This document shows positions 1 through 64,000 of a DNA stretch of 64,000 bases, piece after piece. The DNA is taken from assembly GCA_963751345.1 (NCBI GenBank), contig CAVVUS010000022.1, positions 1-64,000 of the forward strand. Reading direction: 5' to 3'. Below the pieces are notes generated by a model. The model searched no databases, was not told the origin of the DNA, and saw only the letters and a list, made by a program, of their open reading frames with translations. This DNA comes from an uncultured Chloroflexia bacterium (GTDB lineage Bacteria; Chloroflexota; Anaerolineae; B4-G1; SLSP01). Made by a program: the position numbers and the translations under genes. The first letter of the stretch is position 1, and the number at the start of each line of letters is the position of its first letter.

Positions 1-385
1 ACGAACGTGGCGGCTCCGTCGTAGACCACGTAGGCGAAGGCGTAATAGGCGACGAGGAGCGCGGGGTTGTCCACGGTGGGCGCCACCAGAGCAGCATGAA
101 CGCCAGAGCAAAAGGAAGCGGCCCGAAGAGCAGGAAGGGACGCCGCCTCCCCCACCGTGATCGCGTCCGGTCGGAGATATGGCCGATGATGGGATCGTTG
201 ATCCAGTCCCAACTCTTGCCGATGAGGATCGCAATGGCCGCCATCCCCGGCGAGATCCCCACGACATCGGTCAGAAAGATGGCCAGGTAAGCACCGACGA
301 TGGTGGACGTCAGACTGAACCCGATGTCTCCGGAACCGTACAGGAGCTTGGTGCGACGCGATAGCTGCACTGGTATGGCTGTCAT
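1..385 (-). CDS. MFS/GPH-family (Na+/melibiose-type) sugar transporter, N-terminal part; runs off the window
   Basis: Manual translation MTAIPVQLSRRTKLLYGSGDIGFS...WDWINDPIIGHISDRTRSRWGRRRPFLL (GPH motif); GGAGG RBS. Confidence 0.85.
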   Translation of the reverse strand, partial: MTAIPVQLSRRTKLLYGSGDIGFSLTSTIVGAYLAIFLTDVVGISPGMAAIAILIGKSWDWINDPIIGHISDRTRSRWGRRRPFLLFGPLPFALAFMLLWWRPPWTTPRSSSPITPSPTWSTTEPPRS

Positions 386-413
386 GGGTCCTCCCGGCTG
401 TGGTGATGGGGAG

Positions 414-442
414 AGTATAGGGAGGCTGAAAGGATTAGTCAA
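414..442 (-). promoter_or_regulatory. sigma70-type promoter of the GPH transporter
   Basis: TTGACT-17 bp-TATACT on the minus strand. Confidence 0.7.
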
Positions 443-596
443 TCAATGCAAAAGCGACAGAGCGGTTGAGCGGAGATCAAGCGATACAGGAAACGTCGCG
501 TCACCCATACATAGACCGGGCGACGTTCGGGGTAACTACATCTTCAGGGATGAGCGCCGCGTACGACTGTGACGACTTTCGCCGGTCCGCTTTTCC

Positions 597-2607
597 TCAC
601 CGCAGCCAGGTATCGACCAGCTCGCCGTACTGGCCGGACGCGCGGATGGCGTCGAGCGCGCCGTTGACACGCTCCAACTGATCGACGCGGCCCTGGGGCA
701 GGACGATGCCGTAGAGGTCCTCCGTCAGCGGGTCACCGACGATCTTGACCCGAGGCCCGGCAGCCTCCGGCGCTCTGACCCGCCGGGCCGCGGTCACGAG
801 ATCACAGACGACGGCATCGACGGCGTGCTCGTTCAGCGCGATGAAGGCAGCTTCCGGGCCGTCGAATGGCCGGATTGCGACCTCGCCGATGCGCTCCAGC
901 GCTGCCACCCCCGGCGTGCCATCCTGAACACCCACGGGACGGCCCCGCAGGTCAGGCGCACCTCCGATGTCGCTGTCCATCGGGACGACAATGACGTAGC
1001 CGCCATTGAGATAGGGCTCGGAGAAGAGGAATCGCTGCCGGCGTTCGTCGGTGATCGTCACCGACGAGATGACCGCGTCGAAATCGCCCCGCTCAAGGCC
1101 CGGAAACAACTCACCTCGTGGCACGGTGACGAACTCGACCCCGAAGCCGGCGCGCTCGCCGACGAGGCGCATCAGGTCGATGTCGAAGCCTACCAGACTG
1201 CCCTCAGGGTTCACGAACCCCATCGGCGGCAGATCCGGTGCGGTTCCGACCGCCCACACATCGGCGGGGACCCCCGCTTCTCCGGCGGGGACGCCGGGAC
1301 GAGGCGTTTGCCTCACAGGTCCCGGAAGTGGGGCGCTGGGGCAAATAGGGAAAGACTGTCAAAGTAACCCAGGTACCAGAGGCCACCGGCCCCCACGACA
1401 GCCAAGACGATCACGGCACCAAGAGCCCACAGCCATCTCCTCTTCCGTTGGGTTGCACCCCGCCCGGTGCTTCTCGCCACCTCGGCGCCGGCACGGGGCG
1501 TCGCAGCAGAGGCAAGGGACGTCGGCGCAAGTGGGGGGAGGAGGTGCCGTGCCGCTCGGAAGCGGGCCGCATCTGAGCGGCGCGGTCGGGCACAGACACC
1601 TCAGCCGCCGCACCCCTGGGGGCACGGCGTTCGGCTTCGGCGCGGATGGTAGCGGGCAGGGGCTCGACCGCATGTCCCGAGACCTGTGGTGGGGCTTGTG
1701 GCGAGGGCTCCAGGGATGCTTCGGGCAGCACCTCGGTCGGCTCGGGCATACGGACAGGCGCAGGTTCCGGCCCGGACTGCGCAGTCGAGTTGAGAGCTTC
1801 GAGCATCGTTCGAGCGTTCGGGAAGCGGGCGTCGCGTGCCAGCTCCATCGCCTTCAAGATGACGGCCTCGGTGTTGGCGCTCACTTCGGGATTGAGGCGA
1901 CGCACGGGGACGAAAATGGCCGGATCGGCCATGCGGTCGGTCGCCGTCGGCGGCGCCTGCCCTGTGAGCGCATGGTACATTGTGGAGCCAAGGCTGTAGA
2001 GGTCGCTGCGTGGATCGGTATGGCCGGAGCGCAGGCTGTACTGCTCGGGCGGCGCGTACTCCAACGTTCCCATCCCGCGCACGACCGTCTGCGTCACCGG
2101 ATTGGCGGGATCCCACAGCTTGACAAGCCCGAAGTCAACCAGGATAGCGTGGCCGTCAGAGGTGATGATGACGTTGTGGGGCTTGACGTCGCGGTGGAGG
2201 ACGCCCTGGGCGTGGCAGTAGGCCAGCGCGTCGAGCAGCTCGGCCATCCACGCGACGACCTGTGCCTCCGGAAGCGCACCGTCCCGCTTAATGCGGTCGG
2301 CCAGGCTCTCGCCCTCCACGAAGTCCATGACCAGATAGGCGTTCGGGTCCTCGATGAAAAAGTCGCTGACCCGCACGAGATTAGCATGGCGCAGCCGGGC
2401 GAGGGTCTTCGCCTCCTGCTCGAACTGCCCCCGAAGATCGTGCAGCATACCCTCGTCGAGGCCGGGCTGGACAGTCATCTCCTTGACAGCCACGGAGACG
2501 TCCAGCCGCGTGTCGTAGCCTCGGAAGACAGCACCCATGCCGCCTTTGCCGAGGAGTGATCCGACGCGGTACCGTTCCTGAAGTAGATCCCCCGAGGCCA
2601 GTGTCAT
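597..2607 (-). CDS. Hanks-type Ser/Thr kinase with TM helix and C-terminal family-3 amino-acid solute-binding domain (rejoined across two homopolymer frameshifts)
   Basis: Kinase motifs GKGGMG, VAVKE, HRDVKPHN, DFG, GTLEYAPPE; intermediate frame gives RKRRWLWALGAVIVLAVVGAGGLWYLGYF; SBP motifs GFDIDL, SVTITDERR, FSEPY; shifts fall at G-runs 1533-1538 and 1330-1333. Confidence 0.75.
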
Positions 2608-2694
2608 TGCGCCCTCCTATACAGAGGATAGGCCTGGACCGAGTATAGGTCGATCCGTGGGCGGCACAAGAGGACGCTCCGCGTTGGGTCTGAG

Positions 2695-3051
2695 CTAACA
2701 GGTCGGCTCGGCAGCCCCCGTGAGCGCGGCACGGATCATCGCTGCCGCGCAGCCGACGCCGCTGTCGACCATAAGCGCGCCGGTCGGGCAGTTACGTTCG
2801 CACGCGCCGCACTCCATACACGCATCCGCTCGAACGATCTCCACAACCGCGCGCCCCGACTGCGCTACGCCGGGCAAGAAAACGCCGTGAGGACAGACCA
2901 TCGAGCACAGCCCGCAGTTGATGCACAGCTCGGCCTTGAAAGCCAGCGTGTTCAGTGCGCTGACAGGAACAAAACTCTCGTCTCGCTCATCCGAACATCC
3001 GCACGTGGTCGTCGTCTCACAGCAACTCGTGGTTCCACAGCAACTTGCCAT
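2695..3051 (-). CDS. hgcB: Mercury methylation ferredoxin HgcB with Cys-rich N-terminal extension
   Basis: Two CxxCxxCxxxCP motifs including CMECGAC, conserved GVGCA, position directly after hgcA; ATG 3051 has a GGAG RBS. Confidence 0.9.
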   Translation of the reverse strand: MASCCGTTSCCETTTTCGCSDERDESFVPVSALNTLAFKAELCINCGLCSMVCPHGVFLPGVAQSGRAVVEIVRADACMECGACERNCPTGALMVDSGVGCAAAMIRAALTGAAEPTC

Positions 3052-3139
3052 TGTGTCTCCTGTGCGCTTGGTGAAGCCACCTCTCCGAAGGCGTCGAGAT
3101 TGGGCCATTCTCAGAAAGATTGGGTCCAATTTCTCTGAA

Positions 3140-4123
3140 TTACGCAACCCAGCCGTAGATCGATAGGCTAACCGTCAACAGAATCCCGGCTCCGAAAAGC
3201 CCGGCCATGACGCGCAGGTATGCCATCATCTCCCGGCGGACGCCGGTCCTGGAGGTGAACGTCGTCGATCCGGTGAAGTTGAGGGCCAAATAGGCAGTGA
3301 TCGGCGGCATCGCCAGCAGATAGGCGACCGGCCAGCCCACGTGCTGCCACAGCGCCCCGCCCGGCGATACCACTGCCACCGCTGCAAAGACGACCGCCAC
3401 GACTGTCCCCAGGATAAAGCCCTTAGCACTGAAGGTGCGCGCGGGCAACCAGGGCAGCAGGATGGGGAATAGAACCGCGCCTGCAAGCACGGCTGCCATC
3501 GCCGCCCATCCCGCCAAAGGCGAGACGAGCAAGCCCAGCGCCAGGGCTGCCACAAGTGCCGGCAAGAAGACGTGCACGAGCTCCACCGGGACCAGGACCA
3601 GACGATCCCGCAGTGTGAAGCGCACTCGGCGCATCTCAGGCGTGGCCGTTCCGGTCGCCAGGTAGTCCGGCAGGTCTTCAGCACGCACAGGCCCGTAGGT
3701 GACCTTGAAGCCCGTGCGCTGCTTGACCTCGTGTGCGGAGACACCGGGAGCGCCGAGCTGTGGCAGGATCAGGTTCCGGTGCGAGACGACGTCGGCCAGG
3801 CCGGATGACTCGATCCGGTGCACCACCTCGTCGGTGCCAAAGGTCCCCTTCCCCGCCGCACACCAGACATTGACACCCTGGGTATCGAGCACCAAGATGT
3901 AACCGTCCACACCCACCAGCGCCGATCGCAGAGCGTCGAAGCTAAGGCTGTAGTTGGCGGTCACGAAAACGGGCGAGTCGGACGTCGGCGCGCCGAGCGC
4001 ATAGAGACCCGGCGTGACGCGATGATTGCCGCGCTTGTATCCCCACCGGGCCAGTGCATGGTCCCAGTGGTCGGCCAGCGTCAGAGCGCTGGTGGTCGTC
4101 ACCGTGTGTTCCGCAGTAACCAT
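3140..4123 (-). CDS. hgcA: Mercury methylation corrinoid protein HgcA
   Basis: Cap-helix motif NVWCAAGK, VTANY, PQLGAPG, GPVRA; C-terminal TM helices with NFTGSTTFTS; 327 aa. Confidence 0.96.
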   Translation of the reverse strand: MVTAEHTVTTTSALTLADHWDHALARWGYKRGNHRVTPGLYALGAPTSDSPVFVTANYSLSFDALRSALVGVDGYILVLDTQGVNVWCAAGKGTFGTDEVVHRIESSGLADVVSHRNLILPQLGAPGVSAHEVKQRTGFKVTYGPVRAEDLPDYLATGTATPEMRRVRFTLRDRLVLVPVELVHVFLPALVAALALGLLVSPLAGWAAMAAVLAGAVLFPILLPWLPARTFSAKGFILGTVVAVVFAAVAVVSPGGALWQHVGWPVAYLLAMPPITAYLALNFTGSTTFTSRTGVRREMMAYLRVMAGLFGAGILLTVSLSIYGWVA

Positions 4124-4132
4124 AGATCTCTC

Positions 4133-4465
4133 CTACAGAATATGATCCACCATCTGCCTGAACCAGGCAATGCTCTCGGCGTTCAGGCAGTAACAGCGCG
4201 CGGGACCTTCGGTAATTCCGGTGATCCAGCCGGCCTCTCGCAGCACCTTGAGATGCTGTGAGACGGTCGCCTGCGCGATGGGCAGATAATCGACGATATC
4301 ACCCGTGATGCAGCCGGGGTGCGTCACGAGGAACTTGAGGATCTCGAATCGGATCGAGTTCCCCATCGCCTTGGCCATGCGCACGAAGCGCTCCTGAGCT
4401 TCGCCTGAGATGTCCAGGCTGCAGCACGCTTCGGGTACGGAACAACATGCGTCCGGTGAGGACAT
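4133..4465 (-). CDS. ArsR/SmtB-family transcriptional regulator
   Basis: KAMGNSIRFEIL..C..GDIV...PIAQATVSQHLKVLREAG..CYC; N-terminal CC pairs. Confidence 0.92.
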   Translation of the reverse strand: MSSPDACCSVPEACCSLDISGEAQERFVRMAKAMGNSIRFEILKFLVTHPGCITGDIVDYLPIAQATVSQHLKVLREAGWITGITEGPARCYCLNAESIAWFRQMVDHIL

Positions 4466-4477
4466 GGGGGCCCTTTC

Positions 4478-4526
4478 ATCGTAATTTTACGATATTAAGT
4501 GTACAACGAAAACGGGGCCCTGTCAA
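4478..4526 (-). promoter_or_regulatory. sigma70 promoter and palindromic operator of arsR-hgcA-hgcB
   Basis: TTGACA (4526-4521)-17 bp-TACACT (4503-4498); 7-2-7 inverted repeat ATCGTAA-TT-TTACGAT at 4478-4493 overlapping the expected transcription start. Confidence 0.8.
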
Positions 4527-4565
4527 TGGGGAGAAGGAGCAGTTGAGTGGGGGTTCCCGGGCGCG

Positions 4566-4991
4566 TTAGGACGCCCGGAACCGACTTACGGGCTGCGCGG
4601 CTGCATCCACGTTGCGACCGGGCACGACGCCCGCCAGCGATGCGTCCGTATAGATCTGGATCTGCTGCCCGACGGCGTTGAGCCGATCTGCCGTGACGTC
4701 ATCGACCTCACCGGCGATACCGTTGCGGATCATCCAGGCGCGTCCGCCATCGGCGACACCCGCGCAATCCGCCACCAACGCGAACCTGCAGTCGTCTCCC
4801 TTGCAGACCAGCACCTGCTTGCCAACGTCGTGGCAGTCGAGCAACGCGATGTGCGCTCCGTCATATTCGGGCAGCTGGCTTGGCAGACTGCCACTTCTCT
4901 GGCGCACCTGGACGACGCTTTGAAACACACCGGGATCGTAACGACTCGCGATCCCCGTCACAGCGATTACGGCAATTAGCACTCTACCCAT
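4566..4991 (-). CDS. Small exported protein, RlpA/expansin-like double-psi beta-barrel (putative)
   Basis: GGAGG RBS, hydrophobic N-terminus, GIASRY..GKQVLV..ALVADC..GEVD..TA.RL pattern. Confidence 0.5.
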   Translation of the reverse strand: MGRVLIAVIAVTGIASRYDPGVFQSVVQVRQRSGSLPSQLPEYDGAHIALLDCHDVGKQVLVCKGDDCRFALVADCAGVADGGRAWMIRNGIAGEVDDVTADRLNAVGQQIQIYTDASLAGVVPGRNVDAAAQPVSRFRAS

Positions 4992-5134
4992 AGAACCTCC
5001 AACAATATGAGGGGGCCGCTCCACAGAGGAGCCGGCCCCAAGTCGGTCGTGGCTCACGACCGTAGCCCACGACGCAGGCGGGGATCTTACCACGGAATCC
5101 GGCCGAGCGTAGACCGGCCGAGACGGCCGCCGCA

Positions 5135-5163
5135 TAGACAACCGTCCGGTCCAGGGATAGAAT
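5135..5163 (+). promoter_or_regulatory. sigma70-type promoter
   Basis: TAGACA-17 bp-TAGAAT upstream of 5224. Confidence 0.55.
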
Positions 5164-5223
5164 GCGGACAGCCTGATCAATACTCGACTGGCAGAACGGA
5201 CTCAATCGGAGGTTCACCGATCT

Positions 5224-6883
5224 ATGAAGACAATCGATCTGACCGAAGTCAGCACCTACCCACTCGCGGAGCGGCGAAACCTGGTCCACCTCTCCGATCT
5301 GCTGAACCCGGATGACCCGGCACCCGTGTTTCCCCCAACGCACGCCGTCGACCTGCAGGCGCTCAATGCCGTCGCGGATGCGATTATAGCCGCGCGCCAA
5401 GTGGGTGCGTCGGTCATGTGGATGATGGGCGCGCACGTAATCAAGAGCGGGCTCTCGCGGCTGGTCATTGACCTGCTGGAGCGCGGCATCCTCACCCACG
5501 TGGCGGGCAATGGCGCCGTGTCGATCCACGACGTGGAGTTAGCGCTGATAGGGGAGACCAGCGAGGACGTGGCGACGAGTATCGAGGACGGCAGCTTCGG
5601 TATGGCCGACGAGACCGGCAGGCTGATGCACCTGGCCCTACGAGAGGGGGTCCGTGATGGCCTGGGGTATGGCGCCGCCATAGGCCGCTATATCGACCAA
5701 CACCCTGAACGGTTCCCGCATCGCGACGTGAGCGTGCTGTGGCACGCATACCGGCTGGGTATTCCGGCCACAATCCACGTCACCATCGGCACCGACATCA
5801 TCCACCAGCATCCCACGGCGGACTTCACGATCCTGGGCACCGCCACCGGGCGCGACTTTGTGCGCTATGTGACCTCCGTGAGCCAGCTGGAGGGCGGGGT
5901 TTTCGTCAACTTCGGCTCGGCGGTCACCGGCCCCGAGGTCTTCCTGAAAGCGCTCACCATCGTGCGCAACCTGGGATATACGGTCTCGCACATCACGACG
6001 GGCAACTTCGACCTGATCTCACTGGGTGACGACATTCACGGGCGCCTTGGCTACGACGACCCGCTCTACTACTACCGCCCGCGCAAGAACATCGTCAACC
6101 GCCCCACTTCCCTCGGCGGCGCGGGCTACCACGTCACCGGAGACCACGTGGTCACGATCCCCAATCTGCACCATCGCGTGGTGGCCGCACTGGATCGTGT
6201 GGCGAAGAGCGACGTCGCAGTCCGCCCGAGATGCCGCTGCCAGCGGCGGCGGATGACGATATCGACGGAGCTGCTGACCCGCCAGCCGGAGCTATCGACG
6301 GTGAAGGCCGACTTGGTGCGCGCCTTCGGGGAGCTGATCCGCGCCTTCAAGTCCGGCGGCACACTCTATCTCTGCGGCAACGGCGGCAGCATGGCCGATG
6401 CCCTTCACATCTCCGGGGAGCTCCTCAAATCCTATGCCCATGCCCGACCGCTCACCGAGAGCCTCCGCCGACGCCTGGCGGGCGTGCCCGACGGCGACCT
6501 TCTGCTGCGAAACCTCGAAGGTGGGCTGCGGGCCGTGGTGCTGGGGGCGAACCCCTCGTTGGCAAGCGCCGTAGCCAACGATCGCCCCGACCGTGACGTG
6601 GGATTTGCGCAGGAACTGGTCGCGCTGGCCCGGCCGGGCGACGTCCTCTTCGGGATCAGCACCAGCGGAAATGCGCGCGACATCGCCTATGCCGCCCAGG
6701 TGGCGCAGGCTGCCGGGCTCACGACCATCGGCCTCACGGGATCGGGCGGCGGGCGGCTCGCTCGAGCTTGCCGACGTCGCGATCCGCGTGCCCGCCGAGC
6801 GGACGGACCGGATCCAGGAACTGCACGAGCTGTGCTACCATGCCCTCTGCGAGATGATCGAGGTGACACTATTTGCGGCGTAA
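5224..6883 (+). CDS. Fusion of a deoxyhypusine-synthase-like domain and a SIS (GmhA-like sugar-phosphate isomerase) domain; frameshift near 6765
   Basis: MGAHVIK, NGA..IHD, IGTDIIH, GSAVTGPEVFLKA; then LCGNGGSMADA.HISGEL and GISTSGN; the alternate frame ends T.RIQELH...YHALC. Confidence 0.75.
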
Positions 6884-6904
6884 GCAGTTCCCGGACCCGT
6901 AAGC

Positions 6905-7033
6905 CGCACGGGGATGAAGTCCCCGTGCTATCAAGCGACGCCCGATCAATCGGGCTTAGGGAGCCTGTGGACGCGTAGTGAAGCCCCATTGATGGGGCGA
7001 CTGTATGTAAGCCCGGCGACTTCATCGCCGGGC
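6905..7033. repeat. Cluster of four REP-like GC-rich hairpins
   Basis: GCACGGGGA..TCCCCGTGC; GCCCGATCAATCGGGC; GCCCCATTGATGGGGC; GCCCGGCGA..TCGCCGGGC. Confidence 0.7.
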
Positions 7034-7067
7034 AGTGGATCGCACTAGCAACGGGGAGGGATGAGGG

Positions 7068-9026
7068 TTGGACAAATCGCTGATCGGACTGGCTCCCCCG
7101 CGAGCGGCTGCAGGCGCTGCTCGACCGCGCCCAATCGTGTCGTGTGGGCGTGATCGGCGATCTGGCCCTGGATGGCTACTGGACTGCCGACATGACCCGC
7201 TCATTTCTCTCGCGAGAGACCCCGCGTTTCCCACGTCCTGTCGTGGCCGAACGCTACGCACCCGGTGCGGGCGGCAACGTGGCGCAGAACCTGAGCGCCC
7301 TGGGTATCCGGCAGGTCACGGTCTTCTCCGTGCTCGGCGACGATTGGCGCGGCAGGATCCTGCAGCAGGAGATGGCGGCGCGCGGCATCACCGTCGACCG
7401 CCTGGTGATCTCGTGCGACCGCAGCACGAGCACCTACATCAAGCCGATCCTGACCGGTTACGAGTCGGAGCAGGAGGATTCGCGGCTCGACTTCGAGAAC
7501 GCACAACCGCTGGCAGCCGATCTTGAGGACGCCCTGATCGCGAGTGTGACCGACACAATCGCTGACCTCGACGCGCTCTTGGTAGCGGACCAACTGGAGA
7601 TCAACGGGGTGGTGACCGATCGCGTCCGGGAGGCGCTGATCGATCTGGCGGTTGAGCATCCGGACACGGTCTTTGTCGCGGACTCCCGCAGCCGGGTCGG
7701 GCGTTTTCGCCACATGGTGGTGAAGCCGAACTGGGCGGAGGCGTCAGCCGCCGTCCTGGCGGGCCGCAGCGTACAGTCGGCCAACAGGGACGACCAGGAT
7801 GCGGTCGTGAAGGTCGCCCATGCGCTGGCGGAGCAGACCGGGCGGGCAGTCTGCATCACGTTGAGCGCCCGAGGCGCCATGGTCTGGGGGGATGGCACCA
7901 TGGCCCGGATACCCGCTGCCCCGGTGACCCCACCCCTCGACCCGGTGGGCGCGGGCGACACCTTCGGCGCCGCGCTGGCGACGGCGCTGGCCTGCGGGGC
8001 CACGCCACAGGAGGCGGCGGCGTTCGCTAACCTTGCTGCCGCGGTCATCGTCGAGAAGCTGGGCCAGACCGGGACCGCGACGCCGGAGGAGATCCTGGCC
8101 CGGCACGCACAGGTCCGACCTTCCGGGTTGGTGACGCCGTCAGACGGCGCCCGCAACCCGGAAGGTCGCACGACGGCAACGGAAGATGTAGGTATCGACA
8201 GACACCTCGATTGGCTGGAGGTCGTCAACCCCACTGTGCGGGTGGGCCACGTGCGCCACGCACTCTTCGACTTCGACGGCACGATCTCCGTCATTCGCCG
8301 CGGGTGGGAGCAGGTGATGATCCCGCATGATGGTCGAGATGATCTGCGATGGCCACCCCACCCCGCCGGGGCTGGAGGAGGAGGTCGCCGATTACGTCGA
8401 CCGCTCTACCGGAATCCTCACGATCAAGCAGATGCGGTGGCTCGAGGCGACAGTGCAGCGATACGGCATGGCCGCCGAGGTGAAGAGCGCCCGCAAGTAC
8501 AAGCACATCTACAATGAGCGTCTGCTGCTGCCGGTGCGCCGGCGTCTGGCGAAGATCGACGGGAGCCAGGCGGCGCGGGACGGCCTTGCCATCGCCGGAG
8601 CGCGCCGGTTCTTAGAAGGCCTTCACGAGCGGGGCGTCAGGCTCTATCTGGCCAGCGGCACCGACCACGTCTACGTGGTCGAGGAGGCCGAGGCCCTCGG
8701 CGTCGCCGGCTACTTCGAGGGACGCATCTACGGCGCCCGCGACGACAGCCGAGGCCTATGACAAAGCTCGCGTCATCGAGGACATCCTGACCGAGAACGA
8801 CCTGAGGGGTGAGGAACTATTGGTCGTGGGCGACGGCCCGGTGGAGATCCGCCACGCCAGAGCGCGTGACGCGGTCGCGCTGGGCGTGGCTGCCAATGAG
8901 GAGCGGCGCTATGGGCTCGATGCGCGAAAACGGGAGCGGTTGCTCTCCGCAGGTGCCGACCTGATCGTCGCGGACTTTGTCCACCACGCCGCGCTCGTCG
9001 AACTGCTGACTCGGAATCGTGAGTAG
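7068..9026 (+). CDS. PfkB/RfaE(HldE)-like sugar kinase fused to a HAD hydrolase (about 3 frameshifts)
   Basis: VIGDLALDGY, PGAGGNVA.NL, VKPN..E, DPVGAGD; then FDFDGT, LASGT, VVGDGPVEI. Confidence 0.75.
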
Positions 9027-9045
9027 GGGCTGAATGGAGGGAGAG

Positions 9046-11123
9046 ATGGACATCACGACGGTACACGTGGTCTTTAAGACACACCTGGACATCGGCTTTA
9101 CCGACCTGGCGGCAAACGTGGTCGAGCGGTACTTCAACTCTTTCATCCCCGGATCGCTGGCCCTGGCAGAGCAAATGCACCAGCGAGGGGGAACGGAGCA
9201 ATTCATCTGGACGACGGGCTCGTGGTTGATCTACGAGTATCTCGAACAGGCGGGGCCTGCCGAGCGCAGGCGAATGGAGGAGGCCATCGAGCGCGGGGAC
9301 ATCGCCTGGCACGCGCTCCCTTTCACGACAATGACCGAGGCCGAGGACGCCGACCTCTTCAGGTTCGGCCTCTCCCTGAGCCAGAGACTGGACGCACGCT
9401 ACGGTCGAACCACCATCGCTGCCAAGATGACCGACGTGCCCGGCCACACGCGCGCGATCGTGCCGCTGATGGCGGAAGCTGGGCTGCAGCTCCTGCACAT
9501 CGGTGTCAACCCGGCCTCCAGTGCCCCGGACGTGCCCCCCGCCTTCGTCTGGCGGTCGCCGGACGGCGCCGAGATCCCTGTGCTCTACTCGGCCGGCAGC
9601 TATGGCACGCTCCATCTTGTCGAGGGACTGGAGGACGCGCTGCTCATCTCCCTCACCAACGACAACCTGGGACCGCCGCCGCTTGAGGCGATTCTGGGGG
9701 TCTACGATCAGATGCGGGAGCAGTTCCCCGGCGCTGAGGTCAAGGCGTCCACGCTGGACGCGTTCGCGCGCAAGCTGGCGACGGTCAGGTCATCCCTGCC
9801 TGTGGTGACGGGCGAGCTCGGCGACTCGTGGATCTACGGGATCGGGTCCGACCCCAAGAAGATCAGCCGGTACCGAGAACTCCTGCGCCTCGCACAGGTG
9901 TGGCGGGCCCGTGGCGTGGATCCTGCTGCACTTCATACCCTGAACCGTAACCTCGCGCTGGTCCCTGAACACACCTGGGGCATGGATGAGAAGGCCTACC
10001 TTGGAGACTACGTCAACTATGCCACCGCGGACTTCGCGGCGGCACGCGAGCGGGACGTCGTCGATACTCTCGATGTGCCCGAGGCGTACGTGCGCTATAG
10101 TTTCTGGGCGCGGCCCGACAACACGTACAGCCGGTTCGAGTCCTCCTGGCAAGAGCAACGGGCCTACGTCTCGCGGGCAATCGACGAGCCTGGAGGATAA
10201 CGCACTGAGGGCCGAGGCGGCCGAGCGGTTGGCGATGGTCGAACCCAAGCTGCCGGATAAGGATGGCTATCAGCCGCTGGACCCGGCCGGGGTGATCGAA
10301 ACCCCACAGTTACATCGTGGGCCTGGACCCGGACACGGGCGGCATCACGCGACTGGAGCAGCGGGAGCCGAGTCGGACGCTCGCTGCTCCCGATCACGTG
10401 CTGGGCCTTTTCCGGTACGAGAGCTTCTCACAGGCCGACTACGACCGCTGGATGCACGACTATGCCATCAACATGGAGGGCAACGCCGGGTGGGCCTACG
10501 CTGACTTCACCAAGCCGGGGATGGACGCCGCCCGACCCCAACCCGAACACCAGATGTACGAACCCCATCTGGTCACGGCAATGCAGAGATCCACAGACAA
10601 TGGCCTGGATCTACTGCTGGAATTGGCCATGCCCGAGGCATGCGCGACGCTGCTGGGTGCCCCGCGTAAGGTCACCATCGAGTACATGTTCCGCAAGCAG
10701 CGCATCGACATCCGCCTGCAATGGTTCGCCAAGCAGGCATGCCGGCTTCCCGAAGCCGCGTGGTTCTCGTTCAGCCCCCTGGTCGAAACGCCGGAGAACT
10801 GGAAGCTCGACAAGATGGGGCAGGCAGTCTCACCGCTCGAGGTCGTGCGTCACGGGGGGCGGACGCTGCACGCGATCGGGCGGGGCGTCGAGATCCGGGA
10901 CGCGTCCGGCTACCTGGCGATTGACAGCCTGGATGCCCCTCTGGTGGCGCCGGGAGCGCCGCGGCTGCTGCATTTCGACGATACGCAGCCGTCGCTTGAG
11001 GGCGGCATGCACTTCAACCTGCACAACAACCTATGGGGAACTAACTTCCCGATGTGGTATGAGGAGGATGCGCTCTTCCGGTTTGCGCTGCGGCTATTGC
11101 CCACCGAGGGAAATCACGTATAA
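9046..11123 (+). CDS. DUF5054 / GH38-like glycoside hydrolase (2 frameshifts)
   Basis: VHVVFKTHLDIGFTD, MTDVPGHT, EHTWG, HFNLHNNLWGTNFPMWY. Confidence 0.75.
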
Positions 11124-11212
11124 TCCGCCGTTGGCTTGGGTTAAGGCGTTGTGGGGTCAGCCAGCTCCGCACGCGATCAAGACTATTCTTTAATCCGACG
11201 AGGAGAACATTA

Positions 11213-11383
11213 ATGGCATACTTCATAAATGACGACTGCATCAGCTGTGGCGCCTGCACTTCGGAGTGCCCTGTCGACTGCATCTCGGAAGGCAATGGCA
11301 AGTACGTAATCGATGACGCCCAGTGCATCGACTGCGGTAGCTGTTCAGCCGTCTGCCCCGTGGACGCCCCGCAGCCTCAGTAG
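11213..11383 (+). CDS. 2[4Fe-4S] ferredoxin, 56 aa (below the ORF-track cutoff)
   Basis: MAYFINDDCISCGACTSECPVDCISEGNGKYVIDDAQCIDCGSCSAVCPVDAPQPQ; AGGAG RBS; TATAAT at 11119. Confidence 0.93.
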   Translation: MAYFINDDCISCGACTSECPVDCISEGNGKYVIDDAQCIDCGSCSAVCPVDAPQPQ

Positions 11384-11408
11384 GCCGCAAAGCTTTCATA
11401 GGTCAGCT

Positions 11409-11443
11409 ACAACCGCCCCGTGCCATCAAGCCGGGGCGGTTGT
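11409..11443. terminator. Hairpin between convergent genes
   Basis: ACAACCGCCCCG..CGGGGCGGTTGT. Confidence 0.65.
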
Positions 11444-11456
11444 GCGTGGACCGGCC

Positions 11457-12248
11457 CTATGCCTGGTCCCCGTGCGCCTCGATTCCGCCATCCGATCCAC
11501 CATCGGAAGCGGCAGTCACTTCCGGCACATACACCTCCGCCTGTGCTTTGGCAATCCAGCGCGTTGCCTCACAGATGAGATGGGCGCCCAGTGGCACCGA
11601 GACTAGCGTCCGAGTTGATCGAAAGATGGTACAGCCCTGGATCGTCCCACGCTATGCCAAACTGGCGCTGCAGATAACGCGCGCGGCTTCGATCGCTCCG
11701 CTGAATGGCATCTACCGCCTCTTCCTGCGAGATGCCCTCGGCCGCCATCAGCGTCCGAGCGCGAACTGCACACGAACCGTAGATCCGCACGTGCAGAGCA
11801 TTCCGCCGGTGACGCAAGATGGCCTGGCCACCCCGACCTGCGATCACGACGTTCCCAATCTCCGCGTAGCTCTCGATCACCTGGCGAATCAGCTCGGCGT
11901 ATCTCTCAGCCGCAGCCGCCCGCTCCTGCTCTGACCATGAGCCGCTCGTCAACCAACGAGCCCATCACTTCGGCGTAAGCCTGCCCCTCTCGCATGGTCG
12001 CGCTTGGCAGCAGTCGGCACCGGTGACATCCGCCCCAGCGTTTCCAGGACCCTGAACATGAAGCTGCGACTCCGCTCCTGCTCGGCCAGGGCCTCGACCA
12101 TGCGCTCATCGGGATACCCCGCATTCGCAGCCGCCCTGGATAGTATCTCGCGGTCCAGATACCGAAAGCCCAGCCGCTGAGCGACCTCGGTGCCGATATA
12201 GCTTCCGCGGCTACCCAGTTGCCTCGAAATGGTGATGACGATTCCCAT
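11457..12248 (-). CDS. Cytidylate kinase-like family protein (frameshifted)
   Basis: VITISRQLGSRG..I...VA.RLG, NVVIAGRGGQ, SDRSR..Y, WDDP.LYHL.IN; promoter TTGACT-17-TATTCT at 12401-12373. Confidence 0.8.
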
Positions 12249-12493
12249 CGAAGCCTCCTCTCGCATCCTCTGATTGGCCGTCGACCTACGACCCGCATTG
12301 GTCCGGGTATCCCTGTGGGAGCTGTGCGTGCGTTGTGATTGCGAGGAAGATACAGAAACTGCAGTCACTTTTAGAATAGCATACAAGGCATCGGAAGTCA
12401 AAGATCGTTGGCGCGACGAACCTTGCGACGTGTGCACCATAGGAATCGTGGTATAGTCGAAACACACACGCAGACCCGTAAGGAGTGACCCCA

Positions 12494-13711
12494 ATGGACT
12501 TGACCATGCGCGAGGCTCGACTCCGGAAGCTACAGGCAGCGTACGAGGCCCTCGTCACCCAGCCCAACGAGATCGACGATCGGTGGACGGGAGGACCCGT
12601 CGATCGATACAGGTACCCCATCCTCACGGCGGCACATACTCCCCTCAGTTGGCGCTATGACCTGGACCCCGCGACGAACCCCTATCTCGTGGAACGGCTG
12701 GGGGTTAACGGCGTCTTCAACGCCGGGGCCATCGAGCTTCACGGCAGGATCCTGTTGGTCTGCCGTGTGGAGGGCTCCGACCGCAAGTCCTTCTTCGCCG
12801 TAGCCGAGAGCGAGAACGGGATCGACAATTTCAGGTTCTGGGATCTGCCCGTTGTAATGCCCGAGACGGAGAATCCGGACGTCAACGTCTACGATATGCG
12901 CCTGACGCAGCACGAGGACGGGTGGATCTACGGCGTCTTCTGCACCGAGCGCAAGGATCCCGACGCCCCACCCGGCGATATGAGCAGCGCGGTCGCGCAG
13001 GCCGGGATCGCGCGGACCCACGATCTGGTGGATTGGGAGCGGCTTGATGACCTGCGGACGGCCTCCCCCCAACAGCGCAACGTCGTGCTTCACCCCGAGT
13101 TCATCGACGGCAAGTATGCCTTCTACACGCGGCCGCAGGATGACTTCATCCAGGCCGGCAGCGGTGGGGGCATAGCTTTTGGACTGGCAGACGACATCGA
13201 GCACGCCGTTGTCGGAACTGAGGAGATCGTCGACCCGCGTGCCTACCACACGATCAAGGAACTCAAGAACGGCGCCGGTGCGACTCCGATCAAGACGCCC
13301 GATGGCTGGCTGCACATCGTCCACGGCGTGCGGGCCTGTGCCGCCGGGCTGCGCTACGTGCTTTACGCCTTCCTGTGCGCCCCGGACGATCCAAGCAAGG
13401 TCATCTACGAGCCGGGCGGCTACCTTATGGCGCCGAAGCTCGAAGAGCGCGTCGGTGATGTCTCCAACGTGCTCTTCTGCAACGGCGCGGTCGCACGGAA
13501 GACCGGCGACCTCTACGTTTATTACGCCTCGTCCGACACGCGGATGCACGTCGCCACTACCACCGTCGACAGAATGCTGGACTATGTAAAGCACACGCCG
13601 CCGGACGCCGGGCGTTCTGCCGCCTGCGTCGCCCAGCGCATCGCGCTCATCGAGCGGAACCGGGCGTATATGCAGAACATCGATAGGGAAGTTTCGAATA
13701 GCACCCCATAG
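12494..13711 (+). CDS. GH130 4-O-beta-D-mannosyl-D-glucose phosphorylase
   Basis: [58 protein letters not shown]. Confidence 0.9.
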
Positions 13712-13722
13712 GAGGGCAGATT

Positions 13723-14892
13723 ATGCCAAGCAAGTACGATCCGAAACCCGAGCACAAGTTCACGTTTGGCCTCTGGACTGTCGGCAACGTTGGCGCCGAC
13801 GCATTTGGCGAGGCGGTACGCGCCAAGCTGACGCCTGCCGACCTGGTCTATCTCCTCGGTGAGGTCGGCGCCTACGGCGTCAACTTCCACGACAACGACC
13901 TGATCCCCATCGACGCCACGCCAACAGAGCGTGCCGCGATTCTCAAGGCGTTCAAGAAAGCGCTGGCCGACACGGGCCTCGTCGTTCCGATGGCGACGAC
14001 CAACCTCTTTGGCAACCCGGTCTTCAAGGATGGCGCTTTCACCGCCAATGACCCGCAGGTCCGCGCCTACGCGCTGCAGAAGACAATGAACGCGATCGAC
14101 CTGGGTGTCGAGCTGGGCGCAGAGGTCTATGTCTTCTGGGGAGGGCGCGAGGGCATCGAGACGGACGCAGCCAAGAGCCCGGTCGCCTCCACGAAGCGCT
14201 TCCGTGAGACCATCAACTTCCTCTGCGACTACGTCATCGATCAGGGTTATGACCTCAAGTTCGCCCTGGAGGCCAAGCCCAACGAGCCTCGCGGCGACAT
14301 GTACTTTGCCACCACGGGGGCCTACCTCGGCTTTATCGAGACGCTCGATCATCCGGAGATGGTGGGCGTCAACCCGGAGATGGCCCACGAGCATATGGCT
14401 GGCCTCAACTTCCTGCACGCCGTGGCGCAGGCATGGGAGGCCGGCAAGCTCTTCCACATCGATCTGAACGACCAAAACTACGCCCGGTTCGATCAGGACT
14501 GGCGATTCGGCGCGCAGAACCTCAAGCCGGCTTTCTTCCTGGTGAAGTTTCTGGAGGATGTCGGGTATCAGGGAAGCCGCCATTTCGACGCCCACGCCTA
14601 CCGCACCGAGGACTACGAAGGTGTCAAGGATTTCGCTCGCGGCTGCATGCGCACCTACCTGATCCTCAAGGAGAAGGCCGCGCAGTTCAACGCCGATTCG
14701 GAGATCCAGGCGCTGCTGGCCGAGATCAATGCCGACGATGGCGCAATGGACCCGTTCAAGGGCGCCTACTCGGCCGACAAGGCCGCCGCACTCAAGGCCC
14801 ACGCCTTCGACCGTGAGGCGCTCGCCTCGCGCGGCATGCAGTACGAGAAGCTGGATCAGTTGACGGTGGAGTTGTTGTTAGGCGTTAGATAG
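13723..14892 (+). CDS. xylA: Xylose isomerase (class I)
   Basis: [42 protein letters not shown]. Confidence 0.95.
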
Positions 14893-14894
14893 GT

Positions 14895-15044
14895 GTTAGC
14901 CATCAGCTATCAGCGATCAGCTCTCAGCCAGGAGTAAGGAGTAGGGAGTAAGAGTAGGGCTCTGCCTTATTGCTTCCCCTTACTCCATACTTCTAACTTC
15001 CTCCGATGTCTTGCTGATTGCTGAAGGCTTATAGCTGACCGCTC
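14895..15044. repeat. Nested heptamer-repeat palindrome (TCAGC / GGAGTA arms), family A
   Basis: (nnTCAGC)n (GGAGTAn)n loop (nTACTCC)n (GCTGAnn)n; similar copy at 46523. Confidence 0.8.
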
Positions 15045-15061
15045 TTCCGAGGAGGTCTGCA

Positions 15062-15959
15062 ATGCGCGTTCTCGTCACCGGGGCCAGCGGTCGGCTGGGC
15101 CCGCACGTCGTCAGGGAGTTAGCGGAGCACGGGCACGAGCTGGTGCTCTTCTCGCGCCGGGAGCCCGTAGCCCGAGCTGCGGCGTTGGCCCTGGATCCAG
15201 GGCGATCTCAACGACTTCAAGGACTGCCTGCGCGCGGCCGAGGGCGTCGACGCGATCCAGGCACTGGGCGCTGAACCCTCGCCGTCGGATCATCCCGACC
15301 TGCGTCCGCAGGTTCGAGGCACGTGGGATCCCCTTCGACCAGACAATGCGGTCACGAACATCATGGGGCTCTACTACCTGCTTCAAGCCGCGCTCCGGAA
15401 CGACGTCGAGGTCTTTGTGCAGACGGGCAGTAATTGTGCCCTGGGCCACGGCTACCGGATCAGCGACGGCCCTTTCCCATTTGGGAGCTTCCCTGTCGAC
15501 GAGACGCACCCCTCGGACGTCGAGGACGCGTATTCCTACAGCAAGCTCGCAGGCGAGATGCTGCTGGCCTCCTACACGCGGGCTTACGGCATGCGGACCT
15601 ACGCGGTGCGCGCGGCCGGCATCTGCGATGTGGACCGCCGCCGCGCGATGGCCGAGAGCGCCAAGCCCGCCACGGGATGGAATCCCTGGCTTTGGGCATG
15701 GGTCGGCAGCGAGGATGTCGCCTCGGCGCACCGGCTGCTGATGGAGAAAGCCGAGGCTATCGAACCCCACGGCGTCTACTACTGCAACGCCGACGACACG
15801 ACCGCCCTGGAGCCGTCCATAGAGCTCATCGAGCGGTTCAAGCCCGAATACCTCGACCTGGTCCCGACCTGCCCGGCCACGCCTCTTTCTTCAGCAATCG
15901 GCAGGCTCAAGGACGTGGTCGGATGGGAGCATAGGACGAGTTGGCGGGAACTACGATAG
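15062..15959 (+). CDS. NAD-dependent epimerase/dehydratase (extended SDR), frameshifted
   Basis: MRVLVTGASGRLG; YSYSK (YxxxK). Confidence 0.85.
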
Positions 15960-16165
15960 TTATCGGTTGTCGGCTAACCTACTTCGTGAAAACTGTCATG
16001 CCTGAGCCGAAGCGAAGGATCTCAGTCCTGCAAGGCGGAGATCCTTCACGCGCCCACTGCGTGGGGCGCCCGTCTCAGGATGACAGCTCCCAAGAATCAG
16101 GTTAACTGAGCCCTACAGCGGCACTCGACGGGGAACTGATAACGTCAACTGACAACCGACAACTT
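15956..16165. repeat. Heptamer palindrome (GTTGTCR / YGACAAC), family B, enclosing a TGTCAT..ATGACA MITE-like element
   Basis: Left arm GTTATCG GTTGTCG; right arm TGATAAC..TGACAAC CGACAAC; inner TGTCATGCCTGAGC..GAAGGATCTC / GAGATCCTTC..CTCAGGATGACA. Confidence 0.7.
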
Positions 16166-16185
16166 CCTTCCGAGGAGGTGTGACG

Positions 16186-17298
16186 ATGGATAGCACCGTT
16201 GGCATAGGCGTCGTGGGCGCGGGAGCGATTGGGATTCGGGGCGCGTTGATGCACCTGACGCAACCCGACGTGCAGGATCGGGTCCGGGTGACCGCCGTCT
16301 GCGATCCGGCCCCGGGCCGGGCAGAGGCCGCCGCAGCGAAGTATGGCGTGCCCGCGCACTACCTGACCTATGAGGAGCTACTGGCTGACCCGAACGTCGA
16401 TGCGGTGACCCTCTGCTCTCCCGATCGGCCTGCACTACGAGCAGGGACTCCAGGCCATCGAGGCAGGCAAGCACCTGCACGTCAACAAGACAATGACGAC
16501 AACCGTGGTCGAGGCCGACTACTCATCGAGGCAGCCGCTGCTGCGGGGGTGCACATTGTGGCCTCGCCGGGCATGATGCTCTACCCACACAACCGCCGCG
16601 TCCGCAAGGCCGTGCTCGAGGGCAAGCTCGGACGCCTGGTGTGGGCGGTAACCGGCACCTCGGGCGTGGGTAACTACCACATGAACGAGGAGTTCCGTAC
16701 CGGCGATGACGTGCTGACCGATGTGGACCCCAGTTGGTACTTCCGAAAGCCAGGTGGCGGCCCTCAGTACGACGTCACTGTCTACTGCCTGCACAATCTC
16801 ACCGGCATTCTTGGGCCCGCAAAACGCGTCACGGCGATGTCGGGCCTGGTGATCCCGGAGCGGGACTACCATGGCAAGACGATCACGTGCGATATGGACG
16901 ACAACACCGTGCTGCTGCTCGACTTCAGCGACGCCTTGTACGCCTTCGTTTACGCCACGCCGACCGGCAGCCTCACCCAAGGCTTCCAGCCCAATATCTA
17001 CGGCACGTCCGGCGCGATCGTCGGCACCAAGCTCGGTGACATCGACCTGAAGCTGCCGGACGACTATTCACCGCACGTGAGCGGGCCACACACCCAGATG
17101 AAGGAGTATCATGTCTTCGAGGACATGATGCAGCTCGTGGACTGGATCCGTGACGGCATCCCCTCCGTCGCCACGCCGGAGCACGCTCGCCACGTCATCG
17201 ACATCATCGAGTCCGGCTACCGCGCCGCCGAGACCGGCGAAACGCAGGCCCTGCGGACAACGTTCGAGCCGCTGTCGGCGGAGGAGCTTGATGTCTGA
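16186..17298 (+). CDS. Gfo/Idh/MocA oxidoreductase (compensating frameshifts near 16420-16515)
   Basis: IGVVGAGAIG, AVCD, ELLADPNVDAV, GGGPQYDVTVY. Confidence 0.85.
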   Translation: MDSTVGIGVVGAGAIGIRGALMHLTQPDVQDRVRVTAVCDPAPGRAEAAAAKYGVPAHYLTYEELLADPNVDAVTLCSPDRPALRAGTPGHRGRQAPARQQDNDDNRGRGRLLIEAAAAAGVHIVASPGMMLYPHNRRVRKAVLEGKLGRLVWAVTGTSGVGNYHMNEEFRTGDDVLTDVDPSWYFRKPGGGPQYDVTVYCLHNLTGILGPAKRVTAMSGLVIPERDYHGKTITCDMDDNTVLLLDFSDALYAFVYATPTGSLTQGFQPNIYGTSGAIVGTKLGDIDLKLPDDYSPHVSGPHTQMKEYHVFEDMMQLVDWIRDGIPSVATPEHARHVIDIIESGYRAAETGETQALRTTFEPLSAEELDV

Positions 17299-17435
17299 TA
17301 CCAGAAGCCGGAAGCCAGATACCGGATGTTTGGTGCTGGATGTTCGACATTGCATGCTGGGCCTTGAGATCCGCCGATGTCGGCAACTCCCGAACCAAAA
17401 CGGAGACTGTTATCCAACATCCGGCATCCAGCATC
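17294..17435. repeat. Heptamer-repeat palindrome (GGATGYT / CATCCRG)
   Basis: TACCAGA AGCCGGA AGCCAGA TACCGGA; GGATGTT..GGATGTT versus CATCCGG CATCCAG. Confidence 0.65.
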
Positions 17436-17462
17436 GTTTCTCATGTCCTTAGGGAGGCACCC

Positions 17463-18966
17463 ATGACTCGCAATCTCACCCTCGGCCTCGACGTCTCCAC
17501 CACCGGCGCGAAGGCGCTGCTGATCGATGACACCGGCACGGTTGTCAGCAGCGCGACGACGCCGCTGCCGCTCTCCACGCCCAGGCCACTCTGGTCCGAG
17601 CAGGATCCCCACGATTGGTGGGACGGCATCGTGATGAGCATCCGGCAGGCGCTCGCCTCCGCCGGGGCCACCGCCGACGACGTCAAAGCCGTCGGAATGA
17701 CGGGCCAGATGCACGGGCTGACGCTGCTCGACGGCGCCGGCGAGGTGCTCCGCCCGGCGATCCTGTGGAACGACCAGCGCACCGGCGCCCAATGTGACGA
17801 GATCCGCGCGCGTGTGGGCAAGCAGCGCTTTATCCATACTCACCGGAAATGATGCCCTGACCGGATTCACTGCGCCAAAGATCCTGTGGGTGCGCGAGAA
17901 CGAGCCCGAGGTCTATTCCAGGGCAGCGCAGATCCTGCTGCCCAAGGACTACATCCGCTACAAGCTCACGGGCACCTATGGCACGGACAAAGCAGGGGCG
18001 TCGGGCACGGTCCTTTTCGATCTGAAGGCGCGTGACTGGTCGCCCGAGATACTGGAGGCATTGGAAATCCCTGCGGCGTGGCTCCCGAAGACGTACGAGG
18101 GGCCCGAGGTCACGAGTGCCATCAGCGAGGCCGCCGCCGAGCTGACCGGCCTCAAGGCAGGCACGCCCGTCGTGGGCGGCGGGGGTGATCAGGCAGCGGG
18201 GGCCGTGGGCGTGGGCGCCGTCGAGCCCGGCATCGTCAGCCTCGTGCTAGGCACCTCCGGCGTCGTCTTCGCCTCCACGGGCGAACCCTATATCGAGCCC
18301 GAGGGGCGGCTCCACGCCTTCTGCCACTCGGTGCCTGAGACCTGGCACCTGATGGGCGTGATGCTCTCGGCTGCGGGAAGCCTGCAATGGTTCCGCGATA
18401 CCGTGGCGCCGGATCGTTCCTTCGACGATCTGACCGCAGCAGCAGCCGGGGTGCCGGCAGGCGCAGAGGGACTGCTCTTCCTGCCCTATCTCACCGGCGA
18501 GCGGACCCCCTACCCCGATCCGCTGGCGCGGGCGGGTTTCGTGGGGCTGACCCTGCGCCACGCCCAGGCGCACATGACGCGAGCCATCCTGGAAGGCGTC
18601 GCCTTCGGGCTGCGCGACAGCATGGAGCTGATGAAACAGGCCGGATTGGGCGAGATCACCCAGGTCCGCGTCGCGGGGGGCGGCGCCAAGAGCGCGCTAT
18701 GGCGCCAGATCCTCGCCGACGTGATGGACAGCGAGCTCGTGACGGTCAACACCACCGAGGGCGCCGCCTACGGCGCGGCCCTTCTTGCCGGCGTCGGCGC
18801 GGGCGCGTGGGCGAGCGTCCCGGAGGCATGCGCCGCCGCAATCACCGTCGTCGACCGCGTCACGCCGCAGCCCGGCGCGGTCGCCATGTACGACGAGCTC
18901 TACCCGCTCTACCGCGGGCTCTACCCGGCGCTCAAACCGACCTTTGACGCGGTAGGGGAGGCGTAG
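17463..18966 (+). CDS. xylB: Xylulokinase (frameshift near 17835)
   Basis: GLDVSTTGAKA, TGQMHG, ILWNDQRT, GGGDQAAGA, LPYLTGERTP. Confidence 0.93.
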
Positions 18967-19022
18967 CGACGTCATAAACGACACACTGTCTGTAGGAGAA
19001 CAGCGTCTGCTATAGCGACACT

Positions 19023-19050
19023 GAGATCCTTCACTTCGTTCAGGATGACA
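19023..19050. repeat. Right arm of a TGTCAT..ATGACA MITE-like repeat
   Basis: GAGATCCTTCACTTCGTTCAGGATGACA resembles the arm at 16038-16085. Confidence 0.55.
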
Positions 19051-19138
19051 ACGTAGGTGCATCGTGAACAACTGAACCGTGCCCGGCTACGCGGGGAACA
19101 CCTAACAGCAGACAGCCAAGATCGAAGGGAGGGCAAAC

Positions 19139-21556
19139 TTGAACTTCGGCTACTTCGACAACGACCGGCGTGAGTACGTCATCACCGACCCTCGGACACC
19201 GGTGAAGTGGATCAACTACATCGGCACACTGGCCTTCGGCGGCTACATCGACCACACGGGCGGGGCGGCGCTCTGCAAGGGTGATCCCGCGCTCAATCGC
19301 ATCACGTGGTACGTACCCCAACGCCCGGTCTCCGACTTCCAGGCGACGACGCTCTACCTGCGGCTGCACGGGGCCGATGGCTTTATGGTCTTCTCTCCCT
19401 ACTTCGTTCCCACATTGGACGCCTACGATCGCTACGAGTGCCACGTGGGCCTGGGCTACAGCCGGATCGTCTCTGTGATCCACGGGATCCGCACCGAGGC
19501 CACGATCTTCGTCCCCCTGGGTGAGAGCCGCGAGCTCCGCGATATCCGGATCACCAACGTATCGGACCTGCCCGTGACGCTCGATGCGATCCCGGTGGTG
19601 GACTACTCCCATCCCGAGGCGATCAAGCAGTTCGACAACAATGACTGGGTGCCGCAGACGATGGTCAGCCGCGTCATCGACGAGCCCGACGGCTGCAAGG
19701 TCCTCTGCCAGTACCCCTTCATGTTCCGCGACATCCGCCGAAACTTCCTCACGTCGAACCTACCCGTCTCCTCCTTCGAGTCCGACAGGGATGCCTTCCT
19801 TGGCTATGGCGGCTGGGCGGCGCCCGAGGCGCTGCGGCGGCCCGAGCTTGCCAACTATGAGGCGCAGCGCGGGCAGAACATCGGCGCGCTGCTGCATCAC
19901 CTGGGCACGCTGCAGCCCGGCGAGACGCGGCGGCTGATCACCCAGCTTGGCCAGGTGCCCGACGTCGAGGCAGCGCTGCCCGAGATCCGAGCCTATCGCA
20001 GCCCGGAGGCCGTCGAGGCTGCCTTCGGCAGCCTATCTGAGTTCTGGGACGTCTATCTCAGCCGTATGCAGGTCGAGACGCCTGACGCCGATATGAACGC
20101 CATGCTCAACGTTCACAATCCGCGCCAGTGCTATACCACGCTCAACTGGTCGCGCTTCCTCTCGCTCTACCAAACCGGGCTCGGGACACGCGGCATCGGC
20201 ATGCGCGACAGCTCGCAGGACGCGATGGGCGTCGTGGGCAATGCGCCCATTGAGGCCCGCGCGCTGATGGTGAAGCTGCTCCAGGTACAGCGCAAGGACG
20301 GCGCCGGTATGCACCAATTCTATCCCTCGACGATGGAAGCCACCATTGGTGACGCGGCAGAGGGCGTGGATCGTCCCGACTACTATGGAGACGACCACCT
20401 CTGGCTGGTCCTGGCGGTCACGGCCTACGTCAAGGAGACCGGCGACCTCGCCTTCCTCGACGAGGTGCTGCCCTACTACGAGAAGGACGCCGACGGCGTC
20501 CCGCAGTCCACAGGGACCGTGCTCAACCACCTGCAGCGCGCGCTGGCGTTCACGTGGCTTCACACCGGCGCACACGGGCTCCCACTCCTGGGCTTCGCCG
20601 ACTGGAACGACACGATGAACCTGCGCAAGGGCGCCGAGTCGCTCTTCAACGCCCACCTCTTCGGCGTCGCGCTGCGCGAGATGACGACCTTGGCGGACCA
20701 CCTGGGCGACGCCAGGCTGGCGGCGACCTGCCGCGAGCAGTACGCGACGATGCGCGAGCGGGTGAACGAGACGGCGTGGGACGGCAACCTGGGCGGCGGC
20801 ACGTGGTACGTCCGCTACTTCGACAGCGACGGCAGCCCCATCGGCTCGGCGCAGAACGACAAGGGCCGGATCTACCTCAACGCCCAGTCGTGGGCCGTCC
20901 TCTCGGGATTCGCGACGCCCGCGCGGGCACGCCAGGCGCTCGATGCCGCCCGTAAGTGGCTGGACACCGCCAACGGGCTCAAGGTCGGCACGCCAGGCTA
21001 CGATGGCTTCGACCCCGACAAGGGCGGGATCACTACTTACCCACCGGGCACCAAGGAGAATTGCGGCGTCTTCCTTCACACCAATCCGTGGATGATGATC
21101 GCCGAGACGATGGTGGGGCACGGCGACCGCGCCTACGACTACTACTCCCAGATCAACCCGGCGACGCGCAACGATCGCATTGACGCCTTCGAGGTCGAGC
21201 CCTACGTCTACTGCCAGAACATCCTCAGCGACGAGCACCCCCAGTTTGGGCTCGGGCGCAATAGCTGGCTGACAGGCACCGCCTCGTGGGCCTACCAGGC
21301 GGGCACCCAGTACATCCTGGGCATCCGGCCGACTTACGACGGGCTGCAGATCGATCCCTGCATCCCGGCGGCGTGGGATGGATTCCGCGCGCGCCGCATC
21401 TTCCGCGGCGCCGCCTACGAGATCACCGTGACCAACCCCGACCACGTCAGCAAGGGCGTCCGCGCGATGGCGGTCGATGGCCAACCGGTCGGAGGCGCGA
21501 TCGTCCCGATCTTCGACGACGGCGCGGTGCACGTGGTCGAAGTGAAGATGGGGTGA
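19139..21556 (+). CDS. GH94 glycoside phosphorylase (cellobiose/chitobiose/cellodextrin phosphorylase family)
   Basis: FGYFD...REYVIT, G.RDSSQD, DDHLWL, ADWND, KEN.GVF.H, SWLTGTA.W. Confidence 0.92.
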   Translation: MNFGYFDNDRREYVITDPRTPVKWINYIGTLAFGGYIDHTGGAALCKGDPALNRITWYVPQRPVSDFQATTLYLRLHGADGFMVFSPYFVPTLDAYDRYECHVGLGYSRIVSVIHGIRTEATIFVPLGESRELRDIRITNVSDLPVTLDAIPVVDYSHPEAIKQFDNNDWVPQTMVSRVIDEPDGCKVLCQYPFMFRDIRRNFLTSNLPVSSFESDRDAFLGYGGWAAPEALRRPELANYEAQRGQNIGALLHHLGTLQPGETRRLITQLGQVPDVEAALPEIRAYRSPEAVEAAFGSLSEFWDVYLSRMQVETPDADMNAMLNVHNPRQCYTTLNWSRFLSLYQTGLGTRGIGMRDSSQDAMGVVGNAPIEARALMVKLLQVQRKDGAGMHQFYPSTMEATIGDAAEGVDRPDYYGDDHLWLVLAVTAYVKETGDLAFLDEVLPYYEKDADGVPQSTGTVLNHLQRALAFTWLHTGAHGLPLLGFADWNDTMNLRKGAESLFNAHLFGVALREMTTLADHLGDARLAATCREQYATMRERVNETAWDGNLGGGTWYVRYFDSDGSPIGSAQNDKGRIYLNAQSWAVLSGFATPARARQALDAARKWLDTANGLKVGTPGYDGFDPDKGGITTYPPGTKENCGVFLHTNPWMMIAETMVGHGDRAYDYYSQINPATRNDRIDAFEVEPYVYCQNILSDEHPQFGLGRNSWLTGTASWAYQAGTQYILGIRPTYDGLQIDPCIPAAWDGFRARRIFRGAAYEITVTNPDHVSKGVRAMAVDGQPVGGAIVPIFDDGAVHVVEVKMG

Positions 21557-21558
21557 AG

Positions 21559-21675
21559 AAGTTGTCAGTTAGCAGTTGTCAGTTATCGGTTGCGGAGACG
21601 GAGGGGGCCGATCGGTGCCTGAAGTGGCATCTACCTTTCGGGAGCTGACAACCGCCAACTGAAAACTGATAACCG
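21559..21675. repeat. Heptamer palindrome, family B
   Basis: GTTGTCA GTTAGCA GTTGTCA GTTATCG ... TGACAAC CGCCAAC TGAAAAC TGATAAC. Confidence 0.8.
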
Positions 21676-21706
21676 GTTGCGCGGAACTGCGTCAGAGGAG
21701 CATAGG

Positions 21707-22333
21707 ATGAAAGTCTTGGTGACCGCCTTCGAGCCCTTCGGCGGCGAGGAGATCAACCCCGCCCTGGAGGCCGTGGCCCTGCTGCCGGACACGATCGCCG
21801 GGGCAGAGATCGTCAAATTGACGGTGCCGACCGTCTTCCACGAGGCGCTCGATGTACTCAACGTCGCCCTCGACCGCGAACGCCCCGACGTCACCATCGG
21901 CGTGGGCCAGGCGGGTGGGTACACCGGACTGGCGATCGAGCGGGTTGCCATCAACGTCGACGACGCCCGCATCGAGGACAACGCCGGCAACCTGCCGGTC
22001 GACGCGCCGATCGTGCCGGACGGCCCCGCCGCCTACTTCGCCACCCTACCCATCAAGGCGATCGTCGCCGCGATCCACGAGGGCGGGCTGCCCGCGTCGG
22101 TCTCCAACAGCGCGGGCACCTTCGTCTGCAATCACCTCATGTACGGCCTGCTCCACGCCGCCGACCACCGCTTCCCCGCGATGTGCGCCGGCTTCATCCA
22201 CGTCCCCTACCTGCCCGAACAGGCCGTTGAGAAGCGTGACCAGCCGAGTATGTCGCTTGGCGACATCGTCAGGGGGCTGACGTTGGCGGTGGGGGTGATA
22301 GTGGACTCTCGTCCTGACGGCGTAGCCTTGTAG
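21707..22333 (+). CDS. pcp: Pyroglutamyl-peptidase I
   Basis: LVTAFEPFGGE.INP, GQAGG, ERVAIN, SAGTFVCN, GFIHVP. Confidence 0.95.
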   Translation: MKVLVTAFEPFGGEEINPALEAVALLPDTIAGAEIVKLTVPTVFHEALDVLNVALDRERPDVTIGVGQAGGYTGLAIERVAINVDDARIEDNAGNLPVDAPIVPDGPAAYFATLPIKAIVAAIHEGGLPASVSNSAGTFVCNHLMYGLLHAADHRFPAMCAGFIHVPYLPEQAVEKRDQPSMSLGDIVRGLTLAVGVIVDSRPDGVAL

Positions 22334-22431
22334 GGTGGCGTGATTCTTGCATCGCTCCTGCTTTGACGGAGCGATGTCCTGAGTGGGGAACCGCAGAGAT
22401 CCTGGCCGTGCAACGTAGCGAAGCGCGCTCG

Positions 22432-22872
22432 CTACTCGGTCGCGCCCTCGGCAAACACCTTAAAGCGCTCCATGTCCTTCTGGGTCTGCTTGGGAAAAGC
22501 GCCTCGCATGAAGAGGGCCATCACCGCCATGAGCCCGGTGAACCTGAACTCGTTCTCCATCCGCCAGTGAGTCTTTGTCGGATCGGCCTCCTCGAAGTAG
22601 TTCTGACTGGCATTCCACACGCCCTTCGCCTCGTAGACCGCGGAGAACTCGTCAGGCAACCTCCGGGTGGTGATCGTCTCGGTCATCTCGGTACGTCGCC
22701 CGCCCTGCTCGTAGACCAGCCGCGATTTCGCTCCCGGATGTCCTGCCTCGCCGCTGACAAGCTCGAAGCTCTGAAGCCCAGGCTGCCACTTCGCCAGATT
22801 GTCCGGGTTGTCGAAAAGCTCTATAACCCGCTCACGCGGCAGATCGATGATGACCTCATTCGTGTACTTCAT
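22432..22872 (-). CDS. SRPBCC family protein
   Basis: MKYT.EV.IDLPRERVIELFDNPDNL.KWQPG; C-terminal MERFK.FAE helix. Confidence 0.8.
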   Translation of the reverse strand: MKYTNEVIIDLPRERVIELFDNPDNLAKWQPGLQSFELVSGEAGHPGAKSRLVYEQGGRRTEMTETITTRRLPDEFSAVYEAKGVWNASQNYFEEADPTKTHWRMENEFRFTGLMAVMALFMRGAFPKQTQKDMERFKVFAEGATE

Positions 22873-22941
22873 CACCGTCCCCACCTATGGGCTATGGAGT
22901 ATTTATATAATAAGTATAACACAAATCTGGCGAATAGATAG

Positions 22942-23505
22942 TCAGCGGAGTGCTGATGGCCCCGGGCGGTCAGATGGCGTGTGCGGTCCGGGTGCCGGAG
23001 CGCGGTCGATCGCGTACTTGCGCAGGGTCATGCCGAAGTACTCGGCCTCGACAAGGAACGCCATGCCACACTTGAGCAGCACCCGCTGAGAGGCGACGTT
23101 ATCCGGGTGCACGAGCCCGATGATCGTGGTCAAGCCCAGGGTCTCGAAGCCGAACTGCAGCCCCGCCCGCGCGCCCTCGGTGGCGTATCCCTTGCCCCAA
23201 GTGTCTTTGCTCAGGAGGTAGCCCACCTCCACCTCACCGGTCTCCGGCAGGTACTGCAGTCCGTTCCAGCCGATGAGCGTGTCCCCGTCGCGCGGCTGCA
23301 CGGCCCACCACCCCAGCCCGTGTTCCTCCCAGTGCGCCAGTTGCCGCTCGATGAGGCGCTTCGCCTTCTCCAACGTCGGCGGCGTCGACGGAGGGAAGTA
23401 TTGCGGGATGTTCTCCTGGAGCAGGATGCGATAGACTGGCTCGGCGTCTGTCGCCTCGAACGGGCGTAAGGTCAACCGCGGTGTTGTAACGGTCGGAATG
23501 GGCAC
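22942..23505 (-). CDS. RimJ/RimL-type GNAT acetyltransferase
   Basis: TPRLTLRP, EVGYLL..WGKGYATE, N.ASQRVL.K.G. Confidence 0.9.
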   Translation of the reverse strand: MPIPTVTTPRLTLRPFEATDAEPVYRILLQENIPQYFPPSTPPTLEKAKRLIERQLAHWEEHGLGWWAVQPRDGDTLIGWNGLQYLPETGEVEVGYLLSKDTWGKGYATEGARAGLQFGFETLGLTTIIGLVHPDNVASQRVLLKCGMAFLVEAEYFGMTLRKYAIDRAPAPGPHTPSDRPGPSALR

Positions 23506-23517
23506 TAAAACCGTCCT

Positions 23518-23655
23518 TCAGCTAGAGAGGGCTGCTAGCAACCGGAACTCCGCGAAGGTCGTCCCACTCGTGTATTCCTCGATGCGCTCAATAGCTTCCA
23601 GCATATCGCTAATACGGAGACGCCAGTCCCGCCGAGCGCTTCTAGGGGGTGACAA
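23518..23655 (-). pseudogene. Truncated HepT/DUF86 (HEPN) toxin, about 45 aa
   Basis: RDWRLRISDMLEAIERIEEYT.G..F.EF then stop; overlaps the MNT stop; no RX4H motif. Confidence 0.75.
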
Positions 23656-23935
23656 CCACAGACTCCTCAAGCACACTCTCTCGCAGCTCGGGGCGGAGGG
23701 CATCTGGCGTACCCAGATCGACCGGGCAGCCAAGGATCTCTTCTAGCTGGTGCTTCAGAGCGACCAACTGGAAGAGCCCTACCGGTCGACCGAACTCGAC
23801 GAGAAGATCAACGTCGCTGTTGGATGTTGCCTCGTTGCGTGCCACGGACCCGAATAGGATCAGTGAGGTGACGCCGGCAGCCCGAAGACTGTCCGCAGAG
23901 CCCTTTAGACGCGCTACGACATCATCTTTTTGCAT
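23642..23935 (-). CDS. MNT (minimal nucleotidyltransferase) antitoxin
   Basis: GSVARNEATSNSDVD matches GSX10DXD; LEEILG.PVDL. Confidence 0.9.
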   Translation of the reverse strand: MQKDDVVARLKGSADSLRAAGVTSLILFGSVARNEATSNSDVDLLVEFGRPVGLFQLVALKHQLEEILGCPVDLGTPDALRPELRESVLEESVVVTP

Positions 23936-24001
23936 ATCGGCACCGTCATCATCCTCTTCTCCACCAGTATACCGCACGTTCGGACCAAAGTTACACGACG
24001 C

Positions 24002-24029
24002 TTGACAGCCCCCTTGCGGATGCTACAGT
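24002..24029 (+). promoter_or_regulatory. sigma70-type promoter
   Basis: TTGACA-16 bp-TACAGT with extended TG. Confidence 0.6.
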
Positions 24030-24076
24030 GCCGAGAGACAGCTAACAGCTTCTCGCTATCTCGAAAGGAGGCACTC

Positions 24077-25075
24077 ATGCCACCGATCCGCATCGGTCTC
24101 TACGGCACCAACGGACACCAGATCCACAACGCGCTGATCGATAACCCGCTCGGGGTCTGCGTCGCGACGGCAGCGTTCGACCGCGACCGGCTGCCCGAGC
24201 CGCTGCGCGCCGATCCGGGCATCCGCCATTACGCGACGCTCGACGAGCTGCTGGCGGACGACGAGGTCGATCTGGTCTCGCTCTGCTCGCCGCGGCGGCG
24301 CGACCAGGCGCAGGAGTCGATCCGCGCCATGGAAGCGGGCAAGCACGTCTACGCCGAGAAGCCCGCGGCGATGACCGAGCCCGAGCTGGACGCGCTCCTC
24401 GCGGCGGTCGACGCCACCGGCAAGAGCTTCCACGAGATGTGGACGGGCTCTGCCTGCGCCCAGCCCTACTGGGCGATGCGCCAGATCGTCCAGGCGGGCA
24501 CGCTCGGCGAGGTGATCCAGGTGCTCGTCCAGAAGTCGTACCCCCTGCAGCACAACCGCCCCCAGGACGAGGACGTCGACGGTGGCCTGATCCTGCAGGT
24601 CGGGGTTCACGCGCTGCGCTTCGTGGAGTTCACCGCGGGCGTGAAGGTCGACGAGATCTGGGCGATCGATACCCAACTCGGCAATCCGGGCGAGGGCGAC
24701 CTGCGCGTCGCGGCCTCGATGATGTGCCGCCTGGCCAACGGCGGGGTGGCGAGCGTGATCTGCAACTATCTCAATCCGCCCGCCTTCGGGATGCACGGCA
24801 ACGAGATGGTGCGCATCTTCGGCACCGGAGGGCTTCCTGGAGTCGACCGACGGCGGGACGCGGACGCGGCTGGTGCTCAACGAGGAGGACCGCGGTCCGC
24901 TGGAGATCACCGAGCCCGGCAAGCGCTACCTCGACCTGGTCCTGGCCTCGCTATTCGGCCACGATGTGATGCCGCTGACACTGGAGGACGAGCTCCACCC
25001 CACGCGCATGCTGATGCGCGCGGCGACGGGCGCGAGCAGATCGCGAACGCGCGCGGACTCACAGGCGCCGGGTAG
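24077..25075 (+). CDS. Gfo/Idh/MocA oxidoreductase (frameshift near 24830; 3' end uncertain)
   Basis: ELLADDEVDLV, AGKHVYAEKP, GGLILQVGVH. Confidence 0.8.
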   Translation: MPPIRIGLYGTNGHQIHNALIDNPLGVCVATAAFDRDRLPEPLRADPGIRHYATLDELLADDEVDLVSLCSPRRRDQAQESIRAMEAGKHVYAEKPAAMTEPELDALLAAVDATGKSFHEMWTGSACAQPYWAMRQIVQAGTLGEVIQVLVQKSYPLQHNRPQDEDVDGGLILQVGVHALRFVEFTAGVKVDEIWAIDTQLGNPGEGDLRVAASMMCRLANGGVASVICNYLNPPAFGMHGNEMVRIFGTGGLPGVDRRRDADAAGAQRGGPRSAGDHRARQALPRPGPGLAIRPRCDAADTGGRAPPHAHADARGDGREQIANARGLTGAG

Positions 25076-25085
25076 CCGGGTAGCT

Positions 25086-26024
25086 GTGACAACCTTTCGC
25101 TTGGCGGTGATCTCCGACGTTCACGGCAACCTCCCGGCGCTGGAGGCCGTGCTGGCGGACATTCGAGAGCAGGGCGTGGACGCCATCGCCTCGGCTGGTG
25201 ACATGACCAGCGGGACCGATGCCGAGGAAGTCGTCGCGCGGGTCCAGGAGCTTGCGCGCTGGTCAATTGCGGGCAATCACGAACGGTACTACGCCCCTGA
25301 AGAGGGCGCAGCGCCATCAGACGTTGTGCGCCCGGGTCGCCAGTGGGCGCCCCAGCGATGGTGCTACGAGCGTCTATCGCGGGCGACGCTCCGGACCCTG
25401 GCACGGCTCCCGGAACAGGTAGTCATCCGGGTCGACGGTGCAGACCCGATTCGGCTCCTGCACGGTGCGCCGTCGGGCATCGCCGACCACCTCTACCCGG
25501 ACAACAACCCGACGGCGTTGGCCCACTTTCAACGGGCGGGCATCCTGCCGGATGCACCCACGCCCCTTCGCACGGCAATCGCGGACGTGCCGGAGCCGGT
25601 TATTGTCTGCGGTCACACGCACATCCCGTGGGTCCAGGTTGAGGACAAGTGCCTCGTGGTCAACGCCGGCGCGGTCGGCGCCCCGATCAACGGCGACAAC
25701 CGTGCGCAGTACGCGATCCTGACGTGGGAGGCCGGCCGCTGGCGCGCCGAACACCGGGCGGTGCCCTACGACCTTGAGCAGGTGCGGGAGAGTTACGTGA
25801 CGAGCGGATACCTGGCGGAGGGAGGCGCCTTCGCGCTTGCCTTGCTGCGGAGCGTTGAGACCGGCCTGGCCTGGACCGTCGCGCTGCTCAGGCACGTCTT
25901 CGCTCACGCACGGGCGGTCGGCTGGGACGACGGAACAACCATGCCGGACGACGTTTGGGACGAGGGCGTTGCGACGTTCGATTGGACGACCTATCCCGAA
26001 CCGGAACCGAGGACCGACCTGTGA
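25086..26024 (+). CDS. Calcineurin-like metallophosphoesterase
   Basis: ISDVHGN, AGD, GNHE, LHG, GHTH, NAGAVG. Confidence 0.88.
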   Translation: MTTFRLAVISDVHGNLPALEAVLADIREQGVDAIASAGDMTSGTDAEEVVARVQELARWSIAGNHERYYAPEEGAAPSDVVRPGRQWAPQRWCYERLSRATLRTLARLPEQVVIRVDGADPIRLLHGAPSGIADHLYPDNNPTALAHFQRAGILPDAPTPLRTAIADVPEPVIVCGHTHIPWVQVEDKCLVVNAGAVGAPINGDNRAQYAILTWEAGRWRAEHRAVPYDLEQVRESYVTSGYLAEGGAFALALLRSVETGLAWTVALLRHVFAHARAVGWDDGTTMPDDVWDEGVATFDWTTYPEPEPRTDL

Positions 26025-27165
26025 TGATGACCCCACGACAACGTTTTCTCGAGACGATGCACTTCGGCCATCCCGACAAGGTGCCGCTGCAGCCGGGCGG
26101 GCCGCGTGAGTCGACGCTGGCAGCCTGGCACGCGCAGGGGCTGCCCGAGGACGTGGCCTGGTATCCCTACTTGATGGAGCTGCTGGGCATCGAGCCCGAG
26201 GTCACCAAGCCGCCACGTCGAATCTGGGCGTCTCGTTCATCATGATCCCCACCTTCGAGGAGGAAGGTGCTCGAACACCGCGACGGCCACTACATCGTCC
26301 GCGACTGGATGGGCGCCATCACCGAGATCTCCGACACCTACGACTACACCTACATCCGCACCGCCAAGGATTTCGTCACCCGCAAGTGGCACAGCTTCCC
26401 GGTCAAGACGCGCGAGGACTGGGAGGAGAAGCTGCGCTGGCGCTACGATCCGCACGATCCCGAAGCGCTTCCCCGACGACTTCGAGACGCGCTGCGCGAC
26501 ACTGCGCGAGCGCGACACCATCCTGTCGATCTCATTCAGCGGTGCTTTCTGGCAACTGCGCGAGTGGTGCGGGATGGAGGGGCTCTGCCTGCTGATGGCC
26601 GAACAGCCCGAGTTCGTGGAGGAGATGGAGGCGTTCTGGACCGATTTCGTGCTGCAGACGCTGGCAGCCCATCCTCCGACTGGCGCCGCCGGATCACGTG
26701 GTGGTCAACGAGGACATGGCCTACAAACTGCACAGCATGATCTCACCCAAGATGGCCCGCCGCTTCCTGATGCCCGCCTGGAAGGCGTGGGTCTCGGCGA
26801 TCAAGGCAGCGAGCCCGGAGACGGTGGTGGAGATGGACTCGGACGGCTACAACGCCGAGCTGCTGCCGCTGTGGATCGAGGCCGGGTTCGACGCCGTATC
26901 GCCGATGGAGGTCGCGGCGGGCAACGACATCGTCGCCTACCGCCGCCGGTACGGCGACCGCATCGCGTTCCGCGGCGGCATCGACAAGCGGGCGCTGGCC
27001 AAGGGCGGCGACGTCATGCGGGCCGAGCTTGCCCGCGTGGTCCCGCCGCTGCTGGCGACCGGCGGCTATATCCCAAGCTGCGATCACGGCGTCCCGCCCG
27101 ACATCTCGTGGCCAAACTTCGTAGACTATTCGAGGCTGCTCGCGAAGATGACGGGGTGGTTGTAG
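26024..27165 (+). CDS. Uroporphyrinogen decarboxylase (URO-D/MtaA-like) family protein, multiple frameshifts
   Basis: MTPRQRF, EDMAYK..SMISP, DSDG, PMEVAAGND, GGIDK, GGYIP.CDHGVP. Confidence 0.8.
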
Positions 27166-27169
27166 ACTC

Positions 27170-27256
27170 TGACGAGTGACAGGTGACGATTGACCGGAGA
27201 GGGTCCGATCACCCGTCACAGTGTCCCGCTGCAGTTGCAGAATCGTCACCCGTCAT
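27170..27256. repeat. Heptamer palindrome (TGACG / CGTCA), family C copy 1
   Basis: TGACGAG TGACAGG TGACGAT TGACCGG ... ATCGTCA CCCGTCA. Confidence 0.7.
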
Positions 27257-27276
27257 GCTAGAGGAGAGACACCAAC

Positions 27277-28377
27277 TTGTCGATAGCACCTTCCTTATCC
27301 GCTCACGATAGGCTGGTCGCCGCGCTCGCGGGCGAGCCGGTCGACCACCTGCCCTTCAGCCCCTTCCTGGCCTATGTGTGGGAGAGCTTCCCCAAGTCCA
27401 TCCGGGACGCCGGGCAACTGGCATTCCATCACCGGATCGGAGCGACGCCGCTCTGGCGCGGCGCGCCCTGCCCCGTGCGCGAGCTGCCATTGGCCGGCGT
27501 CGAGGTCATCCCTCGACAGTCAGGTCGCGACACCCACATCGAGACGCGCACCCCGGTCGGCACCCTCTACGAGGTCAAGCGCCGCAGCCACGACGGCAAC
27601 ACGGACTTCCTGATCGAGCATCCGCTCAAGACCGAGGCCGACTTCCGGACCCAGCTCTGGATCGAGGAGCACACCATCTACGAGGTGGACCTGTCGCCGG
27701 TCCGCGAGCACCTTGCGGGCGATGGCCGCGAGGGGCTCTCCATCGGCATGCTGCTTCCCAGGAGCAAGTCCGCGTACCAGATGATGGTGGAGCACTACGT
27801 AGGCACCGAGGAGCTCGTCTATGCCCTGGCCGACTTCCCAAAGACCGTGGAGACGTTATGGTCGGCGATGGTGGCCAACGATCTGAAGGCCGCGCAGTTG
27901 GCGATGGAGACCGGGTTCTACGCCTACTACCTGACGTGGGAGGACTCCAGCACGCAGAACTATGCCCCCAGCCAATACCAACGCTACATCGCGTCGGAGA
28001 TCCAGCAGTGGTGCACGCTGCTGGATACGAATGGGATGGCCTACATCCAGCACGCCTGCGGCCACGTGCGCCACTTGCTGATGCCGATGAAGGCGAGCGG
28101 CGTGATGGGCATCGAGTCGATCTCGCCACCGCCGACCGGCAATATCACGATCAGGGAGGCGCGCGATCTCCTGGGCAGCGACGTTGCCATCATCGGCGGG
28201 ATCGAGCCCACCCGGTTCCTCTCGCTTTCGCCGGCAGAGCTGGAGCCCTACGTCGAGCAGGTCATCGCCGATGGGCGGGGCGGCCCCTTCGTCCTGGCCA
28301 ACTCGGACTCCTGTCCGCCGGGTGTCACCCTGGAGAAGTTTGAGCTGGTGGCGCGGATGGCACGGAACCACAGATGA
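27277..28377 (+). CDS. URO-D/MtaA-like family protein
   Basis: DRLVAAL.GEPVD, ETRTPVG.L, HACG, IES..PPPTGN, GGI, SDSCPPG. Confidence 0.8.
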   Translation: MSIAPSLSAHDRLVAALAGEPVDHLPFSPFLAYVWESFPKSIRDAGQLAFHHRIGATPLWRGAPCPVRELPLAGVEVIPRQSGRDTHIETRTPVGTLYEVKRRSHDGNTDFLIEHPLKTEADFRTQLWIEEHTIYEVDLSPVREHLAGDGREGLSIGMLLPRSKSAYQMMVEHYVGTEELVYALADFPKTVETLWSAMVANDLKAAQLAMETGFYAYYLTWEDSSTQNYAPSQYQRYIASEIQQWCTLLDTNGMAYIQHACGHVRHLLMPMKASGVMGIESISPPPTGNITIREARDLLGSDVAIIGGIEPTRFLSLSPAELEPYVEQVIADGRGGPFVLANSDSCPPGVTLEKFELVARMARNHR

Positions 28378-28459
28378 CGATTGACGGGTGACGATTGACC
28401 GGCGAACACTCCCTCCGGTCGATCGTCAACTTGTCCCGATGCAGTTGCGGGATCGTCAC
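28374..28459. repeat. Heptamer palindrome, family C copy 2
   Basis: Shares GGTGACGATTGACCGG and TGTCCCG.TGCAGTTGC...ATCGTCAC with 27170-27256. Confidence 0.75.
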
Positions 28460-28477
28460 AAGCAAGGAGTACTGATA

Positions 28478-29470
28478 ATGCTAAGAGCCCTTTATCTGTT
28501 GAACACTGACGCCTACAACAAGATCTACGGCGCACCCGAGCGTGAGGCCATCGCCTCGCTGGTCGAGATCGTTGCGCCGCAGCAGACTGCAGAGAGCGTG
28601 CGCATGCACCCGGAGATACTCTCCGAGATCGACGCGATCTTCTCCGGCTGGGGCATGACGCCGCTGGACGAGGGCTTCCTCGCGGCGGCGCCCCGGCTCA
28701 AGGTCGTCTTCTACGGTGCGGGATCGATCCATGGGTTCGCTACCGATGCGGCATGGGATCGTGGGGTGACGATCACCAGCGCGTGGGCCGCCAACGCTGT
28801 GCCGGTGGCGGAGTACACGCTCTCGCAGATCATCTTCAGCCTCAAGCGGGGCTGGTACCACGCGCTGACCATCAAGCGCGAGCAGGCCTGGATCCGGCAG
28901 GCGCCGGTGCCCGGCGCCTACGACAGCACGGTCGGCCTCATCTCGCTGGGCATGGTCGGGCGGATGGTTGCGGAGCGGCTGAAGGCGCTCGACGTGAACG
29001 TGATCGCCTACGATCCCTTTGTCTCGACCGAGACCGCCGCCGCGCTGGGCGTGCGCCTGGTCGCGCTCGACGATGTCTTCCGCCTGGCGGACGTCGTGTC
29101 GCTCCACACGCCTAAGCTACCCGAGACCCTGGGGATGATCACCGGCGAGCATCTCGGGGCCATGAAGCAGGGCGCCACCTTTATCAACACCGCCCGCGGC
29201 GCCATCGTCCGCGAGACGGAGATGACGGCGGTCCTCGCGGCGCGCCCCGATCTCTTCGCTATCCTTGACGTGACCGATCCCGAGCCGCCGGTGCCCGGCT
29301 CACCGCTCTACGCGTTGCCCAACGTCGTGCTGACCCCGCACATCGCGGGGTCGATGAACAGCGAGTGTCGCCGTATGGGCCGGTATATGATCGAGGAATG
29401 CCAACGCTACCTCGCGGGCGAGCCGCTCAAGTGGGCGATCGACCGCGAGCAGGCGAAGAGACTGGCGTGA
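28478..29470 (+). CDS. D-2-hydroxyacid dehydrogenase family
   Basis: PVAEY, SLGMVGR, SLHTP, INTARG, LDVTDPEP, TPHIAG. Confidence 0.92.
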   Translation: MLRALYLLNTDAYNKIYGAPEREAIASLVEIVAPQQTAESVRMHPEILSEIDAIFSGWGMTPLDEGFLAAAPRLKVVFYGAGSIHGFATDAAWDRGVTITSAWAANAVPVAEYTLSQIIFSLKRGWYHALTIKREQAWIRQAPVPGAYDSTVGLISLGMVGRMVAERLKALDVNVIAYDPFVSTETAAALGVRLVALDDVFRLADVVSLHTPKLPETLGMITGEHLGAMKQGATFINTARGAIVRETEMTAVLAARPDLFAILDVTDPEPPVPGSPLYALPNVVLTPHIAGSMNSECRRMGRYMIEECQRYLAGEPLKWAIDREQAKRLA

Positions 29471-29491
29471 AACACCTGATAGCTCGTGTTC

Positions 29492-29514
29492 CAGGCGGAT
29501 CTGTGATCCGCCTG
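29492..29514. terminator. Perfect hairpin after the dehydrogenase
   Basis: CAGGCGGATC-TGT-GATCCGCCTG; no U-tract. Confidence 0.4.
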
Positions 29515-29599
29515 TGAACCAGAAGCGAAGCCCCCTGATTCCGTGCCAGGAGGGAAAACAACGGATGAGATACGATCCACGACTCACCGGAGGTGCCAG

Positions 29600-30335
29600 A
29601 TGGCCTATTACAGTGACAGCCTGACCCGCGAAGTCCGTCTCGAGCGGATGCGGCCCGAGGAGGTCGAAGCCGCCAAGGCAGCGCAGCCCGCCATCTATGT
29701 GGCCTTCGGGTCCATCGAATGGCACGGGTACCATAACCCGGTGGGGCTCGACGCGGTCAAAGCGCACGAGCAGCTCGTGGGGCTGGCGTCGCGCGTCGGC
29801 GGCGTCGTCTATCCGGCGGTCTTCCTCGGTGCAGGTGGCGGCCACACCGGGTGGCCGAGCACTTTCATGGTCTCGGCTGAACCTATGGTACAAATCGTCA
29901 CCGAGCTGCTGTGGGGCTTCGAGCGCGATGGCTACCGCAAGGCGATACTGATCTCGGGCCACTACCCTAACCGGCCGGAGTATCTCGACGCCGCTCGCGC
30001 CACCTACCTCAGTCACGGCGGAACCATGAAGGTGTTGGCCCTCATCGAGAATGAGGTCCCCGGCGCCGAGGGCGACCACGCGGCGAAATACGAGACCTCG
30101 TATATGCTCTATCTTCATGCCCGAGCTGGTGGACATGACGCGGCTCAAGGCCGGGCGCCAGGACGACCTCCGTGGGCCGGACGAGGTGGTGAATTGGATG
30201 GTGCCCGAGTACGAGGGCCATCCCAACTACGGCCTCGTCGGCATCGATCCCCGCGCCCACGCCTCGGCGGAGGTGGGGCGGGTCAATACCGAGGCGGTGA
30301 TTGGGTTTCTGGCGGAGTGGGTTGACAAGCGATAG
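29600..30335 (+). CDS. Creatininase family amidohydrolase (frameshift near 30120)
   Basis: GSIEWHG.H.P.G.D, SGH, DHAAKYETS. Confidence 0.85.
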
Positions 30336-30344
30336 GAGGCACCA

Positions 30345-32299
30345 ATGTCTCATCTGCCGATCAAGCGCATGACGCTGTACAAGCACGGCGTAGGGTTCTT
30401 CGAGCGCCGCGCAACGCTGTCAGCGGAGAAGGTCGAGCTCTCCTTCCGCGAGGAGGAGATGAACGACATCCTGAAGAGCATCACCGCGATCGATTGGGAC
30501 GGCGGGCAGGTGCTGGGGATCGACTACGCCACGCCCCAGAGCCGCGAGGAGCGGCTGGCGGGCTGCTCCATCCGCCTCGACGACGACCGCAGCCTGCAGG
30601 ATCTGCTGGTGGGCCTACGCGGGCGCCGGGTGACGCTGCGACTGGACCAGGGCGAGACGGCAACCGGCACGCTTCTGGGCGTGGACGAGGCCCCGGAGCG
30701 CCAGCCGCTAGCGACCGCGCTCGTCTCGCTGCTGAGGGATGAGACGGAGCAAGTCGGGGTGGTGACCCTGGCGCGCGTGCAGGGCGTCGAGATTCTCGAT
30801 GAGCGAGGCGCGAGCGACCTGCGCTTCTTCCTCCAGACGGCGCTCAGCCAGGAGGCCTTCCGCAGCGTCACGATACGGCTCACGCCGGGCGATCACGACC
30901 TCTCGGTGAGCTACATTGCGCCCGCGCCCACCTGGCGCGTGAGCTACAGGCTCGTCGCCGAGCCCGAGCGAGGCGGAGGACGGGCGCGGCGCGGCGGGCG
31001 GAGCGCTCCTCCAGGGCTGGGGGATCTTCGACAACCGCCTCGAGGAGGACCTGGAGGGCATCTCGCTCTCGCTCGTGGCGGGGATGCCGATCTCGTTCGT
31101 CTACAACCTTTACACGCCCTTCACACCCGAGCGCCCGGTCATCGAGGAAGAGGCGCGGGTCGCCGCCGGACTGGTCAGCTTCGGCGCCGCGCGAGGGATG
31201 AAGCAGGTGCCGAGCCCGAGGCCATGCCCGCCCGGCGCCGATGGCTCGCGATGCTCAGGACGCTGCCGCTGCACCGCCGCGGCGGGCGCATCGACATCGA
31301 CGCAATGCAGCACGCCGCCGCCGTCCGGACGAGGGCGCCGCCCTGGGCGAGCTCTTCCAATACAATATCGGCGACCCCGGTCACGGTCGGGCGCGGCCAC
31401 TCGGCGATGGCGCCGATCGCCCAGGCCACGCTGGCCTACACCAAGGACCTGATCTACAACGGGCAGAAGATGGCGACCCACCCCGTCGCGACGCTGCGGC
31501 TCAAGAACGAGACCGGACTGACGCTGGAGCGCGGGCCGGTGACCGTGATCGAGGGCGGCAACTACGTCGGGGAGGCGATGCTGCCCTTCACCGTCATCGA
31601 GGACGAGATCGTCGTGCCCTACGCCGTCGAGCTTGGCGTCAAGGTCGGCGAGCAAAACGGGACGACGCGCGAGACCCGCGGCATCGTCATCTCGGGCGCC
31701 TACCTGCAGTTCGACGAGTGGGAGACGCGCTGGCGCGAGTACCGGATCAATAACACCACGGCCAAGCCGGTCACCGTCCTGATCGAGCATCCGCGGACGG
31801 AGTACTACGTGCTCTTCGACACGCCCGAGCCTAAGGAACGAACCGAGGACCAACTACGTTTCGAGGTCGACGTGCCGCGGCAGGACGAGGTGACGCTCAA
31901 GGTGCAGGAGCGGCGGCTCCTCCGGCGGCGTGAGGAGATCCAGAAGCAGTCCTACCAGGGGCTGCAGCAATACCTCAAACAGGGGCTGCTCGACGCCCGC
32001 GCAATGGCGGCGCTGACCGAGTTACTCAAGCTCTGGGAAGCCATCGAGGACCAGGAGCGAGAGCTAACCCTGGTGGAGAAGGAGCGGGAGAAGATCTACA
32101 AGGCGCAACAGCAGATCCAGGGCAACATGGGGGCGCTGGGCCAGACGGGCAAAGAGGGCGCGCTCCGCGCCCGCTACGTCGAGCAATTGGAGGGCACGGA
32201 GGGTGAACTGCGCGCCCTGTCCCAGCGAGAGACCCGGGCGCAGGCGGAATGGCGCGGCTTACGCGCGAGGTCGAGAAGAGGGTGCGGGCGCTGTCGTAG
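30345..32299 (+). CDS. DUF4139/DUF4140-type protein with C-terminal coiled coil (frameshifts; end approximate)
   Basis: LPIKR.TLYKHGVGFFER, MNDILKS, SY..PAP.WRVSYRL, N.TGLTLE.GPVTV. Confidence 0.7.
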
Positions 32300-32311
32300 A
32301 AGCTTGGCCGG

Positions 32312-32885
32312 TCAGCAGTCAGAGCAGGGATCGCCCGCATCCGGCTGGTACAGCCGGTCTTCGGTCCACAGGGCCGGATTTGAGACAATGTAGGCGCGGA
32401 TGCGGGCGAGTTCCGCCTGGTTGCGCACAATGTGGTCCCAGAAGTTCCGCTGCCACACGAGCGTGCCTTGCGTGTGGCGCATATGATTGATGCGCCGAGT
32501 CGAGACCGACTGAATGTTACCGAGGATGGCGCCCAAAGAACCGGCTACCACACCCTTTGGGCGGGATAACGTCGCCAGTGCCCATAGCGCTGGAATCCGG
32601 ACGTCACTCGCCGATCGACATGATCTCAATCAATCCATGCACGTGGTTCGGCATCACCTGAAAAACATCCAGACGAACATTTGGGTTGTGGTCGGGCATC
32701 TCCGACCAAAGCGTCGCGACCACGCGGCCAAACGCGTTCAGGTGCATCGTGCCTTCCTGCACCTCCCCAAACAGCCACACACGGCGATACGTGCACAACG
32801 TCACGAAATAGTAGCCCGACGATCGGTAGTCATATCCCCGCAGCCGAATCGAACGGCGATGATGTCGATCAGGATCACAGGACAT
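32312..32885 (-). mobile_element. REP-associated tyrosine (Y1/HUH) transposase, RAYT; frameshift near 32605
   Basis: HRRSIRL.GYDY...G.YFVT.CT, VMPNHVHG (HUH), WQRNFWDHIVR, YIVSNP. Confidence 0.9.
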
Positions 32886-32918
32886 AAAGGCATCCTTACC
32901 CCAAATGCAAAACCGTAT

Positions 32919-33177
32919 GTAGGGGCGACGCATTCCGCGTCCGGCCGCCTCGTTCAGGCGCCCTGGGACACGCAGCTACCCACATCGCCACGCGTTTCGC
33001 CGGAATGCGTCGCCCCGCGCGTGGCGGACCACCGCACCCGAGGTCACTGCGTGCGTGGGGGCCTCTGCGATCCGCTGGGCGAGGCATTCCCAACACGGCA
33101 TCTTCCCACGACGCTGCCTTCGGGTCCTGACCATGTACGCTACCGACGCACCTACTGCGGGAATGCCTCGCCCCTAC
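32919..33177. repeat. Two inverted GTAG-type REP pairs (REPIN-like) upstream of the RAYT
   Basis: GTAGGGGCGACGCATTCCG / CGGAATGCGTCGCCCC; GGGCGAGGCATTCCC / GGGAATGCCTCGCCCCTAC. Confidence 0.85.
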
Positions 33178-33317
33178 AGCAATCCTGCTACACCGGAATG
33201 TTCGTTTGCTGCAGGTTCAGTATATGGCAGGCAAAAAGACCTCACAAGCCACGGAACGCATCTCCACTCGCGTTTTCGCGAGCCTGGACTAAGATGACGC
33301 GCAGGAGGCGTATCCGT

Positions 33318-34109
33318 ATGTCCACGATCCAGACAGGCTTGGTATCCGTCACGTTCCGCGCGCTCGCACCGCGGGCCATCGTCGAGCTCGTGGCCCAGGC
33401 CGGCGCTCGACGCCATCGAGTGGGGTGGCGACGTCCACGTGCCCCACGGCGATGTAGAAACTGCCCGCGAGGTGCGCCGGATGACACTCGATGCAGGAAT
33501 CCTGATCCCTTCCTACGGATCGTACTATCGCGTCGGCCACGAGGAGACCGGCCCCTTCGAGGCCGTCCTGGAGACGGCGGTCGCGCTGGAGCGCCCGTGA
33601 TCCGCGTGTGGGCCGGCAGAGAGGGCTCAGCCCAGGCGGACGCCGCCTATTGGGATCGTGTGGTGGCCGATTCGCGGCGCATCGCCGATCTTGCCTCGGC
33701 CGAGGGCCTGCGCATCGCCTACGAGTATCACGGCAACACGCTGACCGACACCGATGACGCCGCCCTCCGGCTGCTGCGAACGGTGGACCATCCTGCCGTG
33801 GGCACCTATTGGCAGCGGCGCGACGACGGCGATTTCGCCCAGGATCTCGCAGGACTGCGCGCCGTGCTCCCCTGGCTGGTGCACGTTCACGTCCAGGCAT
33901 CCGCCGGCGGCGCCCGCCTCCCGCTCGACGCGATGGCGGCGGAGTGGCGCCAGGCCCTCGCCATCGTCGCGGAGACCGGTCGACCGCACACAGCAATGAT
34001 CGAGTTCGTCAAGGACGACACACCCGAGCAGTTCCTGGCGGACGCAGCGGTGCTGCGGCGACTGACGTGCGCTGCTCACAGTTCATCGATTTACTACCCT
34101 GTTCTCTGA
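33318..34109 (+). CDS. Sugar phosphate isomerase/epimerase (xylose-isomerase-like TIM barrel), frameshifted
   Basis: GLVSVTFR, IEWGGDVH, SYGSYYR, IRVWAG, EYHGNTLTD. Confidence 0.82.
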   Translation: MSTIQTGLVSVTFRALAPRAIVELVAQAGARRHRVGWRRPRAPRRCRNCPRGAPDDTRCRNPDPFLRIVLSRRPRGDRPLRGRPGDGGRAGAPVIRVWAGREGSAQADAAYWDRVVADSRRIADLASAEGLRIAYEYHGNTLTDTDDAALRLLRTVDHPAVGTYWQRRDDGDFAQDLAGLRAVLPWLVHVHVQASAGGARLPLDAMAAEWRQALAIVAETGRPHTAMIEFVKDDTPEQFLADAAVLRRLTCAAHSSSIYYPVL

Positions 34110-34154
34110 TTCTTACATTCTCTGATTCGCTCACTCATCCGAAAGGAGATCCCT

Positions 34155-34924
34155 GTGACACATCCGAAATTGACGGCGCAGTTGTACACGGTTCGAGAGT
34201 TCACCAGACGGCGGCTGATTTCCGCGCGAGCATGGAGAAGGTCGCCGACATCGGCTACACCGCGGTGCAGGTCTCGGCCATTGGCCCCATCCCCCACGAG
34301 GAGGTGAAAGCGATCACCGACGAATTCGGGCTCGCCATCTGCATCACCCACGTCGGGTTCGACTATCTGCAGAACGACATGGAGGCCGCCATCGCGCAGC
34401 ACAAGCTCTGGGCGTGTCCCAACGTAGCGGTCGGCAGTATGCCGCCGGCGTACCGCGAGGCTGGCGAGGCCGGCCTCAAGCAGTTCGCCAAGGACGCTAC
34501 GGAGGTCGGCAAGCAGTTGGCCGACGCCGGGCTCACCTTCAGCTACCACAACCACAGCTTCGAGTTCGCCCGCTACGGCGCGCGAACCGGGCTGGACATG
34601 ATCTACGAGGAGAGCGATCCGCGGTATCTGATGGCCGAGCTGGACACCTATTGGGTCCAGCACGGCGGTGGCGACGTCATCGTCTGGATCGACAAGCTAT
34701 CAGGCCGGATGCCCGTGATCCACTTCAAGGACATGGTGATCGTCGAGGGCCAGCAGACGATGGCCGAGATCGGCGAGGGCAACCTCAACTGGGAGGGTAT
34801 CATCGACGCCTGCGAATCATCCGGCGTCGAGTGGTACGCCATCGAGCAGGACATCTGCAGGCGAGATCCGTTCGAGAGCCTGAAAATCAGCTACGACAAT
34901 CTCCGTGCGATGGGAGTGGAGTGA
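34155..34924 (+). CDS. Sugar phosphate isomerase/epimerase TIM barrel (frameshift near 34205)
   Basis: AQLYTVRE, YHNHSFEF, ELDTYW, IHFKD, EIGEGNL, IEQD. Confidence 0.88.
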
Positions 34925-35212
34925 CGACCGGCGGACGATGAATCCCCAGATGGATCCGTCGTCAGGCGGCACGACGCCATAGCTCTCAATAGCACTCTTG
35001 CACACGCAGGCGCAAATCCGTACGCCCGCGGCGCAAGTTTGTGGTACCCTTAGGGACATCGTTACCGGGGAGGGACCGGCGCCGTTTCGGATCCCTTGCT
35101 GCGGAAGGGACGCCCCGCCGGGCACACCGCCCGATAACGTCAGCGTTTTCACGGAACAGGCAAGGGCCTGTAGGAACGGGCGAAGGCCTGTAGCTAATCA
35201 CGGAGGAATGTT

Positions 35213-35965
35213 ATGCCGATTCTTTTTGGCGTCGGCGCCGTACTTCTGATCGTCGTCCTCATCGGATGGTTGCGAGATAGTGCCGAGCGCCGGCGCGCCA
35301 ACGGCCTGCGCAAGCAGATTGAGCAACTGGGGTTTGAGTTCAGCAAGGAAGGCGACAACCAGATCGTCAAGGGGCCCTCGCGGTTTTTGCTCTTCTCTCA
35401 GGGCATCTCGGCCGAGACGCGTTACGTGATGCGACGCCCGGCGACAGAGCCGGATGACGCGCCCGACTTGGCGCTTTTTGAATACGTCTTCACCGTGCCA
35501 TTCGGACGTTACTATCAGAACTGGATCCAGACCATCGCCCGGTTGGCAGTACCTTCATTTTCGTTGCCCACCTTCTCGGTGATGCCACAGGCGGTCTTCG
35601 ATGCCCTGGCGACGCGCACCCGCGACAAGGAGCTGCGCGAGCGGTTGCTCGAATCGCCCGGCCTGAAATTCGATGGACATCCTGAGTTCACCGAACAGCA
35701 CCACGTACAGGCTTACGATCGCACGGCCGTCCAGGCCCTGATCACAGATGAACTGATTGACTTCTTCGAACATCACGACCGGCTCTGCATGGAGGCCAGT
35801 GAGACGACGGTGCTCCTCTACAGGTTTGACACGCTTACCAAGGCAGCCGAACTGCCGGCGTTCATCGACGAGGCGGAGGAAGCCCTCCGGCTCCTGGAAG
35901 CAAGTCAGCGAGAAATCGATCGGCAGACCAGCGACACAGCGAACGAGCCTGCTTTGCCAGGCTAG
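35213..35965 (+). CDS. Hypothetical protein with an N-terminal TM helix
   Basis: GGAGG RBS, hydrophobic N-terminus, intact 250-aa ORF. Confidence 0.65.
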   Translation: MPILFGVGAVLLIVVLIGWLRDSAERRRANGLRKQIEQLGFEFSKEGDNQIVKGPSRFLLFSQGISAETRYVMRRPATEPDDAPDLALFEYVFTVPFGRYYQNWIQTIARLAVPSFSLPTFSVMPQAVFDALATRTRDKELRERLLESPGLKFDGHPEFTEQHHVQAYDRTAVQALITDELIDFFEHHDRLCMEASETTVLLYRFDTLTKAAELPAFIDEAEEALRLLEASQREIDRQTSDTANEPALPG

Positions 35966-36067
35966 CGGTCGCCTGAAGCCGCGAGTCCTGTGGCACGTGC
36001 TTGCTTGCGTGCCACTTGCTTGTTCTGAATGCGTCGATCTGCCTACTCTCACGAAGGAGGGCACACT

Positions 36068-36890
36068 ATGACGATCCCCGTTGGCGCGGTCAGTCTCGGA
36101 TGGAGCGGCACGCCGCTTCCGGAGGTGTTCAGCGAGCTTGCCGCGATGGGCGGCACGTGCGTCGAGATTAACGGCAACTCAGAGCGACACCACGGCATCG
36201 CACTGAACGCCGGGACCGCGCACCAGATCCTAGAATGGGCCAATGATGCGGGGCTCACGATCCGGAGCTTGAGCGGCTACTGTGACTTCGCGCTGACCGA
36301 CGAGGAAGCGCTGGAGACCGAGATCGCGCGGCTGATGGCGACGTGCCGCGCAGCATCGGAGATGCAGGTGCCGGTGGTGCGTACCTTCGTGGGCGACGTC
36401 AAGCCGGGCACGACGCTGGCGGCGGTGCGCCGCCCGATGATCGCGGCGCTCCGCAAGTCGTGTGCGCTCGCCGGGGTGCTCGGCGTGACCCTGGGTATCG
36501 AGAATCACGGGCGGCTGATCAACGATGGCCCCGCGCTGGCAGCCCTGGTGGACGAGGTCGGGGTCGACAACCTGGGCTTTACGATCGACACGGGCAACTT
36601 CGCCTGGGCGGGCCACGACGCCAGCCCAGGTGCGTGCCGACTTCCAGGCGGTCCTGCCGCGCGCCGTCAGCGTGCACGTCAAGGATGGCGTGTGGATCGA
36701 GGGCGGCTTCGAGTTCGTGCCCGCAGGCGCCGGAGATCTGGAGATTGATTGGCTGATCGGCCAACTGAAGGCACAGGCGTATGAGGGTCCACTCTACAGC
36801 GAATACGAGGGCACTGCGGACTTTCGCCAGAGCACCCGGCGGAGCATTGCATATTTGAAGGAGGCGGTGGCCCGGATTCAGCCAGCCTGA
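36068..36890 (+). CDS. Sugar phosphate isomerase/epimerase TIM barrel (frameshift near 36620)
   Basis: LGIENHG, DTGNF, VHVKD, G.GDL, SEYEG. Confidence 0.85.
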
Positions 36891-36892
36891 CG

Positions 36893-39334
36893 TCAGTGCG
36901 TCTCCAACTCCACCAGAAGTGTGTCCGCGTCCGCACCCGTCTGCCACAACGCCATCGTGTCACTCCAATAGGCACCCGTGCGCAGCCAGAGCGACGTGCT
37001 GTCCGCGGGCAAGTCGAAACGATGCCGCTGGACGAAGACGTCCCCTGTGCGCAGGACCAGGGGCCAGACACCAAGTCCATCAGCGTTGGCCATGACATCG
37101 CCCTGCTCGGTCACCAGGTGTGCCACGATCGAGAAGTTGCGCGTGATCGGCGCGTCGACGACGCGCCACCACGTCTCCACCTCAAGCGTGTCCCCCTCCT
37201 CCACCGTCGACACGCCCAGGAAGGCCAGCGGCCCATCGACTAGCGCAGGCAGCATCGTCTTCGGCTGCCGTCGTGGCGCAGACACGCGCGTCACCAAGAT
37301 CAGCCGGCCCGAGCTCCGCGGGCACGGCGTACGCGAGGCCGGCAGGCATAGCAGGACCACCTCCCGGAAGCTGCGCTGCGGCCTCGGCGGGCGTTCCCGC
37401 CTGAGCAGGGCTCCCCGCCTGGGCGGGCGTCCACTCGTAGAGCGCAAAGGGCGAGGAGGCCCGGCGATTCAGATACGAGAACCGCGCGGGGGCCAGTGAG
37501 CGCGCAAGGAAGCCATCGGTAGCGACGGGACGCTGGTTCTGCGCTGCACCGCGTCCCGTGCGCATCACTGAGAAGGTCCCCATCGATCACGTAGACGCCG
37601 TAGGTCTGCCCGCCACCGGGATAGAGCCAGGCCTGCGTGCAGTCGAACCCCACGTTCCGCAGATCCGTACGTCCGAACCCCGTCTCGATGGCCGCCTCAT
37701 CCAGCGGCAGGGTAGGCGTGCCGCACTGTGCCACCCACGCGAGTCGAAAACGGCGGCACATCGTAGACCAGCAGGCTGGCATCGATCGTCGTCGCGGGCA
37801 CCCAATGGCGAAACCACTCATACGCGTACAAATCATCCGTACCGATGCCCTGGAGCGCGGACGCGCCGACCAGGTATCGACCGGGGGCCGGTCGGAGCGG
37901 AGTCTCAGGCGGGCCGGTGTAGACCGGCGAACCGCCCCCGTCACTCGCCGCGGCTTCGAATGCAGCTTCCTGACGCGCCGTCCTCTGTCCCCAGTCGAGG
38001 TTCGAGTCGGCCAAATACCGGTATCCCTGCGTTGGCCCGCCAACCAGGCCGCTGAAGAATGCGAGCTCATTGGGAAAGCACCGCAGGACCACAACCGCGG
38101 ACCAGAGCCCCAGTGCCGCAGGAACCCAGCGTCGCCACGGCGGCGCCCCGCGCCACCAGAGCGCGAGACCGCCCCCGGCGATGAGGTCGAAAAAGGGATG
38201 GATAGGAATGACGTGGCGGTACCCGATGTTCATTCCCTCGAACAACATGGCCAGGACATACAGCAGGGGAAAGACCAGCAGCCACACCAGACTCCGGCGG
38301 GTGCGAGGGGAAACAAAGAGCGTGACACCGGCGGCCAGCCACGCGAGTAGAAGCGGAAGGGGATTCTTGATCACGAAAGCCAGGGGAAAATACCACCATT
38401 GAGATTCGTAGAAGCGGCGCCCCAGCGCGTAGAAGACCGACGTATAGCCGGTCAGGTAGAACGCGCTCTCCCAGTAGGAGGGAGCCGGCACGGAAAAGGT
38501 CGTTCCCCCGACGCTTCCCCACTGAAACCCGTAGCCCGCCCACAGTATCAGGAGCGTCAGGCATCCCGCGACCGCGGCCTGGCGTAGGCCCCAACGGCGG
38601 TCTTTCGTCCGGTAGCCCCGGATCACCGCCGAGGCCATCACGATGGCGGCGCATGCCCCCCAGATGGGCCCTGAGATCTTCGACAGAAGCGTCGCACCCA
38701 ACAATGCGCCGGCGGCAAGACTCCACCGCCACCCGCCCGTACGTGACCACCGCCACGCAGCATAGAGCGCGGCCGTGCCAAAGAACGTGACCGCGATGTC
38801 AGACGTGGCAAGCGATCCGTGGGCCAGCAACGTGGGGTCGACGACCAGGCACGCCAGCGCCAGCAACCCCGCAGGACGTCCGAAGAGCTGACGAGCCCAA
38901 CGCGTGATCAGCGCTGCCAGCAGAAAGCTCAGCCAGATGGTGGGCATCCGGGTCAAGAAGACGGCACGGTCGAAGTCGGGCAGAACCTGCAGGAAGCTCT
39001 CGGCGAAGCGATCGAAGCCATCGGGCCATCCAGGAAGCGTCGTCACGGGAAGGCGGGGGCTCTCCAGCAGGAGCATGCAGCCATCAAGGATGGGAGCCAA
39101 CGGAGGATAGCCGCGCTGGGCAAGCATCTCCAGCGCCGCCGGTCCATCCTCCAACATAGCATAACCGCCGGCCACGTAAGCCGGCTCGTCAGCAGTATAG
39201 GAAAGCGCCCCTGCGCCCAACGTGAGCAATGCGAAGAATGTCAGTAGGAATGCCCAGCTCACACTGAGGACCGGGATCGAGCTCCCCGCTCTCAATCGGT
39301 CGTTCGTGTCCACATCGATCCTTAACGCAATCAT
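36893..39334 (-). CDS. GT39/ArnT-PMT family membrane glycosyltransferase with extracellular C-terminal domain (frameshifts)
   Basis: T.DEP, PPL, DP.LLAHG.LAT.D, LLSK, ADSNLDWGQ; many TM helices. Confidence 0.8.
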
Positions 39335-39478
39335 GATAGCACATTTGCGGTGAGTCAACTTTGCGGGGATTCGGCAAGCCCAGCGGCTAACAGTCGTAAC
39401 CGCACCTGATTGCCCTTGCCGTGATCGGGGGTAGGATGAACGAAGTCAACCGCCCGAACCTACGCCGGGGAGAACTCA

Positions 39479-40436
39479 ATGGACAAGACAACGCATAAAC
39501 CTTGCCTTCGTGGGCAGCGGTGCATGGGCGCGGAGATACCATTTCCCCGCGCTGACCTACCTGCGCCAACACCCCTCGGAGCTGCCCGGCCTCGATCTTC
39601 ATCTGCGGGGCATCTTCAGCCTGGAACCTGAGACCGCCCAGGCTGTCGCCGCCGAGACCGGCTTCGATCGCGTCTACTCGAGCCTGGCAGCCCTTATGGA
39701 GGATCCTGACGTCGATGCCATCGCCGTCGCCGTGACACCGGAGGCCGCTGCCTCGGTGGTACTCCGTGTAGCCGCGAGGGGGGTCCCGCTTTTCAGCGAG
39801 AAGCCCCCCGGCATCAGCACCCGGGAGGCCAGGACACTCAGCGACGGCGTCACGGTGCCCAACGTCCTGGCCTTCAACCGGCGCTTTGCCCCACTCAACA
39901 ACACCTTCAGAAACGTGGTGGGTGCCATGGCCGACATCTATTACGTCGAAGGGCACTTCCTCCGCTTCGAACGCACGGATGAGACGTTCATGATCGGGAC
40001 TGGCATCCACTGGATCAACTACATGGAGTATGTCTGCGGCGAGATCCAGGACGTGACCGTCGACCGGTTCCCGAACCCCGACGGCACGTCGTGGAATCGC
40101 GTCGCCCACCTGACGTTCCCCGGCGGCGTGCGTGGCCTGCTCAAGGTCTTCCCATGCTCGGGCTCCGACATCGAACGGCTTGAGGTGCACAGCCCGCAGC
40201 AGTCGGTCTACCTCGAAGGCCCGCTATGGGACCAGCCGGGGCGCATCACGGTTGATCGAGGCAAGTCGCGAGAGGTGATCGAGACGGACGCAGAGCACCC
40301 TCTTCCCGAGATCGTGCGACTGGGCATTGTGGGGGAGTACGTCGAGTTCTTCACGCAGGCCTGTGCGGGCAGGCCGACCCGCTCAAACTTCCGGAACGCC
40401 GTGAACTCGATGCGGGTCGCGGAGGCAATGGAATGA
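39479..40436 (+). CDS. Gfo/Idh/MocA oxidoreductase (5' frameshift)
   Basis: AFVGSG, DPDVDA, FSEKPP, AFNRRFAP, TGIH. Confidence 0.85.
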
Positions 40437-40454
40437 AACGATGGAGCCTCAACG

Positions 40455-41763
40455 ATGAGACAGTACTACAAACCGCCCGACGACGACGCCTTTGCGGGCG
40501 ACGCAATGCCCTTCTACCACGACGGCGTCTTTCACGTCTTGTATCTCTTGGATCACGGGCACCACGCGGACCTTGGGGGATTGGGCGGGCACCAGTGGGC
40601 GCATGATTCCTCGACCGACCTAATCCACTGGCAGCACCACCCGCTGGCCCTGGCTATCACCGAGCCCTGGGAGGGCTCAATCTGCACGGGCTCGGTCTTC
40701 TACAATCAGGGAATCTTCTACGCCTTCTATCCGACGCGGATGCGGGATCGGACCGAGCGCCTCGGCGTTGCCACCAGCAGCGACGCGATCCACTTCACGA
40801 AGCACCTCCCATCGCCGTTCGCCCTGCCGGGGCCCGAGTACTCGCCCTACCACTATCGCGACCCCTTCGTCTTCCGCGATCCCGACACCGGCCTGTTCCA
40901 TATGCTGATCACGTCGATGTTGGCCTCGCCCGAGGCCGGCCAACCGGGCGGATGCCTCGCGCACCTGGTCTCGCCGGATCTGCAGACGTGGAAGACACGC
41001 GAACCATTCCTGATCTCTGAGTTTCCGGGCGCGCCCGAATGCTCCGACCTCTTCACCTGGAACGGGTGGAGCTACCTGATCTTCAGCCACGGGTTGGTCG
41101 CGCACTATCTGATGGCCCGCAGTCCGCTCGGCCCATGGATCCGCCCCGAGGTCGACACCTTCGACGGACCGATGGCCTCTGTGATGAAGACAGCACCCTT
41201 CGGGCCGGACCGCCGCATCGGCGTTGCCTGGGTTGGGACGCGCAAGGGCGACCGGGACGACGGTGAGCGCCAGTGGGGCGGCAATCTCGTCTTCCGCGAG
41301 GTGGTCCAGCGCGCGGACGGCACACTGGGCACGCGCTTCCCGCCCGAACTCCAGCCACCCACCGGGTCGCCGCTCCCCTTCCCCGAGACGCTTTCCGTGC
41401 CGGAGGGCCATCCCGACCGGACAGGGACCGACCTCCCGCGCGACGTCCGCATCACCTGCCGGATTCTGTCCCGCCGCAGGGACGCGTGCCTTTGGCATCT
41501 ACCTGGGGGGATCGGAGACGAGCCTCCGGTTTCTCCCCGGCGAGCGGACGGTCAGCCTGGGTAACGCATCCATCCACGACGTCGCAGGGCTCGACGGACC
41601 GCTTTCGATCGATCTCGTGGCCTGCGGGGACATCGTCGACCTCTACATCGACGGTGACCGCTGCTTGATCAACCGGCTGCCGGAGCGCGGCAGTGGCGTA
41701 TCGTTCTTCTCGGAGGGCGGGGCGACGGAGTTCGTGGACATTTGTGCGCGACCACTGTTGTAG
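40455..41763 (+). CDS. GH32-family glycoside hydrolase (frameshift near 41470)
   Basis: GD.MPF, W.H..STDL.HW, TGS, RDP and EC catalytic motifs. Confidence 0.82.
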
Positions 41764-41889
41764 AGACGTGCCGGTGGCCGCCGTCCGAGGCGCCGCGTCT
41801 TCCGGCGTGCAGACACCGTCGGATGCCTGTATGACTTTCGTCGTACACACCTTCACGTCGGCGGAGACGCCCCACCAAGGCGTCTCTAC
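41760..41889. repeat. GTAG-type REP inverted pair
   Basis: GTAGAGACG ... GAGACGCC-CCACCAA-GGCGTCTCTAC. Confidence 0.65.
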
Positions 41890-42058
41890 AAGAGCCGTAC
41901 TGGTTGCGGATAAGTGACCACCCACAATAGGGTAGAAAAGGTGCCGCACACTCTGTCTCTGCTATAATGGCCGATGACAATCGTCGACGCCGATCATTGC
42001 AGCGCCGCCGCACGCTCGCCACGTTGTTGAGCGGTCAACACACTCAAGGAGAACAACA

Positions 42059-43105
42059 TTGCTACCCTGGCTTGGTGAGCAGCTTACTCAGTTCTGGGGC
42101 CCTTTCCGACTTTTCAACTCCTACCTCTTCCTCGCCAGTGTCGGAACCGCAATTGCAGCACTCGGCACGTGGTTTCTGCTGCCGAAACTCTGGAATGGTC
42201 TGCCACAGGACGGCGGACGGGCATACGCCGTCGACGCCGAAGGTGCGAGGGGCAAGCCGGTGGGCGCCGGCATCATATTCATAAGCATCTTTGCCGTTAC
42301 CACGCTGCTCGTCGCCCCCTTCGACTGGCGCATCGTCGGCATCACGGGATGTCTGATTCTCTCGATGCTTGAGGGCTATCTTGACGATCGGAGTCATGGC
42401 CTCAGCGAGTACACGCTGGGGGTGCTCGACCTGGGCATCTCCCTCCTTGGCGCGATCACACTGTGCCAATTCCACAACTACGTCATCTGGCTCCCATTGA
42501 CCAAGACGCCCATCGTCCTATCGCCCTGGATCTTCATTCCGCTGACCACCCTCATCCTGTGGTTGATGATCAACGCCACGAACTGCACGGACGGCGTCGA
42601 CGGCCTCTCGGCCAGTCTGTCCATCCTGGCATTCATCTATCTCGGCGGCATCCTCTACGGTATCGTTGGCCATAGCGACATCTCGCGCTACTTGCTGGTG
42701 CCCCACTACCCCGATGGTGCCAGTTGGGCGCTGCTGGCTTTCATTATGGTCGGCTCTCTTGCGGGGTACCTGTGGCACAATAGCCTGCCGAGTGCCGTCT
42801 TGATGGGGGACGCGGGATCACGACCGATAGGGCTACTTCTCGGGCTCCTGGTGATGGCGTCGGGCAACCCGTTCCTGGTCTTCATCGTGACCGGCGTCGT
42901 ACTGGTCAACGGGGCCACCGGACTTCTCAAGGTGACGCTGCTCCGGTTCTTCAAGATCAGCATCTTCAAATCCGTACGCTATCCGCTGCACGACCACGTC
43001 CGTCACACGTTGGGATGGTCGAACACCCAGGTGCTGGTGCGCTTCGTGCTGTTACAGGCCATCGGCACACCCGTTCTGCTCGTCCTTCTCTTCAAGGTCA
43101 GGTAA
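42059..43105 (+). CDS. mraY: Phospho-N-acetylmuramoyl-pentapeptide transferase (GT4/MraY)
   Basis: GKP.G.G, GYLDD, NATNCTDGVDGL, MGDAGS..IG, PLHDH; multiple TM helices. Confidence 0.82.
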   Translation: MLPWLGEQLTQFWGPFRLFNSYLFLASVGTAIAALGTWFLLPKLWNGLPQDGGRAYAVDAEGARGKPVGAGIIFISIFAVTTLLVAPFDWRIVGITGCLILSMLEGYLDDRSHGLSEYTLGVLDLGISLLGAITLCQFHNYVIWLPLTKTPIVLSPWIFIPLTTLILWLMINATNCTDGVDGLSASLSILAFIYLGGILYGIVGHSDISRYLLVPHYPDGASWALLAFIMVGSLAGYLWHNSLPSAVLMGDAGSRPIGLLLGLLVMASGNPFLVFIVTGVVLVNGATGLLKVTLLRFFKISIFKSVRYPLHDHVRHTLGWSNTQVLVRFVLLQAIGTPVLLVLLFKVR

Positions 43106-43151
43106 CATCGGCAACGTCTGACACACACCAGTATGGGAGTGAACGTCTGAT

Positions 43152-44733
43152 ATGCGGAAGAAGAAGGTCCAGGTCCAGAAGAAGGTCGTTGTCATCGGCG
43201 CCGGCATTTCCGGTCTCACGGCCGCGGCCTATCTTGCCGGTGCAGGCCATCCGGTCACCCTCTACGAGCAGTCACCCGAGGTCGGCGGGGTCACGGCGAC
43301 GATAGGTCAGGACGGCTTCAGCTGGGACCTCGGGCCACTCCTTCTGGAGGGCTTCGCGCCGGACGAACGCGCAGGCCGCATCCTCAAGGAGATCGACGTC
43401 GCGGACCGGGTCCCCCTCAAGGAGGGCGACCGCGGATACGTCTTCCCGGATTTCGATCTCCGGAAGCCCGAGATTTACGAGGGACCGAACTGGCGCCGGG
43501 ATCGGATGAAGGAGCTCTTCCCGGCGGAACAGAGCAGCGTCGACAGCTATTACGCCTTCTACAACCAGGTTATGAACCTGGTCACACTCAACATGCGCGC
43601 CGGCCTGACGCATGGTCCGGCGGGGCAGCTGCTCAAGCTGCGCCTATGGCGCGCTTACAACAAGGTGAAGCTGCGAAAGGATTGGTCCGCCCAACAGCTT
43701 ATGGACCACTTCTTCGTCGACGAGCGGCTCAAAGCGATTTTCACCTCGATCCTCGCCGACTTCGTCGTACGCCCAAGCCGCTTCCCTGCGTTGGGTATTC
43801 CTGTGCTGAACGTGGAGAACAGCTTCGATCGCCGGATCCCTCGAAGAGCTTCGAGTGCGGGAAAGCGGCCCAGCTACCACTACATCCTGGGCGGATGCGG
43901 GGTATTGGTCGGAGCTATTGGCGACCGCCTCCGCGAAAAGGGCGCCCGTATCTACACCAACGCCACCGTCGAGAAGATCCTGGTTGACGGTGACCGGGTG
44001 CGCGGCGTCGAGCTCGCCGGCGGCCACGTCGAGCAGGCGGACATCGTGATTGCGACGGGGGGCGCACGGGAGACTTTCCTCCGAATGGTGGGGCGAGAGT
44101 ATCTCACCGCGGGCTTCGCCTATCTGGTGGATGAACTCGAGCTGATGGAATCGGTGTTGATGGTCCAGCTTGGCGTCGATCTGGACCCCCGGCCCTACCA
44201 ACCGGGACCGCTGTGCTATTACTACGGCACGTATGATATCGAGGGCGGGGTGGCGGCGTGCCAGCGCGGGGCTTACCACGAGGGCCGGGATGGGTTTGTG
44301 GTCTACATCCCATCACTACACTCACCGGAGATGGCGCCGGCTCGGGCAGCATGCCATCACAATCTACACCATCGCCCCCAACGTATTGAACGAGGGCACG
44401 TGGCAGAGCCGGCGTCGCGAGCTGGCAGTCAAGCTGGTCGCCTGCGCCGAGGCTGTGATCCCGGGACTCCGCTCGCACGTCATGACACAGATGATCATCA
44501 CGCCGGACGACTTCCAGGAGCGAACCCACCAGCAGCATCATGCCTTTGGCGGGCGCGCACCTATGATTGGGCAGGAGGGGCCCGGATACGAAACGCCGAT
44601 CGCCGGGCTCTGGTTCATCGGGTCGCAGAGCAAGAGCGGGGGCGGAGTACAGAACGTGATGGTCGGCGCTCGCGACGCCGTTCGACAGATACAGGCCACA
44701 CTCCCTCGCTCTCCGCGGGGAAGGCAGAGGTAA
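43152..44733 (+). CDS. Phytoene-desaturase-like FAD/NAD(P)-dependent oxidoreductase (frameshift near 44340)
   Basis: VVIGAGISGL.AA, E....VGG, D.GP, TP.D, TPI.GLWFIG, GGGV. Confidence 0.82.
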
Positions 44734-46519
<1,786 letters not shown>

Positions 46520-46522
46520 GAG

Positions 46523-46644
46523 CCGTCAGCGATCAGCAAGGAGTAGGAAATACGGAGTAAGGAGTACGGGCTCGCATGCACGCCTACTTCATACTCCTTA
46601 CTCCTTACTTCTTCCGATCGCTGAAAGCTGATTGCTGACCGCTA
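46523..46644. repeat. Nested heptamer palindrome, family A copy 2
   Basis: GTCAGCGATCAGC GGAGTAG..GGAGTAA GGAGTAC ... TACTCCT TACTCCT ... GCTGAAA GCTGATT GCTGACC. Confidence 0.8.
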
Positions 46645-46673
46645 CGAGTTTTCTTCAAAAAGGAGGACACATC

Positions 46674-47177
46674 ATGGACACACTCGAGACCCTGTTCACC
46701 CGCCGCAGCATTCGGAAATACACGAGGGAACCGGTGTCTGACGAAGAGCTGCACACCATCCTGGAGGCCGGGATGAACGCACCGTCGGCAAACAACCGGC
46801 AGCCGTGGCATTTCATCGTCGTCGACGATCGCGAGAAGCTCAACAGCATCATGGAAGTGCATCCCTACTCGAAGATGCTTGCCCAGGCGCCCCTGGCGCT
46901 CGTGGTCGTGGCCGACACGGAGACATCAAGGAGCTACTTCCCGCAGGACTGCGCCGCCGCCATCGAGAACATCCTCCTGGCCGCGAAGGCCCTTGGCCTC
47001 GGATCGGTCTGGATGGGTGTTTATCCCAACGAGGCGAGGGTCACGGGGATCCGCGCGCTCTTCAACATCCCCGGCCCCTACGTGCCCGTCGCGCTCGTCG
47101 CCCTGGGTCACCCGGCAGAGGAGGGAGGGCGGGTCGAGCGTTGGTCGGACGAGAAGGTTCACCAGAACGGCTGGTAG
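46674..47177 (+). CDS. Nitroreductase family protein
   Basis: TRRSIRKY, APSANNRQPW, ENILLAA..LGLGSVW. Confidence 0.92.
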   Translation: MDTLETLFTRRSIRKYTREPVSDEELHTILEAGMNAPSANNRQPWHFIVVDDREKLNSIMEVHPYSKMLAQAPLALVVVADTETSRSYFPQDCAAAIENILLAAKALGLGSVWMGVYPNEARVTGIRALFNIPGPYVPVALVALGHPAEEGGRVERWSDEKVHQNGW

Positions 47178-48373
47178 AGGAACCCGGCGGCGCATCCGAC
47201 CCGCGGGCGCCCAAGATTCCCTACTCTCCTCCCACCTCCTCGGTCAACCGCGTCGTCATCGTCGACCTGCCGGGCTTGCCCATCGACGCGGAGGTACGGG
47301 GAAAGCAGGCATACCACCTGCTCTCCGTCCCCGCGCTCATCCGGTATGCCCGGCTTGACGCCGATGCCCTGGACCTCCCACAGACGTTCAGGGAGGGCGA
47401 CCCGGAGTCAGCTTGGCTGCGCCGCGAGCTCCCACTCTGGGTCGACGGTCGCCTCAGCAGCGCGGACGACAGCGTCCGGACCGCAGCCCAAGCCCTGGCC
47501 CGGCGCCTGGGGCGCAACCTCGGCTACCTCCTGGCGACGCTCCACCGCGGCGATGAGGTAAACCGGGCGGCGCGATCGGACTGGTCCGCGACGGAATGGC
47601 AGCACTGGCAACGCGTGCAGCGGGTCTGGCTGGGCGGCGGCGTGGTGAGCGGCGACCTCGGGGACAAGATGGTGCACCACGCCCGGACCGTGTTGGAAGA
47701 GACGGGCTGCGCCATCGCGATCGACAAGACGCCCTACCCCAGACACATGGCCACGCTGGGCGCGGGGCGCTTTATGCCACGCCCAGCCGAGCCGGAGACG
47801 TGCCAGCGGGGGCTGGTCCTGGACTTCGGCCAGACGTCGGTCAAGCGGGCCATCCTCACCTATCGCGGCAACGACTTGGTTCGCGCCGACCAGCTAGCGA
47901 CGCAGCCCGTCGTATGGCGATGGCGGAATAGCCCGGTTGCCGCCCTAGATCTCGATCCCCACGAGGTACTCGACCTTGTCGCCGGGACGCTCTGCGAGAG
48001 CCTGGCGTTGAGTGAGCGCGTGGGCCTTCCGGTCGGGCCGGACGTCGTGGTCAGCATCGCTGCTTACGTGCGCGGGGGCGAACTCCTGGGGAACGGCGGC
48101 TATGCCCGGATGCGGCAGTTGGCCGAGGACGTTCGGCCACTGATTGCGGACCGGGTGTCGGCGACGTGCGGGCGCAGGATCCGCATCGCCATCGTCCACG
48201 ACGGCACGGCGGCAGCCGCCGTTCACGCCGGGGAGATGGCGGACGGCGCGGAGAGTGCCGTCATCGTCGTGGGAACGGCGCTGGGCGTCGGATTCCCGCC
48301 GGCGAGCGCCGAAGGGCTCAGGGGCCTCGCGCCGGATTTGGCGATCGGGAAGGTGGAACCCGGAAACGACTGA
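47141..48373 (+). CDS. ROK/ASKHA-like protein, apparently circularly permuted (start uncertain)
   Basis: LGRNLGYLL, VWLGGGV and TLGA precede LDFGQTSVK, HDGTAAA and VGTALGVGF. Confidence 0.65.
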   Translation: MVGREGSPERLVEEPGGASDPRAPKIPYSPPTSSVNRVVIVDLPGLPIDAEVRGKQAYHLLSVPALIRYARLDADALDLPQTFREGDPESAWLRRELPLWVDGRLSSADDSVRTAAQALARRLGRNLGYLLATLHRGDEVNRAARSDWSATEWQHWQRVQRVWLGGGVVSGDLGDKMVHHARTVLEETGCAIAIDKTPYPRHMATLGAGRFMPRPAEPETCQRGLVLDFGQTSVKRAILTYRGNDLVRADQLATQPVVWRWRNSPVAALDLDPHEVLDLVAGTLCESLALSERVGLPVGPDVVVSIAAYVRGGELLGNGGYARMRQLAEDVRPLIADRVSATCGRRIRIAIVHDGTAAAAVHAGEMADGAESAVIVVGTALGVGFPPASAEGLRGLAPDLAIGKVEPGND

Positions 48374-48418
48374 CGTCGTGACTACGAACCTTGTTCGCAG
48401 CAGGGGTAGGTTCGTAGT
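48366..48418. repeat. REP-like inverted repeat / terminator between convergent genes
   Basis: ACGAC..GTCGT then ACTACGAACCT..AGGTTCGTAGT. Confidence 0.5.
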
Positions 48419-48441
48419 AGATGCTTGAGCGCCTCCCCAGC

Positions 48442-49345
48442 CTACGCGAGGTCCAGCCGCATCTCAATCCGTCGGAACGACTCGAGATAGCGCATCGCCA
48501 AGCAGACCCGGCAGATGAGGATCCGCGGCGGGCAGGTTCTCCGTTTTGGTGTCCTCTATCGGATGCCGGGTATGGAGGGCATGCGCCAAGGCCCGTGCGA
48601 CCCGCGCCGGATCGCCCTGCTCCGTCTGGAGCACCAGCCTTCCCAACTGGAAAACTGTGCTCTGGTAGACGAGCCAGCCGCAGTCACCGTCATCGCAGGT
48701 CACCTCGAGAGCCGACAGGCCCCCGCTGTTTCGCAGCGACGGATACTCGTCAAGCCAGGAAGGAACGCTGCGGCGCTGCCGCAACAGCGCCAGGGCCCGG
48801 TCTTGGTCGCCGTGCGTGACGGTATAGGCAGGTACCGCCCCTGTAGGGGGACCGGGCGGACGACGAAGAACCAGCAATTCCCGCGTCTCGACAAACCCCA
48901 GCTTGCAGAACAACCGGTGGGCGGGCTCGTTGTTCTTGATAACTTCAAGGATGATATGATCGGCGCCTAACTTGCGGGATTGGCTCACCAGATAACGCAT
49001 CATGGCCTCGCCGGCGCCGCTGTGTCGACGAACCGGTAGGACTCCTAACCGCGTGATCCAGGTGTGACGGGGCCGCACGCCCAACATCGCCAATCCGAGT
49101 GTCTCGCCCTCGTCCTGGGCGACCACGGAGCGGCTCAGATCCACCTCATAATCATCGACATACGCCTGAAGCCGTGCCACGTTCATCGGCATCGGCACGA
49201 TGTAGTCGATGCGTGATTGGTTGTAAGCTTCGGTCAGCTCCTCTACGGTGAACTCCGAGGCCGGTATGAGCCGGCACGGCGGAACGTAGCCAGGCATCAG
49301 ACCGCAGTCGGAGGAGGGGTGAACGGTGTTCCCGCTGACAGTCAT
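48442..49345 (-). CDS. Tandem-domain GNAT acetyltransferase (3' frameshift)
   Basis: WITRLGV.P..R..GAG..MM, LEVI.NN.PA.RLF.KLGF; alternate frame ends YLESFRRIEMRLDLA*. Confidence 0.85.
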
Positions 49346-49453
49346 GGACCTCCCTCAACAAGGAATCGCATAATGACAAAAAGGGGCAGCCGGACACTCC
49401 GGCATCAAAGGGAGAAGGCAACACACGCCGGATCTCCGCGGCGTCCGGGCCTT

Positions 49454-49876
49454 CTACATATCAGACGCCGCATTTGGAGTGGCTTCGCACGCGTCCTCTT
49501 CCCCCGCATCTGCTGGGACCAGGAAACTGCCGACCTGGTTGGCAAACTCACGCGCGCTGATTGGCTTGCTGAGATAGCCATCGCAGCCGTAGGCGTCTGC
49601 CATCTCGGCGGCAAAGTCCTGGGGCCACGCCGTAACCACTACCAACGGAATCTTGGACAACAGCGACGACCCCTTGATCAGGCCCGCCACCGTCTGTCCG
49701 TCCAAATCCGGCAATCCCATATCGAGGAGAATCAGGTCCGGCACGGTGCTCATCGCCATCCGGAGGCCGCCCTCCCCGTCGGGCGCAACCACCACGCTGT
49801 AGCCCGCATACTCCAGCAGGCGTCGCATCAGTCGTGACTGATGCGGATCATCTTCCATAATCAAGATGGTTGTCAC
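49454..49876 (-). CDS. Stand-alone response regulator (DivK/CheY-like REC)
   Basis: MEDD, LILLDMGLP..DG, VTA, GCDGYLSKP. Confidence 0.93.
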   Translation of the reverse strand: MTTILIMEDDPHQSRLMRRLLEYAGYSVVVAPDGEGGLRMAMSTVPDLILLDMGLPDLDGQTVAGLIKGSSLLSKIPLVVVTAWPQDFAAEMADAYGCDGYLSKPISAREFANQVGSFLVPADAGEEDACEATPNAASDM

Positions 49877-50259
49877 GCTTCGACCTCCCGTCTTTCGAAG
49901 AAATGATCTACCTTGGCCAACAACTCGGCGACGTGGATGGGTTTCGAAAGGTAGTCGTCACACCCTTGGCTTAGGAAGCGCTCACGGTCACCATGCATTG
50001 CGGATGCCGTCAGCGCGACGATCCACGTGTCGCGGAGCCCGGGGTCCTGTTTCACCCTCGCGGCGATGTCCAGGCCGTCGAGCTCGCCGGGCAGTGCAAT
50101 ATCCAGCAAAAGCAGAGCGGGATGATGGGCCTCAAGCATGTCCCATCCCTCCGCACCTGTCTCTGCCAATAACACCTGGTACCCGTGGGAACCCAGGATC
50201 TTCTCGACCAGGCGACGGTTATGGTAATGATCCTCGATGTAGAGCACGGTCCTGTTCAC
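49873..50259 (-). CDS. Stand-alone response regulator (DivK-like REC)
   Basis: IED, LLLLDIALP..LDG, LTASAM.GDRE, GCDDYLSKP. Confidence 0.93.
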   Translation of the reverse strand: MNRTVLYIEDHYHNRRLVEKILGSHGYQVLLAETGAEGWDMLEAHHPALLLLDIALPGELDGLDIAARVKQDPGLRDTWIVALTASAMHGDRERFLSQGCDDYLSKPIHVAELLAKVDHFFERREVEA

Positions 50260-50261
50260 GG

Positions 50262-52359
50262 CTACCTCGCCAGAATGGCCTCGACCTGAGCCAGGAATGC
50301 GCTGCGGTCGAAGGAGGATTTCGACCAGATGGAGGTGACGTTGGACGCCAAACGGGCACGCATTCGGGCGTCAATGTCGTCGTCCGACGTCACGACGATG
50401 ACGGGCGTCTCCATCGTCTGCTCACGGGTCCGCAGCATCACCAGGAGCTTCTCGCCGCTGACGTCCGGCAGGACAAGATCGAGGACAATCAGATCAGGCG
50501 GCGCCTGCTCTACCAGGGTCAGGGCCTCCGCACCCGAGTGAGCCTCGTAAACCTGCGAGCCGGGCCGCGTCTCAAGGAGGCGCCGAATCAACCTCGCCTC
50601 CGGCGCATAGTCGTCAACTACGAGAATCCGCTGCCGACCTTCGCGCCCAAACCTGCGCTCCGGCGGCGCGCCATCGGACGGCAACGCCGCCCGCGGTCCC
50701 TCCTCAACGATACCCACGACGTGGTCCACCAGGTCGCGGGCGCTGAAGCTGCCCTTCTGCCACACCGATGCGGCATACTCGTCGAGCCGCGCGCGTTCCT
50801 CCGGCTGCAGGGTCTTTGCCGACACGATCACGACCGGAATCTTGGCGGTGCGCGGGTCGGACTTCAGCACGTCCATCACGGCGAATCCGTCCATCTCCGG
50901 CATCATAAGGTCGAGGAGCACCAGATCGGGCTGGCGCTGACGGACGAGATCGAGGCCGTCCTTGGAGGAGTTGGCCTCAAAGACGCGGTACTGGCGGTAG
51001 TTCTTTAGGAAACGACGGATCAGCCGGCTGTCGTGGGGGTTGTCGTCGATGATGACGATCGTGGTGATACGCTCGTCCAGTTCCTCCAGCATCGTCGCGA
51101 GTCCCTCGGTGGGCCGGACGGCCTGCGATGACTTGACCGAGAGGTTGAGGATATAGCGATCTTCGAGCGCGTACTTCTCCGCGCTAAACGTGTGGCCGGA
51201 GCAGTTGACGACGACAGTCTCTTCGGATCCGATGATTCCCTGGTCCAGCAGCTTCTCGAGACCTGCGAATGCGACGCTTGCCGCGGGCTCCATAGAGATC
51301 CCTTCGACCCGGGCAACGCGGCGCATGGCGCGGAAGGCCTCCCCGTCGCCGACAGACACCATCGCGCCGCCGTAGCTATCGGCCGCCTGCTTGAGCAGGC
51401 GATACGCAAGCCCCGGATTTCCCGTGGCCAACACGGTGATCAGACTGTCAGGCTGTTCCACCGGCACGGCTTCGTCGAGCCCCTGGACCCAGGCACGAAC
51501 CATCGGATCGCACCCCTTGGTCTGCACCACCGCGATCTTCGGCACGTGGTCGATCATGCCTGCAGCGACCAACTCTTCAAACCCCTTGAGGACCCCCAGC
51601 GGCCCGATACCACCCGAGACTGCCTGAACGTACCAGTCCGGGGCGCCCCACACCGGCTGCGAGGCATCCCCCGACCTGGGCCAGGCTTCCGCGATCTCAA
51701 ACGCGATGGTCTTCATGCTCTCTTTGCACGGGATCGACTTGGCCCCGCCGTCGAGGGCCAGCCCCCGACGCTTGGCGAAGTTGGCCGCAACCTCTTTGGC
51801 CTGGTCATACGTGCCACTGACCTTGATCACCTCGGCATCGTAGAGCGCCAACTCGCGCATCTTCTCCGCGGGCACGCTGCTGGTCACAAAGGCCCAGAGC
51901 TTGATCCCGGCCCTGGCACAGTAAGCAGCATAGGCCGCGGCGGCATTGCCGGTCGAGGCCAGCACGATCTCGTGTACCCCGGTGGCCTTCAGGGCGCTGA
52001 CGGCTGTAGCGGCCTGCCGGTCCTTGAAGGAGCCGGTCGCGTGCTGGCGTTCGTCCTTGATCCAGATACCGCCGTGTCCGGTCTCTGCCGCCAGCCCCTC
52101 GGCCGGCAGTAACGGCGTGCACCCTTCGCCCATCGTGACCGGACGGAAGTCCGCTGGGAAGGGAAGGAGTTCCTCGTAGCGCCAGAGCGACATAGACCTT
52201 CCGCTTGAGCTCGGAGGGCCAGAGGTTCGCCAGGCGTCCCGTCTCGTATTCGGCATGCAGCCAAGCGCTGCCGCACGCCGTACACGTTGTTGTGTACGGA
52301 TCGGGCGGCATCCTGTGGCCGCACTCGAGACACCGCACAGCCGAGAATAGCGTCGTCAT
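50262..52359 (-). CDS. Threonine-synthase-like PLP enzyme (Zn-ribbon N-terminus) fused to two receiver domains (frameshift near 52200)
   Basis: CxxC..CxxC, SLWRY, MGEG.TPL, TGSFKDR, ASTGNA, VSGG.G, EPAAS; REC1 IIDD..LLDLMMP; REC2 VVDD..VLDLVLP. Confidence 0.88.
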
Positions 52360-55300
52360 ACGCTCGCCTTCTCCACAGCGTCCTCAGCCGGTTCACCCCT
52401 CTCGGGGTCAACGTCGCCGACGGGAAGGCAAACCGTGAAGGTGCTGCCGCGGCCCACCTCACTCCGCACCGTCAGCGTGCCCGCGTGCATCGCAACCAGG
52501 TGCTTGGTGATCGCCAGCCCGAGCCCCGTCCCCTCCGCGCGCCGCGTGCTTGAACCATCCACCTGGCGGAAGCGTTCGAAGAGGACCGCAAGATTCTCCT
52601 CAGAGATACCCACCCCCGTGTCGCTGATGTCGATGCAGACACGATCGGGCTGAGGATCGTACCGCGCATGCAAGTGCACCTCCCCCTCCTCGGTAAACTT
52701 GATGGCGTTGGAGACGAGATTGTTGAGGATCTGAGAGAGTCGCATAGGATCCGCCATAATCACAGGCACGTCATCATCTGCCGACACGGAGAGCGTTACG
52801 GGCTTGGGCTGTTTATGTAGCAGCCCCATACAGTGAGACTTCGCTTCCTCGAGCATGAGCAGAACGGCAACGGGAGCCTTCGTCAGGGTCATCCGACCCG
52901 CCTCGATCTTCGTCAGATCGAGCACGTCGTTGATCAGCTTGAGAAGCTGCTGGCCGTTCTCGAAGATGGCATTGACGTCCTCATCCATGTCGGGTGTCAG
53001 CTCCCCGTCGATGCCCATCAGCATCACCTCGGCGTACCCCAGGATGGAGTTGAGCGGCGTACGCAGTTCGTGGCTCATATTGGCGAGGAACTCACTCTTG
53101 AGACGATCTACCTCTCGGAGACGCTCGGCGACGGCCTGGACTTCCTCGAAATACCGCGCGTTACGCAGTGCAATGGCAATCTGTCCCGCAAGCGCGCTAA
53201 AGACGTCCACCTCGGACTCGCTGAATCGCCCGATGGTGTCGTCCTGGACGTCAAAAACGCCGACGACTTCGTCACCGACCAACATCGGGATCGCCACTTC
53301 CGAGCGCGTCTCCGGGAGCAACGGATTGGGCATAAAGGAAGGTGCTGCCCTCACGTCGTTCACGAGGACGACGTTCTTGCTCCTGGCCGCTTCCGCGACG
53401 AGGCTCGGTCGTTGATCGAGCGCGATGGCGTGGCCCCGCTCACGCATAATCCGCCCGGCATTTCCCGAGCCGACACGCATGATCAGGCGCCGGCTGCCGG
53501 GATCCAACGTGTAGACGTGCAGATGATAGAGATCGAATCGCTCCTGAACCAGCGGCACGACCGCCTCCAGCAGGGCGGTCGGATCTAGAATCGCATTGAC
53601 CTGTGTCGAGACATCCGCCGCGGTGCGCAGCTGCAGGGCGAACTGCCGCAGATCGGCCTCCGCCTTCTTGCGGTCGGTGATGTCGCGGACAATCGTCGCG
53701 ACACTGATGGGCTCGTCTTTCTCTCCCCTGACGGAGAAGAAGGTCAGGGAGGCCTCAAAGCGGGTGCCATCCAGGCGGGTTTGGGCCACCTCGCCCTGCC
53801 AGCCTCCGGCCCCGGCAGCCGGCAGCACCTGCTCGATGAGCTTCACGACCTCCTCCTCAGGCCAGAGGGCAGTGATGCTCGTGCGCACCAGCGTCGAAGG
53901 TGACGCGTCGTCGCCGAAGAGCCTCAGGCAAGCGGGATTTGCATAGATGATCTGTCCGGCGAAATCCACCATCATGATGGCGTCCACCGCGTTCTCTGCC
54001 AACGCCTGGAACCGCGCGATCTCGCGACGCGCGCGCTTCCGCTCGGTGATATCACGTGTGATCGACACAACGCCCAGGGGTTCCCCCACTGGATCCCAGA
54101 GCAGAGCAGAGCTCCGCTCGGCGTCGAAGGAGCTACCGTCCTTGCGCAGCATCGTATACTCTTCGATCCGGCCCTGTCCGGATTCCAGCGCTTGGTACAT
54201 ATTCTCTGCCAGCCTGGACCAACCGGACTTTGTGACCAACTCCATCGCGCTCCTGCCCAGCAACTCCTCGCGCGCATCATAGCCGTGAAGTCGGAGGGCA
54301 GCCTCGTTCAAGTCGGTGATCCTGCCCATCATATCGGTCACCATGATGCCCTCGGTCATCGCGTCGAAGATCGCCCGCACGGTTTGAACGGCGCTTCGCA
54401 GATTCTCCTGCATCTCGGTCTGGCGGGCAAAGAGCATCGCGCTGTAGAGTGCGTTGGCAAGTTGTCCCGATAGGGTACGAAAGACGTCGAGGTCGGCCGG
54501 CGTGAAGTATCCGAGCTGATCGGATTGCACGTCGAAAACCCCGAGCACCTGATCGCCGATGGTGATGGGAACGGCTACCTCAGATCGTGTTCGCGGGAGC
54601 AGCATGTTGGGGAGGAAATCCGGATCGGCAGAGACGTCATTGACCAACACGGGCTCGCGGGTATTCGCCGCACGCGCCACGAGACTGTGAGGGTGATGGA
54701 GTGAGATTCGGTGATTCTGCTGCACCATAATGCGGCCGATCCGACCATAGCCGGCCCGGAGGACGAGGTCATCGCCATCGACGAGATACACGTGGGCGTG
54801 GTAGAGTGCGAATCGCTCCTTGAGAAGAGGAATCACGGCGTCCAGCAGCTTATCGGGATCCAGAATCGCCCCCACCTGCTCGGAAATCTCCGCCGCGGTG
54901 CGAAGCTGGACGGTGAAGTGCTCGCGCTCCTTCTCGGCCTGTTTCCGCTCCGAGATCTCCCGGGCGAAGACGCAGTTGAACTCCTGATCGCCGTATTTCA
55001 GGTAGTTGGCCGTCACCTCCATCGGGACCAGCTTGCCCGTCTTTGCCCGATACTCCGTATCAATGGTGAAGCGCCGCTCTGCCTTGACCTTCTGCCAGTG
55101 AACCGCCCAGACGCTGGGAATCATGTTGGGGTCGAGACGCGAAATCGCAGGCAGTGACAAAAGCTCTTGCTTCGTGTATCCGAGAAGCTGACACGCCGTA
55201 TCGTTGGCGGAATAGAGGCTGCCGTCGGGCCGGATCCAAAGGATCGCAGCCGGCGCGCCGTCAACGGAGAACTGTGTCAGGCTGAGGCGCTCCACGTAGC

Positions 55301-55904
55301 GGGCGTTCTGCAGCGCGGTCGCAATCTGACCGGAAAGTGTGAAGAGGACATCCTGTATGGCCTGACTGAAAGCTCCAACTTCGTCATCCTGGACGTCGAA
55401 CACCCCCAGGACCTCGTCACCGACCACCATGGGGAGCGCAAGCTCGGACCGGGTGTCAGGAAGCAGCGGGTTGGGAAGAAAGCCCGGATTTCCGGTCACG
55501 TCGTTCACGACGACCGGCGCCCGCGTGCGAGCAGCACGCGCCACGAGGCTCTGCTCGGCGTCAAGCGAGATCTTATGTCCGCGCGCCAGCATCTGGCGAC
55601 CCGGCTCGCCATATCCGGACCGCAGCCGGAGCTCACAGCGCTCGTGGTCGAGCGTGTAGACGTGAACGTAGTAGACGCCAAACCCCTCCTTGAGCAGCGG
55701 GATCACAGTTGCGAGTAGTTGCTCGGGATCAAGGATCGCGCTGACCCGGCCCGAGATCTCCGAGGCGGTTCTCAGCAGGCTGGCCAGGGAAGGCACCGAC
55801 CCTTCAGTCGACTTCAAAGCAGCGTCGCCAGGATGAGCAGCGCCATGGAATGCACCGGACGTGACCGTTGACGAAACGGCAGGACGATGACATCTCCGTC
55901 GCAT
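52356..55904 (-). CDS. Cytoplasmic sensor histidine kinase GAF-PAS-GAF-PAS-PAS-GAF-HisKA-HATPase
   Basis: FLANMSHELRTPL, NLVSNAIKFT, DTGVGI, GTGLGL; three similar GAF repeats; no TM segment. Confidence 0.93.
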   Translation of the reverse strand: MRRRCHRPAVSSTVTSGAFHGAAHPGDAALKSTEGSVPSLASLLRTASEISGRVSAILDPEQLLATVIPLLKEGFGVYYVHVYTLDHERCELRLRSGYGEPGRQMLARGHKISLDAEQSLVARAARTRAPVVVNDVTGNPGFLPNPLLPDTRSELALPMVVGDEVLGVFDVQDDEVGAFSQAIQDVLFTLSGQIATALQNARYVERLSLTQFSVDGAPAAILWIRPDGSLYSANDTACQLLGYTKQELLSLPAISRLDPNMIPSVWAVHWQKVKAERRFTIDTEYRAKTGKLVPMEVTANYLKYGDQEFNCVFAREISERKQAEKEREHFTVQLRTAAEISEQVGAILDPDKLLDAVIPLLKERFALYHAHVYLVDGDDLVLRAGYGRIGRIMVQQNHRISLHHPHSLVARAANTREPVLVNDVSADPDFLPNMLLPRTRSEVAVPITIGDQVLGVFDVQSDQLGYFTPADLDVFRTLSGQLANALYSAMLFARQTEMQENLRSAVQTVRAIFDAMTEGIMVTDMMGRITDLNEAALRLHGYDAREELLGRSAMELVTKSGWSRLAENMYQALESGQGRIEEYTMLRKDGSSFDAERSSALLWDPVGEPLGVVSITRDITERKRARREIARFQALAENAVDAIMMVDFAGQIIYANPACLRLFGDDASPSTLVRTSITALWPEEEVVKLIEQVLPAAGAGGWQGEVAQTRLDGTRFEASLTFFSVRGEKDEPISVATIVRDITDRKKAEADLRQFALQLRTAADVSTQVNAILDPTALLEAVVPLVQERFDLYHLHVYTLDPGSRRLIMRVGSGNAGRIMRERGHAIALDQRPSLVAEAARSKNVVLVNDVRAAPSFMPNPLLPETRSEVAIPMLVGDEVVGVFDVQDDTIGRFSESEVDVFSALAGQIAIALRNARYFEEVQAVAERLREVDRLKSEFLANMSHELRTPLNSILGYAEVMLMGIDGELTPDMDEDVNAIFENGQQLLKLINDVLDLTKIEAGRMTLTKAPVAVLLMLEEAKSHCMGLLHKQPKPVTLSVSADDDVPVIMADPMRLSQILNNLVSNAIKFTEEGEVHLHARYDPQPDRVCIDISDTGVGISEENLAVLFERFRQVDGSSTRRAEGTGLGLAITKHLVAMHAGTLTVRSEVGRGSTFTVCLPVGDVDPERGEPAEDAVEKASV

Positions 55905-56048
55905 TGACTTCCTGCTCCCGAGTCATATCTCCGGCATCCTCCTGAGGGTTAGGGCAACAACAACCAGGGCTCCACTAACCGGCGCCACAACACCGCTAAC
56001 GATTCTAAAACCATCCGTGGATTTGGCAAAGCGTCCGAGGCGCCGCGG

Positions 56049-57162
56049 TCAGGGCGCCTGGAACACGAAGATGTACTCGTGCTTGAAGACATAGAAGCCC
56101 CCGGCAAGCGCACGATAGCGCCACAGCGCTTGCTGATCGCGTTTCGCCCGAGTTCTGTCCAGATTCTTGACGACGATGCTCTTGAGTGTGCACCCCTGGT
56201 CAAGCACGACCTGCATCGCCTGAAAACCCAACGGCACCCACGCGCTTCCCTGGTACTTGTCGCCAATCACCACGACGAGCACGTGCCCGGGCGCCAGCAC
56301 GTCCAGGGCACGAGCAACGACCGCGGAGAAGCGACTGAGGAAATCCTCCACCGTCGGTGCGCTGGAGAGATCCGCGCCTCCCCCGCCAAACCGGATAATA
56401 TCGTGGTAGGGAGGGTGCAGGATGACCAGGTGCGCTTTCTCGACGCTGCGCGCCGCCAGAGCAGCCTCCAGATCAAACGTGGCGCTATCGCCAACGGCAA
56501 TTTCGGTGCTGACATGGTGCGGGTTGGGCTCCTGTGCCACGACCTCGGCGGCGTGGGCTGCCACATCGGGGTTGAGTTCCACGCCGAACCCATTGCGCCC
56601 CAGACGCCGGCACTCGATAAGCGTAGTACCACTGCCCACAAAGGGATCGAGGACCCAATCGCCCGGCCGCGTGAAACGCAGCATCATCTGGTGTGGGATC
56701 TGCGGGATGAAATTGCCCCAGTACCAGGCCCCATGGGCACCGGAAGTATCCCGACGATTGACAATCCACAGACTGTCGGTCTGAATCTCGTCGTACTCCT
56801 GCCAACGATTGAGGTTGATATCGTTGAGCGCGCCGGTGCGTACCTCGTCGACGGCCCGCCGAAGACGAGCGAGGTAGTAGGTGGCTCGCCGCGCCGTGCG
56901 CGCCGCAAGGATCTGCTCCAGTTGGTCGAGCAACACGTCACGCCGGTACAACACAGAGTCAGCACTGACATCGGGCGGCGCCGACGGGTGCCAGGCCGGC
57001 GGTGCCTCGACGACAGGCGCGACCTCTACCACACGCCCAAATGCGACCACCAACTCCCGAAGAACCTGCAGCTCGGTGACCTCATCGCAGGCGTCGAACA
57101 AGCTTCTGTAGCTCGGATCTGGTGATCTGCACATAGGAGGTCTTGGGAGATCGGCTAACCAT
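56049..57162 (-). CDS. Orphan N4-C/N6-A amino-methyltransferase (start 57134, or 57162 with a frameshift)
   Basis: GNFIPQIP, VLDPFVGSGTT, catalytic HPPY, KHEYIFVF. Confidence 0.82.
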
Positions 57163-57380
57163 TCAAGTTTTATATCGCAGTTCCGGGTGGTGTCAACCAA
57201 TGTATGATGGTGGGGAGACAGGGCGCGACGTTCCGGAGAGTCAACGTTCGAACTTCTTCTCACGGAAGTGGACAGAGCACGGGGCTGCGGTACACTGGTC
57301 GGCGCAGGTCAGGCTATGCCGACGCCGCGAGGCGTGTCGCCGTCCGGCGACCCAGCGGCGGGTAGAAAGGAACAACACGT

Positions 57381-59359
57381 ATGTCCAAACGTAAGGTGGC
57401 TCCGTATGGCTCGTGGGTCTTCTCCCGTTACATCGGACCTGATCGTTTCTCAGACGATTGGGCTGGGCGGTCCCCTGCTGGATGGTGCGGACCTCTATTG
57501 GTTGGAGAGCCGCCCCACGGAGGGCGGTCGCAACGTCGTCGTCAAGTACGGACCTGACGGTGGCAATGTGGACGTGAACCCCGCGCCGTTCAACGCTCGT
57601 ACCCGGGTTCACGAGTATGGTGGCGGGGCCGTGATCGTCAAGGACGGCGCACTCATCTTCTCGAACTACGCCGATCAGCGACTCTACCGCGCGGCGCCCG
57701 GAAGTACACCTCAACCGATCACGGCGGCTGGCTCTTTGCGCTATGCCGATGGCGTTGTGGACGAGGCACACGCCGGCGACGGCGGGCGCCTGATCTGTGT
57801 GCGCGAGGATCACGGCGAAGCTGCCCTGGCGTCCAACCACGGTGACGCGGTCAACACTATCGCCGCGGTGTCGCTGGCAGACGGTTCGCAGGAGGTTCTG
57901 GTTGCCGGTAATGACTTCTATGCCTCTCCGAGGCTGAGCCCGGACGGCGCGCAGCTCGCGTGGCTCACGTGGAACCATCCCAACATGCCGTGGGATGGAT
58001 GCGAACTGTGGGTCGCGGATGTCAATGCGACCGGGAGCTTGTTCAATGCCCGCCTCATCGCCGGGGGCGTGGAGGAGTCGATCTTCGGCCCGGTATGGTC
58101 GCCCGACGGCGTCCTCACCTTTATCTCCGACCGGACAGGTTGGTGGAACCTCTACCGTTGGGAGACGTCCGCCGATGGCGACCACCAAGTACGCGCGCTG
58201 GCAGAGATGGCGGCGGAGTTCGGACGGCCCCAGTGGGTCTTTGGGATCACGACTTATGCGTATGTATCGCCGTCCCGCCTGGTCTGCAGCTACACCCAGG
58301 AGGGTATCGACAGACTGGCCTACCTGGACGTGGCGAACGGCAGCCTCACGGAGATTGCGACCCCCTACACCAGCATCGGCGGCGTAGTGGCTGATGGGCG
58401 GCGGATCGCCTTCAAGGGAGGTGCGCCTACCTTGGTCGGCGCGATTGTGGAGATCGAGATCGCGACGGGCGAGATGAGCATCCTCAAGCGTGCCGCCACG
58501 CTGAACGTGGATCGTGGCTATCTCTCAGTGCCCGAATCCTTGACGTTCCCGTCGGGCGACGACCGGGAAGCCTACGGCCTGTTCTATCCGCCGGCAAACC
58601 AGGACTTCGAGGCACCCGAGGGCGAGAAACCGCCGCTTCTCGTCATCAGCCACGGCGGCCCGACCGGAGCCACGTCCAGTTCGCTCTCCCTTGGCATCCA
58701 GTTCTGGACCAGTCGCGGCTTCGCGGTCCTCGACGTGAACTACGGCGGCAGCACGGGCTACGGGCGAGCGTACCGCAATCTGCTTCGCGGACAGTGGGGC
58801 ATCGTAGACGTAGACGACTGCGTCAACGGCGCACTCTACCTTGTGCACCAGGGCAAGGTCGATGGGGAGCGCCTGGCCATTCGCGGGGGCAGTGCCGGTG
58901 GCTACACGACACTGAGCGCTCTGACCTTCCGCCACGTTTTCCATGCCGGAGCCAGCCACTACGGGGTCAGCGACCTCGAGGCCCTGGCCCGAGACACACA
59001 CAAGTTTGAGTCCCGCTATCTCGACCGGCTTATCGGCCCCTACCCCCAGCGGCTTGACCTCTACACCGAACGATCGCCTATCCATCATCTGGAGAGACCT
59101 CGGTACTCCCCTCATCTTCTTCCAGGGTCTGGAGGATAAGGTGGTCCCGCCGGCCCAAGCTACGACGATGGTGGAGGCACTGCGGCGCAAGGGTGTCCCG
59201 GTCGCGTACCTGGCGTTCGAGGGCGAGCAGCATGGTTTCCGGCGGGCCGAGAACATCAAGCGGGCGCTCGATGCGGAGCTCTACTTCTACGGGCGGATCT
59301 TCGGCTTCACTCCGGCTGACGCAATCGATCCCGTCGAGATTGACAACCTGGAGAGTTGA
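57381..59359 (+). CDS. S9 family peptidase (acylaminoacyl/dipeptidyl aminopeptidase), 2 frameshifts
   Basis: APYGSW.SP, VHEYGGG, HGGPT, GGSAGG, QG.EDKVV, GEQHGF. Confidence 0.92.
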
Positions 59360-59440
59360 CCGAGAGGGGTTGCCGCCTAGAATACGTATCTATCGTAGAC
59401 CCGACCTCCGGCCCGCAAACAGGATAACAAGGAGCAAGCT

Positions 59441-60466
59441 TTGAGCCACAACACCGCAGCCAACCCCGCGGAGGGGAATGCCCACGGCGCCCTGGATGAC
59501 ACGATGGGCGACGTCTTGATGTTCAGCGGATCGGCACACCCCATGCTGGCCAAATCGATCGCGAGCTACTTGGGGATTCGGGTAGGCCCTACCATCATCC
59601 GCAAATTCTCCAACGACGATTTCTACATCCAGCTCGGTACCAGTGTGCGGGGCAAGCAGGTTTTCATCGTCCAGCCCCTCTGCCCCCCCTGCAGCGACAA
59701 TCTGATGGAGCTCCTGCTGATGCTGGACATCGCGCGCAGCGGTGCCGCCAAGGATGTCTGCGCCATCATTCCCTACTACTCCTATGCCCGCTCCGACAAG
59801 AAGGATGCGCCACGCATCTCCATCGCAGCGCGGCTAGTGGCCGACCTGCTCGTTACGGCAGGCGCCACGCAGATCATCACCATGACGCTGCACTCGCCCC
59901 AGGTCCACGGCTTCTTCAGCGTGCCCACCGACCACCTGACGGCGCACTCCGTCTTCGTCGAGCACCTTGGGAAAAAGGACCTCAGCAACAGCGTCGTCGT
60001 GGCGCCGGACGTAGGTCACGCCAAACGCACCGGCAAGCTCGCGCAGGCACTCGACCTGCCGATGGCGGCTGGAGAGAAGACTCGCCTGAGTGATAACACC
60101 GTCGCCATCACGGGCGTCATGGGTGATATCAATGGCAAAGACGTGATCCTGCTCGATGATGAGATCGCCACAGCGGGCACAATCACGGAGATGGTGCGTC
60201 ACATGCAGGAGAAACACAACATCCGTCGCGTCACCGTCGCCGGCACCCATGGGCTCTTCACGGGACCGGCGGTCGAGCGTCTCAACGCCATTGATGCCAT
60301 CGACGAGATCATCATCACCGACACCGTGCCCCTGCCCGATAACCGCCGCCCCGAGCGCCTCGTAATACTCTCGGTGGCCCGTATCTTCGGCGAGGTGATC
60401 CGCTGCAACGTGCAAGGCAAGTCGGTGGGATCCCTGTTCGAGTTCTGGCCAACGTCCAATCCGTGA
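59441..60466 (+). CDS. prs: Ribose-phosphate pyrophosphokinase
   Basis: PYYSYARSDKK, LHSPQ.HGFF, APDVG, LLDDEIATAGT. Confidence 0.93.
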   Translation: MSHNTAANPAEGNAHGALDDTMGDVLMFSGSAHPMLAKSIASYLGIRVGPTIIRKFSNDDFYIQLGTSVRGKQVFIVQPLCPPCSDNLMELLLMLDIARSGAAKDVCAIIPYYSYARSDKKDAPRISIAARLVADLLVTAGATQIITMTLHSPQVHGFFSVPTDHLTAHSVFVEHLGKKDLSNSVVVAPDVGHAKRTGKLAQALDLPMAAGEKTRLSDNTVAITGVMGDINGKDVILLDDEIATAGTITEMVRHMQEKHNIRRVTVAGTHGLFTGPAVERLNAIDAIDEIIITDTVPLPDNRRPERLVILSVARIFGEVIRCNVQGKSVGSLFEFWPTSNP

Positions 60467-60498
60467 GGCCGGGCGCCAGCGATCCAAGGAGGAGAGAG

Positions 60499-61050
60499 AT
60501 GACGGAGTCTCCAGATCTCAACGAGCAACCGGGCAGTGTGGGGCCTGGCGATGGCGGTTCCAACGAAGCAGGCGATCTTGACGAAGAGCACATAGGCGGG
60601 TGGCGCGCGTTCGCCACGCTGTCAGAGTTTCTTCGTGACGACGGCTGGCACCCCCAACAGCTCGACGACAAGACCATCTTTCGAGTCTACTTCTCCGGGG
60701 AGCACGGAGACGTGCGCTGCTATGCCCAGATTCGGGTCGATCTGGAGCAGTTTCTCTTCTACGTCATCGCCCCGGTGAAGGCGCCTGACGCGGTCCTCTC
60801 CGCCGTGGTGGAGTACACCACCCGCGCCAACTATGGACTGCGCATCGGCTGCTTCGAGGTCGACTACACCGATGGCGAAGTGCGCTACAGGAGCAGCCTG
60901 GACTTTGAGAACGAGACCCTGACACCGGGGCTGATCCGCAACGCGATCTACCCGGCAGTCCACACCATGGACTTCTACCTGCCGGGTCTGCTCGCCGTGA
61001 TGTATGGCAACAAGACGCCGAAAGAGGCTATCACCGAAATCGAGGGATAA
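60499..61050 (+). CDS. YbjN-domain protein
   Basis: EY.TRANYGL.IG.FE.D..DGEVRY. Confidence 0.8.
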   Translation: MTESPDLNEQPGSVGPGDGGSNEAGDLDEEHIGGWRAFATLSEFLRDDGWHPQQLDDKTIFRVYFSGEHGDVRCYAQIRVDLEQFLFYVIAPVKAPDAVLSAVVEYTTRANYGLRIGCFEVDYTDGEVRYRSSLDFENETLTPGLIRNAIYPAVHTMDFYLPGLLAVMYGNKTPKEAITEIEG

Positions 61051-61085
61051 CTCCGGCACCATCCCGTCGAAGGAGGAATGAGATC

Positions 61086-61865
61086 GTGACCCAATTCAAG
61101 ATCGCGACGTTTAACGCCAACTCCATCCGTGTGCGGCTGGACCAGATTCTTCGGTGGATGAAGGACAACGACGCGGACGTGGTCTGCGTCCAGGAGACCA
61201 AGGTTCAGGACCAGGATTTCCCCAAGGACGCGATCGAGGATGCCGGATACAGCGTCGTCTTCTCCGGGCAGAAGTCTCACGCCGGCGTGGCCACCATCAG
61301 TCGGGAGGCCCCGGCAGAGACTCAAGCCGGATTCGACGATGGGTCGGAGGCCACGCGCCTGCTCTACACGCAGATTGCCGGGCTGCACATCCTCAATTCC
61401 TACGTGCCTCAGGGGCGTGAGCCGGACAATGATGAGTTTCGGCACAAGCTAGCCTGGTTCGACCAGTTCAAGACCTGGCTCGCCGGACACTACACGCCGG
61501 ACGACCGCGTGATCTGGCTGGGCGACCTGAACGTGGCCCCGAAGGACATCGACATCTACGACCCGGCGGGCCACGTGAACCACGTCGATTTTCATCCGGA
61601 TGCCAAGGCAGCGCTGGAGCGGGTGCGTGAGTGGGGGTTCATCGACGTCTTCCGCAAATACCACCCCGACGAGCCCAACCAGTACACCTATTTCGATTAT
61701 CGAGCGAGGAACCCCATCGCGCGCAACGTCGGATGGCGCATCGACCACATCTGGGTCACGGAGCCGCTGGCCGAGACCGCGACCGGTTCCCACATCGATG
61801 TCGAGGCCCGCAAGGCCGACCGCCCGTCGGACCACACCTTCCTCGTGGCAACATTCGACCTGTAG
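61086..61865 (+). CDS. xth: Exodeoxyribonuclease III
   Basis: ATFNANSIR.R, QETK, YVPQG, GDLNVA, GWRIDH, SDH. Confidence 0.95.
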   Translation: MTQFKIATFNANSIRVRLDQILRWMKDNDADVVCVQETKVQDQDFPKDAIEDAGYSVVFSGQKSHAGVATISREAPAETQAGFDDGSEATRLLYTQIAGLHILNSYVPQGREPDNDEFRHKLAWFDQFKTWLAGHYTPDDRVIWLGDLNVAPKDIDIYDPAGHVNHVDFHPDAKAALERVREWGFIDVFRKYHPDEPNQYTYFDYRARNPIARNVGWRIDHIWVTEPLAETATGSHIDVEARKADRPSDHTFLVATFDL

Positions 61866-61911
61866 TATCCGCGCTCAGGTTTGTGGGTGCCGCTTCAGCG
61901 ATGCCGGGCGA

Positions 61912-62529
61912 TCACTGCACCCGCAGTAGATCGGCGACCCACGCGATCCCCATATGCCCGGCCCACGCCGCAACACAGGCCTTGATCGTCTTTCCGGCCC
62001 ACGTCGCCAGCATGAACCGCCACAGCGGATACCCCACGAGCCCGCCCGCCATCGCCGCGAGATCGAAGAAGGGCACGGGAAAGAGTGAGAGCACAAAGAT
62101 CGTCAGGTCGCCGTTGCGCTCCATGTAGCGCTTCAGCCTGATGTAGAGCTTGTGCTGTTCCACGGCGCCCTCCACCGCGTAGCCTGCGACATAACCCGTG
62201 ATCTCACCAAGCGCGTCGCCAAGACCTGCCGAGAGTCCCGCCAGCCACGGGTTCAGCACCGAGCCCATCGTAAAGGTGAAAGCGAGGTGCGGGATGGGAA
62301 GCAGGACCGTCGAGCTCCCGATCAGGGCCATCAGGAAAACCCCGCCATAGCCAAGGGTCCTGAACCAGCCGACGCTCAGCCGATCGTGCCAGATTACTGC
62401 CGCGACTATGACGGCGACCAGGAAGACGATGAGCCCGACTTTGACAGGAGTGCGCTGCGGAGTCCGCGGCTGCTCGCGACTGGGAGCAGAATTCGGTGCG
62501 GCAACGACCGACCGTTCCGGGCCCGTCAC
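61912..62529 (-). CDS. DedA/VTT (SNARE-associated) membrane protein
   Basis: LGY.GVFL, LP.P, G..LGE.TGY, P.PFFD..A, GK.IK. Confidence 0.82.
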   Translation of the reverse strand: MTGPERSVVAAPNSAPSREQPRTPQRTPVKVGLIVFLVAVIVAAVIWHDRLSVGWFRTLGYGGVFLMALIGSSTVLLPIPHLAFTFTMGSVLNPWLAGLSAGLGDALGEITGYVAGYAVEGAVEQHKLYIRLKRYMERNGDLTIFVLSLFPVPFFDLAAMAGGLVGYPLWRFMLATWAGKTIKACVAAWAGHMGIAWVADLLRVQ

Positions 62530-62974
62530 TCACACCGACCGTAGGCAACTGCGATTTGCGGCTGCGGGTCGTCAAGTAAGAGGAACACTCCACCGATGAT
62601 ATCACACAACCGCGCAGTGACCAGAAGCCAGATGCCTGGGAGGGCTCACCTGAGCAGGGAATCACCGCCCTGCGTGACTTCTCTCGTATCCGCTCGACGA
62701 GGGCCTCGTCCTCGAGCCCCTCACCGACGGCCGAGATGTGGGAGGCATCGAACTCCGCCTGGCCCAACGCAGCCTCTAGCGGACATGCACCGGTGCGGTA
62801 GTCGAGGATGGAACGAATGCCGTGATAGCCCATCGAATGGCCAGCGCGCCCTTGCTTTTGGCCGGTTGTGCTAGAATCTTCCTCGGTTTGTTGCCGCGCC
62901 TACCATCAACCGTATGCCAAGAATACGACAGCCGGCTCTTGCGTCCCAGATGCTGCTCTACGGAGAAGACCGAC

Positions 62975-64000
62975 ATGATGACAAAAGACACGTTCGTGGT
63001 GATCCCCCACACTCACTGGGAAGGGGCGGTGTTCAAGACCCGCGAGCAGTACCTGGAGATGGGCCTGCCGATCATCCTGCGGGCCCTGCGGCTGTTGCGC
63101 CTCTACCCCAACTACCGCTTCGTGCTCGACCAGGTCTGCCTCGTGCGGCCGTTTCTCGAGCGACACCCGGAGGAGGCCGAGGCGTTCAGGGCCTTCGTCA
63201 GAGAGGGGCGACTGGCCATCGTCGGGGGCCTCGACGTGATGCCCGACGTCAACATGCCCAGCGGCGAGTCGTTCGTGCGCCAGTTGCTCTACGGCAAGGG
63301 CTACTTCCGCAGGGAGCTCGGTGTCGACGTCACCGTCGGCTGGCAGCTGGATGCCTTCGGGCACCACGCCCAGATCCCCCAGTTGATGCGGCTGGCAGGC
63401 TACTCCTCGTTCTGGTCGCAGCGCGGCGTGCCCAACGGCGACCTGCCCTCGGAGTTTCTCTGGGAGGGGCTGGACGGTACGCGCATCCCCTTCTACTGGC
63501 TGCCGGGGTCATATGCCATCGCCTACGGATCGCCTGGCACCATGCCTGCATTCGCGGATTTCATGGAACAGAGATACGCAGCCCTCGATGGACACAGCCT
63601 CGGCGCAGGGCGCGTGGGCCTGGCCGGCGCCGACGTCTGCCTGCCCGAGGAACATATCCCGGATCTGGTGGATCAGTTCAACCGGCGACCCTACAAGCCT
63701 TTCGAGATCCGCATCGGACTGCCTGCCGACTATGAAGCCATGGTCGAGATGCGACCCGAGGAACGACCGGTGGTCAAAGGCGACCTCAACCCCATCTTTC
63801 AGGGGACCTACAGCAGCCGGATCGAATTGAAGCAGTGGACCCGAGACCTGGAACGTCTCCTGATCACGGCGGAGGAGTTGGGCGCCCTGCTCATCTCGCT
63901 AGGCGACACTGTGGACAATGCGTCGCTGTGGCGCGCCTGGGAACCCGTGCTCTTCAACCAGGCGCACGATCTGATGTCGGGCGTGATGACGGACCAAGTG
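62975..64000 (+). CDS. GH38 alpha-mannosidase, N-terminal part; runs off the window
   Basis: Manual translation: VIPHTHWE, F.LDQ, PDVNMPSGES.VRQ..YG, WQLDAFGH..QIPQL, W.GLDGT, NQAHD. Confidence 0.9.
   Translation, partial: MMTKDTFVVIPHTHWEGAVFKTREQYLEMGLPIILRALRLLRLYPNYRFVLDQVCLVRPFLERHPEEAEAFRAFVREGRLAIVGGLDVMPDVNMPSGESFVRQLLYGKGYFRRELGVDVTVGWQLDAFGHHAQIPQLMRLAGYSSFWSQRGVPNGDLPSEFLWEGLDGTRIPFYWLPGSYAIAYGSPGTMPAFADFMEQRYAALDGHSLGAGRVGLAGADVCLPEEHIPDLVDQFNRRPYKPFEIRIGLPADYEAMVEMRPEERPVVKGDLNPIFQGTYSSRIELKQWTRDLERLLITAEELGALLISLGDTVDNASLWRAWEPVLFNQAHDLMSGVMTDQV

Follow-up and report, generated by a model that had tools for sequence, protein, structure and literature searches.

The locus described here lies in a 64,000-nucleotide stretch of DNA from an uncultured member of the Chloroflexota, analysed as a whole and referred to below as the window. 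It raises the question of what a sensor histidine kinase could control when the regulator encoded next to it carries, instead of a DNA-binding domain, an enzyme resembling threonine synthase (ThrC).

Organization of the kinase–enzyme–receiver cluster

The open reading frame (ORF) listing revealed five genes, on the minus strand throughout, encoding a histidine kinase, a pyridoxal-phosphate (PLP) enzyme fused to two receivers (PALP-REC-REC), two single-domain receivers (REC) and a GNAT acetyltransferase. ORFs and Pfam matches agree with the gene order and domain content given in the original prediction, which had been made from the nucleotide sequence. The features are as follows:

52356–55904, minus strand: sensor histidine kinase gene, 1182 aa (ORF and Pfam)
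52195–52359, minus strand: Zn-ribbon N-terminus of the ThrC-like gene (CxxC…CxxC), in ORF 51805–52359, aligning with residues 1–55 of the ortholog P0002; in another frame than the remainder of the gene
52191–52197, minus strand: apparent +1 frameshift in the ThrC-like gene, one extra base between the codons gtc and atg by comparison with P0002 ('…GRVTSLWRY')
50262–52193, minus strand: ThrC-like PLP domain, REC1 and REC2, 643 aa from the ATG at 52193 (Pfam; identical to P0001), with PALP at about 51195–52139, REC1 at about 50712–51059 and REC2 at about 50277–50630
49873–50259, minus strand: first single-domain receiver, 128 aa (Pfam Response_reg, 4.5e-24)
49454–49876, minus strand: second single-domain receiver, 140 aa (Pfam Response_reg, 1.2e-21)
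48442–49345, minus strand: tandem GNAT acetyltransferase (Pfam Acetyltransf_1, alignment of eight orthologs, three-frame translation)

The junctions, read directly from the sequence, show the coupling that had been proposed: an ATGA overlap at 52356–52359, a 2-nt gap at 50260–50261 and a GTGA overlap at 49873–49876, with the GNAT gene located downstream of the second small receiver gene after a 108-nt gap. A promoter-like site at 56029–56002 on the minus strand was noted by consensus match alone.

The kinase contains three GAF, three PAS, a HisKA and a HATPase_c domain according to Pfam, with the H-box SHELRTP at residue 944, and is predicted to be cytoplasmic, the Kyte–Doolittle mean never exceeding 1.26 in any 19-residue window. 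Within the enzyme gene, Pfam identified PALP (2e-66) and two Response_reg domains, while both small receiver genes encode Response_reg alone. All four receivers belong to PF00072: each passes the domain cut-off and has the acidic pocket, the acceptor Asp, the Ser/Thr and the Lys of the family. The DD, D, S/T and K positions are readable in each, so that the phospho-acceptor is kept as the original prediction had stated. Across the family alignment, the acceptor Asp is retained in at least 95% of 56 REC1 and 22 REC2 sequences. The receivers carry no DNA-binding domain, and a scan of the ORFs between 36 and 64 kb of the window found neither a DNA-binding response regulator nor hom or thrB, again in line with the earlier description.

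The cluster had also been interpreted as a phosphorelay whose only output is an enzyme, and this part requires revision. A Pfam-type family scan detected no Hpt domain in any cluster protein or neighbour, so that a multistep His-Asp-His-Asp relay is not supported. The word 'only' was an overstatement, since single-domain receivers can themselves be outputs, and in two relatives (loci L006 and L132) the same operon includes a REC-adenylate/guanylate-cyclase gene.

Two frameshifts, one in the enzyme gene and one in the GNAT gene, had gone unmentioned. The PLP lysine (TGSFKDR) and the Zn ribbon that had been described are indeed both encoded, but one extra base near 52194 puts the ribbon (from ATG 52359 to about 52195) and the PLP domain (from ATG 52193) into different frames. 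ORF 51805–52359 accordingly overlaps ORF 50262–52256, while P0002 (697 aa, 90% identical) is uninterrupted. In the GNAT gene, three-frame translation placed the frameshift near 48496; the ORF stops at 48464, and the conserved C-terminal strand (…MRYLESFRRIEMRLDLA*) is read in a different frame, between 48495 and the stop codon at 48442–48444. Because two further genes of the window, an FGGY kinase gene (about 17830) and a DUF5054 gene (9034–11123), are split likewise, assembly indels are the likely cause of both. Contigs from four runs of public sequencing data were compared; none spans 52142–52243, and the best run contains 0.24 of the sampled words. Programmed frameshifting was rejected because the orthologs are in frame.

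The frameshifts could instead be real, the cluster decaying in this genome into an enzyme without its Zn ribbon and a GNAT without its last strand while the family remains functional elsewhere. Their occurrence within 3.7 kb of each other, neither in a long homopolymer, would fit decay, as would a possible restart of translation at ATG 52193, which has a GGAAGG-like motif 5 nt upstream. We nevertheless consider decay unlikely: the genes split in the same way, at least two in number, are unrelated to the cluster and point to assembly indels, and the remaining enzyme ORF is open and shares 90% identity with an intact ortholog.

Distribution of the fusion and its neighbouring genes

The PALP-receiver fusion was detected in 118 of the 401 sampled genomes of the class (29%) and in 63 of 216 genera, an abundant family in a class common in sediments, soils and digesters. 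Among the best 120 database homologs, PF00291 and PF00072 occur together in all 120. The fusion of enzyme and receivers read in the window is thus genuine and conserved.

It occurs in two forms, PALP-REC-REC and the commoner PALP-REC, with partners that never swap forms (0/22 and 0/33 loci). All 22 two-REC loci have a homologous single-domain REC gene after the enzyme gene, and a tandem GNAT follows in 10 of the 19 with more than 2.1 kb of downstream DNA. The one-REC form has an EamA transporter gene within 5 kb downstream in 25 of the 31 loci where at least 1.6 kb of sequence follows. The EamA protein shows a weak match to a carboxylate/amino acid/amine transporter model, and a transporter of this amino-acid/metabolite type beside the one-REC form supports the small-molecule output suggested earlier. 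Eight loci yielded a second small REC gene, and the remaining downstream genes vary among loci. In 49 of the 55 loci (20/22 two-REC and 29/33 one-REC), a GAF-type kinase core encoded on the same strand ends no more than 1.5 kb upstream; together, gene adjacency and conserved synteny suggest that the receivers may be phosphorylated by the adjacent kinase.

The loci counted are a non-random sample, comprising 15 full-length hits, the 20 best places of the genome survey and 20 one-REC places chosen for family diversity; neighbourhood genes were called hit-first and with tblastn maps. One locus from a Candidatus Villigracilis record (L047), in which the enzyme gene is broken over three frames, was excluded from the counts and the tree. 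Another (L134), where a contig end cuts REC1, was omitted when neighbours and kinases were counted by form, and kept in the tree and the REC1 alignment. L041 was rejected as a fusion locus, its match being a stand-alone ThrC-type gene instead.

Pfam Acetyltransf_1 covers the first half of the GNAT protein. The best Foldseek matches of an AlphaFold model of the ortholog from locus L007 (pLDDT 88.7) are tandem-GNAT proteins, which supports the tandem fold originally assigned, with two GNAT-fold halves and an acetyl-CoA-binding core; the copy in the window is frameshifted before the last strand. Known tandem GNATs, namely 2WPX of the clavulanic acid pathway, MAB_4324, MshD, Eis and glucosamine N-acetyltransferase, have the same two-domain fold (TM 0.5–0.68) at only 11–18% sequence identity. 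The Foldseek matches include small-molecule and protein acetylators alike. The co-occurrence of GNAT and enzyme expected from the window held only in part: the GNAT gene follows in the 10 of 19 two-REC loci given above, but among 47 other genomes with a GNAT ortholog (E ≤ 1e-40) it adjoins the enzyme gene in 12 (lists compared by hand), and nine have no PALP-REC match. The link between GNAT and enzyme is thus only moderate.

The threonine-synthase-like domain

The best matches to the fused enzyme in both sequence and structure are the Zn-ribbon threonine synthases (PRK08197/TIGR00260; 2D1F, 2ZSJ, 1UIM, 6CGQ), with which it shares the fold-type II PLP fold, the SFKDR lysine, the ASTGN loop, the EPA motif and the N-terminal Zn ribbon; it differs from them by an extra invariant tail, HTFxAEKxALEDRY, and by the one or two fused receivers. 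The family alignment shows conservation of all four Zn-ribbon Cys residues, and K112, S135-T-G-N138, S248-G-G-x-G-P253 and N385-C-S-G-H-T-F391 are invariant in 50 two-REC homologs. Because the cofactor-binding motifs (SFKDR, ASTGN, the Gly-rich loop and S387) are all invariant, the domain is predicted to bind PLP. Conserved PLP-binding residues are nevertheless no proof of turnover; GabR-type regulators have kept theirs and function as sensors.

Judged from its sequence, the fused enzyme is not a canonical threonine synthase, because it scores below the cut-offs, coexists with two other thrC copies, falls in a clade of its own and has replaced motifs. All NCBIfam thrC models score under their cut-offs, both the best of them, PRK08197 (225.3 against 303), and TIGR00260 (136.4–138.7 against 167.1), and the cysteate synthase model TIGR03844 gives 120.6 bits against 324.9. 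The original prediction had called for a search for a separate canonical thrC and for a phylogeny. The former yielded two loci that exceed the cut-off (contigs C24 and C18), leaving the fused gene as a third, divergent paralog; in the latter, a quick tree, the fused family forms one clade (SH-aLRT 100, stem of 3.6 changes per column) apart from these copies.

The motifs N-S-x-N-P-x-R and G-N-x-G-N of five solved threonine synthases are replaced family-wide by D-x-G-A… and S-G-G-x-G-P. Positions N154, S155, R160, N188 and T88 of the Thermus thermophilus enzyme, which we take to be the residues around the substrate phosphate, are kept by the five solved threonine synthases and not by the fused family, where they align to G, G, C/K, the S-G-G-x-G-P loop and A. 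Because these presumed phosphate-binding residues are replaced, the phospho-amino-acid substrate proposed earlier is doubtful.

The same comparisons bear on whether the gene encodes a third, signal-regulated threonine synthase isozyme, making threonine from O-phosphohomoserine. Such an isozyme would explain why threonine synthases are the nearest matches in sequence and in solved structure (E 1e-38; TM 0.80–0.85 normalised to target) and why a threonine synthase is the top NCBIfam model, and the EamA family includes threonine/homoserine exporters. Set against these are the scores under all curated cut-offs, the two above-cut-off copies elsewhere in the genome, the replaced motifs, the long separate branch and the absence of hom and thrB among the neighbours, and we regard an isozyme as very improbable. 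In public records the homologs are annotated either as 'pyridoxal-phosphate dependent enzyme' or as 'threonine synthase', a name that probably misleads.

A possible enzymatic output and related systems

We favour, with a probability of about 0.5, a response regulator with a PLP-enzyme output that acts on an amino-acid-like substrate, the product or substrate being exported by EamA or acetylated by GNAT. The operon would then represent a branched two-component system, in which the soluble GAF/PAS histidine kinase would phosphorylate the receivers of a regulator with a threonine-synthase-fold PLP effector and probably also one or two downstream small receivers. Given the remodelled substrate pocket, the enzyme would most likely carry out a beta/gamma elimination or replacement, or some similar PLP chemistry, on an amino-acid-like substrate other than O-phosphohomoserine. 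Enzyme activity may change when the tethered receivers are phosphorylated, most plausibly because the protein dimerises or an inhibitory contact is relieved. The full-length AlphaFold model (pTM 0.59; pLDDT below 50 in the linkers 390–430 and 556–571) gives no confident packing between domains, so that it predicts no regulatory contact. The small-molecule product or substrate could be handled by the tandem GNAT in the two-REC form (N-acylation or detoxification) and moved by the EamA-family transporter in the one-REC form (export or import). Observations that speak against this reading include the GNAT orthologs, which are mostly unlinked to the enzyme, and the frameshifts in both the enzyme and the GNAT of the window.

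The ThrC-like domain might alternatively serve as an input, where an amino acid or phospho-amino acid bound by PLP, with slow or no turnover, would modulate phosphorylation or dephosphorylation of the fused receivers, leaving the single-domain receivers or unlinked regulators as outputs. The placement of the enzyme at the N-terminus and the receivers at the C-terminus, the reverse of most response regulators, is consistent with this, as are the single-domain receivers in all 22 two-REC loci, and PLP-fold sensor domains occur in GabR/MocR regulators. In the genus of L117, L118 and L120, moreover, a genuine PRK08197-type threonine synthase (588.7 bits against 303) follows in the operon, as might be expected if the fused domain sensed the state of that pathway. 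Yet the PLP-binding and carboxylate-loop motifs are all invariant across the 50 sequences, the transporter and acyltransferase conserved beside the enzyme are more in keeping with a role in metabolite handling, and we know of no mechanism by which a fused PLP domain controls a receiver; an input role seems to us doubtful.

The enzymatic outputs known for response regulators mainly concern nucleotide second messengers and chemotaxis. CheB, PleD/GGDEF proteins and RpfG share with the fused enzyme a receiver–enzyme fusion encoded beside a histidine kinase, and the tandem REC pair of PleD resembles that found here; the output in the PALP-receiver fusion would differ in being a PLP amino-acid enzyme, located N-terminal to the receivers. 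Cysteate synthase (TIGR03844; 9K3C, Foldseek rank 16) offers a ThrC-derived precedent for a changed substrate, but the fused enzyme has no sulfonate-pathway context, and the receiver fusion is its own feature. In the Lqs/Cqs clusters (PMC3376566), the PLP-dependent autoinducer synthase LqsA/CqsA is encoded with a sensor kinase and a response regulator, as is the enzyme here. The Lqs/Cqs kinase senses the product of the synthase, whereas the kinase of the present cluster is proposed to control the enzyme. LqsA/CqsA belongs to fold-type I and is not known to be fused to a receiver. No description of a PALP-receiver fusion, or of a PLP enzyme as response-regulator output, was found in the open-access literature searched.

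A PLP amino-acid enzyme as output would couple phosphotransfer directly to small-molecule metabolism, and the alternative conserved partners, the EamA transporter and the tandem GNAT, provide concrete handles for a product search. A more specific version, which we offer as speculation with the odds against it, is that this widespread and undescribed module of Anaerolineae allows a kinase to gate directly a PLP enzyme making an amino-acid-derived extracellular signal or antimetabolite, with EamA exporting this product where one receiver is fused and GNAT N-acylating it where there are two. If true, response regulators would gain a new class of output, and filamentous Chloroflexota a candidate chemistry for signalling between cells. 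MAG records titled Anaerolinea sp. and Bellilinea sp. contain the one-REC form; as members of both genera are in culture, the question could be addressed experimentally.

Operon layout and reading frames in the window

ORF calling revealed five minus-strand genes in head-to-tail order at 48-56 kb.

Genes of the operon, from kinase to acetyltransferase
52356-55904, minus strand: histidine kinase, 1182 aa (Pfam: three GAF, three PAS, HisKA, HATPase_c)
Between the kinase and the first small receiver gene, minus strand: ThrC-like PLP enzyme (PALP) with two receivers, REC1 and REC2 (Pfam: PALP, 2e-66; two Response_reg stretches)
49873-50259, minus strand: single-domain receiver (Pfam: Response_reg alone)
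49454-49876, minus strand: second single-domain receiver (Pfam: Response_reg alone)
From 49345, minus strand: GNAT (Pfam: Acetyltransf_1)

The tight coupling of these genes was borne out when the junctions were re-read: the kinase and enzyme genes overlap by ATGA, 2 nt separate the enzyme gene from the first small receiver gene, the two small receiver genes overlap by GTGA, and 108 nt lie before the GNAT. The kinase, whose H-box reads SHELRTP, is predicted to be cytoplasmic because no hydrophobic segment was detected (maximum Kyte-Doolittle 19-residue mean, 1.26); a promoter-like match, by consensus only, lies ~100 nt upstream of it. All four receivers keep the phospho-acceptor Asp, as had been claimed, and the acidic pair, Ser/Thr and Lys are also present. 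The operon is flanked by unrelated genes (prolyl-tRNA synthetase, an unknown convergent ORF, a DNA methylase and a peptidase), among which no hom, thrB, Hpt or DNA-binding regulator was found, in agreement with the earlier statement that hom and thrB are not nearby.

Two frameshifts in this copy had escaped the original prediction. The Zn ribbon ascribed to the enzyme is present (ATG at 52359, CxxC…CxxC), but it reads in the frame of ORF 51805-52359, different from that of the PLP domain (ORF 50262-52256). Comparison of the DNA with P0002, an intact ortholog of 697 aa and 90% identity, locates a single additional base at ~52194, where gtc meets atg; P0001, the protein recorded for this assembly, has 643 aa and begins at ATG 52193. 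Similarly, the operon does contain a tandem GNAT, but its ORF is shifted before the C-terminal strand. Eight GNAT orthologs align at a common C-terminus, …GYVExFRRIEMxLxL; in the window this strand (MRYLESFRRIEMRLDLA*) lies out of frame, from 48495 to a stop at 48442-48444, and the called ORF ends at 48464.

Judging from the sequence, both shifts are likely to be assembly indels rather than cluster decay, because two unrelated genes of the window are split likewise. An FGGY-family sugar kinase (17292-18963, plus strand) is broken by a frameshift near 17830, so that profile positions 2-119 read in one frame but positions 119-245 and the C-terminal domain in another, and a DUF5054 gene (9034-11123, plus strand) occupies two separate ORFs (profile positions 1-122 and 169-290). 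Genuine frameshifts in a decaying cluster, a reading that would concern this copy only, are unlikely; public contigs aligned to the enzyme's shift site leave 52142-52243 without coverage. Partial Pfam matches of further window ORFs, to CdhD, Cytidylate_kin2 and N6_N4_Mtase (56049-57263), may mark additional indels.

Distribution and neighbourhoods of the two forms

The enzyme-receiver fusion is real and common. PF00291 and PF00072 occurred together in 120/120 best protein-search matches; these were mostly 680-730 aa long, labelled 'pyridoxal-phosphate dependent enzyme' or 'threonine synthase' and, in named records, assigned to Anaerolineae, Anaerolineales or Thermoflexales. Across the window's class, a match was detected at E≤1e-80 in 118 of 401 sampled genomes (117 of 400 without the unpublished genome G389), corresponding to 83/273 high-quality genomes and 63/216 genera. 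The fusion takes two forms: PALP-REC-REC, the window's form, with two receivers and ~700 aa, and PALP-REC, with one receiver and ~560 aa. At least two matches were present in 25 genomes, in several of which one match extends across the receiver pair and the other covers REC1 alone; in the window's genome only a two-REC match occurs. The acceptor Asp and Lys are retained in at least 95% of 56 REC1 and 22 REC2 sequences. The full-length enzyme model has confident domains joined by disordered tethers (390-430 and 556-571; pTM 0.59), and therefore no fixed receiver-enzyme contact is predicted.

Neighbouring genes were mapped by tblastn at 56 loci besides the window, a non-random sample of 15 full-length hits, locus L047, the 20 best-scoring census places and 20 one-REC places picked to spread over families. 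L047, with its gene broken over three frames, was left out of the neighbour counts, and L134, where a contig end cuts the gene, out of the counts by form, leaving 22 two-REC and 33 one-REC loci.

Genes adjoining the fused enzyme, by form
Kinase core ending ≤1.5 kb upstream, same strand: two-REC 20/22; one-REC 29/33
Separate REC gene directly downstream: two-REC 22/22
GNAT ≤5 kb downstream: two-REC 10/19 (loci with >2.1 kb of downstream DNA); one-REC 0/33
EamA transporter ≤5 kb downstream: two-REC 0/22; one-REC 25/31 (loci with ≥1.6 kb downstream)

The EamA gene lies on the same strand at 20 one-REC loci and on the opposite strand at 5. At one-REC loci, most upstream kinases are GAF-HK-REC-REC hybrids, and GAF proteins and a ParA/MinD-like ATPase often come before them. 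At three loci of one two-REC genus, a PRK08197-type threonine synthase takes the place of the GNAT (L117, 10577-11857, 588.7 bits against a cut-off of 303; L118, 6192-7811; L120, around 5910-6911), in the order PALP-REC-REC, REC gene, threonine synthase, another GAF kinase. A REC-adenylate/guanylate-cyclase gene separates the kinase and enzyme genes at L006 (8896-9966) and L132, so a cyclic-nucleotide output is probable as well for the pathway of these relatives. The remaining downstream genes were variable. A larger conserved island was seen at one-REC loci L010, L012, L013, L015, L019, L020 and L144, comprising 1-3 large GAF proteins, an AAA_31 ATPase resembling ParA/MinD, a hybrid GAF-HK-REC-REC, PALP-REC and EamA; an OmpR-type regulator and as many as two more kinases are transcribed divergently.

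GNAT matches were found in 88/401 genomes at E≤1e-15. When the GNAT and PALP-REC census tables were compared by hand, 47 genomes besides the window's had a GNAT at E≤1e-40: it adjoined the enzyme gene in 12, co-occurred with PALP-REC without adjoining it in 26 (some assemblies being fragmented), and was found without any PALP-REC match in 9. Adjacency extends over six families, counting the window's genome and G319, a genome whose adjacent match is weaker (E 1e-21). The proposed partnership of GNAT and enzyme thus recurs in other genomes, but the GNAT is often unlinked or alone; within the class it is a conserved gene whose linkage to the two-REC operon recurs without being obligatory. The ortholog at locus L007 was modelled as a tandem GNAT (pLDDT 88.7, pTM 0.83). 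Its nearest solved folds include a clavulanic-acid-pathway protein, MshD and glucosamine N-acetyltransferase, small-molecule acetylators sharing its fold, as well as Eis and VipF, which acetylate aminoglycosides or proteins; the modelled fold does not tell the substrate. A second paralog of the tandem GNAT, 36% identical, is encoded elsewhere in the window's genome (G000:C30:55230-56039).

Relation of the enzyme to threonine synthase

The best models for the enzyme are threonine synthases, every one below its cut-off (PRK08197, 225.3 against 303; TIGR00260, 136.4 against 167.1); the cysteate synthase model gave 120.6 against 324.9. Solved threonine synthases are also its top sequence (1e-38) and fold matches (TM 0.80-0.85, target-normalised), whereas cysteate synthase 9K3C ranks lower. 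In a quick tree, 56/56 fused sequences grouped in a single clade (support 100; stem length, 3.6 changes per column), separate from the genome's own thrC copies, and the 33 one-REC sequences formed a supported clade among two-REC lineages.

The fused family does keep the predicted PLP lysine (SFKDRQA), along with ASTGN, EPA, and Ser where TGHG has Thr. In contrast, where five solved threonine synthases and the genome's plant-type copy read N-S-x-N-P-x-R-x-E-G-Q-K-T, G-N-x-G-N and S-T-G-N/D-T, the fused family reads D-x-G-A-x-x-i-x-x-x-E-s-M-K-T, S-G-G-x-G-P and S-T-G-N-v-A. In the T. thermophilus and Arabidopsis threonine synthase structures, the Asn, Ser, Arg and Thr residues that the fused family has replaced are reported to hold the substrate phosphate. 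By these sequence features the enzyme is ThrC-like rather than a canonical ThrC. In a library of 1.84 billion proteins, the nearest stand-alone relatives (376-435 aa, 40-54% identity) carry the S-G-G-x-G-P loop and mostly score below thrC cut-offs too, which places the fused family in a wider uncharacterised ThrC-like subfamily. A tail invariant in 50 homologs, N-C-S-G-H-T-F-x-A-E-K-x-A-L-E-D-R-Y (P0002 residues 385-402; window about 51100-51150), has a predicted pLDDT <50 from residue 390 on and may be an interaction or lid element.

Proposed role and alternatives

The best fit, at about even odds (0.5), is a response regulator with a PLP-enzyme effector. The adjacent cytoplasmic GAF/PAS kinase would control the receiver-fused enzyme, and the resulting metabolite would be handled by the EamA transporter or, less consistently, by the tandem GNAT. 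The original prediction had described a phosphorelay whose only output is an enzyme. Since no Hpt was found, 'phosphorelay' in the strict sense claims too much, and 'only output' is too strong because single-domain receivers can themselves be outputs.

A less likely arrangement is that the PLP domain acts as a sensor feeding the phosphotransfer network. A regulated threonine synthase isozyme is more doubtful still: although threonine synthases head the matches, all models fall below cut-off, and two separate thrC loci above cut-off (238 and 232 bits) are present elsewhere in the genome.

Response regulators with enzymatic output are a known kind. No description of a PALP-receiver fusion was found in the open-access literature searched; within that known kind, an output formed by a PLP amino-acid enzyme, partnered by either a transporter or an acyltransferase, would be a new variation. 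The closest functional analogy for this operon may be the Lqs/Cqs clusters, in which a PLP autoinducer synthase lies beside two-component genes (PMC3376566). Other ThrC fusions in the protein library include P0205, P0224, P0236 and P0241, each about 610-633 aa long, and the 571-aa P0255. The C-terminus of P0224 resembles the regulatory end of 2-isopropylmalate synthase; at the N-terminus of P0255 there is an RNase H-like domain.
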